DNA from: an uncultured bacterium
GTDB lineage: Bacteria; Babelota; Babeliae; Babelales; Babelaceae
Length of the DNA stretch: 64,000 nucleotides
Reading direction: 5' to 3'
NCBI GenBank assembly: GCA_963713855.1
Contig: OY970209.1
Coordinates: 1,248,001 to 1,312,000, forward strand
This document shows positions 1-64,000 of this stretch, piece after piece. The first letter of the stretch is position 1, and every line of letters starts with the position of its first letter. The notes under the pieces are model-generated. The model saw only the letters and a program-made list of their open reading frames with translations, did no database searches and was not told where the DNA came from. A program made the translations under genes and the position numbers.

Positions 1-1
1 C

Positions 2-841
2 GAGCTTTCATGTAAAGATTGGAAATTAGAACGCAGATTGGAAAAAGAATGGAGCTCTTTAGCTTTTCTTAAAAGAAATAATGAAGAACAAGCAATACTA
101 AAGCAGTTAAAGGGTCACCCGGTACGGTTTATCAGCAACTTAGTAGCCGATGACGTTGGTGCTTTTATCGCGCAATCAGCTCATATACTTAGTAATCGGG
201 TCTCCATCGTGCCAGATCACCATGCCTGTATGTATAAAACTATGGCACATCAGCCCGCTTCTCTTCACTCGTTTATAGGCGGGCATACACTGGAACAAAA
301 TCCAGGAAAAATACGTAAGAGTATTGTGCAACTCACATTCATTGGAAACCAACGAATTCATGGACTAACCCGTCATGGCATTAATGCCATGACCGCGCAT
401 CCGGATCTTCCAAATATTGCGGCTATAGATACCTTCATGGGTAATACTGATAGGCTACCTAAAAACATCATACATAATAAGAGTACAAATCGCTTATATG
501 CAATCGATTTTACCTTGGCATTTAGCACCAATCTGGCACGTCATACCATAAAACATTTAAGGTCACTTTTACGAAAAAAGGTGCATTTTAATCAATCAGA
601 GCTCAAAGCTTTAAAAACCTATAAGAGCACACTAAAATATCTCCTTACGATACATACGCCACATTCTTTAGAAACTCGCATACATGAGTCACTCCAGGAA
701 ACTGGCTTTTTAAGCAATAAACACTACTCAAGTTCCACTAAAAAAGCCGTGACCCAAAAGATCAATCAATATAAGCAAATAACGAGAGAAAGCTTTGTAA
801 GTTCACAGGAGCTTGTGTCTCTTTTAGATACAGTAAGCTAG
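2..841 (+). CDS. HipA-like / PI3-4-kinase-superfamily atypical kinase (5' truncated by window edge)
   Basis: Frame is open from base 2 (ELSCKDWKLERRLEKEW...). Motifs AILKQ (beta3 Lys), DTFMGNTDRLPKNII (NxDRxxxN catalytic loop) and LYAIDF (metal-binding Asp). Confidence 0.6.
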   Translation, partial: ELSCKDWKLERRLEKEWSSLAFLKRNNEEQAILKQLKGHPVRFISNLVADDVGAFIAQSAHILSNRVSIVPDHHACMYKTMAHQPASLHSFIGGHTLEQNPGKIRKSIVQLTFIGNQRIHGLTRHGINAMTAHPDLPNIAAIDTFMGNTDRLPKNIIHNKSTNRLYAIDFTLAFSTNLARHTIKHLRSLLRKKVHFNQSELKALKTYKSTLKYLLTIHTPHSLETRIHESLQETGFLSNKHYSSSTKKAVTQKINQYKQITRESFVSSQELVSLLDTVS

Positions 842-873
842 TTTCAGCCCCCAAGTAAAAATGAGAGAAGCAT

Positions 874-1134
874 GCGCCTACGCGGCATCATAAGAGTCAT
901 AGTATTGACTCTTATGAAAGGGCTCATAAGCCTGTACACAGGCTTTATGACCCTTGACCCGCACCCTGCTTAAACTTTTTATGTTTGTTTAATATACCAG
1001 AAAGGATTTCCTTTCTGGTATATGTGCAATGAGATAGACCGGATTTTCCGGTCTATCTCATACACAATAAGTATGTAACATGCATAACAAGCAACAGGTG
1101 CAGGACAATGTCCTGCCGCGCGCCGCGTAGGCGC
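874..1134. other. Highly structured non-coding element (candidate ncRNA or palindromic DNA element)
   Basis: Perfect 13-bp inverted repeat 874-886/1122-1134 encloses hairpins at 888-917 (12 bp), 918-955 (bulged), 992-1023 (15 bp), 1029-1061 (15 bp) and 1100-1116 (8 bp). Confidence 0.7.
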
Positions 1135-1169
1135 CTATTCCTCTTTGGATTACTATTTAGGAGCAGAAT

Positions 1170-4061
1170 CTAATCATTTTTTAAAGGGCTATCGCCCAGT
1201 GCTTTAACGATGGGATAGCAGCGATGGCAAAGCTCAAACGGCCTTTTTCCGGTATCCCAATTCCAACAACGAGGACACTTAACTCCTTCAGCGTGATCTA
1301 TTTGCGCAAAAAGTCCTGCATAGTCCGATTCTGATAGAGATCCTTTATCATGAGTAACTGTTACAAAAGAAACGATAAAAAATTCTCTAAAGAAATCTTC
1401 CAATGTTTGGCCCGTTGCTGCTAAGCTATGCACAAATTGCTCAAAGAGGGCATTGCTCATAAGTTCCTGACCAAAATAAAGCGTTACATGGGCTTCTAAT
1501 GAGTGCTTAATAAGGCCTTTTTCACGTTGCACTTCAATCGCCTTCAGTACAGCAGAGCGAACTTTACGTAAAAGCTCCCACATCTCGATAGTGGTGTTGC
1601 CTCGTGCTAAAAATTCGAATGACTCTGCGATTGGCTCAGTGTTTAGAGGTTCTTCTGAAAGCCATGGTGCAGGGGGGTTAAAAAAGCTCTGCAAATGAAT
1701 TGAGCAATCTTTATCTTTTTGATAAGCATCACTCAAATATTCAGCGGTAAAGGACAAAATAGGAGCCATAATCTTTGTAAGCATGTCAAGAAGGTACCAA
1801 CACACAGTTTGAGCTGAGCGGCGCTTGTGCCCAGCAGCACTTTCAACATAGAGCCTGTCTTTAACGAGGTCCAAGTACCACGAGCTTAGGTACACCGTAG
1901 TAAAATCAGCAAGCGAGTGAAAAACTCCTGTAAAATGGCCAGAGGCATAATGGCTTTGCATAAGCCGATTAAAAAGAACGGCATAATTCAAAATACCTCG
2001 ATCGACAAGCATTAGCGAATCGAATGGCAAAGCATCTTTTTTAACGTCAAAGTCGTAAAGGTTTGAAAGCAAAAATCGAGAAGTGTTTCGAATTTTGCGG
2101 TACACTTCTGCCACGTTCTGTAAAAGATTTTGAGAAATAACAGCATCTCCCTCATGCCCCACGCTTGCTACCCAAAGCCGCAAACCGTCAGTTCCGATTT
2201 GCTTGATAATTTCTTCAGGAGCAATAACATTGCCCAAGGACTTAGACATCTTTTGGCCTTTTCCATCGACGGTAAAACCGTGCGTCATAATAGCCTTCAT
2301 AGGCGCGGTGCCTTCAAGTGCCAAAGCTGTTAACAATGAGCTCTGAAACCAACCACGGTGCTGATCAACACCCTCTAAGTAGAGGTCTGCTGGAAAAGAA
2401 AGTTCCGGGTTATTATAGAGCACTGCATAGTGACTGATACCGGCATCAAACCAAACATCCAATATGTCTTGCTCTTTTTTAAAGCGATTACTACCACAGT
2501 GTGAGCACGTGGTCGGGTTTTCTAAAAGAATCTCCTCAACTGATACACGATCCCAAAACTCTACACCCTCAGCTGCAACGTGATCGGCAGCGTAATTGAC
2601 AAGTGCAGGTGTGCAATAGACTGTATCACACTCAAGACATAATAGTGCGGGAATCGGAACACCCCACACACGCTGGCGTGATAGGCACCATTCCCAGCGG
2701 CTTTCAACAGTGGCTCTTAAAAAATTTCTACCTGCCGGTGGCATAAAAGTAATGCCATCCACAGCTTCCACAGCTCGCTCTTTAACACCATTATGTTGCA
2801 GATTAAAAAACCACTGCTTAGTAGCTCTAAAAATAAGCGGTGTATGGGAACGCCAACAAAAGGGATAGCTATGTACAAGCGTGGTCTTATAAAAAAGCTT
2901 TCCTTCATTAAAAAGAGCTTCCAAGACCCAGTCTTGCCCTTGACTAACCTTCATGCCCTTAAGAGATGCAGGATAAATACCTTCATCATATGCTCCATCG
3001 GGGGTTATCGGTGAATAAATTTCAAGTCCATTTTTCACACCAAGCTCATAATCGATAGGGCCGCAACCCGGAGCAATATGAACACACGCCGTACCTTCAG
3101 AAAGCCCAACAGATTCATCAAAAATGACGGGCACAGTATCTTTGCCAAAGGGTGGCTGCACATGCACTGTCGCAAAAGCTTGAGCGGGCAAGTTATCTAA
3201 AATAGTAGCTTCTTCTTGAACCATCTTTGATAAGCGCGGTAAAGTTTGAGCACCTACAACGACGAGGTTTCCTTTTAAGCGAGCAAGAACATAAGACGCA
3301 TCTGGCCTTAGGCATACTGCACGATTGAGAGGTAAGGTCCAGGGAGTGGTCGTCCAAACAAGAAATGAAACAGTTTCATCGGTCTTTGGAAAGAGCTTTT
3401 GCTTGCTCTTTGCATCAAAGGGAAAAAGAACATATGCCGATGGGTCCTTACGGTCCTTATACTCGATTTCAGCTGCAGCTAAAACAGTTTTGCATTCTAA
3501 GCACCATGGCACCGTTTTGTTTTTTCGCTCAATAAAATTGCGCTCTAGTAAAACCCCAAAAGCCCGCATAGTCTTAGATTCGTAGGATGGATCCATCGTC
3601 AAATAGGGATGCGCCCAGTCCATCAAAATACCTAAACGCTTAAATTCCTCCCTTTGCACGTTGATCCAGTGACTCGCATAAGCACGGCATGCTCTTTTAA
3701 GCTCTAAATCGCTTGCACACTTTTTTTCCTGAAGCACCTTGATTTCAATAGGCAATCCATGACAGTCCCAGCCAGGCTTTAAAGGTGTGTGAAAACCGGA
3801 CATACGACGGCCCTTGGTCATAATGTCTTTCAAGATGCCATTATAAGCATGTCCTAAATGGAGATGTCCATTTGCATAAGGTGGACCATCATGCAGTACA
3901 TAAGACGCCAAACCCTGATGCAACCTATAACTTTTTTCATAGAGATCTTCTTCTTGCCAACGGGCAATAAGCGCAGGATCATCAATAGCAGCATTAGGCC
4001 TCATGGGAAATTCCGTCCGTGGAAGATTAAGAGTGTCCTTAAAGCTAACCTCTTTCGACAT
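1170..4061 (-). CDS. ileS: Isoleucyl-tRNA synthetase (IleRS1 type)
   Basis: LHDGPPYANGHLHLGH, PGWDCHGLP, WTTTPWTLP, DQHRGWFQS, KMSKS and C-terminal CPRCW...CHRC zinc finger. Probable start MSKEVSFKDTLNLP at 4061. Confidence 0.97.
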   Translation of the reverse strand: MSKEVSFKDTLNLPRTEFPMRPNAAIDDPALIARWQEEDLYEKSYRLHQGLASYVLHDGPPYANGHLHLGHAYNGILKDIMTKGRRMSGFHTPLKPGWDCHGLPIEIKVLQEKKCASDLELKRACRAYASHWINVQREEFKRLGILMDWAHPYLTMDPSYESKTMRAFGVLLERNFIERKNKTVPWCLECKTVLAAAEIEYKDRKDPSAYVLFPFDAKSKQKLFPKTDETVSFLVWTTTPWTLPLNRAVCLRPDASYVLARLKGNLVVVGAQTLPRLSKMVQEEATILDNLPAQAFATVHVQPPFGKDTVPVIFDESVGLSEGTACVHIAPGCGPIDYELGVKNGLEIYSPITPDGAYDEGIYPASLKGMKVSQGQDWVLEALFNEGKLFYKTTLVHSYPFCWRSHTPLIFRATKQWFFNLQHNGVKERAVEAVDGITFMPPAGRNFLRATVESRWEWCLSRQRVWGVPIPALLCLECDTVYCTPALVNYAADHVAAEGVEFWDRVSVEEILLENPTTCSHCGSNRFKKEQDILDVWFDAGISHYAVLYNNPELSFPADLYLEGVDQHRGWFQSSLLTALALEGTAPMKAIMTHGFTVDGKGQKMSKSLGNVIAPEEIIKQIGTDGLRLWVASVGHEGDAVISQNLLQNVAEVYRKIRNTSRFLLSNLYDFDVKKDALPFDSLMLVDRGILNYAVLFNRLMQSHYASGHFTGVFHSLADFTTVYLSSWYLDLVKDRLYVESAAGHKRRSAQTVCWYLLDMLTKIMAPILSFTAEYLSDAYQKDKDCSIHLQSFFNPPAPWLSEEPLNTEPIAESFEFLARGNTTIEMWELLRKVRSAVLKAIEVQREKGLIKHSLEAHVTLYFGQELMSNALFEQFVHSLAATGQTLEDFFREFFIVSFVTVTHDKGSLSESDYAGLFAQIDHAEGVKCPRCWNWDTGKRPFELCHRCYPIVKALGDSPLKND

Positions 4062-4267
4062 GATGATCCTTTCTTCAAGTCTTAGATTTCTATTTCTTTT
4101 AGAGTACCGTAAGGCCTCAAAAAGCGCAAATAAGCCACTGACCGCAAAGGTCGTCAAAAATTCAGTTTTTGGCAAAGACCTTCTGCCACTCTTCAAGTCT
4201 TGCTTTTTATGAATAATTTCTGCTATAAATAAATTTAATAACATGAGGGTAAAAAAAGGAGAACTAT

Positions 4268-4702
4268 ATGTATAAGAACATGACAGCAGCATTCTTGCTT
4301 ACTATATGCTGTTTTTCCAGCGCTCTTTTTGCGCAAACTGCTCCGTATATGGGCCAGGGACCTGACGGAGACTATGACCCCGAGCAAGGCGCGTATATGG
4401 ATGCCAACCAGCCCCAGGAAGCAATTGCTGTAGAGGGAGTCGCTTATCCGGGCGCCGTAGGCGTTTACCCAGGCTATGCAAGAACTGCAAGAGGTGCAAG
4501 AGCCGCTAGATATGGTATGCAAGAAAGACGCTCGGATAGAGGGCACGGTCCTCGACGCATGGGCCAAGGCCAAAGAAGGGGTACGCAAAGTCGCCCAACA
4601 CAAATGAATAGAACACGTGGCCAGTGGATGAGACGAGATACGCCTTATGGAAGTTCTTTCAATAGAAGAACACACGCTTATCATAGAGGGTACCGCGGGT
4701 AA
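4268..4702 (+). CDS. Secreted low-complexity protein (acidic N-half, Arg/Gly-rich C-half)
   Basis: AGGAG RBS upstream; signal peptide ending ALFA; compositional bias. Confidence 0.7.
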   Translation: MYKNMTAAFLLTICCFSSALFAQTAPYMGQGPDGDYDPEQGAYMDANQPQEAIAVEGVAYPGAVGVYPGYARTARGARAARYGMQERRSDRGHGPRRMGQGQRRGTQSRPTQMNRTRGQWMRRDTPYGSSFNRRTHAYHRGYRG

Positions 4703-4713
4703 ATTAATGTTAG

Positions 4714-5322
4714 CTACCAAATCACATCGAGGGGAGGTAGTTTGTCGGCGTCATAACGAGCATATATGACAGTGTTTGCTAAAGCCGCAGATTGCAGCTT
4801 GCGCCTATGCCGCCTCAAAATGCCTTCCTCTACGAATGAAAGCGCCTCAGGAATTCGCCGACTTTTTATATTATCCTCATCGCACTTGATTTCAACGCGT
4901 ACGGCATTAAGCTCTTTTAATGCATAGAGCAGTAAAGCATGAGTAGATTCTATAGCAATGCCTTTACCACTATAAGAAGTACGTACCCAATATCCTATCT
5001 CACATCGTGGCAAAGACCAATCAATCTTGTGAAGGCCAGTTTCCCCGATGTAATTACCAGTTATTCTATCAAAAATACAAAAAGGCAAATCCTCACGTGA
5101 AAGCCAACGTGAGTACATGATTTGCAAATTCTCTTCTGTTTCTTCCAATGTGGGCCTATGATCAGCCCAATCAAGCCATTTTGACAGCCGATCAAACGAC
5201 TCTAAGATCGCCTCATTAACAACAGGGGCATCTTTAACATGCGGTGGTCTTAAAATAAGACGAGGCGTTTTTATGGGAATTGGAAGATCAAGAAAAAGAG
5301 GATTTAAAGCCATAAAATTCAT
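4714..5322 (-). CDS. GNAT acetyltransferase, RimJ/RimL family
   Basis: TPRLILRP, CEIGYWVRTSYSGKGIA, NIKSRRIPEALSF..EG motifs. Confidence 0.9.
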   Translation of the reverse strand: MNFMALNPLFLDLPIPIKTPRLILRPPHVKDAPVVNEAILESFDRLSKWLDWADHRPTLEETEENLQIMYSRWLSREDLPFCIFDRITGNYIGETGLHKIDWSLPRCEIGYWVRTSYSGKGIAIESTHALLLYALKELNAVRVEIKCDEDNIKSRRIPEALSFVEEGILRRHRRKLQSAALANTVIYARYDADKLPPLDVIW

Positions 5323-5384
5323 ATACAGTTACCGAATAAAACGTAGTATAGCACGGCACTCATTCTTCCTCCAGTAAACGTAAT

Positions 5385-5422
5385 TTATCGATATTCGATA
5401 TAAATTTATTGAATTTCGATAA
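5385..5422. promoter_or_regulatory. Tandem palindromic operator (TTATyG-N5-CGATAw x2) overlapping a putative promoter
   Basis: ttatcg-atatt-cgatat (5385-5401) and ttattg-aattt-cgataa (5406-5422), 21 bp apart. TTGAAT (5409-5414) and TAGACT (5431-5436) resemble -35/-10 upstream of the DUF2975-HTH operon. Confidence 0.55.
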
Positions 5423-5472
5423 TTTTGTGCTAGACTTATTCATGTAATTTATTTTTTTCTCTTACTTTTAGG

Positions 5473-5991
5473 ATGTGTATGACTTCAATTCAGAAATATG
5501 CGACCGTTTTTAAATGGTTTTTAGTAACGTGTGGAACTCTCATTGCTATACTCTTTACTATCAGCCTTTTTATGGGAATCAGCGGTCATTCGTATACGTT
5601 TTTAGCATCAGGCGATGGTTATTCGTCGGCGACGACGGTGAGCTTACCGCGTCCAATCGAAGGCGTTAACGCACTGGTACATTTTGGATTTTTGGTGATG
5701 GGATTAGTTTACGCGTATTACTTGACCAAAGAACTTCAAAAAGGAAATGCGTTTTCCAGACTCGTAATAAAATTTCTGAAAAAAATAAGCACCTTATTAC
5801 TAGCAGCAGGTCTCTATAATTTGATAATGAGCATCCTTGTATGCATAACTACTTATATAAACTCTGGTTATTCTTCATTCAATCTTGCTCTAAATTTCAA
5901 CCTATTATTTTTGGGATTAGTAGTAAGATTTATTGCAGCTCTCCTGCAAGAAGGCGCAAAGCTCCAAGTAGAACAAGATCTTACAATATAG
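5473..5991 (+). CDS. DUF2975-family membrane protein
   Basis: Four TM segments; GNAFS..VIKFLKKI and EGAKLQVEQDLTI C-terminus; paired with an XRE HTH gene. Confidence 0.8.
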   Translation: MCMTSIQKYATVFKWFLVTCGTLIAILFTISLFMGISGHSYTFLASGDGYSSATTVSLPRPIEGVNALVHFGFLVMGLVYAYYLTKELQKGNAFSRLVIKFLKKISTLLLAAGLYNLIMSILVCITTYINSGYSSFNLALNFNLLFLGLVVRFIAALLQEGAKLQVEQDLTI

Positions 5992-5998
5992 GGCCGCG

Positions 5999-6205
5999 AT
6001 GAAAATTATTGTAAAGCTTGATGAGATAATGGCACGCAAAAAAATCCGTCTTCATGAACTTGCAAGCGCTATACAGATCACGGAAGCAAATTTATCGATA
6101 CTAAAAACTGGCAAAGCTAAAGCTATCAGATTTTCAACATTACTTTCATTATGCCAGAAATTAGGCTGCCAACCGGGAGATCTACTGTCATACAATGAAG
6201 AATAG
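5999..6205 (+). CDS. Cro/XRE-type HTH transcriptional regulator (YozG-like)
   Basis: ITEANLSILKTGKAKAIRFSTL...CQPGDLL signature. Confidence 0.9.
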   Translation: MKIIVKLDEIMARKKIRLHELASAIQITEANLSILKTGKAKAIRFSTLLSLCQKLGCQPGDLLSYNEE

Positions 6206-6470
6206 ATACTAAACGTTCATGATGGGACTGTTAACAGACTTCTAATATATCCTTTAAAAGCCTCTTTTATGTGGCGTACTTCTTAAACTTAGGATTAACA
6301 GAAGATAATAAGGCAAAATGTATGTTAATCCAAAGTTTGACTTTGAAATAGCATGGATAAGTAGAATAGATTTAGGCGTTCCGTTATTTTCATTAGCTTT
6401 TTTCAAAATACTCACAATGATTCTTAAATAGTGTATTCTTGGCTTTTGTGGGGTTTAAAAAAGGTTCGAC

Positions 6471-7820
6471 ATGCTTGATAATAAAAGAGGGGTTTGGGGA
6501 CTCGGCATCGTTGGTCAATCAGCTATTCGTTATTTATATAAGCATGGGCATGAGATCGGTGTGCTTGATAAGAAAATACTTACCAATCAAGAGCATATAT
6601 TTTTAAAAGAGCATGGAGCGAAATACTTTGATAGCTTTCAAGAAAAAGATTTTTTTAAAACATACCACACCATTATTCGAAGCCCAGGCATTGATATACG
6701 GCCATATGAATCACTTTCAAACACTTTCTTAAGTGAATTAGACTTATTCTACGAGGCATTCAAAAAGCCTATTATTGGTATTACTGGTACGATTGGAAAA
6801 ACCTCCGTCACACATCTTTTATCAAGCTTACTCATGCACAAAGGTCTTCGTATAGCTGTGGGAGGCAATATAGGAACTGGCGTGCTTGACCTGATCGAAA
6901 AAAATGCTGACAAAGCAGTTATTGAGCTATCAAGTTTTCAGCTTGAGCAAATTCGCCACTTTGACGCTCAACTTGCGATTATTACAAACCTCTTTCCTAA
7001 CCACTTAGACAGGCATCAAACAGTTGACGCTTATTATAGGGCTAAATACAATCTGCTCTATTACCAAAATAAGCACCATTCAGCACTCGTTTCAGCTTCG
7101 CTTTATGATCGCTTAATGCTCGAGCCTGCTATGACCGAAAAAAGAATAGCTTTTTTTAACACTCAAAAACCGCGCGGTATCTCAAGCGGTAGGCACGTAC
7201 TTTACTATTTTGATGCCTCAGGAAGACTTTGCAAAGAAGAAAATGGAAAAATCTATACGCTGATCGAGTCGTCAAAAATACCACTACTTTCGTTTAAAAC
7301 AAATTGGCTAATTATTGGTGCTGCACTAGACATGCTTGGTTACGAGATCCCCGACTTTAACGCCATTGCTTTAGAAATACCTGCTCATCGATTACAGCAT
7401 GTTGGAACAGTTGATAATATAGCATTCTACAACGATTCAAAATCAACAATACCTGAAGCAACGCTTGCAGCAATTAAAGAGCTTGAAAACAAGCCCATCA
7501 TTCTTTTGGTTGGGGGTATTGGTAAAGGTATCGATAGAGATCCTTTCATAAAAAAGCTTGCAGGTAGAGTTAAAAGCTTACACTGCTTTGGTGTTGAAGC
7601 TGAATCGCTTTTTTCCTACGCACAGAAATATAAACTTACTGCAACCAAACACAGCTCACTTGATGACGCCTTTAAAGCGAGCGTTGAAAACGCTAAAGCC
7701 CATGATCAAATACTCCTTTCACCTTCAGGCTCAAGCTTAGATCTTTTTAAAAACTACGAGGAACGGGGAATTGCTTTTGAAAAACTAGTTAAAGTATACT
7801 CCAACAGAAATCAAATCTAA
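6471..7820 (+). CDS. murD: UDP-N-acetylmuramoyl-L-alanine--D-glutamate ligase
   Basis: SPGI, GITGTIGKTS, ELSSFQLE, NHLDRH, YNDSKST, LLSP..S.D.F..YEERG. Confidence 0.93.
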   Translation: MLDNKRGVWGLGIVGQSAIRYLYKHGHEIGVLDKKILTNQEHIFLKEHGAKYFDSFQEKDFFKTYHTIIRSPGIDIRPYESLSNTFLSELDLFYEAFKKPIIGITGTIGKTSVTHLLSSLLMHKGLRIAVGGNIGTGVLDLIEKNADKAVIELSSFQLEQIRHFDAQLAIITNLFPNHLDRHQTVDAYYRAKYNLLYYQNKHHSALVSASLYDRLMLEPAMTEKRIAFFNTQKPRGISSGRHVLYYFDASGRLCKEENGKIYTLIESSKIPLLSFKTNWLIIGAALDMLGYEIPDFNAIALEIPAHRLQHVGTVDNIAFYNDSKSTIPEATLAAIKELENKPIILLVGGIGKGIDRDPFIKKLAGRVKSLHCFGVEAESLFSYAQKYKLTATKHSSLDDAFKASVENAKAHDQILLSPSGSSLDLFKNYEERGIAFEKLVKVYSNRNQI

Positions 7821-7842
7821 AAAGGCAGCTTAGTGAGCACTT

Positions 7843-8964
7843 ATGAAACAGAGTCCAACAACTCTCAGACACGCATTTTCAATGCTCTTATTAAGCACTT
7901 TTTTGCTTATCATCATAGGCTTTATTTTTATTTATTCAGCAAGTGCTTCCTTTGCGCTTGATAAATTTGGCAAAGCGCATTATTACGTGTATAAACACGC
8001 AATAGGACTCCTAATAGGCCTTCTAGGCTTTGCATTTTTTCGCATAGTACCATTTAAGCTCTTACGCGCCATCACACCCCTTATGTTTGGCGCCTGCTTA
8101 GTGCTCACGGCACTTACACTCACACCCGTCGGCATTACTATTCACGGATCATCACGCTGGCTTACGGTTAAGGGATTCATGTTCCAGCCAAGCGAGCTTC
8201 TTAAAATGTCCCTTATTCTTTACCTAGCTTATTTAATTAGCAAAAAACAGTATTGGATCAATTCATTCATTTATGGATACCTACCTTTTTTGTGCATAAC
8301 TGGTATTAGCGCTCTTATTCTTTTAAAGCAGCCCGATTTTGGGCAAGCAGTTACCCTTTGTGTTATGGCTCTTTGTCTTTGGTTTATCGCTCAGGTTAAT
8401 ACTCATTACATTGCAATCACCGCAGGTTCACTCATTCCTCTAGCAGCACTGCTCATTTACTTTAAACCGTATCGCTTTAAACGGATTCTCGTCTTTCTTG
8501 ATCCCTGGAAAGACCCTCAGGGAAGTGGATACCAAATAATACAGTCACTCAGCGCTGTAGCGGCTGGAGGCCTTAAAGGCATCGGACTTACCCATTCAAA
8601 CACCCATGAGCACCAAATGCCAATGCAGCACACCGATTTTATTTTTTCAGTCATAGCGCAAGAAACCGGCTTTATAGGAAGTTGCCTCGTAATTGTACTC
8701 TATGTATTCTTTCTTTATTACGGCTTTAAGGTTGCATCCCTATTGAAAGATCCCTTTTGTACTTACATTGTTATTGGCTTTGTATTGCTCATTACTATTC
8801 AAGCACTCATGAATATCAGTGTAGCCATAAGCCTTTTACCCACTAAAGGTCTGGGGCTGCCGTTTATTAGCTTTGGAAGATCATCTCTTATCTGTGATCT
8901 TTGGACGCTTGGCATTATTGCGAACGCCGTTGAGCATGACAGTAGATTGCAACAGCATACATAG
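7843..8964 (+). CDS. ftsW: SEDS-family peptidoglycan polymerase FtsW/RodA
   Basis: GSSRWL, FQPSELLK, QPDFG, DPWKDPQGSGYQIIQS, HTDFIF, PTKGLGLPFISFG; follows murD. Confidence 0.9.
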   Translation: MKQSPTTLRHAFSMLLLSTFLLIIIGFIFIYSASASFALDKFGKAHYYVYKHAIGLLIGLLGFAFFRIVPFKLLRAITPLMFGACLVLTALTLTPVGITIHGSSRWLTVKGFMFQPSELLKMSLILYLAYLISKKQYWINSFIYGYLPFLCITGISALILLKQPDFGQAVTLCVMALCLWFIAQVNTHYIAITAGSLIPLAALLIYFKPYRFKRILVFLDPWKDPQGSGYQIIQSLSAVAAGGLKGIGLTHSNTHEHQMPMQHTDFIFSVIAQETGFIGSCLVIVLYVFFLYYGFKVASLLKDPFCTYIVIGFVLLITIQALMNISVAISLLPTKGLGLPFISFGRSSLICDLWTLGIIANAVEHDSRLQQHT

Positions 8965-8987
8965 AAAAGAACATAAGCAGGAGCACC

Positions 8988-9506
8988 ATGAACAAGGTAC
9001 TTAGCGCAATTATCGTAAATATACTACTGATGACATCACTATTCTCCATGCATCGTGAAGAGCCGGCACTACATAAAGCCGTGCGAGAAAAAAATTGGCC
9101 AAAGATTCAGGAGCTCCTGGCAAAAGATGATCTTAATATTGAAGAAGAAGATTCCGACGGAAATACTGCTTTGCACATAGCTATACAGTCTTCAGGAAGC
9201 ATTTCGGATGAAGCTACCATTGGCCCAGAAACTATTATTAGAGCACTTTTAGCAAAAGAGGCTTCAACCAAAGCTAGAAATCGTGACCACAAAACGCCGA
9301 TCGATTACGCTACCAATTTGACCATAATGAACCTCTTACTTTTAAACTCTCCCACTTTAAGTAGATCATACAGTGGTGAGCAGCACGAGCAAGGTGAAAC
9401 AACGATACGTGAAAACACAACATTACCCGAGCACCGACCAAGAAGAACATCGTTCATAAAGCGGCTTACATCAGGCGAACTTTTGAGAAAAAGTCAGGAA
9501 AAATAA
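8988..9506 (+). CDS. Secreted ankyrin-repeat protein
   Basis: Signal peptide; ALHKAV, DGNTALHIAI, TPIDYA ankyrin motifs. Confidence 0.85.
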   Translation: MNKVLSAIIVNILLMTSLFSMHREEPALHKAVREKNWPKIQELLAKDDLNIEEEDSDGNTALHIAIQSSGSISDEATIGPETIIRALLAKEASTKARNRDHKTPIDYATNLTIMNLLLLNSPTLSRSYSGEQHEQGETTIRENTTLPEHRPRRTSFIKRLTSGELLRKSQEK

Positions 9507-9567
9507 AACTAGAATATCCCTCATTAGGATTGGGAACTTTTTATGGAGCGTAGAGCTTTTAAAGCAG

Positions 9568-10362
9568 CTATAGCTCATCTTTCTTAAACAAATAATGGAA
9601 ATAGAGGCTCGGGTTATCTAAAAATTTCTTCGTAATTTTATAGTGTTCTGTTTCGGTATAAGAAATAGGGGTCAAAATACTAGAATCGCAGGAGTAAATT
9701 GTGGCGCCGGGATAGGCGAGTAAGAGCGGAGAGTGTGTAGCTATGATAAATTGTGAGTGAAAGTCTGTACAAAGCTCATGAATGATTGAAAGCAGTACTA
9801 ATTGGCGTTGAGGCGAAAGCGCCGCTTCAGGTTCGTCAAATATAAAAAAACCTTGAGCACCAACTCTGCTTTTAAAAAACGACAAAAAACTTTCGCCGTG
9901 GGATTGTTCATGGAGCGATTCGCCGCCATAGGGGCCATAAGCAAAACCTCCGCATTCGAGCTCCAAATAGTCGACGTAATTAGCAACGTTAAAAAAGCTT
10001 TCTGCTCTAAAAAAATAGCCATTCGTTGGCTTTTGCCGCCAGGAAAGTGTCAAGCAATCAGCAAGCTTTGAGGATGCGTTTTCGGTATTTCCGTGGGAGG
10101 TTTTAAAGTTAATGTTCTTGCTTCCACCCTCTGGACCAAAACCAACTTTGTGCGCAATCGCTTCTAGGATGGTTGATTTTCCTGTTCCATTTTCACCAAC
10201 AAAAAAGGTCACCTGAGTAGGAAATTCAATGCTTTTAAGACTTTTAACTGTATTCAAGCAAAAGGGATAGCTCTCAAGATTAACGGTGGGTAAAAATTGG
10301 ACGCACAATTTATCTAGTAGCGGACCGTCCCGAAAAATATATCTGTTTGACACTTTCTTCAT
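9568..10362 (-). CDS. Predicted ABC/AAA-type ATPase (COG3910-like)
   Basis: GENGTGKST, FFRAESF, SHGESF, DEPEAALSPQRQ, IIATHSP. Probable start MKKVSNRY. Confidence 0.88.
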   Translation of the reverse strand: MKKVSNRYIFRDGPLLDKLCVQFLPTVNLESYPFCLNTVKSLKSIEFPTQVTFFVGENGTGKSTILEAIAHKVGFGPEGGSKNINFKTSHGNTENASSKLADCLTLSWRQKPTNGYFFRAESFFNVANYVDYLELECGGFAYGPYGGESLHEQSHGESFLSFFKSRVGAQGFFIFDEPEAALSPQRQLVLLSIIHELCTDFHSQFIIATHSPLLLAYPGATIYSCDSSILTPISYTETEHYKITKKFLDNPSLYFHYLFKKDEL

Positions 10363-10501
10363 AGAGTTAGCATAAACAGCAATGCACAAAATAGCAATGA
10401 GATTCTCTACCAAAAGCCCTTTCTAGACGCAGCAAGTTGACTTTCATATATTTCTGGGTTAAGTAGCATGGTATGTCTACGCTCAAAAAGGAGAGCTTTC
10501 G

Positions 10502-11332
10502 ATGAAAAAGGTATTTTTAAGCTTTTTACCGTTTTTATTCATCTACACCACTGCCGCCGACGTAAAAAACTACAAAGTTGTTGAGTGCAAACTGAAGGCA
10601 ACTGTGCGAAAGACGAGAGATAGAAAAAATACTGGGCATCCTAAGCATACCCATCCCCATCTTCCTTACAAAGAGGGAACGAGCACTAACTGGTCAGGCT
10701 ATATAGCTGCAACCAATCTGACAAACCCAACGTTGAAATCAGTAAAAAGTGTTTTCGGTTCTTGGACGGTGCCTTCAGTAAGCGCATCAGCTCATAACAC
10801 TTATTGCGCTATCTGGATTGGTATAGATGGCTATACAAACGGATCTGTCGAGCAAATTGGCACTTCGCATGAATGGGTACAAGGGCGTCAAGTCGATTCA
10901 GCATGGTTTGAGATGTACCCAAACTTTTCGTACGAGATTACGGGCTTTCCTCTCAAAAAAGGTGATTTAATTGGCGCATCAGTAGTGTATTTGGGAAATA
11001 ATACCTTTCAACTATCCCTCTTTAATCACACAAGAAAAGTGCAAACAACGGTACCAACCACTCGCACGAAAGCTTCGTATGCTCAGAGAAATAGCGCTGA
11101 ATGGATAGTAGAAGCACCCTATCTTGATGGCATCTTACCGTTGTCACACTTTGGCAATGTTACGTTTTCAAACTGCCTTGCAAACATAGATGGCACGCTT
11201 GGTCCGATAGTGAACAAAAAATGGAAAGATACCACACTTACCATGGTAACAAATACGGGTATTGATAAAGCGACCGTTTCGAAATTGTCAGCAAACGGCA
11301 AAGGCTTTGAAGTTTCTTGGAGACATGAGTGA
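10502..11332 (+). CDS. Secreted glutamic peptidase, family G1 (eqolisin-like)
   Basis: Signal peptide and basic propeptide; STNWSGY, WIGIDG, EQIGT (catalytic Gln), AWFEMYP, SAEWIVEAP (catalytic Glu). Confidence 0.88.
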   Translation: MKKVFLSFLPFLFIYTTAADVKNYKVVECKLKATVRKTRDRKNTGHPKHTHPHLPYKEGTSTNWSGYIAATNLTNPTLKSVKSVFGSWTVPSVSASAHNTYCAIWIGIDGYTNGSVEQIGTSHEWVQGRQVDSAWFEMYPNFSYEITGFPLKKGDLIGASVVYLGNNTFQLSLFNHTRKVQTTVPTTRTKASYAQRNSAEWIVEAPYLDGILPLSHFGNVTFSNCLANIDGTLGPIVNKKWKDTTLTMVTNTGIDKATVSKLSANGKGFEVSWRHE

Positions 11333-11351
11333 AGTGAAAACATCTTCCGGC

Positions 11352-12308
11352 CTAAGTACCTAAACCAAGCTTTTTTCGTAAATGTCCAAGATAGCGAGCA
11401 CCATCAAGGTTGACGATTTTTAAGGAAAATTTGGTAAAGTGGCGAATACTCACCACGTCATCTTGTTCTAATGCGATGCTTTCTTGCCCGTCTAACGACA
11501 AAAATGCGCTCTTTGGGATACGTCTTAATTTGAGCTCGATGTTGCTATCTAATGTAACCACTAAAGGTCGCTGTGTAAGCGTATGTGGAGCTAAAGGTGT
11601 TAAAACAACCGCTTTGACAGCGGGTGCTATAAGAGGCCCTCCTGCTGAAAGAGAGTAAGCGGTTGATCCTGTGGGCGTGCTTACAATAATGCCGTCACCT
11701 AAGGTCGTATAAGCACTTTGACCATTCAGAGAGACATCAACTCCAACCATACGCAACGCCTCACCACGAGATATAACGACATCGTTGACAGCCAACCCTG
11801 CAAAAATCTTTCTTTTACCACGAGTCATTAGAACATGAAGAAAAGGACGCTCAGAAACGTAGAACGAATTTCCTTCAAGAATGTTTTTTAGCATTTCAAC
11901 TGCATGGTAGGGTTCAATCTCTGTCAAAAAACCGAGATGGCCCATATTAATGCCCAAAATAGGTACGCTGTGCTTTTTCATGCGGTGAGCAACATCTAAA
12001 AGAGTTCCATCACCCCCTATTGAGATAATAAGGTCTACAGAGCTTGATAAAAAATCTTTAGAAACGGTGCGTGCATGCTTATATTGTTGAGTTAAGTTGC
12101 TTTCTTTCGTAAAAAAAGGAATACCTCCTTTTTTGCTAATACATTGAGCTAGCTCAAGCGCTAACATTTCTGCTTTAGAGTCGTTCTCTTTAATAGAAAA
12201 ACCGATACGATGGGGTATGCTTTTTACCTCTTTAAGATTGATAAGAGATTGTATACCATACACTTTAATGAAAATAAGGGACAAGAGAAAGAACTTTTTA
12301 CACAACAT
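11352..12308 (-). CDS. nadK: NAD+ kinase with N-terminal signal-peptide-like extension
   Basis: GGDGTLL, GINMGHLGFL, AVND, DGIIVSTPTGSTAYSLSAGGP. Confidence 0.92.
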   Translation of the reverse strand: MLCKKFFLLSLIFIKVYGIQSLINLKEVKSIPHRIGFSIKENDSKAEMLALELAQCISKKGGIPFFTKESNLTQQYKHARTVSKDFLSSSVDLIISIGGDGTLLDVAHRMKKHSVPILGINMGHLGFLTEIEPYHAVEMLKNILEGNSFYVSERPFLHVLMTRGKRKIFAGLAVNDVVISRGEALRMVGVDVSLNGQSAYTTLGDGIIVSTPTGSTAYSLSAGGPLIAPAVKAVVLTPLAPHTLTQRPLVVTLDSNIELKLRRIPKSAFLSLDGQESIALEQDDVVSIRHFTKFSLKIVNLDGARYLGHLRKKLGLGT

Positions 12309-12409
12309 ACCAAAGCTCCAAAAAAACAGAGGCTGACCTCATTATCTTTAGCTTAAGGAAAAATTTTGGATGTTGTACAGTAAAACCGTTAAGCCGGTGC
12401 AATAAATTA

Positions 12410-13000
12410 TTACAATGTCTCTGATATCAATATTCCCCGCTCCAATAGGATATGTACACATTCAATAATCTCTTCAGCTTTGGTAAACGAGGTCTTGTCA
12501 TCAACCTTTGCTATCAAAGATACATAAAGCCCATAAAAATAATAAGCGAGCAAGAACATAATTCCAGCTCCAAACGCAGCGCCCATGGCTTTGAAGCCCG
12601 ATGACCTATTCCAACCGCACAATAGCAGAGTTCCTATAAGAGAAATCGTGACAGAACTGATAGCAAATTCTGAGGCACCTCTTTTTTCTCTCTCCATTCT
12701 TTGTAGCTCTAAGTGAAGAAATCTTTCAACTCGATACCGCAATAGAGGATCCGATACTAAAAGCTCTTCTAATTCAGGTAGTGAAAACTGATTTGAATAG
12801 CAGCGGTTTTCACGTCTAAGCCTAATAATCAATTTTGCAAGAAACGAATCTAAATCGTCCGCACCGATCTTTTCGCCTTTTAAGCCTAAATTTGACCATA
12901 GTGATTGCTCAAAACAGCTATCGTCAGAGTCTTGAGCACAAAGATTTAAATACGAAGAACCGTAAAACAGAACAAGCAAAAGAATGCTTTTGTTCCACAC
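12410..13000 (-). CDS. Tandem-array paralog 1: signal peptide plus two-TM hairpin protein
   Basis: GTG start with AGGAG RBS; bilobed hydrophobic region; C-terminal F...EEIIEC..ILL motif shared with neighbours. Confidence 0.75.
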   Translation of the reverse strand: MWNKSILLLVLFYGSSYLNLCAQDSDDSCFEQSLWSNLGLKGEKIGADDLDSFLAKLIIRLRRENRCYSNQFSLPELEELLVSDPLLRYRVERFLHLELQRMEREKRGASEFAISSVTISLIGTLLLCGWNRSSGFKAMGAAFGAGIMFLLAYYFYGLYVSLIAKVDDKTSFTKAEEIIECVHILLERGILISETL

Positions 13001-13036
13001 GAGGTAACTCCTTAAAAAGGGGTGCTAAAGTTCTAC

Positions 13037-13630
13037 TTAAGCCGCGTGAGAAGTCGCTATAATTTCCAACTCCTCAGCTCCTTTTAAAAGTTTTTCCAAG
13101 CACTGTATCACTTCGGTCTCACTTTTAAAAGGCTCATCATGTGAAAGGAAGAAGGTCACGTGATTGTATAAGTCAGCCGACATCACGAGAGCCCCCGTAA
13201 GTGGTATAGTGCTTATAGCGCCTAGGATAGTACTTATAACACCTGATCTTCTAGATCCCAGATAAAAGAGTGTTGCGAACAAAACATATGCCACAACGGG
13301 AGCTGTACCCATGTAAAAAAAGCTGTTTATTTCCTCATTCTCAGCTTTTTTGCTTTTGCTCATAGCAGACGCAATTGCTTCATCAAGGTGAGGAGAATCC
13401 AACAGGCTTTTTAAAATATCAACGGATAAATTGGACCTACAATCATGAAAAATTTGTTTTTCGAAAAACAGATCCATGAGATGGGCAGCTAGCTCATCGG
13501 CATTCATGTGGTCTGCAAATTGGTAAAATGTGCTCGCTTCTTTTACGCTATGATCGTCAATTTGCGCGTGTGAACTTACAAATGAGCAACTTGCTAAAAT
13601 GATGCTCATGATGAAAGAAATTTTGTACAT
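13037..13630 (-). CDS. Tandem-array paralog 2
   Basis: AGGAG RBS; same architecture; F...TEVIQC..KLL motif. Confidence 0.75.
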   Translation of the reverse strand: MYKISFIMSIILASCSFVSSHAQIDDHSVKEASTFYQFADHMNADELAAHLMDLFFEKQIFHDCRSNLSVDILKSLLDSPHLDEAIASAMSKSKKAENEEINSFFYMGTAPVVAYVLFATLFYLGSRRSGVISTILGAISTIPLTGALVMSADLYNHVTFFLSHDEPFKSETEVIQCLEKLLKGAEELEIIATSHAA

Positions 13631-13770
13631 ACCCTGACTCCTTCGAGGCGGTGAACAATTAATTATAGGTAATCTTTATCATATTTGACACGCTGCCCAC
13701 TTTTCTAAAAAAACCGTAAAAAGCGACATCTAACTCAGTAATTTGCTTTTTTCATAGTTCATTGGACAAA

Positions 13771-14376
13771 TCATGCATTATCTATTGCTTCAGCATCTTC
13801 ACTTTCTTTTAAAAGCTCTTGAAAGCACTCAATAATCTCTCCAGTCTCACTGAATCGCGTATTTTCATCAATTGTTGGCTTAAATAAAAAGCTCATATAA
13901 AACGCAAGAGCGGCTATACCTGCTGCTCCAGAAAATGATCCACAGGCTGCAGATGCGACACCCGAGCGTTTGGCCGCCAAATAGAAAAATAGCCCACTTA
14001 AAAGCGCCGATGCCAGCGCCGTTGAGCCGATTCCCATTGTGAATACTTTAGCTCTTCCCTTTCTTTTTGCTTCTTCTAAAAGGGCTCTTTCAACTCGATC
14101 CTTCAAGTTATTCGACTTTAGTAGCTTTTTTACGTCATCTTTTTCGAACTGACTTACATAGCAAGATTCAAACCTTTGGATTCTTCTTATCCAATCTTCA
14201 AGTTCCCAATCTAAGGTATCCGCATCGCTATCATTCTTTTGCAAGTTTAAAAATGACCACATAAACTCGCTTAACCTAAAAGGCTTTTTGATTGGCTCTT
14301 CAGTTTCTTTAGCGAGAATATTTACGCACACAAAACTGAGCAAAATAGCAAAAAAAAATGTACTTTTTTTCAACAC
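13771..14376 (-). CDS. Tandem-array paralog 3
   Basis: AGGAG RBS; same architecture; F...GEIIEC..ELL motif. Confidence 0.75.
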   Translation of the reverse strand: MLKKSTFFFAILLSFVCVNILAKETEEPIKKPFRLSEFMWSFLNLQKNDSDADTLDWELEDWIRRIQRFESCYVSQFEKDDVKKLLKSNNLKDRVERALLEEAKRKGRAKVFTMGIGSTALASALLSGLFFYLAAKRSGVASAACGSFSGAAGIAALAFYMSFLFKPTIDENTRFSETGEIIECFQELLKESEDAEAIDNA

Positions 14377-14463
14377 GATAACTCCTATAAAGCAAAAATA
14401 ACTAAAGACTCAATTTATATAAATATAGCCTAAAAACAAGTTATTTTTTGATTATATAAAAGC

Positions 14464-15045
14464 CTATTTTCGCACTTGCTTAGAGTGTTCTTTATAAAGA
14501 ATATGTACAAGCTCAATGATCTCGTTCTGATTTTCAAAAGAATCTCCACTTAATATAGTAAGAAGTTTTTTACTAAATTCATAAGCTTCCCCATAAGACG
14601 TTAACATAGTAAGCACGCTTATAACGAATAACGAATACCGTTGAAATCCTGTTACTTTAGCCGCAACGATGAGAACATTAGCTGAAAAAAGCATCATCCC
14701 TGTTTGCGCAACCGCATCGCCGAACACGAAGAGCAGTTGCTTAAAGTGCTCTTTTGACTCTTCCCGTAGCGCTCTTTGCACTACTGCCTCAAGATTTTCA
14801 AAATCTACTAAATCTTTTAAATCTTCAGGTAGTATGGCTTCAGCCAGTGGTGCGCCATTTCTTTTCACCCGGATTAAGTCTTCGATGGCCCTTTCTAAAT
14901 AACCTTCGCAATCACTATAATCACGCTGCAAGCCCAGATAGGGCCATGGATCAAAGCTACCTCTATTATTTTTTGCCTTAGAGCACGTACCGGCAAAGAA
15001 AGCCGTCAACAAAATGTATAAAAAGGCAAATCTTCTTATCACCAA
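14464..15045 (-). CDS. Tandem-array paralog 4
   Basis: Same architecture; W.YLGLQ and F...NEIIEL..IL motifs. Confidence 0.7.
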   Translation of the reverse strand: MVIRRFAFLYILLTAFFAGTCSKAKNNRGSFDPWPYLGLQRDYSDCEGYLERAIEDLIRVKRNGAPLAEAILPEDLKDLVDFENLEAVVQRALREESKEHFKQLLFVFGDAVAQTGMMLFSANVLIVAAKVTGFQRYSLFVISVLTMLTSYGEAYEFSKKLLTILSGDSFENQNEIIELVHILYKEHSKQVRK

Positions 15046-15055
15046 AGAAAATACC

Positions 15056-15673
15056 CTAATTTAAAAATTCACCTTCTGATTGCACTGTCTCGGCTAAATT
15101 TTGAGCTTCTTTTAGAAGTTTCCGGAGACATTCTATTACTTCATCCGAGCTAGAAAAAGGCTTATCGAGTGAAAGCTGATAGTCCACTTGTTCGTACAAA
15201 TTAAAACTTTGGACTAGAGCGATCGCCATGGGTATTACACCGGCTGCTCCTAAGCTAGTACTTGCTAAACCTGCTGTCTTGGATCCTAAAATAAAGCACG
15301 CAGCACCCACTATATATACTCCAAGAATAATGCTTCCAGAAGTAAAAAAGCCCCATATTTTTTCTTTTTCTTCTTTTTCAGCCTCTTTTAACGCTAATGC
15401 GATTCCAAGACCTAGATGATCAGAGTTCAAGACGCGTTTTAGATCTTAACTTTCTAACTCTGAATAACATTCTTTAAAAAGTCGCTTATTTTCAAGTACA
15501 TGCCGAAGATGTAAAACAAGCACATCCAAAGTCCAGCTATCTGTATTCTGATGATTAGAAATGCGGTAAGTTCCTTCTACTTCACCGTCTGTGGAGGTGT
15601 TTGCTTGTAAAGTTAAAAATGAGCAACTTGCTAAAATGATGCTGATATAAAAAAAGATCTTGTAACGTAACAT
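15056..15673 (-). pseudogene. Tandem-array paralog 5 interrupted by a single in-frame TAA
   Basis: ORFs 15446-15694 and 15056-15430 are in the same frame: ...ELES*DLKRVLNSDHL... The joined product aligns with paralog 2. Confidence 0.8.
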
Positions 15674-16135
15674 GTAACTAACTCCTTTAGGCAATATGAT
15701 TTTGATAATCTTACCGTATTGCCGGGTAAAAACAAGCGCAAAACCGTGAGGCTTATTGCGTAAAAAAATCTATCGGTATTAGATAGCAGTAGTTACAACT
15801 TCTTTATTCAGTAACGCGATTACTTATACTCCAAAAATGGAAATATAACAAAGAAGCCGATCTTTTACGGATTTCACGCGTCAGATCCAACATATCCCTA
15901 AACCCCCCTTCAAAGCATTAACAAAAGACCCGAAATGATGCAAGAAAAATAAAATAGCATTTTAAAGTTCACAATAGTAATAATGAAAGCGGAGATTTTA
16001 AACGAATGCGTTCGAAATTTACTGCTCAAATAAGGCTCTATAATTTTTACGTTACTAGTTGACAAAATTTAAGCATTTTAATAATGTTATTGCAGGTTTT
16101 TTAAATACTCAATTTTACAGCTAAGTTCGATTACT

Positions 16136-17221
16136 ATGACAAAGCATATTCTTTTACTTTTTTTCTTAATGCCTTTTTTTGTATATGGTATGGAAGAACG
16201 AAACACGCCCGGAACTAACTCTCTTCCATCGCCGATAGCATTCTCGCAAGATGGGCGCGCGCTTACTCCAGAAGAACTTCTTACCAATCAGATGCTCGCA
16301 GCAGCTCATGCGAATGCACCAACAGCATTTTTTATGCAGCTTATTCTCCAGGGCGGACCTTTTAGCGATTTAAATAGGGAGCTATTACTGCAAAGCATGT
16401 CTCCCATCGAAAACTTTGGCTCAGGCAACGAAGATATTCACTATGACCCATGCATTTTTCTGTGGTTTCTTTTAAGATGTGATGTATCCAAAAAAAGTAA
16501 ACACAGGCTCGTTTGCAGTCTACGTCGTATGTTTGTCGCGCCCACCGGTGAAAAAACATGCTTCGATGAAAGACTTGGCATTCTGCTAAAAACGCTTATT
16601 TTTGGCGATGCGTCCGTGCGCGAAGAAAGGCTTATGCATTTAAAAGAAAGCTTTGCAAATGGTTTATTATCAGAACTTGAAAAGAGAGAAATTCAAGAAT
16701 CATTTATTTACGCAGTTTCTCACGGCAAAATTAGCATGGCTCTCACTCTTTTATTGGAGTTTCCAGGAATTCTCACACAAGAAATACTTTTGGAGGCGCT
16801 GCAAGCTGCGACTCTTAAAAACGAACCAGAGATTTTTGCAGCTATAATTGAAAGCGGACTTCTTACAGGAGAAAATCTGAGATCAGCTTTAGTCGACAGC
16901 CTCATGCTATCTGGCGCTCTATTACATACGCCCATCTTTAACTCTGTACTACATTTTGAAAGAGCTAACATAGGCAACCTTGTTATTGAGCCTGTCACAA
17001 ATCACATAGGCACGCTTTTAAACAGCGGTTTTTCTGAGGACATAAATACACAGTATGGGCAGCTGATAACGGTCCTTGAACATCATGTCCATGAAAGAAG
17101 TATCCAAGCAAGCGCGGAATTACTGCAATCATTTTTAGCTCAACAAGAACCAGGAATACCGTTAGCAGGAGAGCTCATACTCGTTCAATTGTTTCAAAAC
17201 GCAATTGGCAAAGGAGTTTAG
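16136..17221 (+). CDS. Secreted helical protein with degenerate ankyrin-like repeats
   Basis: Signal peptide ending VYG-ME; FIYAVSHGK, ALQAATLKN repeats; similar to 42258-43262. Confidence 0.65.
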   Translation: MTKHILLLFFLMPFFVYGMEERNTPGTNSLPSPIAFSQDGRALTPEELLTNQMLAAAHANAPTAFFMQLILQGGPFSDLNRELLLQSMSPIENFGSGNEDIHYDPCIFLWFLLRCDVSKKSKHRLVCSLRRMFVAPTGEKTCFDERLGILLKTLIFGDASVREERLMHLKESFANGLLSELEKREIQESFIYAVSHGKISMALTLLLEFPGILTQEILLEALQAATLKNEPEIFAAIIESGLLTGENLRSALVDSLMLSGALLHTPIFNSVLHFERANIGNLVIEPVTNHIGTLLNSGFSEDINTQYGQLITVLEHHVHERSIQASAELLQSFLAQQEPGIPLAGELILVQLFQNAIGKGV

Positions 17222-17222
17222 C

Positions 17223-17633
17223 TCAGTCACCAAATACTTGCTTATGCCAATATGCTTTTTTACCTTCGTAAAACCATTTTTTGTTATTTTTGGTCATAAA
17301 TCTTTTAAGTTGCTTCATGTCTATTTTGTAACGGTAGAATAAAGCAAGTAGATCCCTCAGATCAGCATCAAGAAGTTCATCTCTCGTTACAATGAGATGT
17401 ATTGCGTCCTTAACGCCTTTAACATTGGCAATATAAGCGCCGTGTCTTAACCACTCGAAAAAAGCGATTTCGTCAACTGGTGAATAGAATATCACCCTCT
17501 TACAAATAAGAGTATTCTTATCGGTCTTTGTTGCATTCTCCTCAGCTTCATTCTGAGGATAGACGTTGTGGTGACGGCCTGAAGGATGAACAACATCCCA
17601 ATGAGGAGTATAGTAATTTTTATTCTTGTTCAT
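17223..17633 (-). CDS. Orphan immunity-like protein with N-terminal toxin-tail remnant
   Basis: Last gene of toxin operon. N-terminal PHWDVVHPSGRHHNVYP resembles a polymorphic RNase toxin C-terminus; body contains FYS..DE.AFFEWL...FYRYKIDMKQL. Confidence 0.55.
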   Translation of the reverse strand: MNKNKNYYTPHWDVVHPSGRHHNVYPQNEAEENATKTDKNTLICKRVIFYSPVDEIAFFEWLRHGAYIANVKGVKDAIHLIVTRDELLDADLRDLLALFYRYKIDMKQLKRFMTKNNKKWFYEGKKAYWHKQVFGD

Positions 17634-17664
17634 ATGAATGATAGCTCCTGCTCCATAGTTTCAT

Positions 17665-17859
17665 TCACTTTTTACCTTCGATAGCTTTAATGATACTTGC
17701 TACAACTATGTCTTGAGCCGTGGTAAGCTCTATATCTTTATTAGCAATAAGCTCTTCTATTTCTTTTTCAACAATAGGCCAAAGTGGATAGGATTTATAA
17801 TATGCTATACGTTCTTGATAAGTCATGTGCTTATTTTTTGATTTCACTTTTGCTTTCAT
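17665..17859 (-). CDS. Small hypothetical protein in toxin/immunity cluster
   Basis: Co-oriented, tightly packed ORF; start uncertain. Confidence 0.45.
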   Translation of the reverse strand: MKAKVKSKNKHMTYQERIAYYKSYPLWPIVEKEIEELIANKDIELTTAQDIVVASIIKAIEGKK

Positions 17860-17873
17860 CGATTTGAAGCTTT

Positions 17874-18269
17874 TTAGTCGCCATACCAAAAGCCATGACT
17901 AATAGTGCCACCCATGCCCTTGGCTTTTGCCTTTTGCTCAGGCGATAGACCCAGGAAATATATTCCTTCCCCTCTTTCCAAAGCTTTGCTCATATTTTTT
18001 TGCCAGTCCTTATAGATTTTGCCTTCAGGAATGATTCTTTGAGAAAATTCAAATAAAGCTTCATAAAAATAGGGAAGCGACGAAATTTCTTGTAAAGTAT
18101 CACATACTTCGATGCTTTCAACAGCAACTATTCCAAATTTTGACAAATGTTTTGTAACTATATCGAGAAGTGGCTGCGGATCTACACGATTAAAAATTCG
18201 ACCCCACGTTATGAACCCTACTATGCCAAAGGTCTTGTCCACTATCTTAATGCCAACTAAATCTTCCAT
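17874..18269 (-). CDS. Putative orphan immunity protein
   Basis: 131 aa, co-oriented directly downstream of the CdiI-like gene; assignment is from context only. Confidence 0.5.
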   Translation of the reverse strand: MEDLVGIKIVDKTFGIVGFITWGRIFNRVDPQPLLDIVTKHLSKFGIVAVESIEVCDTLQEISSLPYFYEALFEFSQRIIPEGKIYKDWQKNMSKALERGEGIYFLGLSPEQKAKAKGMGGTISHGFWYGD

Positions 18270-18309
18270 CGATTCTCAATAAATCTTCATTATATCGATA
18301 AAAACGATT

Positions 18310-18780
18310 TTATTCTGCACATAGTAGTCCACTGTTCAAGTCTTCTAATTTTACAACCCATTCAGAAATTTTTCCCTCTTGCCCGAGATGGTATTTTGGC
18401 CCAATAAAGCTATAGCAATCGTCGACGGTAAAAGCACCTGGAGCTATTGTTTCTCTAAGAAGTTCTGAAACTAAGATTTGATTATGGAGGATGATTTTAT
18501 CGTTTTCCCTATACAGGGTCCACCAGTTAATAAAAGGTCTTTCTATCCCCGGCACCATATTAGGATTTTGCACTGTAGTCACTAGGCACGATGTTGGTAA
18601 CTTTTTTATCCTCTCAAGCCCTTCATGCCACTGTCTCTTATAATCTCCCAAGCTCCATTGAGCAACAGACATGACAAACTTTTCTTCAAAGTCGTTAATT
18701 TGTATTCTGCCCCAATAGCTAAGTAAACCATTTATTTTCTTCGGCTTATCGCTAACTACTTGTATTAATAGGCCTTTCAT
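18310..18780 (-). CDS. CdiI (Enterobacter cloacae type)-like immunity protein
   Basis: I.INDFEE.F.M....WS..DYKRQW..GL, SCLVT, FINWWTLYRE.DKI..HNQI, EG.ISEW pattern. Start overlaps toxin stop (TAATG). Confidence 0.8.
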   Translation of the reverse strand: MKGLLIQVVSDKPKKINGLLSYWGRIQINDFEEKFVMSVAQWSLGDYKRQWHEGLERIKKLPTSCLVTTVQNPNMVPGIERPFINWWTLYRENDKIILHNQILVSELLRETIAPGAFTVDDCYSFIGPKYHLGQEGKISEWVVKLEDLNSGLLCAE

Positions 18781-19640
18781 TAGTCTCCTACCCTGTCTTT
18801 TAAATCATCATCTGAGTAGGTTCCCTCACGGTTTCCATGCTTATCAAAAACTTTCCAACGACCTCCCTTATGACCATCGACATCAGGGGAAACATATCTC
18901 GTACCATCTTTAAACACAGGTTGTCCGTGAGAATCTATCGGAGCATCATTTACTTCTTTCCATCCTTTCTCACCTGCTATTTTACGGGCGTCTTTTCTGG
19001 TCATGTTCTGAATAATATCATCATAATCATAATCTACTCCACCTTTTGCACCCATCTTTCTCATCGCTCTATTAACAGCCCAAGTTGCCGCCAAAGCACC
19101 TACCGTATATACTGTCGCAGCTCCGATAGCATCCCATCCAGCAAATGCAATACCACCTGCGCCCCAGACGATCAGCGGTATAACATTATGTACAAGAATG
19201 TCTTCATGAGATATACAGAAATTTTGAAACTCCTCTACAGCGATATTGTATGCAACATCTTTCAATGCTACTGCTTTTACATGCTCAACAACAACCGGTT
19301 CAAAACAGTTCTTCAAAAGAACATGCCCAGCTTTTAGTTCATCAGCTAGAATCCAATCTTTTTCTGGCGCCAAATAAAACTTATGATCATCTGCCACAGT
19401 TATTGCTTGACCATTAACCGTAACGATAAAAAACCCACCTGCGTGCTTTTGTTGAGTGTGGGTAACTCTTCTTTCAACACATGCGCCTTGCAAATCGAAG
19501 CTGATAACGACATCATCTACTTTAAGTTTCTCGATGGGTGTATAACCTTCTGGCGTTTTGACTAATGTTCCGGCTATAAATCCTTCACCATGAGCAAGGC
19601 TTATTGTTAAAAGGCATAAAAGTATTAACATTCTTTTCAT
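18780..19640 (-). CDS. Polymorphic toxin: signal peptide - Hint domain - hydrophobic segment - Ntox21/CdiA-CT(ECL)-like RNase
   Basis: GFIAGTLVKTPEG..PIEKL...YNIAV...ILVHN Hint (aa 20-152). C-terminus SHGQPVFK.G.RYVSPDVDGHKGGRWK...REGTY...RVGD. Confidence 0.85.
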   Translation of the reverse strand: MKRMLILLCLLTISLAHGEGFIAGTLVKTPEGYTPIEKLKVDDVVISFDLQGACVERRVTHTQQKHAGGFFIVTVNGQAITVADDHKFYLAPEKDWILADELKAGHVLLKNCFEPVVVEHVKAVALKDVAYNIAVEEFQNFCISHEDILVHNVIPLIVWGAGGIAFAGWDAIGAATVYTVGALAATWAVNRAMRKMGAKGGVDYDYDDIIQNMTRKDARKIAGEKGWKEVNDAPIDSHGQPVFKDGTRYVSPDVDGHKGGRWKVFDKHGNREGTYSDDDLKDRVGD

Positions 19641-19760
19641 AATATTTTTTAACCTCAGATATTGCTAACGTACAATCAAAATTCGCTTTATTTTAGAACA
19701 AACTATGGTAAAGTCAATGTTTTCTAAGTAATATGAGAAAAACGACAAACTCGAGAAAAC

Positions 19761-20522
19761 ATGAAAAGCACTATTACTCTTTACGAGCTTGAAACGTATT
19801 TAAACTCACTTTTAGACCCAAATAAGATGGAAGATGGCTGCCCAAATGGTGTACAAATTGCAAATGATCAACCTATTGAGCATATTGCAACAGCCGTAAG
19901 CGCTAGCCTTGAAGCTATAGAAAAAGCAGCAACGCTTAACGCTCAAGCATTGATAGTACATCACGGCATATTCAAAAAAAATGATCCCTATCCTATTACC
20001 GGAACTAACTTTCGGAAGATAAAAACGCTTATGGAAAATGGTATCGCGCTTTTGACATATCATTTACCCTTAGACGCTCATCGTACCCTTGGAAATAACT
20101 GGAAAGCCGCGTATGACCTAGGGCTAACCGACTTACAACCATTTGCTGAATATTGCAAGGCGCCCATTGGTGTTATCGGTTCACTAAAGCCCACACCGTT
20201 TAAGACTTTTAAAGAGAAAGTTGAGTCGTATTACAATCGCCCTGCGCAAGCTGTTTGCGTTAAAGATCCTGTCACACGTATAGCAATAGTTTCTGGTGCT
20301 GGAGAAAAGTGTATCGCGGAAGCTCAAAAAGAAGGCGCAGATTGCTTAATTACTGGGAGAGTCGATGAGCCCGTATGGGACAATGCTCACGAAGAGGGTA
20401 TCTCATTCCTCGGATTAGGGCACTACGCAACTGAGGTTATTGGCGTGAAAGCACTCGCTGATCATCTTGAAGAGACGTATCGAATTCCTTGCACATTTAT
20501 TAAGACAAAAAATCCCTTTTAA
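19761..20522 (+). CDS. NIF3/YbgI-family dinuclear metal-centre protein
   Basis: PNGVQI, LIVHHG, YHLPLDAH..LGNN, GHYATE. Confidence 0.92.
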   Translation: MKSTITLYELETYLNSLLDPNKMEDGCPNGVQIANDQPIEHIATAVSASLEAIEKAATLNAQALIVHHGIFKKNDPYPITGTNFRKIKTLMENGIALLTYHLPLDAHRTLGNNWKAAYDLGLTDLQPFAEYCKAPIGVIGSLKPTPFKTFKEKVESYYNRPAQAVCVKDPVTRIAIVSGAGEKCIAEAQKEGADCLITGRVDEPVWDNAHEEGISFLGLGHYATEVIGVKALADHLEETYRIPCTFIKTKNPF

Positions 20523-20526
20523 AAAT

Positions 20527-20550
20527 AGAAAGGGGCATTAACCCCTTTCT
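20527..20550. terminator. Probable bidirectional intrinsic terminator
   Basis: agaaagggg-cattaa-cccctttct between convergent NIF3 and pepA genes. Confidence 0.65.
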
Positions 20551-20573
20551 CTCTAAAGCGATTAAATTACTTT

Positions 20574-22097
20574 CTAAGAAACTGGCCAGTGCATAATTAA
20601 ATCAATAAAGAGCCTTACGCCGAATCCTGTAGCGCCCCATCGGTAGTAGCTAATATCGGGCACGTTAAATGCTGTACCAGCAATATCCAAATGTGCCCAA
20701 GGAACTTCTTCAACAAAATTATTTAAGAAAAATCCTGCCGTGATGGCCCCTGCACGGTACTTATCTTGACCGATGTTACAAATGTCTGCTATCTCAGAGC
20801 GAATTGACACTTTGTAATCGTCATGGAATGGTAACCTCCAAACACGATCACCGGTCCGATGAGACGCAGCTTCAATTTTTTCAACAAGTGAATCATATTT
20901 GCTTACAAGACCACTGTAAAAAGGCCCTAACGCGGCAGCACAAGCTCCAGTCAACGTAGCCGCATCAATAATTGCATCAAGCTTATAGTGCTTAACGGCG
21001 TACGATAAAGCGTCTGCAAGAATAAGCCGCCCTTCAGCATCAGTATTTTTTACCTCTGCAGTTTTACCGTTATAAAACGTAATAATATCACCGGGACGCA
21101 TCGCACTGCCGCTTGGCATGTTTTCAACAAGCGGTGCTATCGCGATAACGTTTATTCGTGGCTTTAAATGGGCTATTGCTTCAATGGCAGATATGACGAC
21201 CGCAGCTCCAGCCATATCGTCTTTCATGGTCTCCATAGCAACGGCAGGTTTAATGCTTAAGCCTCCCGAATCAAAGGTTACACCTTTACCGACCAAGGCT
21301 ATGGTAGGCGCATTAGGATGTTGGGTACGGTATTCCATAATGACGAGGCGAGGTTCTTCAACAGAACCCTTTGAAACACCAATTATGCCTCCCATTCCCA
21401 TTTTTTCTATGTCCGCTTTTCTAAATACGTTAATATTCAGGCCATGAGTTGCAGCTATGCGCTCCATACGTTCAGCAAATGTGACGGGGTTAATAAAATT
21501 GCCGGGCAAATCGCACCATTGACGGGCTTGATTGACTGCGTACCCGATACGCTCACCCTCGTGCATGCCAACTTTACATTCGGCAAGCATGTAATCTGGG
21601 ACACAGAGCGTAACTTCAAAATCTGGATGCTTTTTACGAGCGGGGTCGGTAATAAATTGATCAAAGTGAAAACAGCTCATATCAATTGTAGCAGCAGTTT
21701 CTTGCGCCAAGCGGTGAGGAGTAATGCCGAATAAACGAGGATCAGGTAGCGAGAGTGCAACCGTCTTAAGGCGTAAATGTTCTACAGATCGTACCATGAG
21801 CCCAAGTGCACGACGATACTGTTCTACTTGGTCCTCAACTGAGAGCTTAGGAAGATTTCCTAGCCCAAAAAGCATCAAGTATACAGCTTGTCCGTCACGT
21901 TGACCGGCAAGAACAAGACTCTGATTAGAGTGTCCTTTAAAAGAACGCTCTTCGATAGCTTTTTTAAGCGGCTGATAAAAAGGTTGAAGTTCGTCAACGA
22001 GAGGGTTTTTAAGCACTTCATTTTCTGGGCAAAAGACTGCAAGGCCTTGCGCTTTTTGTTCGCTAATAGCTTTATTGCTAAGTGTAAACGTGAGCAT
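20574..22097 (-). CDS. pepA: Leucyl aminopeptidase (M17)
   Basis: VGKGVTFDSGG, MKDDMAGAA, NTDAEGRLILAD, WAHLDIAG. Confidence 0.95.
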   Translation of the reverse strand: MLTFTLSNKAISEQKAQGLAVFCPENEVLKNPLVDELQPFYQPLKKAIEERSFKGHSNQSLVLAGQRDGQAVYLMLFGLGNLPKLSVEDQVEQYRRALGLMVRSVEHLRLKTVALSLPDPRLFGITPHRLAQETAATIDMSCFHFDQFITDPARKKHPDFEVTLCVPDYMLAECKVGMHEGERIGYAVNQARQWCDLPGNFINPVTFAERMERIAATHGLNINVFRKADIEKMGMGGIIGVSKGSVEEPRLVIMEYRTQHPNAPTIALVGKGVTFDSGGLSIKPAVAMETMKDDMAGAAVVISAIEAIAHLKPRINVIAIAPLVENMPSGSAMRPGDIITFYNGKTAEVKNTDAEGRLILADALSYAVKHYKLDAIIDAATLTGACAAALGPFYSGLVSKYDSLVEKIEAASHRTGDRVWRLPFHDDYKVSIRSEIADICNIGQDKYRAGAITAGFFLNNFVEEVPWAHLDIAGTAFNVPDISYYRWGATGFGVRLFIDLIMHWPVS

Positions 22098-22186
22098 ATT
22101 TGTTCCTGCTTTTTTAGGGTTTATACCTATACCATTAAGTATAGCTCAAAAAAACAACAGAACTAATAGAAAAAGAAGTCTCGTAG

Positions 22187-22396
22187 CTAGCCGGTAGCTA
22201 AAGAGGGGTTATAAGCGATGCTAGAAACATTTGTTTTAAAGATGCTTATATATTCAGGCTTTTGCAAAGCTGATAGTTCCATATGAATTGCTTTCACTTG
22301 CTTTTGTTCCCGAGCAATTTCAGCACGAACAAAGACTATGTAAAGCAAAATATTTAAGAGGATTGGCAATAATAACAATAAATATTTGAGCAACAT
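22187..22396 (-). CDS. Small single-TM hypothetical protein
   Basis: Hydrophobic N-terminus; 69 aa. Confidence 0.45.
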   Translation of the reverse strand: MLLKYLLLLLPILLNILLYIVFVRAEIAREQKQVKAIHMELSALQKPEYISIFKTNVSSIAYNPSLATG

Positions 22397-22507
22397 TATG
22401 ATTACTACTTCTTAAAAGTAACCGATATAATTACACTATACTTAGCACAATCAGGTAATTAAAGCAACTTCGCTCATTAAAAGTAATTTTAAAAATTTTT
22501 CAGATGT

Positions 22508-24118
22508 CTACAATTTGTTGAAATATTTCTTGTGTACGCAAGCTGCTTTTATGAGCCCAACAAATAAAGGATGGGGTATGAGAGGCTTGCTCTTAAATTC
22601 AGGATGAAATTGGCACGCTACAAAAAAGGGATGTTCGCGTAGTTCGATTATTTCGGGTAGTCCTTCACGCTCATACATGCCTGACGCTATGAGTCCTTCT
22701 TTTTCAAAATCTTTTACGTATCTTGGATTAAATTCGTAGCGATGGCGGTGGCGTTCATGAATAAGTAAGCTTTTATACAGTGCGTAAGCTTTACTGCCTT
22801 TTACAATAGTGCATGGATATGATCCTACACGCATGGTTCCACCTTTACGTAAAACCGCTGCTTGCTCCTTCATAAGTGCAACAACCGGATGAGTTGTATT
22901 CTTATCAAACTCCGTTGAGTGAGCATCAGCGTATCCTAGAACGTTTCGAGCAAACTCTATAACGGCAACTTGCATACCTAAACAAATACCCAGGTAGGGC
23001 ACTTTACGCTCACGTGCATAGCGCGCTGCCAAAATTTTGCCTTCAACTCCCCGCTCTCCAAAACCGCCCGGAACAAGAATGCATTGTGCATGCTTTAGCC
23101 GCTCATGCACAGTAGAGGGAGTCAAGGTCTCAGCATCAACCCAATCTATTGTAATCTTGGCTTTAGTGGGAGCTTGTGCCGCTATGAGCGCCTCATGTAT
23201 GCTTTTGTACGCGTCGGGAAAATCAACATACTTTCCCACAATCGCTACCGTAATGGCTCCCTCAAGATGTGCTAGAGCATCCAAAAATGCTCGCCAGGAT
23301 TTGAGATTCGGTGAGTGATAGGGTATATTCAAATGCTGAGCTAATGCCTTTCCAAGCCCTTCACCGTCAAAATATAATGGTGCTTCATAAATGCTTTTAA
23401 GGTCTGGCGCAGAAAACACAGAGGACTCAGCAACGTTAGTAAAGAGAGCAATTTTTTTCTTAATATCTGGCGAAAGGGCTTCACAAGCCCGACCTATGAT
23501 ACTATCCGGCTGTATGCCAAGCGAACGTAGCTCTTTAACAGAATGTTGAGTAGGCTTCGTTTTAAGTTCTTTTGCAACTGCGATATAGGGAATATAAGTA
23601 ACGTGTATATGCATAGAAGATGTAGGACCAACTTCTAATCTTAGCTGCCGTATGGCTTCAATGAAAGGCAGACCCTCAATATCACCGACGGTTCCACCAA
23701 CCTCGACAATGAGAATATTGGCATCATCTGATGCATTGCGTATTGCATCTTTGATTTCATTAGTAAAATGGGGAATAGTTTGGACCGTTTGTCCTAAAAA
23801 AGTGCCGAGCCTTTCTTTTTCAAGTAAGCGCGCATAAAGCTGGCCCGCTGTTGCGTTATTACGTTTAGAAAGCGTTACGTTAGTAAAACGCTCGTAGTGG
23901 CCAAGATCTAGGTCGGTCTCCGCACCGTCATCAGTTACAAAAACCTCGCCATGCTCGTATGGGCTCATGGTTCCCGGGTCAACATTTAAATAGGGATCGA
24001 GTTTGAGAAATGAAACTGTGTACCCAATCCCCTCAAGCAAAGTGCCTATAGCCGAAGCTGCAATGCCTTTACCTAAAGATGAAAGCACACCACCAGTAAT
24101 AAAAATATATTTGCGCAT
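22508..24118 (-). CDS. pyrG: CTP synthase
   Basis: MRKYIFITGGVLSSLGKG, DPYLNVDPGTMSP, KTKPTQHSV, GICLGMQ, QFHPEF. Start set at 24118. Confidence 0.97.
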   Translation of the reverse strand: MRKYIFITGGVLSSLGKGIAASAIGTLLEGIGYTVSFLKLDPYLNVDPGTMSPYEHGEVFVTDDGAETDLDLGHYERFTNVTLSKRNNATAGQLYARLLEKERLGTFLGQTVQTIPHFTNEIKDAIRNASDDANILIVEVGGTVGDIEGLPFIEAIRQLRLEVGPTSSMHIHVTYIPYIAVAKELKTKPTQHSVKELRSLGIQPDSIIGRACEALSPDIKKKIALFTNVAESSVFSAPDLKSIYEAPLYFDGEGLGKALAQHLNIPYHSPNLKSWRAFLDALAHLEGAITVAIVGKYVDFPDAYKSIHEALIAAQAPTKAKITIDWVDAETLTPSTVHERLKHAQCILVPGGFGERGVEGKILAARYARERKVPYLGICLGMQVAVIEFARNVLGYADAHSTEFDKNTTHPVVALMKEQAAVLRKGGTMRVGSYPCTIVKGSKAYALYKSLLIHERHRHRYEFNPRYVKDFEKEGLIASGMYEREGLPEIIELREHPFFVACQFHPEFKSKPLIPHPLFVGLIKAACVHKKYFNKL

Positions 24119-24317
24119 ACTGAGTTTCCAAAAATATTCTGATGATTTTTTACCGTAATACTCATTAGTGTGCCATACATTTGCAGAAAGTCGAACGGCT
24201 AATACATCCATTTGAGGTAGTACGAGTCCATCGCAATGCATTTGACGGTACCCGCGAGATCTACTACGCTAATCAAACAGATTGGATCCAAAAAATCGTA
24301 TTTGAGCTGCGGAATCG

Positions 24318-24697
24318 ATGATTGTAAAAAGAAAAAAAGAGCTTGAAAGCATTGATTTAAAGAGTTACATAGTGCTTTTAGAAGAGCTAAAGCGGCGTAT
24401 TGAGCAATCTCAATTAAGAGCAGCTAAATGAGTTTATATTTATCTGCTGTTGATGATCAGCTCAAGAATGAAACGGATAATCCAAGCATGGGAATAATCC
24501 TTTGTAAAACAAAAAATGATCTTAAGGTGGAATATACTCTTCGAGATACAAGCAAGCCCATGGGTGTTGCTGAATATGTAGTAAAGACTTTAGAGTCTCT
24601 TCCAAAAAGTCTCAAAGTTAGCCTACCGACCAAAGAGCAACTTGAAGCAGAATTTGCTAAAAAGAGCCTTAAAAAAGCATCAAAAAATAAAATATGA
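24318..24697 (+). pseudogene. YhcG/DUF1016 (PD-(D/E)XK nuclease-like) remnant with large internal deletion
   Basis: ORF 24318-24431 encodes the N-terminal motif YIVLLEELKRRIEQSQLRAA. ORF 24428-24697 encodes the C-terminal YLSAVDD...DNPSMGIILCK...VEY.L...KPMGVAEY. The middle is missing. Confidence 0.8.
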
Positions 24698-24705
24698 AAG
24701 CTTCA

Positions 24706-25572
24706 CTATGTTTGTGAGCCCCGACTCATGGTCAGATAGATTGAAAACAATATCATAAGCATGGATAGAGCGTTTCTGATAGGATAATCGGTGATTTCTC
24801 TTAATGCAGCATCACGAAATTGAGCGAATCGGGTGGGAGGTATAAAGCGAGGTGTTTCCAAAACCCTAGCCCATTCAGCATGAACAAATTGCTCAGCAGC
24901 TCCAAGCCTTTCCGCAAGATTTTCATCTCCCAGTTGCTCTTGTTCCCAGTGCACCAAATCTATAAGAAGTTGAAGAGGAGTTTGGGTCACATCAGCAGTT
25001 GTTGCTTCTGGGTCAGCACCGTGAGCAACTAAATATTCCATTAAAAACCAGTCACCTTCAATAGCCGCTATCTGAAAAGGGGTTAAAGCAAGAAAAAAGT
25101 CACTATTCCATATCGGGGCAGGACCGTTAAAAAGGCCCCTCTTATCACCAAGAATAGCTGTTAGACCAATTATTACCAATCCAGGCCTAAAGAGCCAGAG
25201 GACTGGTTCATTAATACCGTGGGTTTGAAAATAAGTATCAAGATACTTTCTTCTTTGCTCAGGATCTTCCGTGCCATGAACGTCCATTCTACCGTACGAC
25301 CTGCCATCGTCTAAAGCACGAACCATCCCTACTGCTGCTGTGTCTTCCGAGAGAAAACTAGGCACATTAGCTATTCTATAACTCCTTCTGCCATGAATAT
25401 TCTCAGTACCCACTACCCGAAATTCCATGGATCCTGAAAAATGCTCTGTAGGAGGAAGATTCTTAGAGGCCTTCCTGCCAACTTCATTTCTGTTTTCATA
25501 CGGACGTTCTGGGTGGTGCATAGCGTGCAATGAGGTAACGCCTAGAAGTGCAAAAAATAAAAATCTCTTCAT
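24706..25572 (-). CDS. Secreted protein with ankyrin-like repeat and C-terminal TM (paralog A)
   Basis: Signal peptide; TPFQIAAIEGD...YLVAHGADP; C-terminal hydrophobic helix. Confidence 0.75.
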   Translation of the reverse strand: MKRFLFFALLGVTSLHAMHHPERPYENRNEVGRKASKNLPPTEHFSGSMEFRVVGTENIHGRRSYRIANVPSFLSEDTAAVGMVRALDDGRSYGRMDVHGTEDPEQRRKYLDTYFQTHGINEPVLWLFRPGLVIIGLTAILGDKRGLFNGPAPIWNSDFFLALTPFQIAAIEGDWFLMEYLVAHGADPEATTADVTQTPLQLLIDLVHWEQEQLGDENLAERLGAAEQFVHAEWARVLETPRFIPPTRFAQFRDAALREITDYPIRNALSMLMILFSIYLTMSRGSQT

Positions 25573-25709
25573 TGTAATCCTTAACCTGGAAGGTCATAAT
25601 AATTTCAGATGTATAATTATTATAAACAAATAAAGGGCATTTCTCAACCATTTCACTTCAGACGCAGCTTTTCATCTGAATCTTTATTCAATCGCTAGAA
25701 GCTTTATGA

Positions 25710-26516
25710 TTATGCTTGAAAGCCATTTTGTGTAAGATAGAGTGCAACCAAGATACACATGAGCAAAGTTAAATCTCTTATAGGATGAGTGACAAGCTCG
25801 TTAATCGCACCATCACGAAATCTTGTCATTGCGTTATTTGAAGCACGTGGTGCCTGTAAAATTCTAGACCATTCAGCGCGAACAAATTGCTCAGCAGCTT
25901 CTTTTCGTTCATCAAGATCGTCTGTACCTAACATCTCTTGTTCCCATCTTACCAAGTTAATAAGAAGCTCAAGAGGAGTGAAAGCCACTTCCTCGGTTGT
26001 CCCTTCGGGGTTGGCGTCGTGAGCTAGTAAATATTCAATCGCATCCCAATCACCTTCCGCTGCTGCAATTTGAAGATACGTCATCGAAAGGAAAAATTTA
26101 CTCTTCCAAATGGTCTTGTCGCCTTCATAATGAATTACTTGGTTTCTCATAGAAGCCACTAACCCGTCAATCTGTACTTCCCGCCGATAAACATAGGTAT
26201 CTTGGCCATCAATGTCGTGAGTTTTAAAATACTCCTCTAGCTTTCGTCTTCCACCCACACTATTAAGATCCACGCCAAATCTTCTTGCCTGCAAAGGGTT
26301 ATTCGGGTCAAGTGTTCTTAACGAATATGTATGACCTCCTATTACGATATATGCACCAATATGCAGAGTTTCAGATTGCTGCGGATAAGTTCTTTGAGCT
26401 TTCGTACCAACCTCATCTCTGTGTTCGTACGGGCACTCCACTTCCTTTCTTTCTTCCATTGCACGAAGTGAAACAGCAAAAAATAGCAGCAGTAAAGCAT
26501 GCAAGCTCTTTTTCAT
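25710..26516 (-). CDS. Secreted protein with ankyrin-like repeat and C-terminal TM (paralog B)
   Basis: Shares PYE.R.EVG.KA, QIAA.EGDW, LI.LV.WEQE.LG and AAEQFV.AEW with paralog A. Confidence 0.75.
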   Translation of the reverse strand: MKKSLHALLLLFFAVSLRAMEERKEVECPYEHRDEVGTKAQRTYPQQSETLHIGAYIVIGGHTYSLRTLDPNNPLQARRFGVDLNSVGGRRKLEEYFKTHDIDGQDTYVYRREVQIDGLVASMRNQVIHYEGDKTIWKSKFFLSMTYLQIAAAEGDWDAIEYLLAHDANPEGTTEEVAFTPLELLINLVRWEQEMLGTDDLDERKEAAEQFVRAEWSRILQAPRASNNAMTRFRDGAINELVTHPIRDLTLLMCILVALYLTQNGFQA

Positions 26517-26720
26517 ATATTCCTTTCATGGCTCCTCATTATAAATCTCGATAGCTAGTTTAAAGTACGTATGAAAAAAAGCTAATTTTCATCTGGTACA
26601 CGATGGACTATAAATTCATCAATTTTATTGCGGGTAGAAATTAATAATTGATATGATGATGCAAATATTACACTGACAAAATATCACCCATTCTAGAAAC
26701 GCATAGGAGGAGTAACGAAA

Positions 26721-27677
26721 ATGAAGATGAAATTTATAATTGCGATGCTTGCTGGTATCGCTTATGCTCAAGTATCTGAATGCCAAGGTGATTCAACAAA
26801 AGGCATGATTGGCGTTGAAAGCATGCAAAACTTAGCAGACATGCAAGCACAAGAACCTCGAGAAAACCAAGAACCCTACAGTTTAGTTTCTAAATTTAGT
26901 GACCCTTCAAGATTTAAAAGTGTGTCAGCTCCCCTTAAAGACGCAGTTGATCATGGAACGTTCTGGGGTCGTCAGATATCTGAACACCAGCTCTTCTTGC
27001 ACTTAGGTATAGAAGACGCGGAGTTCAAACAAAAAGCGCTTGATTTGCACAAGGAGTGGGAAACGTACCGCAACATGCTACAAACCCGCCCAAGCTTAGA
27101 TACGCTTAATCAATGGCTGCCCCTATTACAAAAGACAAGGGCATTCCAGATAGATATTCTTAAAGTTCTCTACTCTGGAAAATGGATCGGCTGGATTTTC
27201 CCTCTTTTTGTAAACCACATTACTCTTGAGTTAGATTACCTGGTAGATAAGCTCAATGATATACCTTACACAGCGGATGACGAAATAATGTTCTGGAACC
27301 GTATTAATAGTGAACATGCAGCATTTGCGGCTCACCTTCTGGATCCATCTGAGCGAGATTTATTCTTGAAAGCAGACGCTATGTCAGTCAAGTTACATAA
27401 CTTGCAGCTTCCTGAGAGCGAAAAAGAAATGTGGCTTACCGTCTCGCTTAAAGCTGGAAAAGAGCTCGATCAGCTTAATAAACAAGCTCGTGTAGGAGCA
27501 AAAGCTAACAAAGTTCTCTCAGTAATTCACCCAGTATTATTGGATCACGTTATCCGAGAAGGTGAAAGAGGAATACAAACTCTTGAAAAGATAAAAGCAG
27601 AAGCGCCTGAATCGGCTAAAATGGTAACTCAAACTCAAAATGAGTTACAAAAACAATTCGCTGAATTGAGTAGGTAA
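26721..27677 (+). CDS. DUF2935-like domain protein with signal peptide
   Basis: Duplicated FW.R...EH motif (FWGRQISEH, FWNRINSEH), LLDPSE, HPVLLDHVIREG; AGGAGG RBS. Confidence 0.7.
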   Translation: MKMKFIIAMLAGIAYAQVSECQGDSTKGMIGVESMQNLADMQAQEPRENQEPYSLVSKFSDPSRFKSVSAPLKDAVDHGTFWGRQISEHQLFLHLGIEDAEFKQKALDLHKEWETYRNMLQTRPSLDTLNQWLPLLQKTRAFQIDILKVLYSGKWIGWIFPLFVNHITLELDYLVDKLNDIPYTADDEIMFWNRINSEHAAFAAHLLDPSERDLFLKADAMSVKLHNLQLPESEKEMWLTVSLKAGKELDQLNKQARVGAKANKVLSVIHPVLLDHVIREGERGIQTLEKIKAEAPESAKMVTQTQNELQKQFAELSR

Positions 27678-27836
27678 CCTTTTTTGTAGAGTAAAGCGAT
27701 GGCTCAGTAGGTTGACCTACTGAGCCACATTTTTGACCAGACTTTAAAACACGGATTACGCTTGTCTTCTTTGCTGTTCTTTAGTAAGTGGATAAAAGAA
27801 TATATGCAACGAGACGCGCAGATAACTTGCCTAAAT

Positions 27837-28466
27837 CTATTTGGAAGTTGTTGCAGCAAAGCATATATCTCCAAAACATACAGGTTCGCCAGCACTTCCT
27901 GTTTCTTTTCTCAAGGCTTCTTCAAGTTGTTTGAGGTGGGTAAAAGCGCTGCTAAAATTATCATAAGCATTCTTAAGTTCTTTGAAGCTTTTATTGAGTT
28001 GACTTTTCTTTGGAGGCCCAAAACCTTCATAGGCCATCTTTTCTAAAAAGTCTCTACTTTTAAAGAGATCAGTGTAAAGATCCTTTGAGGTCTTAAGAGA
28101 AACCAAATATCTTTTGACTTGTGAAGCGTAAGAGTCGTATTCTAAAGCACGAGACTTAAGCTCTGAAGAAGCAGGGCCCATCTTGAAGCCAGGGAGTCCT
28201 TCCAATTGTTTACTCCTCTTTAAAAATTCTTCACTCTGATATAATAATTGCGGCTGAAGTTCTTCTAAAAACGGGAAAAAGTTGTCCTCTTTTTCTTTAA
28301 GACTTGTATAGCGCTCAGACGCTCTGTCTTCAGCTTTTAAAATTTCGTGCTTCAAGCGCTCAATAGTAGTGATAAGTTTTGATTCGATAGGTTTTTTAGG
28401 CTGGCTTATCAAGGAAAAGCAATTGATAAGCGTTATTGAAGATAAAATAAGTATCGTTTTTTTCAT
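27837..28466 (-). CDS. Secreted helical/coiled-coil hypothetical protein
   Basis: Signal peptide; charged helical composition. Confidence 0.65.
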   Translation of the reverse strand: MKKTILILSSITLINCFSLISQPKKPIESKLITTIERLKHEILKAEDRASERYTSLKEKEDNFFPFLEELQPQLLYQSEEFLKRSKQLEGLPGFKMGPASSELKSRALEYDSYASQVKRYLVSLKTSKDLYTDLFKSRDFLEKMAYEGFGPPKKSQLNKSFKELKNAYDNFSSAFTHLKQLEEALRKETGSAGEPVCFGDICFAATTSK

Positions 28467-28645
28467 GAATATCGCGATCAGTTTTAGGGTTTATAAAATA
28501 TTTCTAATTATTATAATTAAAATTAGCATTAAAATTCAAGAGTTTGTAAATTGACACTGAAATTCGCTTTAACGCTCAGATTGGTGAACTGCTCGACCTC
28601 GCATTTTCACCAAAGCTAGCAATGGGTGCAGGGCAAGCGCCCTGC

Positions 28646-31600
28646 TTATGGTTTAGGTGCGTATAAGAGCGCTGGAGTATCTTTTGTTAAAGTAGCTGAC
28701 GCTGGCACTGTTACACTGTTTGATCTAGGTGACATTTTTGAAGGATCATCGGTTGGTAACGGAAGTGCGATTCCCTGGAGCGTAAAAAGCAGCACGAGCT
28801 GTGGGTAAGTCAGAGCACCACCGGTTGGAATACCTGTAGCGTCGTAAAGCACCCCTGACCGCAAGTCCACGTACGAAGCTTGTGCAGGAGGAGCATATGG
28901 TGCTTGTTGATCTGCGTCAGTAAATTGATAGAGGTAGCGCTTGTTTTCAGCATCGTACAAAAATTGATTCGACTGGAGTATCGAAGCTTGTACGTTTGCA
29001 ACTTGATCTTCAGGCACGTTAAGTACAGCAGCTATAGCTTTTAGGTTTACGACGTTTGGCAATGGTTTAAAAATACCAATGTCCCCGTATGCGGTAAGAC
29101 TTATGTAGCCATTAAGTTGCTTTTGAACATCAAGAAGTGTCTGCGCGTCGGTCGATTGATAATCAGGTACGTAAAAATGTTTACCATTAGCATCAACTAA
29201 ACAAACATAAGAAGCTCCAGTTCGAGGATCAGTCAGATTATCGTAGAATGTGACACTATAATCACTCTTTTGACCACCGGGAAGAACACCTTGGAACACT
29301 TTACCCTGACCTTGCGCTCCTGCAGCTTTGCATTCGATGTAGGCGCCCGCTGGTAGCGTGGCAAGGCGATTATCTTTTGTAAGCGAAGAAACAAATAGGC
29401 TTTCTGCGCCGAGGGCAATAAGGGGCGCATTGGCATAATTTGGATCCCATTGTATTTTTGGTCCTTCAAATACGGTGCTCGGGCCAGTACCTATGTAACT
29501 ATATGAGCGAGCAAATTTTTGATTTGTTTCAGGTCCAAAGGTTACACCTTCAGGATCAAAAGCAATAACAGGTCCACCAGATGGTAACGTTTTCATTTGT
29601 CCCGTCTTAACCACCCAAGAAACTGTCCGACCAAGGTTGGCAGGTTTTACAGCGATGTAGGTATTTGCATTGCCAACAGCTTGAAAACCTTTAAAGACCT
29701 CTTCAGGGTTTTTGGTAGACGTAAAATCTCTATAAAATGCAAGATCAAAATAGTATCCGTCAGGTCCTTGCCCAAAAAAGCGAGGATTTTTAGCAGCATC
29801 AACGCCCCGTGCAAAAACAAGTCTTCCTTTTGATGTTCTTACAGGATATTGAGCTATGCGGGGATTTCCGTCATGCGTAAACTGCGTTCCAGTATAAAAA
29901 TCTACGTAATAAGGAGCTTCTTGGCCGACTGGTTTAAAATCTGCAAGTACACGTAAGCCAGGCATGAGCTTGTTGGTATACTCTAAAAGTGTGTAAGTGC
30001 CGTCAGGCATTGAAGCTGTTAAAGGCGGCGTAAATGCCGAAAGTGTGCTATTTTTGCTAAGATCTAAAACCCCAACAGTGGCTGGAACACTTAATACTTG
30101 AGAGCTACCGGCCATCGCAACCCCTGCCTTAGAACGCATCACATCAAGAAGCGCGCCCTCGTAAAAGGCGGTCGCATACCCCTGGCTATTATAAAGTGCA
30201 CCGACTTGTGCGCCTCTTACCATTGGTCCAGCGTAATCGAAGATGGTTTGCAGCGTTGAACCTTTAGGGTCACCAGGAGCCCCTGTAACAGCATAATATT
30301 TACCGTTATAAAACTTAAGCCATTGATACGGTGCGCTGAGGTAAGGCACAGAAGAACTTAATAACGCTGAAGCTATGCCAGAATCCAAGCTCATCGTAGG
30401 TCCGGTCGGTGTTTTTACAGGGGGTAACGAAGCTTGCTGCTGACCGATAAGAAGATCAATTGCGTTTCTCAGGGCAGTCCTTAAAGTTTTACCCTTGGAA
30501 ACCATTCCTACAAGGTCTTGTGGCTTTAACGAAGAAGGTAGGGACATGTCCGTCGCCCCTTGAGCATTATAAAAAATGCCTGAAATAAGGCTTACAATAT
30601 GCGTCGGATTTGCTTCCAAAGGAATACCGATAGGTTGCTGAATTGCACCATTGACTACGCTAACACCAACAAAAAAATCCGTTATTTGGGATATGCTCGG
30701 CGGAAATGCTGCAACGGAGGTGATATCTTGATAAATATAGGTGCCATTTGCCACGTCCTGCGGATCAATCGTGAGTAAGAAATTAGCAAAACTGTAGCGC
30801 TTCCATAAAGATGGCGGTTTTGTAGACGTTTGAACATCAAGCATTTTTCTGAGTTGAGTATTCTTAAGACCGCTTTGCAATGCTGCGAGGTTTGAAATTT
30901 TGAGCGGCATGCCATTCTTATCAAAAGCATTTACAAGAGCACCCTGATCATTACGCTGATACACAGTACCATTCACTAAACTAATTAAATATGGCTGCGG
31001 GTTTACGGCATTGAAAGGTTCGACCGATGGTACACTATTGTCAGCTTGAAGTACGGAAGCAACTATAAAAAAATCACCTGGTGCTGTAGAAGATTGATAA
31101 ACAAAGTCACCCTGTTGCAAGGCTTCAAGACTCACTGCTTGTATCAGGACGTTTGGAATCTGGTTTGTGGTGAATGAGAAGGGACCAAATTGCTCATATA
31201 ATAGCCACTGCTGTGGCTGTTTTCCCATCAAACCCAGTCTCCACAGAGTATGCGATCTGAGGATACTTATATGTAAAGGCATAAGCCCTGATGATTGCGA
31301 TGTTAAATAGTCTGCTAAAAGTGCTCGGCTCTTTTGATCCTGTCCCTGCACCTGGGGTCCTAGATTCATACCCCTTTGATAGAGATAGAATGGTCCTACA
31401 CCAATAAGCCCAGCCTCAGCAAGCGTAACTTGGTAATTCTGACCTGGATCAATACCCAGAGACGTTGAAAGCCCGTCAAACAGTGTTTGAGCTGCAGGAG
31501 TCAAAGCAGTTTTAAGGCTTGTCGTACCTATATGCTCAAAAGCGCTTGCTATAGCAGGGTTGCTTGTCGCTGAAAGCAGTTTATTAAGGTCATTTGGTGA

Positions 31601-34501
31601 AGCATGAGCAAGATCGGTTGTAATAAGATTTTGCGCTATACCTTTGCTCAATGTGCTTGTTATTGCACCAGCGATAACAGCTCCAACACTCTTTAATGCA
31701 GCTTCCTTATTTGAAGCCCAGAAACCGAGAAGCCCTTGTATTACAGCGGGAGTTAATCCAAGTGCTTGAAGTGACGAAACAACTCGCGAGGCGGCATAGG
31801 TCGCAATACGATCAATCGCATTAGAAGCTTTAGCACTGCTATATACGGCATCGGTTGAGGCTTTAATGTTTTGAGCAATCGAAAACACTATGTTAGGAAG
31901 CACACTCAATACAGGTTGGTTGTATGGGTTGAGGTCATATTCTTGATAAAGTGTTCCGAGCGGGGCGGTTAAATCTTCACAGCCTTTAGTTGTGTACGTT
32001 TTTTGTACAGATTGCGTACAAGCGATCTGAGCACCCTGGCTTAAAAAAGCCGTAAGAACGTTAGAAGTCGCTATGTATACCTGTTGAGTTTTTGGATCAA
32101 GCAGAATACTAAAGTCGACAGGTTTTTTTACCAATGTAAGATCCGGCGAGTAAATACGCGAGGTTACAAGGCTTACAAAATAAACGTGCTTTGGACTTGG
32201 TAGTTGCACAGGTGCAAAAAATGAATCAACCGGTACAAGGTAGTCGGTAAAGCTTCCTTCAAGCGTTGTACCGTTTTTATTGGCTTCGGGTGCACATTCG
32301 TAGACAAAAACAGTTTGATAAGCACCGGTCTTTTTAAGGATGTCAGGTACTGCAAGGGTAAAGGTACCATACTGGAATGGGCCTTGCTTTAACTCATTTG
32401 CAAAAGCGCCCGTCGACAGTCCGTTAAAAAGAGGCATGAGCGTTGCAGGTACTGAAGCTGCTGCGACTTTAGTTAAATCAATATATGGATTGACGCTCAC
32501 TTTACCAGTTGATATATCAAAAGCAGTCTGATTTACGATGCTATACAAAAACCTTACGTTAGGATTCGTTGACCACACAATGGCGGCTACGGTATTAGGT
32601 TTTTCAGGCTGTATTACCGGTACAAGCGCGGGTACAGGCGTATTACTTTCATCGAGTGAAATGACGTAGTCGTAAAGATGCGGAGCAACGTTAACAGGCC
32701 TTCCTTTTAGTAAACGACGCGCTTGCACGGCCCACGGCGTGTCAGCCGTCTGATAAACAAAGTAACTTTGAGCTGGAAGTGGAGCATTAAATTGATCCAT
32801 GTTAAGGTTAGAAGCATCAACTCCCACAAGCTCAAGCACCGATGCATCCGGCTTTTGCATAGCCTGCAAGGTAAAGCCACCTGATACACGTTCATCATTA
32901 ACGCGAACAGTTACCGGTCCTACGTTAAATGGGCCAGACATCTGATCATAGGTCGAGGTCGAAGGCAATATTTTCTTTAAGTAGTCAAGCGCTTTGGAGC
33001 TTGCGCTAGCAAGCTTTCCAGCCTGCTGGCCTATAGAAGCTGTCGGTGTAGTAAAGATATTTTTAGCTGAATCACTGTAAAAGATTTTACTTAAGCCTTG
33101 TGTGTAGTTAAGGTCTCTACGAGCGCTTCCTCCACCTTGAGCGCGAGCGACTGAGCCTTGAGTGGTAAATATACCCGTACCACTATACATGTCATACGTC
33201 TCCGTAAATGGTTGCCCCAGATTGAGCCTTCCCGCAAGGTAATAAATGTACGTTAACATGTTGGTGACACAGTTATGCGTAATGTCTTTAGCATTAAGAG
33301 GGTATAACATACGGTAGGGGTAGCTATCGTTTGCAGGCATGCCGTCGCCTAAAAATTCAAGACCGCTATTAAGGTGAATCATTTGCCCTGCAAAATTAGG
33401 ACTTACGATTGCTGCAGCTCCCCACGAGTAGTTAACGGCACAGTTATCGTAATTGCCGCTTGAAACAAAGAAGTTTGCGTTATCTATGTTAGCTTGTGGT
33501 GCATCCGATCCTGCCCACTCCCCAGCTCCATTTGAGATGGTATCAAACATTTTTTCAACATTTTTGTCTATGACACGAGAATAAAGTGGAAGCGTAAGAT
33601 CAACATTTTGCGTGTCTATAAGTGGCTCAGGTATTTGAACCCATACGCCACCTACGTTTTGTGGCGCTCGCATGGTTGCAAGTTTTGCTTGTCTTGTAAG
33701 AGCGGCTTGTATAGCTCCCATTACCCAGTTAGGTACCATAAATATAAATGCACCAAAAAGCGCTATTAACATATGCTGCTTTACAAAGCCCCAAATTTTG
33801 CCTTTCCAAGTTGCCTGCGCTTCCTCTGGACTCATTTTTTCTATACGCTCACCAAGGTCTTTAATCGATTCGTTAAGTTCCTTAATCGAACCTTCAATAC
33901 CAGTTTCAGCTTTAACTAATGTTTCACCCTGAACATCAACAGCAGCACGTGAGGCGGCACCAGCTTCAGCAGCCCCACCAGCTTCTCCAGCCACCTCCAC
34001 TAAGTCAGTCGAGTCTTTTACAAAGGCGTCAGCTGTTGAAGTTAGCTCACTCTTTAACGCAGTAATACTATCCTTGACAGCTTGATCACTAATACGCACA
34101 CCTTCAGGCAAAGCTTTTTGAAGATCTTCAACGGTACCAGTCAAAGCTGTACCGATGCGATCTACTTGATCAGCTGATATCCCGACAATATTAGCCTCAC
34201 CTTTAGGAAAAATTTGTTCAAGCTCGCTACCTAATTTCGAGAAAGCCGCTTCACTAACTTCGGGAGTAATATTTTGGGTTAACTCCCGCTCAGGTACGTT
34301 TTCAAAGACATCTTTAACCGTTGAACCCGCAATATCAGCTACGTTTCTACTCAAGCCTTCGCCAAGTGACGAACTAAGAGAATCAACAACAGATGTCTCA
34401 GCCCCCTCAACCAAGCCCGCCATGCCAAACGTATAACTGGGACAGATAGCTAAAAAGCTATACATACTCAAAAAGAATACCTTGTATTTAAGGCGCTCCA
34501 T
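28646..34501 (-). CDS. Giant (1951 aa) exported protein with internal repeats
   Basis: Long ORF; signal peptide; helical acidic N-region; TM near aa 240-270; repeated beta-rich motifs. Confidence 0.85.
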   Translation of the reverse strand: MERLKYKVFFLSMYSFLAICPSYTFGMAGLVEGAETSVVDSLSSSLGEGLSRNVADIAGSTVKDVFENVPERELTQNITPEVSEAAFSKLGSELEQIFPKGEANIVGISADQVDRIGTALTGTVEDLQKALPEGVRISDQAVKDSITALKSELTSTADAFVKDSTDLVEVAGEAGGAAEAGAASRAAVDVQGETLVKAETGIEGSIKELNESIKDLGERIEKMSPEEAQATWKGKIWGFVKQHMLIALFGAFIFMVPNWVMGAIQAALTRQAKLATMRAPQNVGGVWVQIPEPLIDTQNVDLTLPLYSRVIDKNVEKMFDTISNGAGEWAGSDAPQANIDNANFFVSSGNYDNCAVNYSWGAAAIVSPNFAGQMIHLNSGLEFLGDGMPANDSYPYRMLYPLNAKDITHNCVTNMLTYIYYLAGRLNLGQPFTETYDMYSGTGIFTTQGSVARAQGGGSARRDLNYTQGLSKIFYSDSAKNIFTTPTASIGQQAGKLASASSKALDYLKKILPSTSTYDQMSGPFNVGPVTVRVNDERVSGGFTLQAMQKPDASVLELVGVDASNLNMDQFNAPLPAQSYFVYQTADTPWAVQARRLLKGRPVNVAPHLYDYVISLDESNTPVPALVPVIQPEKPNTVAAIVWSTNPNVRFLYSIVNQTAFDISTGKVSVNPYIDLTKVAAASVPATLMPLFNGLSTGAFANELKQGPFQYGTFTLAVPDILKKTGAYQTVFVYECAPEANKNGTTLEGSFTDYLVPVDSFFAPVQLPSPKHVYFVSLVTSRIYSPDLTLVKKPVDFSILLDPKTQQVYIATSNVLTAFLSQGAQIACTQSVQKTYTTKGCEDLTAPLGTLYQEYDLNPYNQPVLSVLPNIVFSIAQNIKASTDAVYSSAKASNAIDRIATYAASRVVSSLQALGLTPAVIQGLLGFWASNKEAALKSVGAVIAGAITSTLSKGIAQNLITTDLAHASPNDLNKLLSATSNPAIASAFEHIGTTSLKTALTPAAQTLFDGLSTSLGIDPGQNYQVTLAEAGLIGVGPFYLYQRGMNLGPQVQGQDQKSRALLADYLTSQSSGLMPLHISILRSHTLWRLGLMGKQPQQWLLYEQFGPFSFTTNQIPNVLIQAVSLEALQQGDFVYQSSTAPGDFFIVASVLQADNSVPSVEPFNAVNPQPYLISLVNGTVYQRNDQGALVNAFDKNGMPLKISNLAALQSGLKNTQLRKMLDVQTSTKPPSLWKRYSFANFLLTIDPQDVANGTYIYQDITSVAAFPPSISQITDFFVGVSVVNGAIQQPIGIPLEANPTHIVSLISGIFYNAQGATDMSLPSSLKPQDLVGMVSKGKTLRTALRNAIDLLIGQQQASLPPVKTPTGPTMSLDSGIASALLSSSVPYLSAPYQWLKFYNGKYYAVTGAPGDPKGSTLQTIFDYAGPMVRGAQVGALYNSQGYATAFYEGALLDVMRSKAGVAMAGSSQVLSVPATVGVLDLSKNSTLSAFTPPLTASMPDGTYTLLEYTNKLMPGLRVLADFKPVGQEAPYYVDFYTGTQFTHDGNPRIAQYPVRTSKGRLVFARGVDAAKNPRFFGQGPDGYYFDLAFYRDFTSTKNPEEVFKGFQAVGNANTYIAVKPANLGRTVSWVVKTGQMKTLPSGGPVIAFDPEGVTFGPETNQKFARSYSYIGTGPSTVFEGPKIQWDPNYANAPLIALGAESLFVSSLTKDNRLATLPAGAYIECKAAGAQGQGKVFQGVLPGGQKSDYSVTFYDNLTDPRTGASYVCLVDANGKHFYVPDYQSTDAQTLLDVQKQLNGYISLTAYGDIGIFKPLPNVVNLKAIAAVLNVPEDQVANVQASILQSNQFLYDAENKRYLYQFTDADQQAPYAPPAQASYVDLRSGVLYDATGIPTGGALTYPQLVLLFTLQGIALPLPTDDPSKMSPRSNSVTVPASATLTKDTPALLYAPKP

Positions 34502-34671
34502 TACTACCCTTCCTTAAATCTTTTTAAGCTTCTGCTATATTTATACAATAACTAAATTTTAAATCTCAAGAGTTTGTTTAAATTTCCAGATTGTTTATAT
34601 AAAATTGGCTAAAACCGATTTTAAACCTTTTTTGTCGGATGACAAGGGAACGCGCGCTATATCTTCACGTG

Positions 34672-35823
34672 TTAGGGCTTAATAATTGGCTTAACGGTAA
34701 GTGCGGGCTCTGCTTCCTTAGTTGCCATGACAGCATCTTCTTCAGCGTCTTTAGAAACGTGAGCGAGTGGTCTTTCTTTGATGGTGCCATCAAGTGCTTT
34801 TTGGATAAAGCGTTGCACTTTGTAGATGTATTTTTCAGGATTATAAAAATATGAATCAAAATGCCCGCGGCCATTGGTAACCCACAAGCGTTTATATCCT
34901 TGTGCCGCATTGTACACCGCTTCCACTGCTGCGGGTGGTGCTTTATCATCATTGACGCAACTTATGAGCATGACCGGAATAGTTATTTTACTCATAGCTT
35001 CAACAACGTCTATTGGAACTATACAGGTATCAACTTGACTTGCATCCATCTTAGCTATTGTTTTGAGTCCAAATTTAAGCCACGATTGAACATAAGGATT
35101 ATATGCATACTTATGCAACAATGAGCGCCCTGGTAGCCCTACGTCATACCCAAATACCGTAAAGCGAAGCCTTTCCACCGCTCGTCCCAACAGATTTTCT
35201 GTCGACTCAAAAGGACAGTCCCATACTGCAAAGTCAAAAAGCGTTGGGTCGTTAGACTGTGCAAGAATAGAAGCTACCGCCCCCATTGAAAAGCCGTAAG
35301 CGATTCGCTTAGTGTCTTTAAGCTCCGGATCCGCCTTAACGAAATCAACTATGCCCATAACGTCGTACATCTCATCTTTTCCAAATGAGCAACACTGGCC
35401 TTCGGGTATGTCTCCATGGGCACGAAAATCAATTGTTATCGTGTTAAATGGTTTTCCGTCAAAAGCCGTATTAAAAAGTGAGTTGCTTAAAAAGCGTATA
35501 TCATACTTGTTACACATAAAACCATGAAAAATCAATACTGTAGACTGCGCACCAGGTCGCCTTATAAGCACAGCTTTGCGAGCCAATGCGCGGGTGGATT
35601 CGCCATTTTCACGAGAAAAAAAGGTAATAACCTCTTCTTGGCCACCCAAATAACGCTTCTTTCTTTCAGCCAAACGATCTTGGGCAGATCGAAAGCTTTT
35701 CTGATCGGCATGAAAGTGTGGCACATCAGACAATTTTCTAAAAAGTGCAAATATAACAGATATGCCGATTGCCAAAGCAAAGATAGCGATCAACAACCCT
35801 TGATAACGTCTCTTCATACTCAT
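34672..35823 (-). CDS. Membrane-anchored alpha/beta hydrolase
   Basis: N-terminal TM; FHGF, DFRAHG, GFSMG nucleophile elbow, D and GH triad candidates. Confidence 0.85.
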   Translation of the reverse strand: MSMKRRYQGLLIAIFALAIGISVIFALFRKLSDVPHFHADQKSFRSAQDRLAERKKRYLGGQEEVITFFSRENGESTRALARKAVLIRRPGAQSTVLIFHGFMCNKYDIRFLSNSLFNTAFDGKPFNTITIDFRAHGDIPEGQCCSFGKDEMYDVMGIVDFVKADPELKDTKRIAYGFSMGAVASILAQSNDPTLFDFAVWDCPFESTENLLGRAVERLRFTVFGYDVGLPGRSLLHKYAYNPYVQSWLKFGLKTIAKMDASQVDTCIVPIDVVEAMSKITIPVMLISCVNDDKAPPAAVEAVYNAAQGYKRLWVTNGRGHFDSYFYNPEKYIYKVQRFIQKALDGTIKERPLAHVSKDAEEDAVMATKEAEPALTVKPIIKP

Positions 35824-35901
35824 AGAGGTTTTCCTTATCTGCGCACACCTTTTAACGATACCATAAAGATATCATATTGTCCTTTTACTTAGTAAGCAAC
35901 G

Positions 35902-37359
35902 CTATACGTGCTGAGCAATAAGCTCTATTAACGCCTGTTTATTCATAGCCTCTGCTGAACGAGCAACCAGGCTGCCGTTTTTAAATATAAGAAACGTCGG
36001 AATCATCGTCACATCGAATCTCTTGGAAAGCTCGTCCGATTTAGCAGTATCAGTCTTTAAAAATGTAGCCTTATTTCCAAAATGAGCAGCCGCCCCCTCA
36101 AATACCGGCAACATCTGCATACAAGATGGGCAGTAATCAGCATAAAAATCAAGTATGATTGGACCTTTTGCACCCACTAAATGCGTATCGAGCTCTTTGG
36201 ATGAGGTTATAAGCGGAAGTGTTACGCGTATATCATCTTTGAATGCCTTATAGAACTGCTTTTCAAGGGATACCATATAGTCACTTTCAATACCGTGTTC
36301 TTCAAGGCACCGATCAAGATCCAATGCGGCTTTAATACCATCACCAGCGGCAACGCCAGCTTGACGATAGACAGCATCAGTTGCGTCTCCCGCTACAAAG
36401 ACACATGGCTTAGAAGTTGCCTGTCCTGGGCCTACAAGCATAATATGTCCCCGCTCGCTCCGCAGAAGCTGGTCTTTAAAGACATCAGTGTTTGGAGTAT
36501 GGCCGATTCCTAAGAATAGTGCATTTACCGCCAAGACTTCGTGCTTTCCTTGAGCGTTAGTGATATCGAGAGATGTTACATGATTGCCATCGCCGATTAC
36601 CTTGTTGGGCTTTGTTTTAAAACGAATTTCAATGCGAGGATTTGATCGTAATCGCTTTTGCATAATTGGCGAGGCGCGAAGCCGTTCCCCACGGACAAGC
36701 ATAATTACTTTTTCGGCAAATGTAGCAAGCTCGAGCGCTTCCTCCGCTGCAGAATCCCCGCCTCCCGCAACAGCTACTATTTTACCCTTGTAAAAGAACG
36801 CGTCGCATACTGCGCAAGTACTAACCCCTCTTGACCAGTAGGTATCTTCACCTTCTATACCAAGTCGCAAAGCCTGAGCACCTGTAGCAACGATAATTGC
36901 TGCAGCACGTATTTCTCTGCCCTCATCGGTCCAAAGCGTATAAGGGTACCTCGTTTTCAAATCTACTCGTGTAATAGTTTCAGGTGAGAAGGTTGCACCA
37001 AATGCACGTACCTGATCCTTTGCATTGCTCATGAGCACAGGTCCACGTTCGGATCCTACACCAGGCCAGTTTTCGATAACTGAAGTCTCTGTCAGCTGGC
37101 CACCAGGCTGTGGACCTTCAAAAACATACGTAGGCCAATTCATGCGCGAAGTATAAAGAGCAGCCGCAAGTCCTGCAGGACCCGAGCCTATAATAACGAC
37201 AGGAGCAAGATTCTGGACATCTTTAAATACGTCGCGATTTATGACGATGCTTGAGCCCGATTCACCTCGAGGAAGGCCACAACGATACCAAAAACCCATA
37301 CCAGCAAGACCAAGAGCACAGATCAGGACAAGGACCGGGAGAAACTGTTTACCATGCAT
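35902..37359 (-). CDS. trxB: Thioredoxin reductase fused to C-terminal thioredoxin, with N-terminal TM
   Basis: GSGPAG, GGQL, CAVCD, GGGDSA.EEA, AGD; C-terminal DFYADYCPSC thioredoxin domain. Start MHGKQ after AAGGA RBS. Confidence 0.88.
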   Translation of the reverse strand: MHGKQFLPVLVLICALGLAGMGFWYRCGLPRGESGSSIVINRDVFKDVQNLAPVVIIGSGPAGLAAALYTSRMNWPTYVFEGPQPGGQLTETSVIENWPGVGSERGPVLMSNAKDQVRAFGATFSPETITRVDLKTRYPYTLWTDEGREIRAAAIIVATGAQALRLGIEGEDTYWSRGVSTCAVCDAFFYKGKIVAVAGGGDSAAEEALELATFAEKVIMLVRGERLRASPIMQKRLRSNPRIEIRFKTKPNKVIGDGNHVTSLDITNAQGKHEVLAVNALFLGIGHTPNTDVFKDQLLRSERGHIMLVGPGQATSKPCVFVAGDATDAVYRQAGVAAGDGIKAALDLDRCLEEHGIESDYMVSLEKQFYKAFKDDIRVTLPLITSSKELDTHLVGAKGPIILDFYADYCPSCMQMLPVFEGAAAHFGNKATFLKTDTAKSDELSKRFDVTMIPTFLIFKNGSLVARSAEAMNKQALIELIAQHV

Positions 37360-37723
37360 TTTATATGTTTCCTTTATGATATGCCCATCGAGCATAAGTA
37401 TTACAAATAAAAATTAATTATAGTATTTAGTTTAAACAAAATGAAAAAAAAGTAAATATTCAAGAAGCACACCTTCTAGTTTATTGATTACGCACACAAA
37501 TGTTAAGATTTTATTCGTGAGATGCCCGGACATTAATTTTGGTTTTTGATTATATTGAGCATACTTTTACATACATTATACGAAAGACTCCAAAGCATTT
37601 TTCGTATAAAAATCTTATTCAAACACCCAAAAAAAGTATCTTTCGCTGATCATGACACTTTAAAAAAATACTATTTAATTTATACTAAGCGTGTCCCCCT
37701 CTTCTATTAACGAAAGGAACTAT

Positions 37724-39154
37724 ATGCGTTCGTCCAACTATTGTAGGTTATTATTTGCTATTATTTTAAGTTTGTCTTTAAATTCCGCTGCGCAATTTGA
37801 TGACGCTATTGCATCGCTTGGTTATGTTTGGCTTGGCGACCGTGTAAACGTAATTGCCAAAAAAGCCGGAAAGCATTTAATATCGCCCAAAGAATTTAAC
37901 TTAACATCCCCGGTTTTAAAACAAATTATATCACTCGGTACAAAAACGTGGATCAACGGCATAGTAAAAGAAACACTTGCAGACCCTTCAGCAGACGGAC
38001 TCGTATCAATTCTTTCTTCATTTACCATTGCATCAATTCCGCAGCTATTATTTCCTTCTGCAAGCCCGCAGATTTACGTCTCAAAAACATTAGAAAATGC
38101 TCTTAAATTTATAGAAAAAGGAGGTACATCGCCAGAACTCCTCGCAGAGCTAAAAGAAATTGCCAAATTACCAGCAACGGCGGAAGAGTTTGAAAAAGTG
38201 CTAGATAATGCCCTTCTAAGTTTGACAGACAAGTTTCAAAAGGTCCCCAAATATCAAGAAACTATAAAGCAACTTGAAAAAGCTGCCTCTATTGCGGGAA
38301 ACAGAGCAGCCATACGACTGGCAGCATTTAACGCTGGTCTTAAATTAAATAGCATCGTAGAACACGTTATTCGAATAGATGACTTTATATTTGACTATGA
38401 CACCGTAAAATTTGCAGCGCTCAATAGCACATTTGCGTCTCCAGATAGAAATGATTACCGTTTCACTGCAAGAGAGCGACTTATCAGATTAGCTGAGATA
38501 GCTCAAGAAGATCCACTGACTGCTAGCGTTGCAGTTGCACACTGCTTGCTGTCCCACGGGATTGTTTTATTCACTCAGATTCTTGGAAATACTGGCGTTA
38601 GGCAAACTAATGTCGCTCTTTTAGAGCCAAAAACAAGCACTTATGGAAAGCTGTTAAGCATCGCTTTTTCTATGTTCATTTCATATGGCATAGAGGACTA
38701 CGCAAAAAACATACTCAGAGATGGCTTTGATGAGCTTGATCTTTATGACCCAAAATATGTAAAAGCGTACGATGCAGCATACGTTGTCGGAGTTAAAGCT
38801 CCATTTGCAGTAGCTGCTTGGCAAGCTTGCTATACTTTTGCAAAAGTCCTAAGTAAAGGCTTATTGGTTCAAGCTCATTTACTGGATTTTGAGAAGCATA
38901 CCGACGTCAAAGAGGCGATCACGGGAGGTATTACGCTAGCAATTTTCACCCTTCTTTACGTCAACATAGAGTTTAATGAAATTCTTTGGGATAGTGTATT
39001 TTCCACCTTAAGAGGCATCAAGTATCTCGCTACAAATCCAAAGGAATGTGTCACGGTATATGGTGGCGCTGCCTTGGATGTCGCTGCCGATGGAATTGAT
39101 TCGGTTATGAGCCTTGTAGGAGCTAAAGAAGACGAACAAAAAGATGAGCTCTAA
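37724..39154 (+). CDS. Exported multi-helix membrane protein ending in KDEL
   Basis: AAAGGA RBS; signal peptide; several hydrophobic helices; C-terminus EDEQKDEL. Confidence 0.75.
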   Translation: MRSSNYCRLLFAIILSLSLNSAAQFDDAIASLGYVWLGDRVNVIAKKAGKHLISPKEFNLTSPVLKQIISLGTKTWINGIVKETLADPSADGLVSILSSFTIASIPQLLFPSASPQIYVSKTLENALKFIEKGGTSPELLAELKEIAKLPATAEEFEKVLDNALLSLTDKFQKVPKYQETIKQLEKAASIAGNRAAIRLAAFNAGLKLNSIVEHVIRIDDFIFDYDTVKFAALNSTFASPDRNDYRFTARERLIRLAEIAQEDPLTASVAVAHCLLSHGIVLFTQILGNTGVRQTNVALLEPKTSTYGKLLSIAFSMFISYGIEDYAKNILRDGFDELDLYDPKYVKAYDAAYVVGVKAPFAVAAWQACYTFAKVLSKGLLVQAHLLDFEKHTDVKEAITGGITLAIFTLLYVNIEFNEILWDSVFSTLRGIKYLATNPKECVTVYGGAALDVAADGIDSVMSLVGAKEDEQKDEL

Positions 39155-39160
39155 CAAATT

Positions 39161-39601
39161 TCATAGCTCGGCATCAATCATAGAAAGCCGCTTCTCATAA
39201 TGGTTTTTCTTAAAACCGCAGTGAAGCCAAGATACAAAAATACCATAGGCTTCCTGGTACGTTAGATAATCTGATGGAAAAACGAGTACGTTGACGTTGT
39301 CATCTTCACGCGAAGCACAAGCAATTGCAGGGCTCCAAGCGAGCCCTGCATATATTCCTTTATATCGATTAGCAGCGATCGCCATGCCTGTACCCGTACC
39401 GCACATAAGAACACCGGCATCAGCTGCACCCTGTTGCACAGCTCGCGCAACGGCTGCAGCAAAGACTGGGTAGTCTGATCGCTCTGAGGTTAAAGCACCT
39501 TTATCCAGCCACTCAAAAAGAATACCGTCCTGCGAGGTATGCTGCTTTATAAATTCTTTCATTCCAAAGCCGCGATGATCAGCGCCTATAGCAATAATCA
39601 T
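39161..39601 (-). CDS. rpiB: Ribose-5-phosphate isomerase B
   Basis: IGADHRG, SDYP, CGTGTGMAIAAN, R.DDN.NVL. Confidence 0.92.
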   Translation of the reverse strand: MIIAIGADHRGFGMKEFIKQHTSQDGILFEWLDKGALTSERSDYPVFAAAVARAVQQGAADAGVLMCGTGTGMAIAANRYKGIYAGLAWSPAIACASREDDNVNVLVFPSDYLTYQEAYGIFVSWLHCGFKKNHYEKRLSMIDAEL

Positions 39602-39759
39602 TACTTGTTCTCCTTGATTTTCGTTTTAAAAATCTAGCATAAGCTCCGCCGTTTTTACGATAGTTACCTTCAAAAAGCTCTTGACTTTAACACTTTTCAG
39701 TTGGATAGAATCATGCTGAACAAGGGATTTTTTGACCACACAAGAACCAAGGGGAATCC

Positions 39760-40674
39760 ATGAGCACATTGTACCTTACTCTCTTCCTAGTAATTGGTTC
39801 TTGTAATACTTTTTATTGCAAGGCAAATCCCGTGGTAGAAGCAGCAACATACGCTGCGGTCGGACACGGAGCTAATTATGCAAGTAACTGGCTAGCGCAT
39901 GGCATAACACGCTCTTTTCATTTACCGAGTGATATTCTCTACACGGTAATACAACGTAGTGGCAAATCGATTAACAATGTTGTTGTTCGACATCTTTACA
40001 ACATACTAATGCCAAATGTGCTCCCTTACACAATGATTTTTCCTGGAGATCCAAATGAAAATCTTGCAAGTACCTCCTACGAAGCTGGTCGTCAGGCTCT
40101 AATTTTATGGGAACTAGCATGTTTATGCGCTCTTTGGTATGAGGAATGGAAACAAACTAATTTTAATACGGATGAATATGAAACACATTTTCTGAGTCAA
40201 TTAAGGTTATTAGGTACTTCAGCACTTTTTCGGTCGCAACAATTCGTGATAGCGATCGCATACTTTATGGCAGGCTTACTTGTAGCTGGACTTGCCAAAA
40301 AAATAGGCGAAGCTTCTAGAAAAGCAACGGCCGCCCTTTTTCCACAAGGATCAGTTGTAGATCATAGACGAACTCCAAATGGCGCAGAAATATTTGTCGG
40401 CAAAGAACCAATCAAGAAGGTGTATGAAAGTACTTTTGGTATTCCGGTAGCTATGCTTTTAAAGCCGCTTGTGCTATATTATTTTAAGGAATTTCTTTCT
40501 CTTATAAAAGTCCATCAAAGCGAATCAACCGCCTTGTGGGAAAAATCATATGATGTTGGTGACAAGCTGCAATGGTCTTTAACAGGTTTAGAATACACAT
40601 TTAAAACCGGCTTTTGGCTTATAAGTGGTCACAGTTACGGCATGGTCGAGAAAAGTAAGCAAAAAATATCATGA
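39760..40674 (+). CDS. Hypothetical exported/membrane protein
   Basis: Signal-like N-terminus, hydrophobic segments; overlaps the next gene (ATGA). Confidence 0.65.
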   Translation: MSTLYLTLFLVIGSCNTFYCKANPVVEAATYAAVGHGANYASNWLAHGITRSFHLPSDILYTVIQRSGKSINNVVVRHLYNILMPNVLPYTMIFPGDPNENLASTSYEAGRQALILWELACLCALWYEEWKQTNFNTDEYETHFLSQLRLLGTSALFRSQQFVIAIAYFMAGLLVAGLAKKIGEASRKATAALFPQGSVVDHRRTPNGAEIFVGKEPIKKVYESTFGIPVAMLLKPLVLYYFKEFLSLIKVHQSESTALWEKSYDVGDKLQWSLTGLEYTFKTGFWLISGHSYGMVEKSKQKIS

Positions 40675-41906
40675 AACAAGCTCTAATGCTCTTAGCTTAT
40701 CGCTTTATTCGCAATACTCATCAAAAAAGTATTGCTATGATGACTATGATTGCATTTGTTAGTATCGTTTTAGCTTCAAGTGCTCTTTCGTTAGTAGCTG
40801 CTATTATGTCAGGATTTGAGCAAGAAACACGCGCTATCGTTCAAGGCATACATCCCGATTTAACCATTCAAGGGGGTGGGTTGCCGCTACGGTTAGATGC
40901 CATTAAAGAAGCTGTTCTTAATGCTTATCCTGCAGAGATCGCGGGCATAAGCCCTATGAGCCAAAACCACGTTCTAGTAAAAGCATCAGATCAAGAGGGA
41001 GTTGGAGTTTTAGGCGTTATGCTAGGCATAGATCCTGAGGCAGAAGCAACGGTCAGTAGGCTGCCTTTACTTGTTGAAAAGAGCACAAAAACCCTTTCTT
41101 TTAAAGACCTTTTTCAAGGTGAGCAGGTTGTCATAGGAAAAGCTTTGGCTGACTCACTTGGTGCATCAATAAGCTCTGAGATTACAGTGCTTTTTGTGCC
41201 CGAAAGCGAGGTAAACAGTAAAACGCAAATTTTTCTTGAACAAAAAAAAGTGAAAGTAGGTGGAGTCTTTAAAACGGGTATTGAAGACATTGATGCCCAC
41301 GTTCTTTTTGGCTCACTAGACCTTTTTAAAAATCTATTTCCTGAAAGCAGTATAACTGCAATCAACCTAAAACTAAACTCGCTTTCAAAGGAAGATACTC
41401 TCAAAACCGAGCTTAAAAAGTTTTTAGGACTAAGCGTTCTTTCATGGCAAGACCTATACCCAGCGCTCCTTTCAGCACTTACTCTTGAAAAATACGCAAG
41501 CATGCTTGTTCTTGCATTAATAGGACTTGTAGCTTGCGTTAATATTATGGCTCTTCTTTTTATGTACATTACCAACAAAAAAACGGAAATCGCTCTTTTA
41601 CGCACGTTTGGCGTTCGTGAGAACGAACTCATGGGACTTTTTGTAGGAATGGGCGGGGGTATCGGTTTTGCGGGATCTATATTAGGCGTTATGATAGCAT
41701 CCTTGATAAGCTTTCTTCTTAATGAGTATCAACTCATTAAACTACCAAGCGTCTATTATATCACACACGTTCCAGCGCATATGACCTTTTTAATCGGCAT
41801 ATGCGTCATTATACTGGTCACTGTTGCAAGTTGTATCGCTGCTTATATACCCGCCCGTACTTTACAGGGTATTGATGTGGCGAATCTTTTAAAACAAACC
41901 TATTAA
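40671..41906 (+). CDS. LolC/LolE-like (FtsX/MacB) ABC permease
   Basis: IMSGFE, GIDP..E, GVFKTG, W.DL...L..AL.LEK, EIALLRTFG, IPAR. Confidence 0.88.
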   Translation: MKQALMLLAYRFIRNTHQKSIAMMTMIAFVSIVLASSALSLVAAIMSGFEQETRAIVQGIHPDLTIQGGGLPLRLDAIKEAVLNAYPAEIAGISPMSQNHVLVKASDQEGVGVLGVMLGIDPEAEATVSRLPLLVEKSTKTLSFKDLFQGEQVVIGKALADSLGASISSEITVLFVPESEVNSKTQIFLEQKKVKVGGVFKTGIEDIDAHVLFGSLDLFKNLFPESSITAINLKLNSLSKEDTLKTELKKFLGLSVLSWQDLYPALLSALTLEKYASMLVLALIGLVACVNIMALLFMYITNKKTEIALLRTFGVRENELMGLFVGMGGGIGFAGSILGVMIASLISFLLNEYQLIKLPSVYYITHVPAHMTFLIGICVIILVTVASCIAAYIPARTLQGIDVANLLKQTY

Positions 41907-41965
41907 GAGGTCGCTGCTCCCATGCGCCAGATAAGCAGGGGAAAGCATGGAAGCAGCATTATACA

Positions 41966-42163
41966 TTATGAGCGATCATGGTGATAAGGAAACCACTTAG
42001 CCCCAGAAAAACCGCCATGTGGACGCTTCGAAGATCTCTTTTTGAGATTTCCATTTTCCTGAGACTTGCGATCAGCGCAAAATTGACAGAAAGCCTTTTG
42101 AGATTTTTTTGCTCGTATTTTGGCTTTGATATTTTTCATGTTTTCCCCCCTTAACTTACTCAT
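41966..42163 (-). CDS. Small basic hypothetical protein
   Basis: Short Lys/Arg-rich ORF with CxxC; GGGGG RBS-like run before internal Met. Confidence 0.35.
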   Translation of the reverse strand: MSKLRGENMKNIKAKIRAKKSQKAFCQFCADRKSQENGNLKKRSSKRPHGGFSGAKWFPYHHDRS

Positions 42164-42257
42164 TAAAATAAGTCTATATTATTTATGTTTGAAATTTCAA
42201 GAATTTTAATAAAAATATCTTGGGGATTTCTTTCTGAATTTGTTTGCCACGACCTTT

Positions 42258-43262
42258 TTATGGTGCGAAGCTTGTAGAAGCCATGAATCCACCATAGAGA
42301 AGGAGGCAAAAAAATAGCACGAATAGTGCACGCGATGCTATGGGATGTGCATGGGATGCATCGCGCAACATTAGTCTCGTTATAGAACCTATTGATGGCC
42401 TTAAGGTATCGTAGCCTGTTAGTGACAGACCCAATATGCTTAGTGATCTATGCCGTGCGGCAATGCCAAGGGAATCCCGCACCAGTTCGTGCAAAGACTC
42501 TGCCATCGCCGCGTTTCTAAGCTCGAAGTGATGCATAATAGCCCTAAAAACAGTGAGGTGATCGTTAAGAGCCGACAGGTTGAGCCCATCCCTCAAAACA
42601 CTTTCAGAAAGCCGTTGCCCATGATGCAGTAAAATAAGGGCGACTGCTTGAAAAGCCCCGTGCGCAGTTGCCAAGAGAAAGAAAAATTCGACGGGTGTTT
42701 TCTTGGATTCATTTTCTATTTCAACGAAAGTTTCCAAGAACTGGAAAAACTCAGGACTATTTTCATCCATGCTTAGCATTTGTGCATAATAGTGCCAATC
42801 GGGCTTTATGTGTTCTATATCGACACCCAATCTATATAAACAGAAAAGCGCTGAATGATTCTTGAATCTGTGCGCCATTTCTACAAGTTCCGCACCAAAT
42901 CGCTTAAGATCTAACACTTTATTAAAGACAAGCCAGCGTAAAGCTAGGTAAAAAGAAGACCAGTTGGGGTTTTTCATGAGAATTCTGAAAGATTTTTCTC
43001 GCAATCGAGCACCTCGCTTACAGAGGATCTCGAGTGCTTTAATATTACCTCCAACTAATGCACACTCAAAAAGCGTCATGCGCCGATGATCTGGTAAAAG
43101 ATACTCCTCAAACGAGAGGGGCAACTGTCCTAGCTGCGAAAGGATATAAGGATCGCCATTTAAAATGAGCATTGCCAAAATATCGTCATCCAAAGGGGCT
43201 TGCATGCAAGCTGTCAAGGAAAACACGCCAAGCAAACACAGTTCAAGTAACAAAGTACGCAT
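42258..43262 (-). CDS. Secreted degenerate ankyrin-like protein with C-terminal TM
   Basis: TLFECALVGGN...LCKRGA; FLLATAHG; similar to 16136-17221. Confidence 0.65.
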   Translation of the reverse strand: MRTLLLELCLLGVFSLTACMQAPLDDDILAMLILNGDPYILSQLGQLPLSFEEYLLPDHRRMTLFECALVGGNIKALEILCKRGARLREKSFRILMKNPNWSSFYLALRWLVFNKVLDLKRFGAELVEMAHRFKNHSALFCLYRLGVDIEHIKPDWHYYAQMLSMDENSPEFFQFLETFVEIENESKKTPVEFFFLLATAHGAFQAVALILLHHGQRLSESVLRDGLNLSALNDHLTVFRAIMHHFELRNAAMAESLHELVRDSLGIAARHRSLSILGLSLTGYDTLRPSIGSITRLMLRDASHAHPIASRALFVLFFCLLLYGGFMASTSFAP

Positions 43263-43321
43263 GCACTAACCTGAAAATGGTATTGAAAAAGATGGGTTCT
43301 AGGCCACCGTTTTTTCCAATT

Positions 43322-43849
43322 TTAGTTGAATGAGCAAAATCCCAAAAGATGGAGACCATTTTCAATGTGTTCTTTTAAGTGCGTTGCGTCTTCATCGCTT
43401 ACTTGATAAATAAGAATACCAAAATTATCGTGCTTTAGGGGCCAAACATAACAGTGGGGATTAGTAAAATCCAGATCCGAGATGAGTTCACGTACCATAT
43501 CTCTCTCTTGAGCACAAGCTTTTTTGTAACTTGAACCGCCCATACCCCGTACATGCTTATTAAAGTGACAACTATTTAAATGGCGATAAAATGTTTGTGG
43601 AAGGGCAATGTCTTCTGAAGCGGTGTGCTCGGATTGATCATAGCCGGCCACCCCCTGAAAGCAATTGAAATCAGGATTATCGACAAAATAAGCTGCTTTC
43701 TCGAGGTTGAAGCATGAATTATGCGATAATTCATGTAGAAGAAGCTCGCTCGTATGCTCTGCATCATATAAAGCTATAATTTTGCGTGGTAGCAAGGTAA
43801 GACGAGACAAGACATGGTGAGGAGTAGATGAGGTTGCGTGCGGCTTCAT
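43322..43849 (-). CDS. Hypothetical protein (possible GAF-like fold)
   Basis: GGGAG RBS; AAYFVDNPDF...QGVAG and ..WPL....FGILIY pattern. Confidence 0.6.
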   Translation of the reverse strand: MKPHATSSTPHHVLSRLTLLPRKIIALYDAEHTSELLLHELSHNSCFNLEKAAYFVDNPDFNCFQGVAGYDQSEHTASEDIALPQTFYRHLNSCHFNKHVRGMGGSSYKKACAQERDMVRELISDLDFTNPHCYVWPLKHDNFGILIYQVSDEDATHLKEHIENGLHLLGFCSFN

Positions 43850-44022
43850 GAAGGTCTCCCTTGTGGTTTAAAAGCGTCTTTAAAAGTAGCGTACTTACAA
43901 AAAAATGTATAACCCCTGGAATCAGATTAACAGATAGATTCATTAAAAATCAACTATTGCAAACATATGTCAACGCATGGTAACATTACGTTTATGCGCT
44001 TTTTTTTACTATAGGACACTCT

Positions 44023-45114
44023 ATGACGTTTGTATGGCAGCTTAAGGGAGTTGTCTTTTTAATTTCAATGGCCTTTTGTACTTTATCACTTACCCCAAGA
44101 ACCTGGCAACATAGAGCGGAAGATCCTAACGCACCCGAAGTAAAGACATGCTACGTAGATGACACTAAAGAATACTCGCTCAAAAGCTATGACTTCCAAC
44201 ATAGCACCCTCTTCGAACTTTTTGACCTTAAGCATTTTCAAGAAAACATGCTTCCTTCTGGCCCCATAACGCTTCGCTATAAACCGCAAGAAACTATCGA
44301 TGGCACACTTTTAAGTAAGCACGTTGAAGAATGTTATAAGCAGCTTTCAAAGCCAAGACGGTCAATTAGAAAGCTCAAAAACATGAAATTCCTCAAAAAA
44401 AACAATTTCAACTTCAAAAAAGCAAATGGTCTAGCCATCTTTAGGCTTACAAAACCCCCATTTGACAACTTTGTGGTAAAGCTTTTTATCGAAACACCAT
44501 GCGATCTTGTGCGTCCTTACAAAAAGGATCTTGAGCAAAATTGCCTTTTTGCCATGGGTGGCGGGATAAGTCGCTATTTGGTGGGCTTTACACGCATAAA
44601 GAACCTCCAGTACGCGCGCTCAAAGGTTGCTGCAAGCCCCTACTGGTCTACGCTTGTGGATTTTCCACGAAAATGGTTTTGGGTACCTCCAAGCTGCCGA
44701 TGGTTTACAGTTACGGGATATAATGTGGGAGGCAAAGCCGAACAGTCCATTAAGTTGCCTTCTGTCTATGCAGTCATCTGCGATGCTATTGAGTCAGATA
44801 GAGCGCTGTCAAAGGATGACCCGGACGAAGCGGCACTTGTCATCTCATTAGTACGCTATTTGGGGGAGCACATGGACCCAAATATACCCAATTATATGAT
44901 AGAAAAAAATACCGGCATTGTAGTTTGCTCTGATACTGAGCACTTTCCTAGCAATGTTGGATTGACCGCCCGCTTAGATTATGACAACCACAGGCAGTGG
45001 ATGTTTGAATTAATTAAAAAATATTTTAGAGACAATTTTTTCCGCACGAAGAATGAACGGCTTTCGATGAGGAATGGCAACGGCCAGCGCATTATGAAAT
45101 GCAATGATCGCTAG
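44023..45114 (+). CDS. Secreted hypothetical protein, possible divergent kinase-like fold
   Basis: Signal peptide; FVVKLF, DPNIPNYMI, VVCSDTEH. Confidence 0.55.
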   Translation: MTFVWQLKGVVFLISMAFCTLSLTPRTWQHRAEDPNAPEVKTCYVDDTKEYSLKSYDFQHSTLFELFDLKHFQENMLPSGPITLRYKPQETIDGTLLSKHVEECYKQLSKPRRSIRKLKNMKFLKKNNFNFKKANGLAIFRLTKPPFDNFVVKLFIETPCDLVRPYKKDLEQNCLFAMGGGISRYLVGFTRIKNLQYARSKVAASPYWSTLVDFPRKWFWVPPSCRWFTVTGYNVGGKAEQSIKLPSVYAVICDAIESDRALSKDDPDEAALVISLVRYLGEHMDPNIPNYMIEKNTGIVVCSDTEHFPSNVGLTARLDYDNHRQWMFELIKKYFRDNFFRTKNERLSMRNGNGQRIMKCNDR

Positions 45115-46463
45115 GCTCCTTTAAGTTGCTCTTCAATCGTTACAAGCAACGAAGCAAAGCTCTTGTCGCGATGCATGAGATCATCAACTTTAGCCACCCC
45201 GTGGATCACCGTAGAATGATCTTTACGATCAAGAAAAACTGCTATCTCCCGCAAGGACCTATCAGTCATCTTTTTCATAAGATACATGCTCACGTGGCGC
45301 GCTGAAGAAAGATCTTTACTTCTTTTGGCTGATTTTAGGTCTGTTACGGTGTAATTAAAGCAGCGAGCAACATGCTTTATAATGGTTGCTAAGTCTATAG
45401 ACGCTTGCTTAACTTCGCGTTTAAAACCTAGCACTTTATCGACAAGTTCTAAGGTAATACTTTGACCTGTAAAGGATGCAAATGCTAGAACACGAATCAA
45501 ACTACTTTCTAAGTCTCTAATGTTGGCAGCCATTTTGGAAGCAATGCTTACGGCAATGTCGTCATTGAGTACCATTTCGTGCAAAGCAGCTTTTTTATGA
45601 ACGATTGCAGCGCGAATATCTAAGGGCGCCGGCTGCAAGTCAGTCACAAGTCCCCCTTCTAAGCGAGACCGAATCCGTTCGGAAAAACCGGTAACATCGC
45701 TCGGTAGCACGTCGCACGTAAAGACTATTTGTTTTCGGGCTGCGTGAAGAGTATTAAAAATGTGAAAGAACATTTCTTGCGTCTGCTCTTTTCGTGAAAT
45801 GTACTGTATATCATCCATGAGAAGGACGTCAGCGCCTTTATAACGCGCTTCAAACTGAGAAATTCGATCAGTACGTATAGCTGAAACAAATTCGTTTACA
45901 AAACGATCAGCTGTTTGATAGATAACGGTTGCCCGCTTATCAAGCATTTTATATTGATTGCCAATAGCTTGAAGAAGATGCGTCTTGCCATAACCTGACG
46001 CACCCCAAATAAGAAGCGGATTGTAGAGAAGACCAGGCTTTTCGATAACAGCACGGGCTGCAGCATAAGCTAAAGAATTATGTGGACCTACAACAAACGA
46101 ATCAAACTTGTGCTGGGGCATAAGCGGCCCGCGACTGAGCACTGGCGGCCTTGGCCTATCTGTAGTTTTTTCAGGCTGCGGTGGAACTTTTGGTTGGTTA
46201 ATTGGCGCCGTATCTTCGCTGACAAATGTTATTCTAAGAGCCGTCTCATTAAGAAGTCTTCCGAGATGCTGACAAAACAGCGCGCGATAATGTGTTTCAA
46301 CCCACTCTTTAATAAATACGTTAGGAGCTTTAAGGTAGACAACCTTATCATGAGCATCCCAGCGTACAAGAGTGACAGCCTTAAACCATGTCTCAACAAC
46401 ACGGCTTCCAACTTCAACACAGACGATTTTAAGAAATTCTTGCCACAGTGTATCTAATACCAC
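45111..46463 (-). CDS. dnaA: Chromosomal replication initiator DnaA
   Basis: FDSFVVGPHN, YNPL, G..GYGKTHLL, DDIQ, QEMFFHIFN, RKDHSTVIHG. Confidence 0.97.
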   Translation of the reverse strand: MVLDTLWQEFLKIVCVEVGSRVVETWFKAVTLVRWDAHDKVVYLKAPNVFIKEWVETHYRALFCQHLGRLLNETALRITFVSEDTAPINQPKVPPQPEKTTDRPRPPVLSRGPLMPQHKFDSFVVGPHNSLAYAAARAVIEKPGLLYNPLLIWGASGYGKTHLLQAIGNQYKMLDKRATVIYQTADRFVNEFVSAIRTDRISQFEARYKGADVLLMDDIQYISRKEQTQEMFFHIFNTLHAARKQIVFTCDVLPSDVTGFSERIRSRLEGGLVTDLQPAPLDIRAAIVHKKAALHEMVLNDDIAVSIASKMAANIRDLESSLIRVLAFASFTGQSITLELVDKVLGFKREVKQASIDLATIIKHVARCFNYTVTDLKSAKRSKDLSSARHVSMYLMKKMTDRSLREIAVFLDRKDHSTVIHGVAKVDDLMHRDKSFASLLVTIEEQLKGA

Positions 46464-46565
46464 AGCTTCACACCCTCAAAGCCAACATCAGGCAATCATG
46501 TCTGTATTTTTTCCGTTCGTCGCCATTTTTTGTATAGACATAGTCTACAACAGAAAATAAAAAAA

Positions 46566-46642
46566 TGGTGCGCCCGACAGGAATTGAACCTGTGACCTGC
46601 AGATTAGGAATCTGCCGCTCTATCCGACTGAGCTACGGGCGC
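46566..46642 (-). tRNA. tRNA-Arg(CCT)
   Basis: GCGCCCGTAGCTCAGTCGGATAGAGCGGCAGATTCCTAATCTGCAGGTCACAGGTTCAATTCCTGTCGGGCGCACCA; cloverleaf with encoded CCA. Confidence 0.95.
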
Positions 46643-47275
46643 TCGACTTATTTAGTATAACGAAAGCTACTAAAATAACGAGCCCAAAACTCACACTTTT
46701 TTACGCAAAAAAAGCATTTTTAAAACCGAATTGAAAAGATTAAAACAGAACAAAAAAATGGCAAGAAAGAAACATTACGTTTCAGGCAAATTTAACTTAC
46801 AAGCATTGATAGTTAGCACTGTCAATCCTCGGCTTTGCAAGATGCGCAAAAAAGCACTCAAAATGCGTGAAGAATTAATTGGCTACTTCCCGTCAAGAAC
46901 CTGCCAAGAACTGTTCAAAGCATTTATTAATTCGATTATCTGACTGTGCAAGTCCAAATTATCCCCGGAAGTTCACCTTAACGAGCTCTTTTTGGTGAAT
47001 GCGTCATTGTATTTTCTTTAGTCCCCATCTATTGGCTTTTAAGACAAAACAAGCGTAGCTTGTCCGCTTAAATCTAACTCACGCACCTCAAAAAAAGTAG
47101 GTGCAGTACCCAATCGACAAACCCAGTGAGAGCAGACTACTTTGAAAATGTCTATTTGTCACAATAGGCGATGCTCTCGAGAAAATATTGTTGACATTTG
47201 ACAAACTAATGTGTTATTTATAAATATAAATTAAGTCGTGATTTGTAACTTAATATCTATATAAAAGGCAAGTTT

Positions 47276-47629
47276 ATGAAAACAATATCTATATCTCTTT
47301 TTGTTGTAGCTTTAAGTCTTAGCGGTGCTTATAGCTTTAGTGCGGGAGCTAGGCAACAAAGCAGTTCCATTGAAGAAGAAAAAGAAATGATTTGCAAACT
47401 TTATGATAAGCTTACCGATATGTTTATACAAAGTGCGTCGTCCGGGAACTCAGCAGATAGAATTAAGGTTGTTCACACCTACAATATACTTCGGATACTC
47501 TTGGGGGCGGCATCGACTCTACCTGAAAAAACAGAATCTTTTGACAAAATAGACAGAGCCTGGTTGAGCGAAGTGGAAAGCAATGCTGGATGTACTTGGT
47601 GGACCCGGCTCGTCAATTATTTAACGTGA
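47276..47629 (+). CDS. Small secreted hypothetical protein
   Basis: Signal peptide ending YSFS/AG; amphipathic WWTRLVNYLT C-terminus. Confidence 0.65.
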   Translation: MKTISISLFVVALSLSGAYSFSAGARQQSSSIEEEKEMICKLYDKLTDMFIQSASSGNSADRIKVVHTYNILRILLGAASTLPEKTESFDKIDRAWLSEVESNAGCTWWTRLVNYLT

Positions 47630-47682
47630 TCCACAAAAGCATAAATTCTCAAAATGGGCGTTATTAAAAGCTTAATCAAGTG

Positions 47683-47719
47683 CCAGCGGCATCAGTCGTA
47701 AAGATTATGGTGCCGCTGG
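47683..47719. other. GC-rich hairpin downstream of 47276-47629 (possible terminator)
   Basis: ccagcggcatca...tggtgccgctgg; no clear U-tract. Confidence 0.4.
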
Positions 47720-47868
47720 ATACTAATCTGAGTCACGCAAAACTGATACTAAATGGCTATGCGTAATAGTCTCCCTCTATTTCTACATCGAATGATTTTA
47801 AGCGCGTAAAGCGAAAGACTAGCATGTCCAAGCTTTTTTAAACTTCACCCTGGGAGAATGGCTTAACT

Positions 47869-47948
47869 AGCTTAATATCATCCGTCAATGGCATCTGATC
47901 AAGGTGCTTTAAAAAAAGATTTACGTCATCGCTCAATATGATAAATCC
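47869..47948 (-). pseudogene. Fragment of a duplicated htrA-like gene (matches 50433-50512)
   Basis: 80-bp ungapped near-identity including ggcatctgatcaaggtgctttaaaaaaagatttac. Confidence 0.85.
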
Positions 47949-48146
47949 GAAATTTTTTCTTTTGAGCCATACGCCGCCACACGTGTTAAGTTTTTTATTT
48001 TTTATAACGCACCTTGGTACATCGTGACAAGTTTTGATCTAATTGGCCATAAAACCCAAGGAGATCATTGCAGTCTGAAAATATAATATGTTATTTTGAA
48101 AATGAAGTATCACAATTATAATATTCTTAACCAAAAGGAACTTTCC

Positions 48147-48527
48147 ATGAACACAATGAAACTTATTGCCATGATTATTGGGGGAACGTTGCTTAGTATT
48201 TCTCAGAACACACTATCGACGGGAGACATTCATTTTTGGAATGAAAATGAGCATTTTCCCCTTACGGTAGAAGTTAGCTATAAACTGCCAGGTTGCCATG
48301 ATGATACCTTTACCGTGAAGCCAGGTAGTTGGCAGAAGCTCGAACGTCCCTATCTATCTTTAAAGGGTTGGTGCCCTATCGACAAGATTAACCTTAAACG
48401 AGAAGACATGCGGGGGGCAACTATCCTTGCAAAATCCTTATCATCCTTACCCCTAACCGAAGATATTGTATATATCTTTGGTGACGGGACTGTTGACATA
48501 AGACATATTAGGTCTGATGCTGATTAG
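48147..48527 (+). CDS. Small secreted beta-rich protein with two Cys
   Basis: AAGGA RBS; signal peptide; GC.DD.F.VKPG...WCPIDKI. Confidence 0.65.
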   Translation: MNTMKLIAMIIGGTLLSISQNTLSTGDIHFWNENEHFPLTVEVSYKLPGCHDDTFTVKPGSWQKLERPYLSLKGWCPIDKINLKREDMRGATILAKSLSSLPLTEDIVYIFGDGTVDIRHIRSDAD

Positions 48528-48572
48528 GCACCATTGATCGACTGAAGATATAAAAATAGGGGGGAACACTAG

Positions 48573-48655
48573 CTCTCCCCTTGCATTTACCAAAGCACCA
48601 GCAGAGCTTCCCGGATTTATGGGTGCGCTTATTTGAATAAAGTGTTTCCCAGAAA
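48573..48655 (-). pseudogene. Second fragment of a duplicated htrA-like gene (matches 50558-50640)
   Basis: Encodes SGKHFIQISAPINPGSSAGALVNARGE versus SGQHFIQISAPINPGSSGGPLVNAKGE in the intact gene. Confidence 0.85.
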
Positions 48656-48763
48656 AATGAAGATTGCCATTATGCATGATGATAAGGCAATACATGCCAC
48701 AACTTTTAAAACGCCATTGTGCTCATAAAGAACCTACAAAATCAAAAAAGAACATCTTGAATC

Positions 48764-48840
48764 TGGTGCGCCCGGCAGGACTTGAACCTGCAACCAACGG
48801 ATTCGAAGTCCGGTACTCTATCCAATTGAGCTACGGGCGC
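48764..48840 (-). tRNA. tRNA-Arg(TCG)
   Basis: GCGCCCGTAGCTCAATTGGATAGAGTACCGGACTTCGAATCCGTTGGTTGCAGGTTCAAGTCCTGCCGGGCGCACCA. Confidence 0.93.
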
Positions 48841-48915
48841 AGATAGAAAAGCTACCTTTAAATTGTATCAAAAAAGCAGAAAAAAGCGAGTTGGCAAAGC
48901 CTAAACGGAAATTCA

Positions 48916-49647
48916 TCAAGCCCGCTTAAAATATCCTAAAAATTCTTTATTTCCACTTGAGCCTTCAATAGGAGACTCGATAACACCCAAGCAGATAAAA
49001 CCCTCTTTTTCTATACCTTGCACCACCGTGTCAACAACGCGTTTATGGATCGAAGGATCTTTTATAACGCCGCCACGGCCAATATCTTCCCGGAGGGCTT
49101 CAAATTGAGGTTTTATGAGCACAATAAGCTGACCCTTAGGTTTTAAAAGGGCAGTTACCGAAGGAAGAACTTTTAAAACTGAGATAAACGAAAGGTCAAG
49201 CGTAGCCATATCTACTAACTCGTCCAGACGCTCTAAATAGCGTAAGTTGGTGCGTTCCAAAATAACAACCCGAGGGTCATTTCGTATTTTTTCATGTACT
49301 TGGCCATACCCAACGTCAACGCCATAGATCTTAACGGCACCGCGCTGCAACAGACAGTCGGCAAAGCCTCCCGTTGAAAGACCAGCATCAAGAACGATAA
49401 GACCCGTTACATCAATACCAAAAGTGTTTAAAGCATGTTCGAGTTTTATGCCTGCACGAGAGACAAAGCGCGTAGTGGGAATTGTAAGCGCAATTGCAGC
49501 CTCTGCGCTCACAGGAGTTCCGGGCTTATTAACAACCTTGCCGTCAACCGTTACTTGATTTTGCATAATATAGCTTTGTAATTGTTGACGGCTGTAGGTT
49601 GGATACAATTCTTGTAAACGAGCATCAAGCCGCTTTTTGTTTTTCAT
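48916..49647 (-). CDS. tlyA: TlyA-family rRNA 2'-O-methyltransferase (S4 plus FtsJ domains)
   Basis: RLD, FVSRAG.KL, STGGF.DCLLQRGA, DVGYGQ, DLSFIS, LIKPQFE, GNKEFL. Confidence 0.93.
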   Translation of the reverse strand: MKNKKRLDARLQELYPTYSRQQLQSYIMQNQVTVDGKVVNKPGTPVSAEAAIALTIPTTRFVSRAGIKLEHALNTFGIDVTGLIVLDAGLSTGGFADCLLQRGAVKIYGVDVGYGQVHEKIRNDPRVVILERTNLRYLERLDELVDMATLDLSFISVLKVLPSVTALLKPKGQLIVLIKPQFEALREDIGRGGVIKDPSIHKRVVDTVVQGIEKEGFICLGVIESPIEGSSGNKEFLGYFKRA

Positions 49648-51292
49648 GGCCTATTTTTGCTTTAAGAAGCTCCCGCATGGAAGGCGTTACATCGTAATAG
49701 AACATCCTTGCCAATTGCTCCTCTTCAGCAACAATTTCGTTAAACGGTAACACGATAAACATGTTCTGATGCGTTTTAAGTGTTAAGAAATCATTCTTTA
49801 AGCTCTTTTTGAGCGCTTTTCTAACATCTTCAAGATTTTTCACCTCTTCACCATTGACCTCAGTAATAATGCTACCAGGAGCAAGAGTTCTTGCACGTGC
49901 TGCTGTGGATGCTGGAAGAATGTGCGTTAGGACCATCGACCCTTCTAACTGATTTTGAAGCTCAGCATAGCGAGTAAGCTCAGGAGACATTTGAACAAGA
50001 AGCGGTAAATGATCAATAGCAAGCTCCATAAGCACCATGCCACCTATTACTTCGTAGTCAATCTTTTCATAAAGTGGAGATTTTCTACGAACTGGTGCTA
50101 AGGAGGTTCCTTCAAATTTCAACGCGGTCTTAAACTCTTTACCTTGTCGGTAAGCACGTAAGCGGACGGTGTCGCCTAAGGTTAAGCGAGACAGATAATC
50201 GAGGAAAGAGACTTTGTCCTCACTCCACGGCACACTCATTTCACCAAAACAGTCTAGGCGGTAGCCATCAATCTCGTAAAGCATATCACCAGCTTGTATA
50301 CCAGATTTTTCAAGAGGACTTTGAGCTGTAACGCGAGCTACATAAAGACCCCCCGGTTGCGGATTACCAAGAAAATCGGTCATTGATTCGGAGCCCACAT
50401 TTGCTTGAATACCGATAAATGGCTTTCTAACAAGCTTAATATCATCTGTAACGGGCATCTGATCAAGGTGCTTTAAAAAAAGATTTACATCATTGCTTGG
50501 TATGATAAATCCTACATTTTGAGCAGATGGCACACCGGCCGAGTTAACACCAATGCACTCTCCCTTTGCATTTACCAAGGGACCACCAGAGCTTCCTGGG
50601 TTTATAGGTGCGCTTATTTGAATAAAGTGTTGTCCAGAAATATGTTCACGTCCACTGACCATACCATTGGTGCTTTTGATAGATTGCTGATAGCCAAGCG
50701 GATATCCGAGAGCCATGACTTCATCAGCTCTGCGAATTTGGTCAGAGTCACCCATTTTTAGGAAAGGTATTTGACCAAGAACAAGTTTAATTTCTTCAGC
50801 ATCTTTGGGCTTTAGACAAAGCAATGCAAGGTCCCTTTCAGGATTGATGCCAAGCAAGGTCATGTTAAAGCGCCTCTTACCAAAAGAGGGAAGCTGTATG
50901 TAGATAGCTCGCGCTTGATTGATAACGTGAGCATTCGTAATTAAGTGTCCCTTATTATCAATGAAAAATCCGCTGCCAGATGTTTGGTACTGACTCGGCG
51001 ATTTATAAGGCTCAAGCCAGTTAAACTCTGCGACTTCAGAAAAAACTTGTGCAACGGTATCCCTCAATTGAGATTGGAGCTCTCCCCAATGCATACCAGT
51101 GCCAGAAGGACGGTCTGCAAACAGAATCTCGTCAGGCCTTACTTTTTCGGTTTGCTTTTTTTGAAATGACTCCAGCATGCTTTCGATATAATCAAGGCGT
51201 CTGTCACTCTGATGGGAGTACCATTGATAAACACCTAAGCCGATCCCCCCCGAAAGAAGAAGACAGATGAGTAATGACATACTACGATTCAT
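49625..51292 (-). CDS. HtrA/DegP-like serine protease with PDZ domains and N-terminal anchor
   Basis: GSGF, ITNAHV, DLAL, INPGSSGGPL; PDZ-like C-terminal half. Confidence 0.9.
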   Translation of the reverse strand: MNRSMSLLICLLLSGGIGLGVYQWYSHQSDRRLDYIESMLESFQKKQTEKVRPDEILFADRPSGTGMHWGELQSQLRDTVAQVFSEVAEFNWLEPYKSPSQYQTSGSGFFIDNKGHLITNAHVINQARAIYIQLPSFGKRRFNMTLLGINPERDLALLCLKPKDAEEIKLVLGQIPFLKMGDSDQIRRADEVMALGYPLGYQQSIKSTNGMVSGREHISGQHFIQISAPINPGSSGGPLVNAKGECIGVNSAGVPSAQNVGFIIPSNDVNLFLKHLDQMPVTDDIKLVRKPFIGIQANVGSESMTDFLGNPQPGGLYVARVTAQSPLEKSGIQAGDMLYEIDGYRLDCFGEMSVPWSEDKVSFLDYLSRLTLGDTVRLRAYRQGKEFKTALKFEGTSLAPVRRKSPLYEKIDYEVIGGMVLMELAIDHLPLLVQMSPELTRYAELQNQLEGSMVLTHILPASTAARARTLAPGSIITEVNGEEVKNLEDVRKALKKSLKNDFLTLKTHQNMFIVLPFNEIVAEEEQLARMFYYDVTPSMRELLKAKIGHEKQKAA

Positions 51293-51330
51293 AACTAAAA
51301 TCCTTATGTATTAACTACGTTATTGTGTAC

Positions 51331-53256
51331 TCATGCTTCGAACCTGCCCCCTAAGTGCTTTGCTAAGAAAGCCTCAGCTGCAGCATGAAATTGTATGTCA
51401 TTTTCAGGTTTTGCAAATCCATGACCTTCATCTTCAATAAGAAGATATTCATAGGGTATATTTTTAGCCTTAAGCGCCGCCACAAACTGCTCCGATTCTG
51501 CTTGCTTTACACGTGGATCGCGAGCTCCTTGTGCAATAAAAAGCGGTACTTTAAGCTTATCCGCTGCAAAAAGCGGCGAGCGAGATTTTAAAAATTCTGT
51601 CTCTGATATATCCCCTACCCTTCTGTATAAGTCTGCCTTAAATATTGACCAGTATGGAGGCATACTTTCTAAAAGCGTTATCAAATTGCTTGGGCCACAA
51701 AGGCTAATTGCACACGCAAATAAGTCTGGAGTAAAAGTAACTCCGGCAAGCGCTGCATACCCGCCATATGATCCTCCAAATATAGCAACTCTTTTAGGAT
51801 CTGCAATCCCATTTTGAATTGCCCATTCGACAGCATCGACAAGGTCGTTTTGCATATTACGGCCCCATTCGCGATCTCCAGCTCTTTCAAAAGCTTTACC
51901 ATAACCAGTAGACCCGCGGAAATTTACTTGAAGAACAGCATATCCTCGATTTGAAAGCCATTGCACAGTAGGTTCGTATCCCCATTCATCACGCACTTGA
52001 GGCCCACCATGCACGTAAATAACAAGAGGAAGATTTTTGTTTTCAACGCCAACTGGCAGCGTCAGGTAACCATGAATCGTTAATCCATCACGGCTTTTAA
52101 AAGTTATCGATTTCATCGGTGCTAACGCATATGTTTCAAGATCGGGCCTTGCTTTAAAAAGAAGGGTTCCTTTTTTTGTACACACATCGTACATGTAATA
52201 TACTTTCCCCTTGCAATCGCTATCAAAGGCAAGCGTGTACTTCGTTTGATCGTCATTATTTGAAATGAGAGCCAGATCACCGTCGCTTAAAGTAAGCATC
52301 GACCTAAGATGCGTGCCAAATTGTTCATCGATGATCTTAAATACCTTCTTCTCTCTATAGAAGGTCACTGCAAGGAGCTTATTGGTATAAAGGTCTTGAA
52401 GAATTCCTCCAAGATCATACTCAGGGTCATTTGCAATAACCTCTGACGCTTTCGTCGATGGATTGAAGAGTATTAATGAACTGGTATTGCTGTGAGTTGT
52501 ATCTTTTAGGTAAAGAGAAACATTATCATCAGCAAGTCCAAATATATAACTTTCAAAAGCATTTTCTGGGTTCCAAGAAAAAACGGGAAGCCATGCGTTA
52601 TTCGACCAGTAAAGAACATCTGAACTGCCGTCTTTGTTTTTTGTTTTTATAGCACGTGGCTGTAACTGCTTATCAAAAACTACTCCCGCATAGTTACCAG
52701 GATTTTTGAGGATGAGCACCAGATTGCCATCATTGAGATTAAGCTTATAATAGTCAAACAACTCCTTATTATCTTTATTCATAGCAAGGACGATGCTGTC
52801 TTTACATTTTAAGGACGTTTCAATGCCCGGTACGCTAATTCCTTCAAAAGGGGTATAATCACGCACTTTCATCGTTTCTAAGTCAACACCATACAAATGA
52901 TAATTTTCGTCACCTTGGTTATCTTGCAAATACAAAAGTTGCTTGCTATCTGGTGCCCAGTAGTGAGTATCTATAGGCTGCTTGGTACTTCGAGTTACAA
53001 CACGATCGCTGTTACTACCATCAATAGGTTTTACCCATAGATTCATTACTCCATTGAACGGAGCACTATAAGAAAGCTTGGTGCCATCCGGAGAAATGAG
53101 GGGCGCGAATCGGGCAGCATTTCCAAAAAGAATCTTTCGTGGAATAAGCGCCGGCGCACCACCAGCATTCACAAACAGCTTTCTGGGCACCAATAAGCTT
53201 GCCAGAGCGAAAACGCATGCAAGGATAGAAAATACATAAAGTGTTACTCTTTGCAT
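51331..53256 (-). CDS. S9-family peptidase (dipeptidyl/acylaminoacyl peptidase), copy 1
   Basis: VHGGP, NFRGSTGYG, GGSYGGY, QGARDPRV, DEGHGF. Confidence 0.92.
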   Translation of the reverse strand: MQRVTLYVFSILACVFALASLLVPRKLFVNAGGAPALIPRKILFGNAARFAPLISPDGTKLSYSAPFNGVMNLWVKPIDGSNSDRVVTRSTKQPIDTHYWAPDSKQLLYLQDNQGDENYHLYGVDLETMKVRDYTPFEGISVPGIETSLKCKDSIVLAMNKDNKELFDYYKLNLNDGNLVLILKNPGNYAGVVFDKQLQPRAIKTKNKDGSSDVLYWSNNAWLPVFSWNPENAFESYIFGLADDNVSLYLKDTTHSNTSSLILFNPSTKASEVIANDPEYDLGGILQDLYTNKLLAVTFYREKKVFKIIDEQFGTHLRSMLTLSDGDLALISNNDDQTKYTLAFDSDCKGKVYYMYDVCTKKGTLLFKARPDLETYALAPMKSITFKSRDGLTIHGYLTLPVGVENKNLPLVIYVHGGPQVRDEWGYEPTVQWLSNRGYAVLQVNFRGSTGYGKAFERAGDREWGRNMQNDLVDAVEWAIQNGIADPKRVAIFGGSYGGYAALAGVTFTPDLFACAISLCGPSNLITLLESMPPYWSIFKADLYRRVGDISETEFLKSRSPLFAADKLKVPLFIAQGARDPRVKQAESEQFVAALKAKNIPYEYLLIEDEGHGFAKPENDIQFHAAAEAFLAKHLGGRFEA

Positions 53257-53317
53257 CCTTAAAAATCCCTATCTTATAAGAAATCCTGTCGTGTCTACTT
53301 TAACAAGAACCAGGAAT

Positions 53318-55243
53318 TCAGTTTTCATGCCTTCCACCAAGATGCTTTGCTAAGAAGGCTTCAGCCTGGGCATAAAAGCACATTTTATTATGCGGCTTCA
53401 CAAAGCCATGTCCCTCATCTTCGACAAGAAGATATTCGCAAGGTATATTTTTCTCTTTAAGCGCGGCGACAAATTGCTCTGACTCTGCTTGTTTAATACG
53501 GGGATCACGACCGCCCTGTGCAATAAAGAGAGGTACTTTAAGCTTATCAGCCGCAAAAAGAGGAGAGCGCGACTTTAAAAATTCTGTCTCCGAAATATCC
53601 CCGATCCTTCTATACAGGTCCGATTTATAGATATTCCAATAAGGAGGTATCGTCTCCAAGAATGTTTGCAAGTTACTTGGTCCACATAAGCTGACACCGC
53701 AAGCAAATAAGTCAGGAGTAAAGGTAACGCCTGCAAGTGCCGCGTAGCCACCATATGAGCCGCCAAATATCGAAACTTTCTTAGGATCTGCAATACCCTC
53801 TTTTACCGCCCACTCAACGGCATCGACAAGGTCATTCTGCATATTGCGGCCCCACTCGCGATCACCGGCTCTTTCAAACATTTTACCGTAACCTCTTGAG
53901 CCGCGGTAGTTTACTTGAAGAACTGCGTATCCACGATTAGAAAGCCATTGTACCCGATCAGAAAAACCCCAATTATCCCGAAGATGCGGACCACCATGAA
54001 CAAAAAGCACGAGTGGAAGACTTTTACCTTCAATTCCGACGGGAAGCGTTAAATAGCCATGAATTTTTAGTCCGTCTCGGCTTTTGAAAGATATCGGCTG
54101 CATTGGCGCAAATGTATATGCATCACGATCCGGGTGAGCTTTAAAAAGGAAGGTTCCCTTTTTAGTACGAGCATCATAAGAATAATAGAGCGTGCTATGC
54201 GTGTCGCTTGAAAAAGCGATAATGTAGACCGTTTCATCATCGTTCGTTGAGACGATGTTCATATTACCAGGATTAAGTGCAAGCATTGCAGTTAGATGTT
54301 TTTCAAACTCAGCATCAAGTGCTTGATATATCTTTCTTTCTTTGTAGAAGCTTACCGCAAGTAACTTATTAGTATTAGCATCTTGCCACATGCCTCCAAA
54401 ATCATATTCAGGATCTTGAGCTATAATTTTAGACGTCTTTGTTAAAGGATTAAAAAGAACCAATGTACTGGTGTTGCTATCGGTTGTGCTTTCAAGATAA
54501 AGAGAAACATCGTCCTCGGCCAAGCTTGCAAGTCCGCTTTGAACAGCATTTTCAGGGTCCCAAGTAAAAACTTTAACCCATGCTCCATCTTGCCAATAAA
54601 GGACATCAAGACTTCCGTCCTCATTTTTTGAATTAATTGCTCGAGGCTGAAAGCGCTTATCAAAAACGACACCTGAGTAAGTACCAGGATTTTTAAGTAT
54701 AAGCTCAGTCGTACCATCTACAAGATTGAGCTTGTAGTAGTCAAATAGGGCCTTATTTTCCTTATTCATAGCTATGAGTACGGTATCTTTTATATTTCTA
54801 GACATCTCAACAACTGATGCACGAGTATTTTCAAAAGGCGTATAATCGCGAACTTTCTTCGTTTCAAGATCAACACCGTAGACGTGACTATTTTCATCAC
54901 CATTGCCGTCTTGTAAGTATAAAAGCTGGTTTCCGTCTGGTGACCAGAAGTAAGACATTATTGGCTGATCAGTGCTTTTTGTAATGACCTCTCCTTGATC
55001 CCCGTCAATCGACTTGACCCAGAGATTCATAACTCCGTTAAAAGGGGCGCTGTAAGCAATTTTTGTCCCATTGGGCGAAATACGCGGCGCTATCCTTTCT
55101 GGATTTCCAAAAAGCACCGAGCGCGGAATTAAACGAGGCATCGTAGCCTCTTTTGTCAGGGGTTGTTTAAACATAAAAAAACTCGCTCCTATAACAGTGC
55201 AAGCTATAATTGGATATAAAGAAATTTTCATGGTCTTATACAT
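53318..55243 (-). CDS. S9-family peptidase, copy 2
   Basis: Same motifs; colinear tandem paralog. Confidence 0.92.
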   Translation of the reverse strand: MYKTMKISLYPIIACTVIGASFFMFKQPLTKEATMPRLIPRSVLFGNPERIAPRISPNGTKIAYSAPFNGVMNLWVKSIDGDQGEVITKSTDQPIMSYFWSPDGNQLLYLQDGNGDENSHVYGVDLETKKVRDYTPFENTRASVVEMSRNIKDTVLIAMNKENKALFDYYKLNLVDGTTELILKNPGTYSGVVFDKRFQPRAINSKNEDGSLDVLYWQDGAWVKVFTWDPENAVQSGLASLAEDDVSLYLESTTDSNTSTLVLFNPLTKTSKIIAQDPEYDFGGMWQDANTNKLLAVSFYKERKIYQALDAEFEKHLTAMLALNPGNMNIVSTNDDETVYIIAFSSDTHSTLYYSYDARTKKGTFLFKAHPDRDAYTFAPMQPISFKSRDGLKIHGYLTLPVGIEGKSLPLVLFVHGGPHLRDNWGFSDRVQWLSNRGYAVLQVNYRGSRGYGKMFERAGDREWGRNMQNDLVDAVEWAVKEGIADPKKVSIFGGSYGGYAALAGVTFTPDLFACGVSLCGPSNLQTFLETIPPYWNIYKSDLYRRIGDISETEFLKSRSPLFAADKLKVPLFIAQGGRDPRIKQAESEQFVAALKEKNIPCEYLLVEDEGHGFVKPHNKMCFYAQAEAFLAKHLGGRHEN

Positions 55244-55408
55244 TCGCTTCCTTACTCAGTACAGATTCAAAATCATAATCATACATTTATTATTTTAAAT
55301 TGAAATAAAATTTTGTCTAGCCGACATTAAACTTGTAACAGATAATAAGAAATTTCTCAAGTGCGGGAATTTAGTGACGGGAGGAGGGGGGAATAGGTAC
55401 TTCCAAAC

Positions 55409-55436
55409 AAAAAAGGCCCTTGAGAGGGCCTTTTTT
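55409..55436. terminator. Intrinsic terminator (bidirectional type)
   Basis: aaaaaaggccct-tgag-agggcctttttt downstream of 55464-55751. Confidence 0.85.
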
Positions 55437-55463
55437 ATACGCTTTAAACCTGTTGTGGGGCGG

Positions 55464-55751
55464 TTATTTTACCATTCCCGCAGGTGTGGTTACAGGACGT
55501 GGGGTAGCTGGCGCTTTAGGCGCTGCAGGTTCAACAGCCATCCTATGCGCTGCGTCAGCTACTGTTGCTGCTGCTACAGGTAACGCTTTTTCAACCGTTG
55601 GCATACGATTGCGCATGAAGTAGTATGCAATTGCGCCAAGTACAAGAAGACCTATCAAAGCTGGAAAGAGCCAAGACATATCGTCTTTATGCTTCGTATC
55701 GTAATCGCGCTTATCGCGTACATCATCTCTCATATCTCTATTATTTGTCAT
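55464..55751 (-). CDS. Small single-TM protein with Ala/Pro-rich tail
   Basis: AAGGAG RBS; WLFPALIGLLVLGAIAYYF TM; own terminator. Confidence 0.75.
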   Translation of the reverse strand: MTNNRDMRDDVRDKRDYDTKHKDDMSWLFPALIGLLVLGAIAYYFMRNRMPTVEKALPVAAATVADAAHRMAVEPAAPKAPATPRPVTTPAGMVK

Positions 55752-55865
55752 GATATCTCCTTTAATTAAAGGCTAATGCTCCTTTATGAACTCAATGTTC
55801 ATACGATACTAGACTAACCAATTTTTCGAGCAATAATCAAGCATTTTATCATATCAAGCTTTCGT

Positions 55866-58220
55866 TTAAAGGCAATTATTTAAACATACGCTCGCGCTTT
55901 CAAGCGTAAGAAGCGGCGCATCAATCGTACAAAAAAAGTGCTTACTTGCGAGATCTTGAATATAAGCCTGACACTTACGCTCATCTAAAACGATATCGAA
56001 AAGCTTACAGAAAGCTTGAGGAAATGGTTCAATTAAATTCCACGATGCTTTATAGCGGTAAGAACCCAAACTAAAGCTTACCTCATTGATACTTTGCTCT
56101 TCCTGAACATCAAGAATCTCTTTCAATCCTGAAGGTTTTTTATTAACAAAAACAACATCTCTAAAAGTCTGTAAAGAAGCATAGGGCACTTCCTTCAGAA
56201 AAATATCTTGCACACAGGTAAGCTCTTTTATAAAAAATATTTTTGTTACGTTTATGGCGGGACAACAAAAAAAGCTAGCTGCTATCTCACTAAAAGGGTA
56301 ACCAGCTGCTCGGATGGCTGCGAATCTATGGGAAGCAGAGCCGGGAATCATGGAAACAAAAGCAGGAAATAATGGGATATTAACAACATCAATATCAAGC
56401 ACTGGATAGTCGGAGCAGTATAAAAAAAGCACATCTGCTGCAGGTATGATCACCTCCGCTTTTGGGTTTTTTGTAGTGCTGCCTTGAAGCACAAAAAACT
56501 TATTTGAAAGATCAATAACTCTAAAATGAGCCTCATGCGGCAACCTCATCGAAGGAATATTTTTAATCTCGTTACGCTCTAGGGATAGTGCATCGACTCT
56601 TAGAACATCACCCACCACGAACCGTATCAACTGCTTACAAAGTGCGGATATTTTCTGCCAAATGCCCAAAATAAACGTCCGCCAGGAAGGTGCATTAAAA
56701 TCTTGAACTTTGTGTACAGGGCTTACTGAACTTAGCATAGAATGCAGCGCCGGGGCAGAAAGTGGGCAAGCGTGAGCGTGAGCAAAAAAACTCGAAAACT
56801 GATACGGGCTATCAATGGTAAGCGCAGCGTTTTTCCAATCCACAAGCCGCTCAAATGGTATAGGCCAAAAGACGGATTCAAATTGGTTATGATAATAAGA
56901 AAGGTGTAATGAGGGAGATTTACTCGTTGAAGGCGCTTCGGCTAAAGCATCTGAAAGCACGGCGTAGTTTAACTCATAAGAAAGACCAGTCAAGGGATTC
57001 GTATAGGTAGTTATAAAGGGCTCACCCCCTGCAGAACAGGTCGAATAGAAGAAAAATCGCGTTTTGATGCTGTCATTGAGGAAGAGTAAAAAAGCCTGAA
57101 ACTGATCTACAGGAAGCCCTACTATAGTATTAAGTGCGCGCAACGCGGCCTTACGCTTGCGACCTTTAAAAACATTCTCTTCCTGCTCTTTGAGAGTCTT
57201 ACACTCAATATCCAATTTGAAGGAACGCTTACATTCTTCTTGAAGCTTTTTCAGTAGACGCTCTTCATGACAAAGCAGTTTTTCTTGTTCATGTAACTGT
57301 TCATAGGCATTATGAGAAAAATTGCCATGACCAAGCATATAGATAACCCAATTTACAGGTGGTCGGCCTTCAAGCTCTTTATTCTTTACAAAAAGTTCTT
57401 GCATCATCGGAACAAAGGCATCGTAATAATTTGAACAATGAGCTTCTTGTACATCCATTTGACTTGGAAAAACATCAGGGTAATGGTCAATTTTCAAACC
57501 GCAAAGCCATTCACGATCAGTCAAACCCCCGTTTTCCACATTTGCAGTCAATACTTTTCTAAGCGCTAAATAGCTGTGCGGTACAAAAAGATAAAAAACA
57601 GCTTGAGGATGTTCGGGGTGTATAAGCCTTTTTACAAGATACCGATCCATAGGCACGTATGCGCACATAAGATATGAAAGTACCTCTTTCCATAAAGGAG
57701 CATCAAGGTTTTGCAGGGACGGTGGAGCAGCACTTTGATCAAAGAGCGGATCTTCGCGCAACAGGCGTTCTAGCTTAGATAATGAGTAGGGATACGATTC
57801 ATAGATGTGCTTGGAAAAATGGTTATAAAGGCTACGCACATACGAAACTGCTTCTTTAAAATCTCTAACGGACCCGGAAGCAGCAAAGCGTTTATACGCC
57901 TTATATTCTTTTAAAAGTACGTCCAATGAGGCTGAATCAAAATCTTCAAAAAGCTTTTTGTGGTAAAGCAGCGTGTGCCACAAGGGAGCGGGAACCAGAA
58001 TGGGTGCTGCTTCTTGATAAAAAGCAGTTACCAATAAGCTCAGCGTGGCGCCAAAGTTGCAGGTATCAAGGGCAAGTTTATTATCAATGTTTTCAAAACA
58101 ACCGTATTCGTAAGCAATAAGCATATTGCCTAAAAGCTTTTTACAAGATGCTGGTAAAGCGGTATATACGATAAACGTGCATACAAAAATGCGCAACGCA
58201 TCAAAAAATATTCTTGCCAT
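55866..58220 (-). CDS. Large exported hypothetical protein, possible clan CD (His-Gly...Cys) cysteine protease
   Basis: WVIYMLGHG and FFFYSTCSAGG motifs, each following a hydrophobic strand. Confidence 0.55.
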   Translation of the reverse strand: MARIFFDALRIFVCTFIVYTALPASCKKLLGNMLIAYEYGCFENIDNKLALDTCNFGATLSLLVTAFYQEAAPILVPAPLWHTLLYHKKLFEDFDSASLDVLLKEYKAYKRFAASGSVRDFKEAVSYVRSLYNHFSKHIYESYPYSLSKLERLLREDPLFDQSAAPPSLQNLDAPLWKEVLSYLMCAYVPMDRYLVKRLIHPEHPQAVFYLFVPHSYLALRKVLTANVENGGLTDREWLCGLKIDHYPDVFPSQMDVQEAHCSNYYDAFVPMMQELFVKNKELEGRPPVNWVIYMLGHGNFSHNAYEQLHEQEKLLCHEERLLKKLQEECKRSFKLDIECKTLKEQEENVFKGRKRKAALRALNTIVGLPVDQFQAFLLFLNDSIKTRFFFYSTCSAGGEPFITTYTNPLTGLSYELNYAVLSDALAEAPSTSKSPSLHLSYYHNQFESVFWPIPFERLVDWKNAALTIDSPYQFSSFFAHAHACPLSAPALHSMLSSVSPVHKVQDFNAPSWRTFILGIWQKISALCKQLIRFVVGDVLRVDALSLERNEIKNIPSMRLPHEAHFRVIDLSNKFFVLQGSTTKNPKAEVIIPAADVLFLYCSDYPVLDIDVVNIPLFPAFVSMIPGSASHRFAAIRAAGYPFSEIAASFFCCPAINVTKIFFIKELTCVQDIFLKEVPYASLQTFRDVVFVNKKPSGLKEILDVQEEQSINEVSFSLGSYRYKASWNLIEPFPQAFCKLFDIVLDERKCQAYIQDLASKHFFCTIDAPLLTLESASVCLNNCL

Positions 58221-58323
58221 GAGTTCGAGTATACTTGAAAGAAATTGCTTTAAAAAGAGGCAGTATTTGCGAAAAAAAAGAAGGCGGCTATACTGAATGT
58301 AAAGAGAAAACTTTCATGTTAGG

Positions 58324-59637
58324 ATGCCCATTATGTCAACCCCTTCAGTCTCATTAGAAACGCTTGTTTCACTTTGTAAACGCAGGGGATTTGTTTTTCC
58401 TTCAAGCGAAATCTATGGGGGATTGAATGGGGTGTATGATATGGGGCCTTTGGGAGCCCTTCTAAGAAATAACATAAAAAAAGCCTGGAGCCAAAGCCTT
58501 AAAGATCTTGATCTTGAAATTTTTTTTATGGATGGGGCACTGCTTGGACCATCTGCACTTTGGGAAGCTTCAGGACACGTTGCAAGTTTTCAGGATCCCC
58601 TGGTCGATTGCCTTACTTGTAAACACCGCTATCGCGCAGATGACATTGATCTTACAAAAGGGTGCCCGCATTGCGGTGCTCATACCTGGACAGATGTTCG
58701 TCAATTTAACATGATGTTTAAAACACAACTCGGAGCTTCAACTCAAGAAGCATCGATCGCTTATTTAAGGCCTGAGACCGCGCAGACTGTTTTTGCAAAT
58801 TTTAAAAATGTCATGACAACCATGAGAGCTAAAATGCCTTTTGGTATTGCTCAAATAGGAAAGGCATTTAGAAACGAGATCACACCTAAGCAGTTTCTTT
58901 TTCGCATGCGTGAATTCGAGCAAATGGAGATTGAATGGTTTTGTACTCAAAAGGATGCTCTTTCCTTCTTTGATTTCTGGCTAAATCAGCGCTTCACCTT
59001 CTTTCAGGCAATTGGCTTAAAGCCCGAACACCTTAGGAAGCGTGCCCATGAAAAAGAAGAGCTTGCACATTACTCGCAAGCTACCAGCGATATTGAGTTT
59101 ATGTTTCCTTTTGGATGGAAAGAACTCGAAGGTGTTGCGTACCGAGGAAATTTTGACCTTAGTCAGCACAGTAAGCACTCAGGGAAAGATTTAAGCGTGC
59201 ACGAAGAAGAGACTGGCCAATCGTATATTCCTCAGGTCGTTGAGTGTTCCGTGGGAGTAGATAGGCTCATGCTCGCACTATTGAGTGACGCGTACTACGA
59301 AGATGTTGTCGACGGGGAACAGCGCGTTGTGCTGCGCCTTCATCCTACAATAGCTCCTATTAAAGCTGCCTTCTTTCCACTAAGCAAAACTCAAGCGGGA
59401 GCTGCAGAAGAGCTTTACAAAGAATTTAAACGCAAGGGGTACAGCGTCACCTATGATGTATCTGGGTCTATTGGCCGCCGTTATCGGCGCCAGGATGAGA
59501 TTGGTACACCGTATTGCTTTACGTACGATTTTGACAGCGATGCCGATAAGACTTTGACCGTTCGTTATAGAGATTCTATGAAACAAGAACGTATCAGTAT
59601 TGATCGCATTGAAGAATTTCTTAAAAATGTTACCTAA
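58324..59637 (+). CDS. glyS: Glycyl-tRNA synthetase, single-chain homodimeric (GlyRS1) type
   Basis: LCKRRGF..SSEIYGG, YLRPETAQ, GKAFRNEITP, REFEQMEIE, SIGRRYRRQDEIGTP. Confidence 0.95.
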   Translation: MPIMSTPSVSLETLVSLCKRRGFVFPSSEIYGGLNGVYDMGPLGALLRNNIKKAWSQSLKDLDLEIFFMDGALLGPSALWEASGHVASFQDPLVDCLTCKHRYRADDIDLTKGCPHCGAHTWTDVRQFNMMFKTQLGASTQEASIAYLRPETAQTVFANFKNVMTTMRAKMPFGIAQIGKAFRNEITPKQFLFRMREFEQMEIEWFCTQKDALSFFDFWLNQRFTFFQAIGLKPEHLRKRAHEKEELAHYSQATSDIEFMFPFGWKELEGVAYRGNFDLSQHSKHSGKDLSVHEEETGQSYIPQVVECSVGVDRLMLALLSDAYYEDVVDGEQRVVLRLHPTIAPIKAAFFPLSKTQAGAAEELYKEFKRKGYSVTYDVSGSIGRRYRRQDEIGTPYCFTYDFDSDADKTLTVRYRDSMKQERISIDRIEEFLKNVT

Positions 59638-59650
59638 AAAGCCCTGACGT

Positions 59651-60217
59651 ATGAAAAAACTGTATCTATGGGCTCGCCAAAAAGTACATAGCCCTTATGC
59701 ACTTCCCATTTTTACGCTTCTTGTATTTGTTGAAGGATTTCTGTTCATGCCTGTCAACACGCTTCTTTTCATTTACGGCGTAGAGTGGCCTGAGCGTGTA
59801 TGGACTTATGCTCGACTTGCATGGATCGCCTCTATTTTAGGGGGAATAACTGCTTATGGCATAGGCTCGTTGTTGCCTTACTGCGGCGCTGAAAAACTGC
59901 TCTGTTATCTTTTTTCGCCCGAAAGCCTTGCCTCCTTTGGCGCTCAATATTGTCAAAAAGGGGCTTATATCGCTTTTATGTATGGTTTATTACCTCTACC
60001 CTATAAGATTATTACCATTTCAGCAGGTTTTTTCCATGTTCCATTTATCCCTTTTGTGCTAAGCATCGCTGCTGCACGAGCTATACGGTTTTTTGGAATA
60101 GGTTTAGCCCTTTCGCTGTGGGGCAAGCAATTGCAACAAATTATTGATCGTCATTTTGCTCTCTGTGTATTCTTGGTCATTGTAACCATAATACTGATGC
60201 TCAAATTCTCACTCTAA
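59651..60217 (+). CDS. YqaA/DedA (VTT) family membrane protein
   Basis: F.E..L..P, ASILGG...Y.IG, PLPYKI.TISAG, RAIRF. Confidence 0.85.
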   Translation: MKKLYLWARQKVHSPYALPIFTLLVFVEGFLFMPVNTLLFIYGVEWPERVWTYARLAWIASILGGITAYGIGSLLPYCGAEKLLCYLFSPESLASFGAQYCQKGAYIAFMYGLLPLPYKIITISAGFFHVPFIPFVLSIAAARAIRFFGIGLALSLWGKQLQQIIDRHFALCVFLVIVTIILMLKFSL

Positions 60218-60218
60218 T

Positions 60219-61571
60219 GTGCTTGGAGAATGCGTGTTTCACCTTCCATCTATCGAACTTACTCCCGGACGCACGATAGTACTTTCTCTTTTAGGTACTA
60301 TATCCATCGGAGTAGCTCTCTTGTCGCTACCATTCGCTCATAAGACGAGTGTTGCTTTTTTAGATGTGCTCTTTACCGCTGTATCCTCAACATGCGGCAC
60401 AGGACTTTTGACCGTACCTCTTCAATCATTCTCTCTCTTTGGACAATTTATTATTTTAGCTCTTATACAGATCGGGGGGCTTGGTATAATCACTTTAAGC
60501 CTTTTTTTGGTTTCTTTTTTTATCGATATCGGGTTAGGAACTCAGTTTTTGGCAGGAAGGATGTTCGAGATCGAGGGAACACGCCCTGTCCGCCGCCTTA
60601 TTAAATTTATTGTTCTTTGCACACTCAGCATCGAAGCTCTTGGAGCGTTCTGCATTTGGCTATCTGTGCCGGCCGGACACACTCAGGGACATCCGCTCTT
60701 TTATGCTTGGTTTCACGCTATATCCTCATTTTGTAATGCAGGTATTAGCACCTTTCCTTTTGAGCTCGACATTTTTCGAAACAATCTCGCGCTCCTTTTT
60801 GTAACTTCGCTTCTCGTTACTATAGGCGGTTTAGGATTTATTAGTTTGAGAGAATTGATAACACGCTATGATCCCTTACATCACGATAGGCGCTTACATC
60901 TATCATTGAACACTAAAGTGATTTTAACAACAACTTTATGCATCATCGCTGTAGGCTTCGTATTATTATGGGTTTTAGAACGTACGCATTCATTTTCAGG
61001 TGCTCCAACCTTAACAGCTGCAGTAAATATGCTGTTTAATGTAACGTGTGGCAGAAGCGCAGGATTTACTACATTTGATATGCCACTTATTCGTTCATCG
61101 ACACTCTTTGTTATCATCGTACTCTGCTTTATAGGTTCTTCTCCAGGATCCACGGGTAGCGGTATTAAAACGACTACTTTTGCCCTTCTTTTAGCAACTA
61201 TTAGAACTGTTATTACGGGAAGAAGAACGGTCGAATTAAAAAAGCGTACGATACCTAATGAGCACGTTTTTAAGGCTCTTTCAATACTTGCTCTCAGCTT
61301 AACGTGGATTGCTCTTGGCTTTTTTGTGCTACTCATTTCTGAAGAAAAGTGGGGTTTTTCAGACATCATGTTTGAAGCTTTTTCTGCATTCGCCAATATG
61401 GGTCTATCGACGGGCTTAACACCCTACTTATCAAAAGTTGGTAAATTCGTTATTATATTACTTATGATTATCGGAAGAATTGGTTCATTAACACTTATTC
61501 TTGCACTTAAAAGACGCAAGGAAAGCCCAGCTGATATACGCTACCCTGAAGAACGAATCGCACTCAGCTAA
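60219..61571 (+). CDS. ktrB: Ktr/Trk potassium uptake membrane subunit
   Basis: FTAVS..C.TGL, IQIGGLG, FHAISSFCNAG, RSAGF, GSTGSGIKTTT, FEAFSAF...GLSTG, GRIG.LT. Confidence 0.9.
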   Translation: MLGECVFHLPSIELTPGRTIVLSLLGTISIGVALLSLPFAHKTSVAFLDVLFTAVSSTCGTGLLTVPLQSFSLFGQFIILALIQIGGLGIITLSLFLVSFFIDIGLGTQFLAGRMFEIEGTRPVRRLIKFIVLCTLSIEALGAFCIWLSVPAGHTQGHPLFYAWFHAISSFCNAGISTFPFELDIFRNNLALLFVTSLLVTIGGLGFISLRELITRYDPLHHDRRLHLSLNTKVILTTTLCIIAVGFVLLWVLERTHSFSGAPTLTAAVNMLFNVTCGRSAGFTTFDMPLIRSSTLFVIIVLCFIGSSPGSTGSGIKTTTFALLLATIRTVITGRRTVELKKRTIPNEHVFKALSILALSLTWIALGFFVLLISEEKWGFSDIMFEAFSAFANMGLSTGLTPYLSKVGKFVIILLMIIGRIGSLTLILALKRRKESPADIRYPEERIALS

Positions 61572-61596
61572 GTAAATCAATAGGAATAACAATAGT

Positions 61597-62238
61597 ATGA
61601 AGTTTTGTGTCATTGGCGTCGGCCGCTTTGGTTTTCAGGTTGCTGTTACGCTTGCAGATAACGGGATGGAAGTCCTAGCTGTAGATAGTAATGAAAGTAT
61701 GATTGCTTCACTGCGCGACCGCGTAACTCAAGCCATCTGCATGCGTGTTGCAGATGAGGCTGCCCTTCGCACTATTGGCATTGAAGAAATGGATACGGTC
61801 GTTGTTGCCATGGGCGAGAATTTTGCTCAGTCAATCCTGGTTACAGCACTGTTAAAACAAAAGTTACACGTCCCTCGCGTTATTGCAAGAGCGGTTAACG
61901 AGCTTCACAGAGATGTGCTAACACTTGTTGGCGCTGATCGCGTTGTTCTGCCCGAGCAGGAGATGGGCGAGCGCCTTGCTGCCAACCTAAGCCTTCCTTT
62001 CAACGTTGTAGCTTCATTAGCTCCAGGATATGCTATCAGTCAACAAACGGTGCCAGAAAGGTTTATAAAAAAATCTTTCCAATCTATACGTCTTCAAGAA
62101 AACTTTAACGTGCAATGCCTTGGCCTTAAAGTTGAAGACACAATCGCGCCCGTAGAGCCAGATTATATCTTTCAAGAAGGCGATCTCTTGCTGCTTTCAG
62201 GTGCGCACAAAGATCTCGCACGAATGGCTCAACTATAA
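61597..62238 (+). CDS. ktrA: Ktr/Trk potassium uptake RCK subunit
   Basis: VIGVGRFG, VLAVD, GADRVVLPE.EMG. Confidence 0.9.
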   Translation: MKFCVIGVGRFGFQVAVTLADNGMEVLAVDSNESMIASLRDRVTQAICMRVADEAALRTIGIEEMDTVVVAMGENFAQSILVTALLKQKLHVPRVIARAVNELHRDVLTLVGADRVVLPEQEMGERLAANLSLPFNVVASLAPGYAISQQTVPERFIKKSFQSIRLQENFNVQCLGLKVEDTIAPVEPDYIFQEGDLLLLSGAHKDLARMAQL

Positions 62239-62245
62239 CGTTCTA

Positions 62246-62518
62246 ATGAGCACTAAAAATGAGCAGTCTCGTATTACACGTTCCAGCCGATATTCATAAG
62301 AAGTTTAAATCCAAGGCTGCGGCCAAAGAAAAAGTATGAGAGCCATTGTTGCAAGCTTGATAAAAGAATATACCAGTGTTAATTCCCCACAAGAGAAATG
62401 CTCTAGAGCTCACATTCCCAATGAGAGATTAAGCAAAGCTATCGAAAATGTTGAAAGCGGTAAAAATCTTGTTAGAACAAAAGACGTCAAGGATCTCCTT
62501 AAAAAGCTGAAAGCATAG
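62246..62518 (+). pseudogene. Frameshifted RHH/RelB-DinJ-like antitoxin
   Basis: MSTKNEQSRIT / VPADIHKKFKSKAAAK / MRAIVASLI...HIPNERLSKAIEN...DLLKKL, separated by two frameshifts. Confidence 0.65.
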
Positions 62519-62677
62519 TGCTACATGCTATTTTGAGAGAAACTTTAAAAGGAGGTTATAAAAAAAGCCTTAAAGCGAGGCTAAAATCTTTTTAAGATTT
62601 GGTTACTCATTTATAAAAAGAGTTATATGGAACTGATTTTGATCGATACCGGAACTCACTCAGATCTATTCAAATAA
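62519..62677 (+). pseudogene. YafQ/RelE-family toxin remnant
   Basis: WLLIYKKSYMELILIDTGTHSDLFK* (62600-62677) is the YafQ C-terminal signature; KKALKRG-like N-terminal trace upstream; middle deleted. Confidence 0.75.
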
Positions 62678-62766
62678 TTAATAGAAGATATAAGAAGAGC
62701 TACGCTGCTAGCTATTTAAAACTAAAGCAGCGCAAGGGCGCTATTTGAGGATCCTTGCGCCCTATT

Positions 62767-63108
62767 TTAAACAGCTATAAAACGAATCACAGAAACTGGC
62801 TGACGGTGACCGGCTTTACGCTTATATTTCTTACGACGCTTAAATTTAAAAACGATTATTTTAGGTCCACGCTCATGTTTGACGATAGACGCTTTTACCG
62901 GTGTTTTAAGGAATGGTTGACCAACCTCAATAACTGCTTTTCCAGCTGGATCGAGCGATTTACGAAGCAACACTTCTTCAAACACAATCTCTTGTCCAGG
63001 TTGTGCATTTAGTTTTTCAACCTCGATCGTTTTGCCGAGGATTGCTTGATATTGCTTTCCACCAGTCTTAAAAATAGCGTAAGAGTCGGCCGTTGTACTT
63101 TGTGCCAT
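62767..63108 (-). CDS. rplU: 50S ribosomal protein L21
   Basis: YAIFKTGGKQY, KIIVFKFKRRKKYKRKAGHRQ. Confidence 0.96.
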   Translation of the reverse strand: MAQSTTADSYAIFKTGGKQYQAILGKTIEVEKLNAQPGQEIVFEEVLLRKSLDPAGKAVIEVGQPFLKTPVKASIVKHERGPKIIVFKFKRRKKYKRKAGHRQPVSVIRFIAV

Positions 63109-63345
63109 GGAATATATTCCTTCGAAAGACGTATCAAATGAAACTTATTTTGCAAAAAAGCCCCTCCACAAAGCATACGCTTTGCCCAGGAAAAATCTAT
63201 AGGCAGATAAAGAGCTTTATGCCAAGGTTCCTTTCAAGATATCATAAACTCCTACTTCTGACAAATTAAAGCTCCGCGACACTGGACAAAAAACTCAAAT
63301 ACAATTATTCTCAATTGTATCATACGTAACTTTAGGAAAGTCATC

Positions 63346-64000
63346 ATGAAAGCATTCTTTACGATCCTTGCCTTGACCCATATAAGCCTAGCTCTTGGTT
63401 ACGGTTTTCCAGCCGGCACCCTTATAAGGACTACCAAAGCCCTCAAGCCTATAGAAATGATTACCCTCGACGATCGAGCAGAGTATTGTGAACCAGATAG
63501 TGTTGTAGATAACGCGCGGGTAATGAATGCGTTTAAAGTGCCACCGCAAAGATCTACAGAATTTAAGCTTGAGGGAGGCGCCTCATTTGAAGCTGCTAGC
63601 GATCATTTACTTCTCGTGGAGCGTGCAGATCACACCGGATGGCAAAGAGCCGATTCGATAAATGCTGGAGATAAGCTTATTGGCTGTGACACACAGGTGA
63701 AGGTCATTGAAAAAAGAAATTGGAAGAACCAAGATAATTTTTACGGACTATCTGCAAGTGGTCCTTCCTATTTTAACGTCGGCCCTTTTGGTATTTATGC
63801 CAACAATATGATCCAATCTGACTATGGTGACCTTCAAGAAGACATAGACAAAGCAAAAACCTCAACCGCTAAATATGCAGGGGCGCTCTTAGGCCTTTTC
63901 TTGCCAGAACTTTGTATGATGCTCTCCAAAAAGCATACTCCTCTATCGTTAAGATTGTTCATTGACGCGATTGGCGTAGCAATTGGGGCCGGGCTTTCTC
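63346..64000 (+). CDS. Signal peptide plus Hint-domain protein (3' truncated by window edge)
   Basis: Manual translation MKAFFTILALTHISLALGYGFPAGTLIRT...KPIE...AASDH...WQRADSINAGD...FYGLS...YFNVG..GIYANN|MIQ..., open to 64000; AGGA RBS. Confidence 0.75.
   Translation, partial: MKAFFTILALTHISLALGYGFPAGTLIRTTKALKPIEMITLDDRAEYCEPDSVVDNARVMNAFKVPPQRSTEFKLEGGASFEAASDHLLLVERADHTGWQRADSINAGDKLIGCDTQVKVIEKRNWKNQDNFYGLSASGPSYFNVGPFGIYANNMIQSDYGDLQEDIDKAKTSTAKYAGALLGLFLPELCMMLSKKHTPLSLRLFIDAIGVAIGAGLS

Follow-up and report, generated by a model that had tools for sequence, protein, structure and literature searches.

The IS427 group of IS5 is reported to consist of elements of 832-865 bp that mostly carry 2-bp repeats, and the MITEs of IS5/IS427 type are described as non-coding elements dispersed between genes, with IS-derived terminal inverted repeats, a duplicated TA and a transposase supplied in trans (PMC3281130). 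Pneumococcal BOX and RUP combine a modular interior between fixed ends with strong folding and an enrichment between convergent genes (published account, PMC3049150), while the E. coli repeat RRS / TRIP1 is presented as a highly folding sequence of 200-300 bp with a fixed orientation relative to the replication fork (10.1101/2023.10.01.560376, PMC13308219). Traits like those listed for these three kinds of repeats are seen in one element found in the window (the whole stretch of 64,000 nucleotides that was analysed) and in further copies elsewhere in the same genome. The element is probably a stranded, non-autonomous composite MITE, whose captured palindromic core would have been reshaped through template switching during replication and has an orientation bias relative to the fork.

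A preliminary description of the window had outlined a hairpin-rich region inside a 13-bp closing stem, and all the arms that it listed were present in the sequence: the closing stem (874-886 with 1122-1134), an inner long-range stem (961-971 with 1089-1101) and hairpins at 888-917, 918-955, 992-1023, 1029-1061 and 1100-1116. A repeat search of the region returned perfect hairpins of 15, 15, 12, 8 and 8 bp. The folding z-scores were -14.1 and -16.6 for RNA of the plus and minus strands and -14.4 for DNA of the plus strand, and 0/200 shuffles folded as well in each of the three cases. The 13-bp stem did not hold as the boundary of the element, since conservation reaches ~35 nt past each of its arms, to positions 841 and 1170, and these flanks are themselves imperfect inverted repeats, an additional terminal pair outside the stem.

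The complete element thus begins with the A end (841-874, plus strand), the decayed left end of an IS5/IS427-type IS whose consensus matches an IS of a congeneric genome. It is followed by the left inner inverted repeat, which is the end of the core (875-886, plus strand) and is itself a mini-hairpin of 4 bp whose loop reads GCRNA on the opposite strand. The core includes the optional hairpin module HP1 (888-917; 12-bp arms, 6-nt loop), HP2 with a remnant of the left end module (918-966), for which other copies carry alternative forms, and two constant hairpins, HP3 (992-1023), with paired stem changes and a stem pairwise identity of 0.90, and HP4 (1029-1061), with a stem pairwise identity of 0.965. 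On its right side lies the 'P' end module (1094-1133, minus strand), which consists of the inner inverted repeat (1122-1133) and then a GCAGG..CCTGCACC hairpin. The B end (1134-1170, plus strand) carries the last codons of an IS427-type transposase gene and the right terminal repeat. The copy sits between two convergent genes that are outside the element: a kinase-like ORF (38-841, plus strand; starts before the window), with weak PI3/PI4-kinase and HipA-like matches below the Pfam cut-offs, and the isoleucyl-tRNA synthetase gene ileS (1170-4292, minus strand). The kinase-like ORF has a homologue in the congener that is 36% identical. The TA target duplication is seen on the left at 839-840, inside CTAG, where 839-841 is also the TAG stop of the kinase-like ORF, and on the right at 1171-1172, where the minus-strand gene ileS has its TAG stop at 1170-1172.

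A BLAST search of the window's own genome (one contig, 1.52 Mb, 41% G+C) showed the element to be multi-copy, with 21 loci, 20 of which have a complete core and one of which is truncated. The same element gave no match better than E=7e-4 in 40 relatives, and when metagenomes were scanned for HP4 and the left terminal repeat, in a collection from which near-identical records may be missing, 0 matches were returned. All 21 copies lie between called ORFs, except for two short shadow ORFs, and convergent gene pairs hold 11/21 of them, compared with 251/1321 gene pairs in total (p=6e-4). TA stands directly outside 23 of the 38 recognisable ends, two degenerate ends having been dropped, and is absent at 15; the genome TA frequency is 0.073. 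At 7/40 ends, including both ends of the window copy, the stop codon of a gene finishes exactly on the first base of the element (TAG = TA + first base). HMMs of the element ends detected no empty shells in this genome.

The A and B flanks differ, yet both begin with an imperfect inverted repeat. When a 20-nt pattern of this terminal repeat was searched in 261 genomes of the class, an exact match was obtained in 1 of the 260 others, the congener (G001), and matches with two mismatches in six other genomes were at control level. The match in G001 is the tip of an IS of ~810 bp (L018:1504), flanked by TA, with two frames matching PF13340, PF01609/PF13586 and NF033580 (149 bits); in its length, its division into two frames and its 2-bp repeat it agrees with the IS427 group as described in PMC3281130. 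Among 26 IS5-type loci and stretches tested, this IS was the best match. The consensus strings of the two ends, assembled by hand from alignments, match it at 20 of the first 21 nt of the left end (A) and at 26 of 37 nt of the right end (B), and the B consensus keeps the last transposase codons, reading PISLWLTI* where the IS reads SILLWLKN*. The IS (L018:1504-2312; G001:C2 ~1252025-1252835) is a single-copy IS5/IS427-type element whose first frame stops early, and it is probably inactive; it is broken, and a relative rather than the proven donor of the shell, with a right end that matches at only the 26 of 37 nt given above. A lone right end of an IS427-type IS, 80% like the IS of G001 and without core or left end, was also noticed in the window's genome (G000:C1 1237985-1238025).

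In the window's genome, which is 91% complete by markers, a cognate transposase gave 0 matches for PF01609, PF13586, PF13340 and PF13358 and by tblastn, and no IS5, IS630 or Y1 transposase and no reverse transcriptase were detectable. The terminal repeats are only 63-67% alike among the copies, compared with 82-97% for parts of the core. Given the absence of a transposase and the low likeness of the terminal repeats, the family appears to be stranded. The better conservation of the core also fits selection on a function. Of the possibilities raised in the preliminary description, that of a non-autonomous palindromic mobile element is supported and can be specified as an IS5/IS427-derived shell around an independent repeat core. 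A retron finds no support, with 0 matches to RVT_1 in the genome, a dispersal of the element in 21 copies, and the kinase-like ORF and ileS as its neighbours. The RAYT/REPIN version is not supported in this genome either, with 0 matches to Y1_Tnp, and in the congener the Y1 genes do not sit at repeat loci. GIY-YIG had a single match, which lies within a frame of 434 aa; each of the 5 genomes tested has one of such a size. A novel non-coding RNA, the remaining suggestion, is unproven and is considered below.

The core has a distribution of its own. Its 12-bp inner repeat has 30 exact matches in the window's genome, 9 in G001, 9 in G052 and 0 in the other 38 genomes of the family, and a longer end pattern occurs in many copies in the window's genome, G001, G051 and G052, and as single matches in 2 others, the remaining 255 of the 261 genomes being free of it. 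A shell-free form of the core family is present at ~45 loci in G001, where 0/88 of its ends have shell-like flanks, and also in G051 and G052. The core interior has the end module alone in common with the cores of G001, and the inner hairpins differ (best E=0.008). The P end module is the part common to the shell-free repeats of relatives and of other phyla; the covariance model R1, which was built partly from the window copy, scores the P module of the window at 50.4 bits. Among the matches listed, which include some chance ones in coding DNA, the end motif is a dispersed repeat in MAGs of delta-proteobacteria and Binatus, in Planctomycetota, Chloroflexaceae and Desulfovibrio, and in one genome of the Clostridiaceae; a viral scan for it gave 0 matches. 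No mobiliser family was shared across taxa near the end motif in 80 GTDB loci, the other 48 loci being too short, and none recurred among 80 neighbours in G001, with ORFs of >900 aa or crossing the 20-kb borders left out. A literature search returned no description of this core family, which may be listed in the supplement of the MITE census PMC11602168, outside that search.

Several other loci resemble parts of the core. Three diverged shell-free relatives occur in the window's genome (G000:C1 157927-157977, 143755-143904 and 154345-154470), and the window itself has an isolated P-module-like GCAGGG..CCCTGCACC hairpin without the inner repeat (28625-28645, minus strand; E=0.068 in one R1 search and 1.4 genome-wide), which may be a relic or a chance match. 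Tandem, BIME-like arrays of end units are seen at L033 and L048 (G052), with 25-bp and 31-bp periods in G052, and at L119, L121 and other Clostridiaceae loci. In G001, variable runs of 5-bp AATTG/AATCG units adjoin the inner repeat, outside one end type of the shell-free repeats, possibly as a result of slippage at the hairpin foot or of repeated target duplication. The closing module of the Planctomycetota loci L107, L146 and L190 may resemble the GC-rich inverted repeat that lies beside ColE1/R64-type transfer origins.

Within the shell the core is variable in its arrangement. It is reversed against the A and B ends in 8/21 copies, five of the orientation calls having been made from one clear end, and the loops of HP3 and HP4 are each found in both orientations among the copies, that of HP4 in one direction in 7 copies and as the reverse complement in 2. 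HP1 is located at the left end in 9/20 complete cores and is copied to the right end in 2, and paired Watson-Crick changes are seen in the stems. A tree built on the core centre (150 nt), comprising 19/20 cores (one has no anchor) and poorly resolved, with 11/15 inner branches open, places the flipped copies in scattered positions and requires 7 changes, at least 3 of which are forced by one well-supported branch; one flipped and one unflipped copy are identical over this centre. Template switching has been reported to invert loops and to keep stems perfect (PMC8794818), and loop flips, copying of end modules and paired stem changes are signatures reported for this process (PMC8794818, PMC8604942). 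No comparable clean empty site was found in the congener, with which amino-acid identity is ~54% and most flanking gene pairs are non-syntenic; since no such site could be compared, flipping in place is inferred. Synteny with G001 was retained at 3 of 13 scorable copies, and at 1/8 convergent as against 21/55 convergent pairs, counts too few to call.

The existence of both core orientations might also suggest a programmed invertible switch, which a recombinase flips at the 12-bp repeats to alter the expression of neighbouring genes. The 12-6-12 shape of HP1 is typical of tyrosine-recombinase sites, and the sole tyrosine recombinase of the genome (G000:C1 409269-410219, minus strand) is encoded 3 kb from one copy. 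However, this gene is single-copy in 32/41 genomes of the family, occurs in element-free genomes and has a distribution that does not track the element; the inner loops flip as well, which a site-specific recombinase would not explain, and most copies lie at gene 3' ends, and no promoter was found. Judged on the tyrosine recombinases, the class that the search covered, a switch of this kind is very improbable. The enzyme is probably a lone Xer-type recombinase, and as a core invertase it was rejected.

The orientation of the core follows replication. Cumulative GC skew assigns the origin of the genome to 395.6 kb and its terminus to 1196.9 kb. The skew minimum (G000:C1 ~395550-395900) has TTATCCAC-type boxes, which recur there, and a tract rich in A+T, as would be expected of oriC; a strict DnaA-box density scan did not single out the origin, although degenerate boxes can be seen at the minimum. 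In 19/21 copies the leading strand carries the window-minus strand of the core (p=2e-4), or 18/20 without the terminus copy, a bias that was examined after the data were seen, while the direction of the shell agrees with replication in 13/21 only (p=0.38). Accordingly, the core is flipped in 7/8 shells lying in the disfavoured direction, compared with 1/13 others, which is the same information as the 19/21 bias and not a second test. A shell-free single-module form in G261 and G262 takes the same direction in 22/27 cases by gene-balanced skew (p=0.0015) and in 19/27 by raw skew (p=0.052), several windows having near-zero skew. In G001 the bias is not significant (26/42, p=0.16), and flank skew revealed none in other taxa (Clostridiaceae 5/8, Planctomycetota 4/10, Chloroflexaceae 4/6, Desulfovibrio 3/8).

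As controls, 701/1324 ORFs and 30/38 tRNA genes of the window's genome lie on the leading strand, and because the tRNA genes share the bias, transcription could explain the polarity of the core. The core would then be a functional, independently transcribed structured RNA of the window-minus strand, hitch-hiking in a MITE shell, with its copies, as in the case of tRNA and rRNA genes, maintained in the direction of replication and flips selected towards that direction. Besides the strand bias itself, this is favoured by better folding of the window-minus strand as RNA in 16/20 cores (by a mean of -5.3 kcal/mol), by the conservation of the core far above that of the shell and by the paired stem changes. 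Several observations speak against it: the loops of HP3 and HP4 invert freely, one-sided stem changes produce 4 G-T pairs on the window-plus strand as against 1 on the minus strand, and past the end module the interior has no detectable likeness to the G001 cores. No Rfam family reached its threshold, the best score being 22.7 bits against a cut-off of 55 (E=0.4), and in 9 related loci no family was found except a neighbouring tRNA. The minus-strand U-run, put forward earlier as a hint of an RNA, belongs to the IS-derived left end; no promoter-like or terminator-like site was found, with 0 sites in the terminator scan of 800-1250. A transcribed RNA is considered unlikely.

The same polarity raises the question of whether the core works as DNA at the replication fork, in the manner of the gap-triggering RRS repeats of E. 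coli, or the substrate of an HUH-type single-strand mobiliser that sets the polarity, with the shell as a passenger. The fixed orientation, in this genome and by gene-balanced skew in G261 and G262, is in line with such a role, as is a higher G4Hunter-type score of the leading-sequence strand in most cores of the genome, and fork-polarised orientation has been reported for single-strand IS families (PMC3971601). RRS ends in a similar GCAGGGG..CCCCTGCACCCC hairpin and was the top R1 match in each of two 5-kb E. coli loci; however, with E=1.5 this match lacks significance, and an R1 scan of the whole chromosome did not report RRS. The shared module has the opposite polarity: its G-rich strand is found on the leading template in the element described here, but in RRS on the lagging one. 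The weaker raw-skew result and the near-zero windows in G261 and G262, the non-significant bias in G001, the lack of a detectable Y1 transposase or reverse transcriptase in the window's genome and the lack of a shared mobiliser around the GTDB and G001 loci also weigh against this explanation, and it appears quite improbable. A kinship of the core end module with RRS, suggested by a terminal hairpin that is alike by eye, is possible, and is to be taken as a lead and not as a result.

The composite MITE reading, which we prefer, may be set out in four steps. At first, an older palindromic repeat bounded by 12-bp inverted repeats would have replaced the inside of an IS5/IS427-type IS, leaving ~35 bp of each IS end around the core. 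An IS427-type DDE transposase acting in trans would then have carried the composite into 21 YTAR sites with duplication of TA, most of them lying between convergent genes and some of them in stop codons; the transposase would since have been lost and the shell ends have decayed. Thirdly, template switching between inverted arms may perfect the stems, flip the loops, copy the end modules and flip the whole core, with gene conversion between copies also remodelling it, so that no flip-dedicated enzyme would be needed. Finally, one orientation of the core relative to the fork is favoured, possibly in that the orientation folding more obstructively on the lagging-strand template is flipped or deleted more often, or in that it is selected against. 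Flipping that is directed, the purging of one of the orientations or selection may each lie behind this preference. A more far-reaching and rather doubtful reading holds that the core end module represents a widespread palindromic family for which no description was found, fork-polarised and perhaps kin to E. coli RRS; in this genome a MITE shell of random orientation would have captured it, and it would afterwards have turned itself to the fork-favoured orientation. As a family it would cover Babeliales-like genomes, delta-proteobacterial/Binatus MAGs, Planctomycetota, Chloroflexaceae and Clostridiaceae.

As a MITE, the element is ordinary selfish DNA. What it would add is its nested origin, in which one repeat family is captured by the ends of another, and the combination of a randomly oriented shell with a core that follows the fork. 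If this is true, the copies constitute a natural experiment on DNA hairpins meeting the replication fork and allow one to ask, inside a single genome, whether the flipping, purging or selection of folded DNA depends on the template strand that it occupies. They would also point to a cross-phylum hairpin family without a known mobilising enzyme, for which the link to RRS is possible and unproven.

Compared with the IS5/IS427-type MITEs, the interior here is a foreign repeat with inverted repeats of its own rather than a deleted IS, it is reversed in a part of the copies and fork-polarised while the shell is not, and the partner transposase was not found in the window's genome. The shell-free core family shares with the REP, REPIN, BIME and GTAG/CGTC/TIR repeats, as treated in PMC3733652, a short GC-rich palindromic end unit, tandem arrays, inverted pairs and a patchy distribution; it differs in that the window's genome has no RAYT and G001 none that is repeat-flanked, and the core end motifs were not found in four supplementary files of that paper. 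In BOX, the modules vary in number and the strand preference, of ~61%, mirrors the coding bias only (PMC3049150), whereas here inversion affects both the modules and the core as a whole, and the bias reaches 90%, with ORFs at 53%. RRS has, by eye, a hairpin at its end that is similar and that an ACCC tail follows; in the published accounts (10.1101/2023.10.01.560376, PMC13308219) it is found as two conserved copies in E. coli and is without the 12-bp inner repeat, while the element described here has 21 lineage-specific copies and weaker G-runs.

Follow-up and report, generated by a model that had tools for sequence, protein, structure and literature searches.

How could a nuclease toxin of only 286 amino acids be delivered, and against whom would it be aimed? 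The question arises from a locus in which the assigned domains account for the whole protein chain and a large filamentous CdiA carrier is absent. We examined this locus within a window of 64,000 nucleotides (the whole stretch of DNA that was analysed), which comes from a genome of the phylum Babelota represented by one 1.52-Mb contig that is 91% complete. A protein this small would allow a direct test of the route by which a nuclease lacking stalk, cage or needle gets into a target cytoplasm.

The preliminary description of this DNA had proposed a signal peptide, a Hint domain, a Gly/Ala-rich segment and a toxic tip, translationally coupled to a gene resembling CdiI(ECL). This architecture was borne out by the open reading frames and by the Pfam and PDB searches (Table 1). 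All three of the families that it had named were matched: PT-HINT at aa 26-152 (E 4.6e-12, above the cut-off), Ntox21 at aa 224-286 (E 8.8e-10), and CdiI_N in the 156-aa product of the downstream gene (E 6e-18), which also matched the CdiI chain 4NTQ_B (E 2e-9). The coupling is likewise supported by a TAATG in which the toxin stop and the immunity-gene start overlap, with GGAG immediately 5' of it. The leader, judged by eye and with a hydrophobicity window, consists of MKR, a hydrophobic core and A-H-G, and a hydrophobic leader is present in 114 of 121 members of the Hint family described below; lipoprotein anchoring was considered and rejected because a lipobox is absent by eye. The upstream neighbour is a divergent DUF34/NIF3 gene (Pfam). 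Scans for promoters (8 found, 8.3 expected) and terminators (2 found, 1.6 expected) stayed at chance level, and NCBIfam gave no name to any of the five window proteins searched. A look-up listed no sequencing run for the locus, a result that has no bearing on whether it is expressed. The gene pair itself stood as described, but its surroundings had been drawn too narrowly, two orphan immunity modules downstream having been missed.

Table 1. Features of the toxin locus and of a paralogue at the window end (positions in the window).
Feature	Position	Strand	Basis
286-aa toxin gene	18780-19640	-	ORF list
Sec-type signal peptide, aa 1-18 (predicted cleavage after A-H-G)	19587..19640	-	sequence
Hint domain (PT-HINT / A-type BIL-like), aa 20-152	19185..19583	-	Pfam, PDB sequence search, alignment
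Gly/Ala-rich hydrophobic segment, aa 153-189, then basic patch; putative membrane-entry hairpin	19074..19184	-	function inferred
Ntox21 / CdiA-CT(ECL)-type 16S rRNase tip (predicted), aa 212-286	18780..19007	-	profile + alignment
Cognate immunity gene, CdiI_N family, 156 aa, without signal peptide, translationally coupled	18310..18780	-	
Orphan immunity gene, 131 aa, no tip in front	17874..18269	-	relative comparison
74-aa ORF inside cassette string	17665..17889	-	weak DUF3102 match below cut-off
Orphan module, 136 aa: Ntox37 tip remnant and Ntox37-type immunity, fused in frame	17223..17633	-	
Divergent Hint paralogue, 266 aa, extends beyond window end	63346..64000 (G000:C1:1311346-1312146)	+	

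The identity of the tip can be predicted with some precision. In a PDB sequence search, aa 214-277 matched CdiA-CT 4NTQ_A (E 5e-11). The active site of the ECL toxin consists of D203, D205, H207 and K214, and the enzyme cuts 16S rRNA at A1493/G1494 (PMC9086364); counted on the PDB alignment, all four residues are kept, as D253, D255, H257 and K263. Both the Ntox21 profile match and the D-x-D-x-H...K pattern are present, and by homology the tip is a 16S rRNase that would cut the decoding site as CdiA-CT(ECL) and colicin E3 do. Ntox21 tips are followed by a CdiI_N gene in 8 of 10 cases in the family.

Release of this tip would fall to the Hint domain, for which the PDB search matched aa 20-152 to the BIL domain 2LWY (E 3e-12). 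The profile match and the terminal His151-Asn152 are those of A-type BIL and PT-HINT domains. Protein splicing was rejected, however, because the nucleophiles are missing: Gly20 replaces Cys1, and Ala83 in block B and the +1 residue Val153 stand where Thr/His and Cys/Ser/Thr would be needed, the first position calling for Cys/Ser. When 117 full domains were aligned, 112 had Gly at position 1, 4 had Ala, 1 had Ser and none had Cys. At the block-B His position 97 carry Gln and 13 retain His, whereas the terminal His is kept in 115 and the terminal Asn in 116; Met, Phe, Ile or Val usually occupies +1. The window copy is atypical in retaining the block-B His (His86) and in carrying Gln139 at the block-F His position, where 101 of the 117 keep the His, so that its cleavage may be slow. 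Cys1 and the block-B residues drive the N-terminal chemistry, and C-terminal cleavage of A-type BIL domains proceeds through Asn (PMC7765530). The absence of Cys1, the frequent Gln in block B and the preserved His-Asn lead us to expect a Hint that is degenerate in one direction and should cut solely at its C-terminus. The half of the Hint chemistry that the family has thus lost is the one for which removal of the signal peptide leaves no use. The earlier proposal that Hint autocleavage frees the tip fits this residue pattern, as C-terminal release only, and the family would be a source of natural cleave-only Hint domains.

The predicted cut would expose a segment of 37 amino acids. Its best 19-residue Kyte-Doolittle value is 1.49; the family median for the post-Hint segment is 1.8, against about 1.5 in the window copy, and a polytopic transporter in the window, taken as a control, has eight of nine peaks at 2.05-2.59 and one at 1.48. 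The hydrophobic segment noted earlier is therefore present but only moderately hydrophobic, and the accompanying idea of a small membrane-inserting toxin has to be divided, in that the predicted toxic activity is that of a nuclease and membrane insertion is deduced from a segment of modest hydrophobicity. Behind the Hint, 107 of 117 members nevertheless have a hydrophobic stretch, compared with 13 of 208 control domains (internal or tandem domains from search matches, in toxins plus other proteins); it is missing or weak in 10 of the 117, some of them bearing nuclease-type tips. The residues that follow it are basic, with a mean of 2.4 K/R per 12 residues against 1.7 further downstream, so that a membrane anchor also fits. 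At least six phylum members have a Gly/Ala peptide as the only post-Hint part, followed by a small hydrophobic ORF, which suggests that this type of segment can act on membranes by itself.

The preliminary description had envisaged a wider group of signal peptide-Hint proteins with variable tips, and such a family was found, with 7 copies in the source genome, the window copy included. The PT-HINT profile matched 89 of 261 phylum genomes, and a family profile built from 58 members matched 111 of 261, a figure that takes in weak hits, inspected in part (85 of 189 high-quality genomes; 16 of 21 families). Picked among the best-scoring matches, 114 fetched loci and the window yielded 125 distinct Hint ORFs with a median length of 347 aa. 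In a second sample of 37 members, of which one duplicates a locus already included, all 37 carry the segment, 34 begin with a signal-like leader and none has Cys1. The carrier is also present beyond the phylum, in 3 of 41 genomes of a second group, all three of 1.6-1.8 Mb; four weaker hits in that group lie in long proteins, and the three of these that were read have Cys1. In two members of this second lineage (L127 and L133, in G316) the carrier bears a GH19 lysozyme-like tip, and the partner that follows is FG-GAP-like and has a signal-like N-terminus. Both GH19 members lack the segment whereas an Ntox24 member has it, which fits a segment needed only for cytoplasmic cargo, the contrast being drawn from two GH19 paralogues in one genome.

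A match labelled Berkiella was treated as probably misbinned because its contig measures 2.4 kb and no other match occurs among 36 genomes of that order. Low-sensitivity pattern scans confirmed no relative on viral contigs or, with a single-protein query, on metagenome contigs, and matches in 34 plasmid records were generic Hint domains of about 32% identity. P0017, P0021, P0023 and others form a separate group of long proteins in which three to ten Hint domains lie in tandem, many of these domains having Lys at +1. CdiI_N tandem arrays occur at G018:C33:17109-23118, G258:C5:396590-400970 and G019:C3:114912-118704 (10, 6 and 6 matches per genome), and G258, G107 and G108 have CdiI_N matches and no family Hint match.

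Of the 120 post-Hint parts scanned, 32 matched a toxin family in Pfam (two of the 32 fall below the curated cut-off), namely Ntox37 in 13, Ntox21 in 10, the colicin-E3 Cytotoxic domain in 5, and Ntox33, Ntox35, Ntox17 and EndoU in 1 each; the remaining 88 had no toxin-family match. A 17-member tip cluster matched the CdiA toxin 5T87 (E 2e-21). An E3-like cluster matched colicin E3 weakly (E 0.064) and gave a probability of 21% in a profile comparison with the Ntox21 tips, and one tip cluster stayed unassigned after the PDB search. Atlas searches with two tips that lack Pfam names returned no named family, and Pfam gave no bacteriocin match. Judged by their sequences, the tips would mostly be CDI/colicin-type RNases. 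L003, L004, L012, L064, L101 and L110 have as their sole cargo a bacteriocin-like Gly/Ala hydrophobic peptide of 72-111 aa.

A close downstream ORF is present in 109 of 117 complete members, and among 107 downstream genes Pfam recognised DUF6980 in 17, CdiI_N in 8, CdiI_ImmP in 3, DUF4279 in 1 and a few unrelated families. The family may supply many new tip/immunity pairs, such as DUF6980 as putative immunity to colicin-E3-like tips (17 cases). Clustering of 114 members gave 29 tip clusters and 32 partner clusters. Members of the same tip cluster had the same immunity cluster in 424 of 781 pairs, compared with a mean of 59 and a maximum of 91 after shuffling, although the genomes are related, so that family counts are not independent and this co-variation is inflated. 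In the second sample, tip and partner were compatible in all 29 members in which both could be assigned, 25 exactly and 4 at the broader family level.

Tip swaps could be followed in individual genomes. Two proteins of G241 share 154 of 157 N-terminal residues and 11 of 80 tip residues, and two of G008 share 155 of 162 N-terminal residues and carry Ntox37 and Ntox17 tips, respectively. Among eight close pairs picked from the tree, unrelated tips lie behind near-identical N-termini in six and related tips in two, and the closest starred clade to the window protein (FastTree) mixes Ntox21 and Ntox37-type tips. These comparisons show tips being exchanged by recombination behind a constant carrier. 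A constant N-terminus with an exchangeable tip, an immunity gene downstream and orphan cassettes, the marks of polymorphic toxins, are all found here.

The orphan modules downstream of the window pair have relatives elsewhere in the phylum. The product of the 131-aa orphan is 44% identical to that of the gene after an Ntox17-like tip in G008; in the 136-aa module the tip remnant is about 20 aa long (about 17550-17612) and the immunity part is 62% identical to an Ntox37-type immunity protein of G021. Across the family, extra immunity genes are present in 35 of the 81 loci whose sequence extends 600 bases or more past the cognate gene, and of these 59 genes 3 have a tip in front and 56 do not. 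At 14 of the 81 loci the extra gene belongs to another family than the cognate, and those of the cognate's own family, at 21 of the 35 loci, may be duplicates. A hydrophobic N-terminus occurs in 0 of 84 immunity proteins of soluble-tip clusters. Such genes show cells retaining predicted immunity against tips carried by relatives, and immunity retained without a toxin would be best explained by toxins that arrive from those relatives.

Two paralogues in the source genome (G000) form intact pairs, one with Ntox33 and DUF4279 at 1478100 and one (L032, G000:C1:712335-714067) with a helical, charged tip that has no family match; pairs related to L032, and three extra immunity genes, occur in G009. 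In the copy at 1471450 a stop and a frameshift interrupt an Ntox37-type tip, and the copy near 635640 is frameshifted, breaks that may be assembly errors. In L033 (G000:C1:905411-906043) an acidic spacer and one hydrophobic helix follow the Hint and no toxin was recognised. The Hint of the divergent paralogue at the window end closes with Asn-Asn, and behind it an acidic spacer leads into two hydrophobic stretches; neither a tip nor an immunity gene was recognised there, and the protein may be a domesticated membrane protein. A stand-alone Ntox37-type immunity gene lies at G000:C1:690122-690472, away from any Hint gene.

The window holds other secreted-looking proteins. On the minus strand at 12410-15694, about six short ORFs that resemble paralogues lie in tandem; judged by eye, they have a signal-like N-terminus and one or two hydrophobic helices each, and several end in a similar 'E(V/I)IEC...LL' stretch. 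Two adjacent similar proteins of 288 and 268 aa with a common ankyrin-like stretch lie at 24706-26516 (minus strand), and a Peptidase_A4 (glutamic peptidase family) protein lies at 10502-11332 (plus strand; E 7e-32).

As for export, the source genome encodes two secretins, TLC ADP/ATP translocases and 117 ankyrin matches. Two gspD copies and many ankyrins have been reported in TM6/Dependentiae (PMC4776705, PMC4378268), and type II secretion and vesicles in the phylum (PMC4378268, PMC6561590). RHS, PAAR, VipB (T6SS sheath) and TrbI/VirB10 had no match in the 91%-complete genome, the controls being positive, which extends to the whole genome the earlier statement that no RHS or PAAR carrier is present; a ShlB search was also without a match, and control genomes were equally silent. 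Among 43 members, the 38 with an upstream ORF gave three small clusters only (3, 2 and 2), a MafA-like partner was rejected because no upstream family is conserved, and no receptor-binding domain or conserved partner gene was found.

We believe that the locus probably encodes a minimal polymorphic toxin aimed at related bacteria. The precursor would pass Sec and lose its signal peptide, leaving the Hint as the N-terminal domain, and the coupled CdiI, to judge from homology and co-occurrence, would shield the producer's cytoplasm. Exit from the periplasm, the weakest step, might use the type II secretin or outer-membrane vesicles. The Hint, given its residue pattern, would cut at Asn152 only, by Asn cyclisation, and free a fragment of 134 aa (14.6 kDa) with the hydrophobic segment first. 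This segment would carry the tip across the inner membrane of the target bacterium, where the tip, whose catalytic residues are in place, would by homology cut the 16S rRNA decoding site. The likely targets are other phylum members encountered in the same protist cell or vacuole. The orphan cytoplasmic immunity arrays and the lysozyme-like cargo of the second lineage point to bacteria as the target. Bacteria had been one of the two targets suggested at the outset; the other, the host's organellar ribosomes, gained no support. The occurrence of the system in 111 of 261 genomes, together with the orphan arrays, suggests that these reduced parasites compete with relatives inside their hosts.

We further put forward, tentatively and with rather less confidence, a 'Hint-leader' delivery class in which the half-dead intein domain is the whole carrier (a pro-domain and perhaps a targeting module) and in which its self-cut exposes a membrane-entry hairpin used only for cargo that acts in the cytoplasm or on the membrane. 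If this class is real, it would give this phylum of obligate protist parasites its first described interbacterial weapon and would imply routine strain-against-strain fighting within one host cell.

The features that the preferred reading leans on could be arranged differently. Were the segment a stop-transfer anchor, the Hint would be periplasmic and the nuclease would sit in the producer's own cytoplasm, bound to CdiI, as a dormancy or abortive-infection switch or as a toxin transferred solely by membrane fusion or vesicles. NRAMRK directly after the segment in the window copy, at least two K/R within the 12 residues after it in 71 of 105 members, the cytoplasmic immunity protein and the lack of any recognised exporter or receptor-binding domain are all compatible with such a self-acting module. 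We nonetheless regard it as unlikely: the segment, Gly-rich and about 40 aa long, is less hydrophobic than most true control helices, the tips are common to inter-bacterial CDI toxins, and orphan immunity of other families, with two examples in the window, would make little sense.

The fragment might also be directed at the protist, attacking its mitochondrial (bacterial-type) ribosomes or other RNA, or addicting the host to the bacterium. The N-terminus of the released fragment, moderately hydrophobic and with a basic flank, would resemble a mitochondrial signal anchor. The ankyrins and ADP/ATP translocases make the genome look like that of an intracellular parasite, the host mitochondrion envelops one phylum member, which also releases vesicles in the food vacuole (PMC6561590), and host addiction has been hypothesised for the toxin systems of a Bodo endosymbiont (PMC8163844). 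A host effector is nevertheless quite unlikely in our view, because immunity proteins remain in the bacterial cytoplasm and their genes accumulate as orphans, tips and immunity change together in the manner of bacterial arms races, the second lineage places peptidoglycan-type cargo on the same carrier, and no eukaryote-specific effector was recognised among the 120 tips scanned (88 without a toxin-family match). The decoding site is a target universal in bacteria, which would equally suit a broad-spectrum antibacterial released in the food vacuole against prey or unrelated co-resident symbionts, with orphan immunity as leftovers of tip replacement. Replacement itself is shown by the tip remnant in one window orphan, and protists co-host several symbiont phyla (PMC12644861). 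We consider this the least probable of the alternatives, since no tip precedes 56 of the 59 extra immunity genes and one gene in the source genome stands alone, immunity kept without a toxin suggests a toxin coming in from kin, and the genome's own 16S rRNA keeps the decoding-site sequence.

We searched for earlier descriptions of a Hint-first, stalk-less family and found none in the literature covered, which is thin in subscription journals and excludes supplements. The available text of the genome papers on the phylum describes Sec and type II secretion only and no polymorphic toxins, and a term look-up found no mention of an intein or Hint domain in three papers on the phylum and no 'toxin' in a fourth. 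The accessible portion of PMC12644861 reports no toxin-antitoxin systems in its Babelota genomes, and that of PMC8163844 describes polymorphic toxins alongside a T6SS in a protist symbiont and leaves Hint unmentioned. In UmbC a HINT sits at the stalk tip (PMC11062931).

Each part of the locus has a known counterpart. The toxin domain, the four catalytic residues and the immunity family are those of E. cloacae CdiA-CT/CdiI (4NTQ), but stalk and pre-toxin motif are lacking in a protein of 286 aa in total. The Hint resembles the A-type BIL 2LWY in sequence family and terminal His-Asn, and 2LWY is also without Cys1 in the alignment; C-terminal cleavage is common to A-type BIL domains (PMC7765530) and, as predicted, to the present family, which differs in its family-wide Gly1 and block-B Gln, in having no N-extein after signal removal and in its hydrophobic +1 residue. 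Unlike Rhs and T6SS effectors, the system has no matching RHS repeats, PAAR or sheath genes in its genome. Gly/Ala-rich bacteriocins and microcins are leader-processed by an ABC-transporter peptidase; the members with Gly/Ala peptide cargo and a small hydrophobic ORF recall them, but release here is predicted to come from the built-in Hint after Sec export.

The closest parallels are secreted polymorphic toxins. MafBI of Neisseria has the order signal-DUF1020-Hint-toxin and is accompanied by the exporter MafA and by MafI (PMC7738311, PMC9263626). Shared with it are the Sec signal, a Hint ahead of a variable tip, a cognate immunity gene and downstream cassettes; the present family differs in that DUF1020 is unmatched by Pfam and the Hint begins at aa 20, straight after the signal, in that 43 members have no conserved MafA-like upstream gene, and in its conserved hydrophobic segment after the Hint and its dispersed copies, where MafBI forms islands. 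Zhang 2012 (PMC3482391) lists HINT among the peptidases of Sec/T2SS toxins in Table 1 and notes that toxins of endosymbionts have N-terminal domains particular to their lineage (MAFB-N, Microscilla-N, APD1/2). With these toxins our family has in common a signal peptide, a releasing HINT, a lineage-specific constant N-terminus and Ntox21/33/35/37/17 tips, but there the HINT lies between pre-toxin domains and toxin (PMC3113570), whereas here the Hint is itself the constant N-terminal domain. The stalk-less class proposed at the outset is therefore real as a family, though not wholly new, since Sec, HINT and toxin are already combined in Zhang 2012 and MafBI has been characterised with an additional DUF1020. 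None of its component parts is new; what appears to be described here for the first time is the Hint-first, cleave-only, stalk-less carrier, together with its spread in the phylum.
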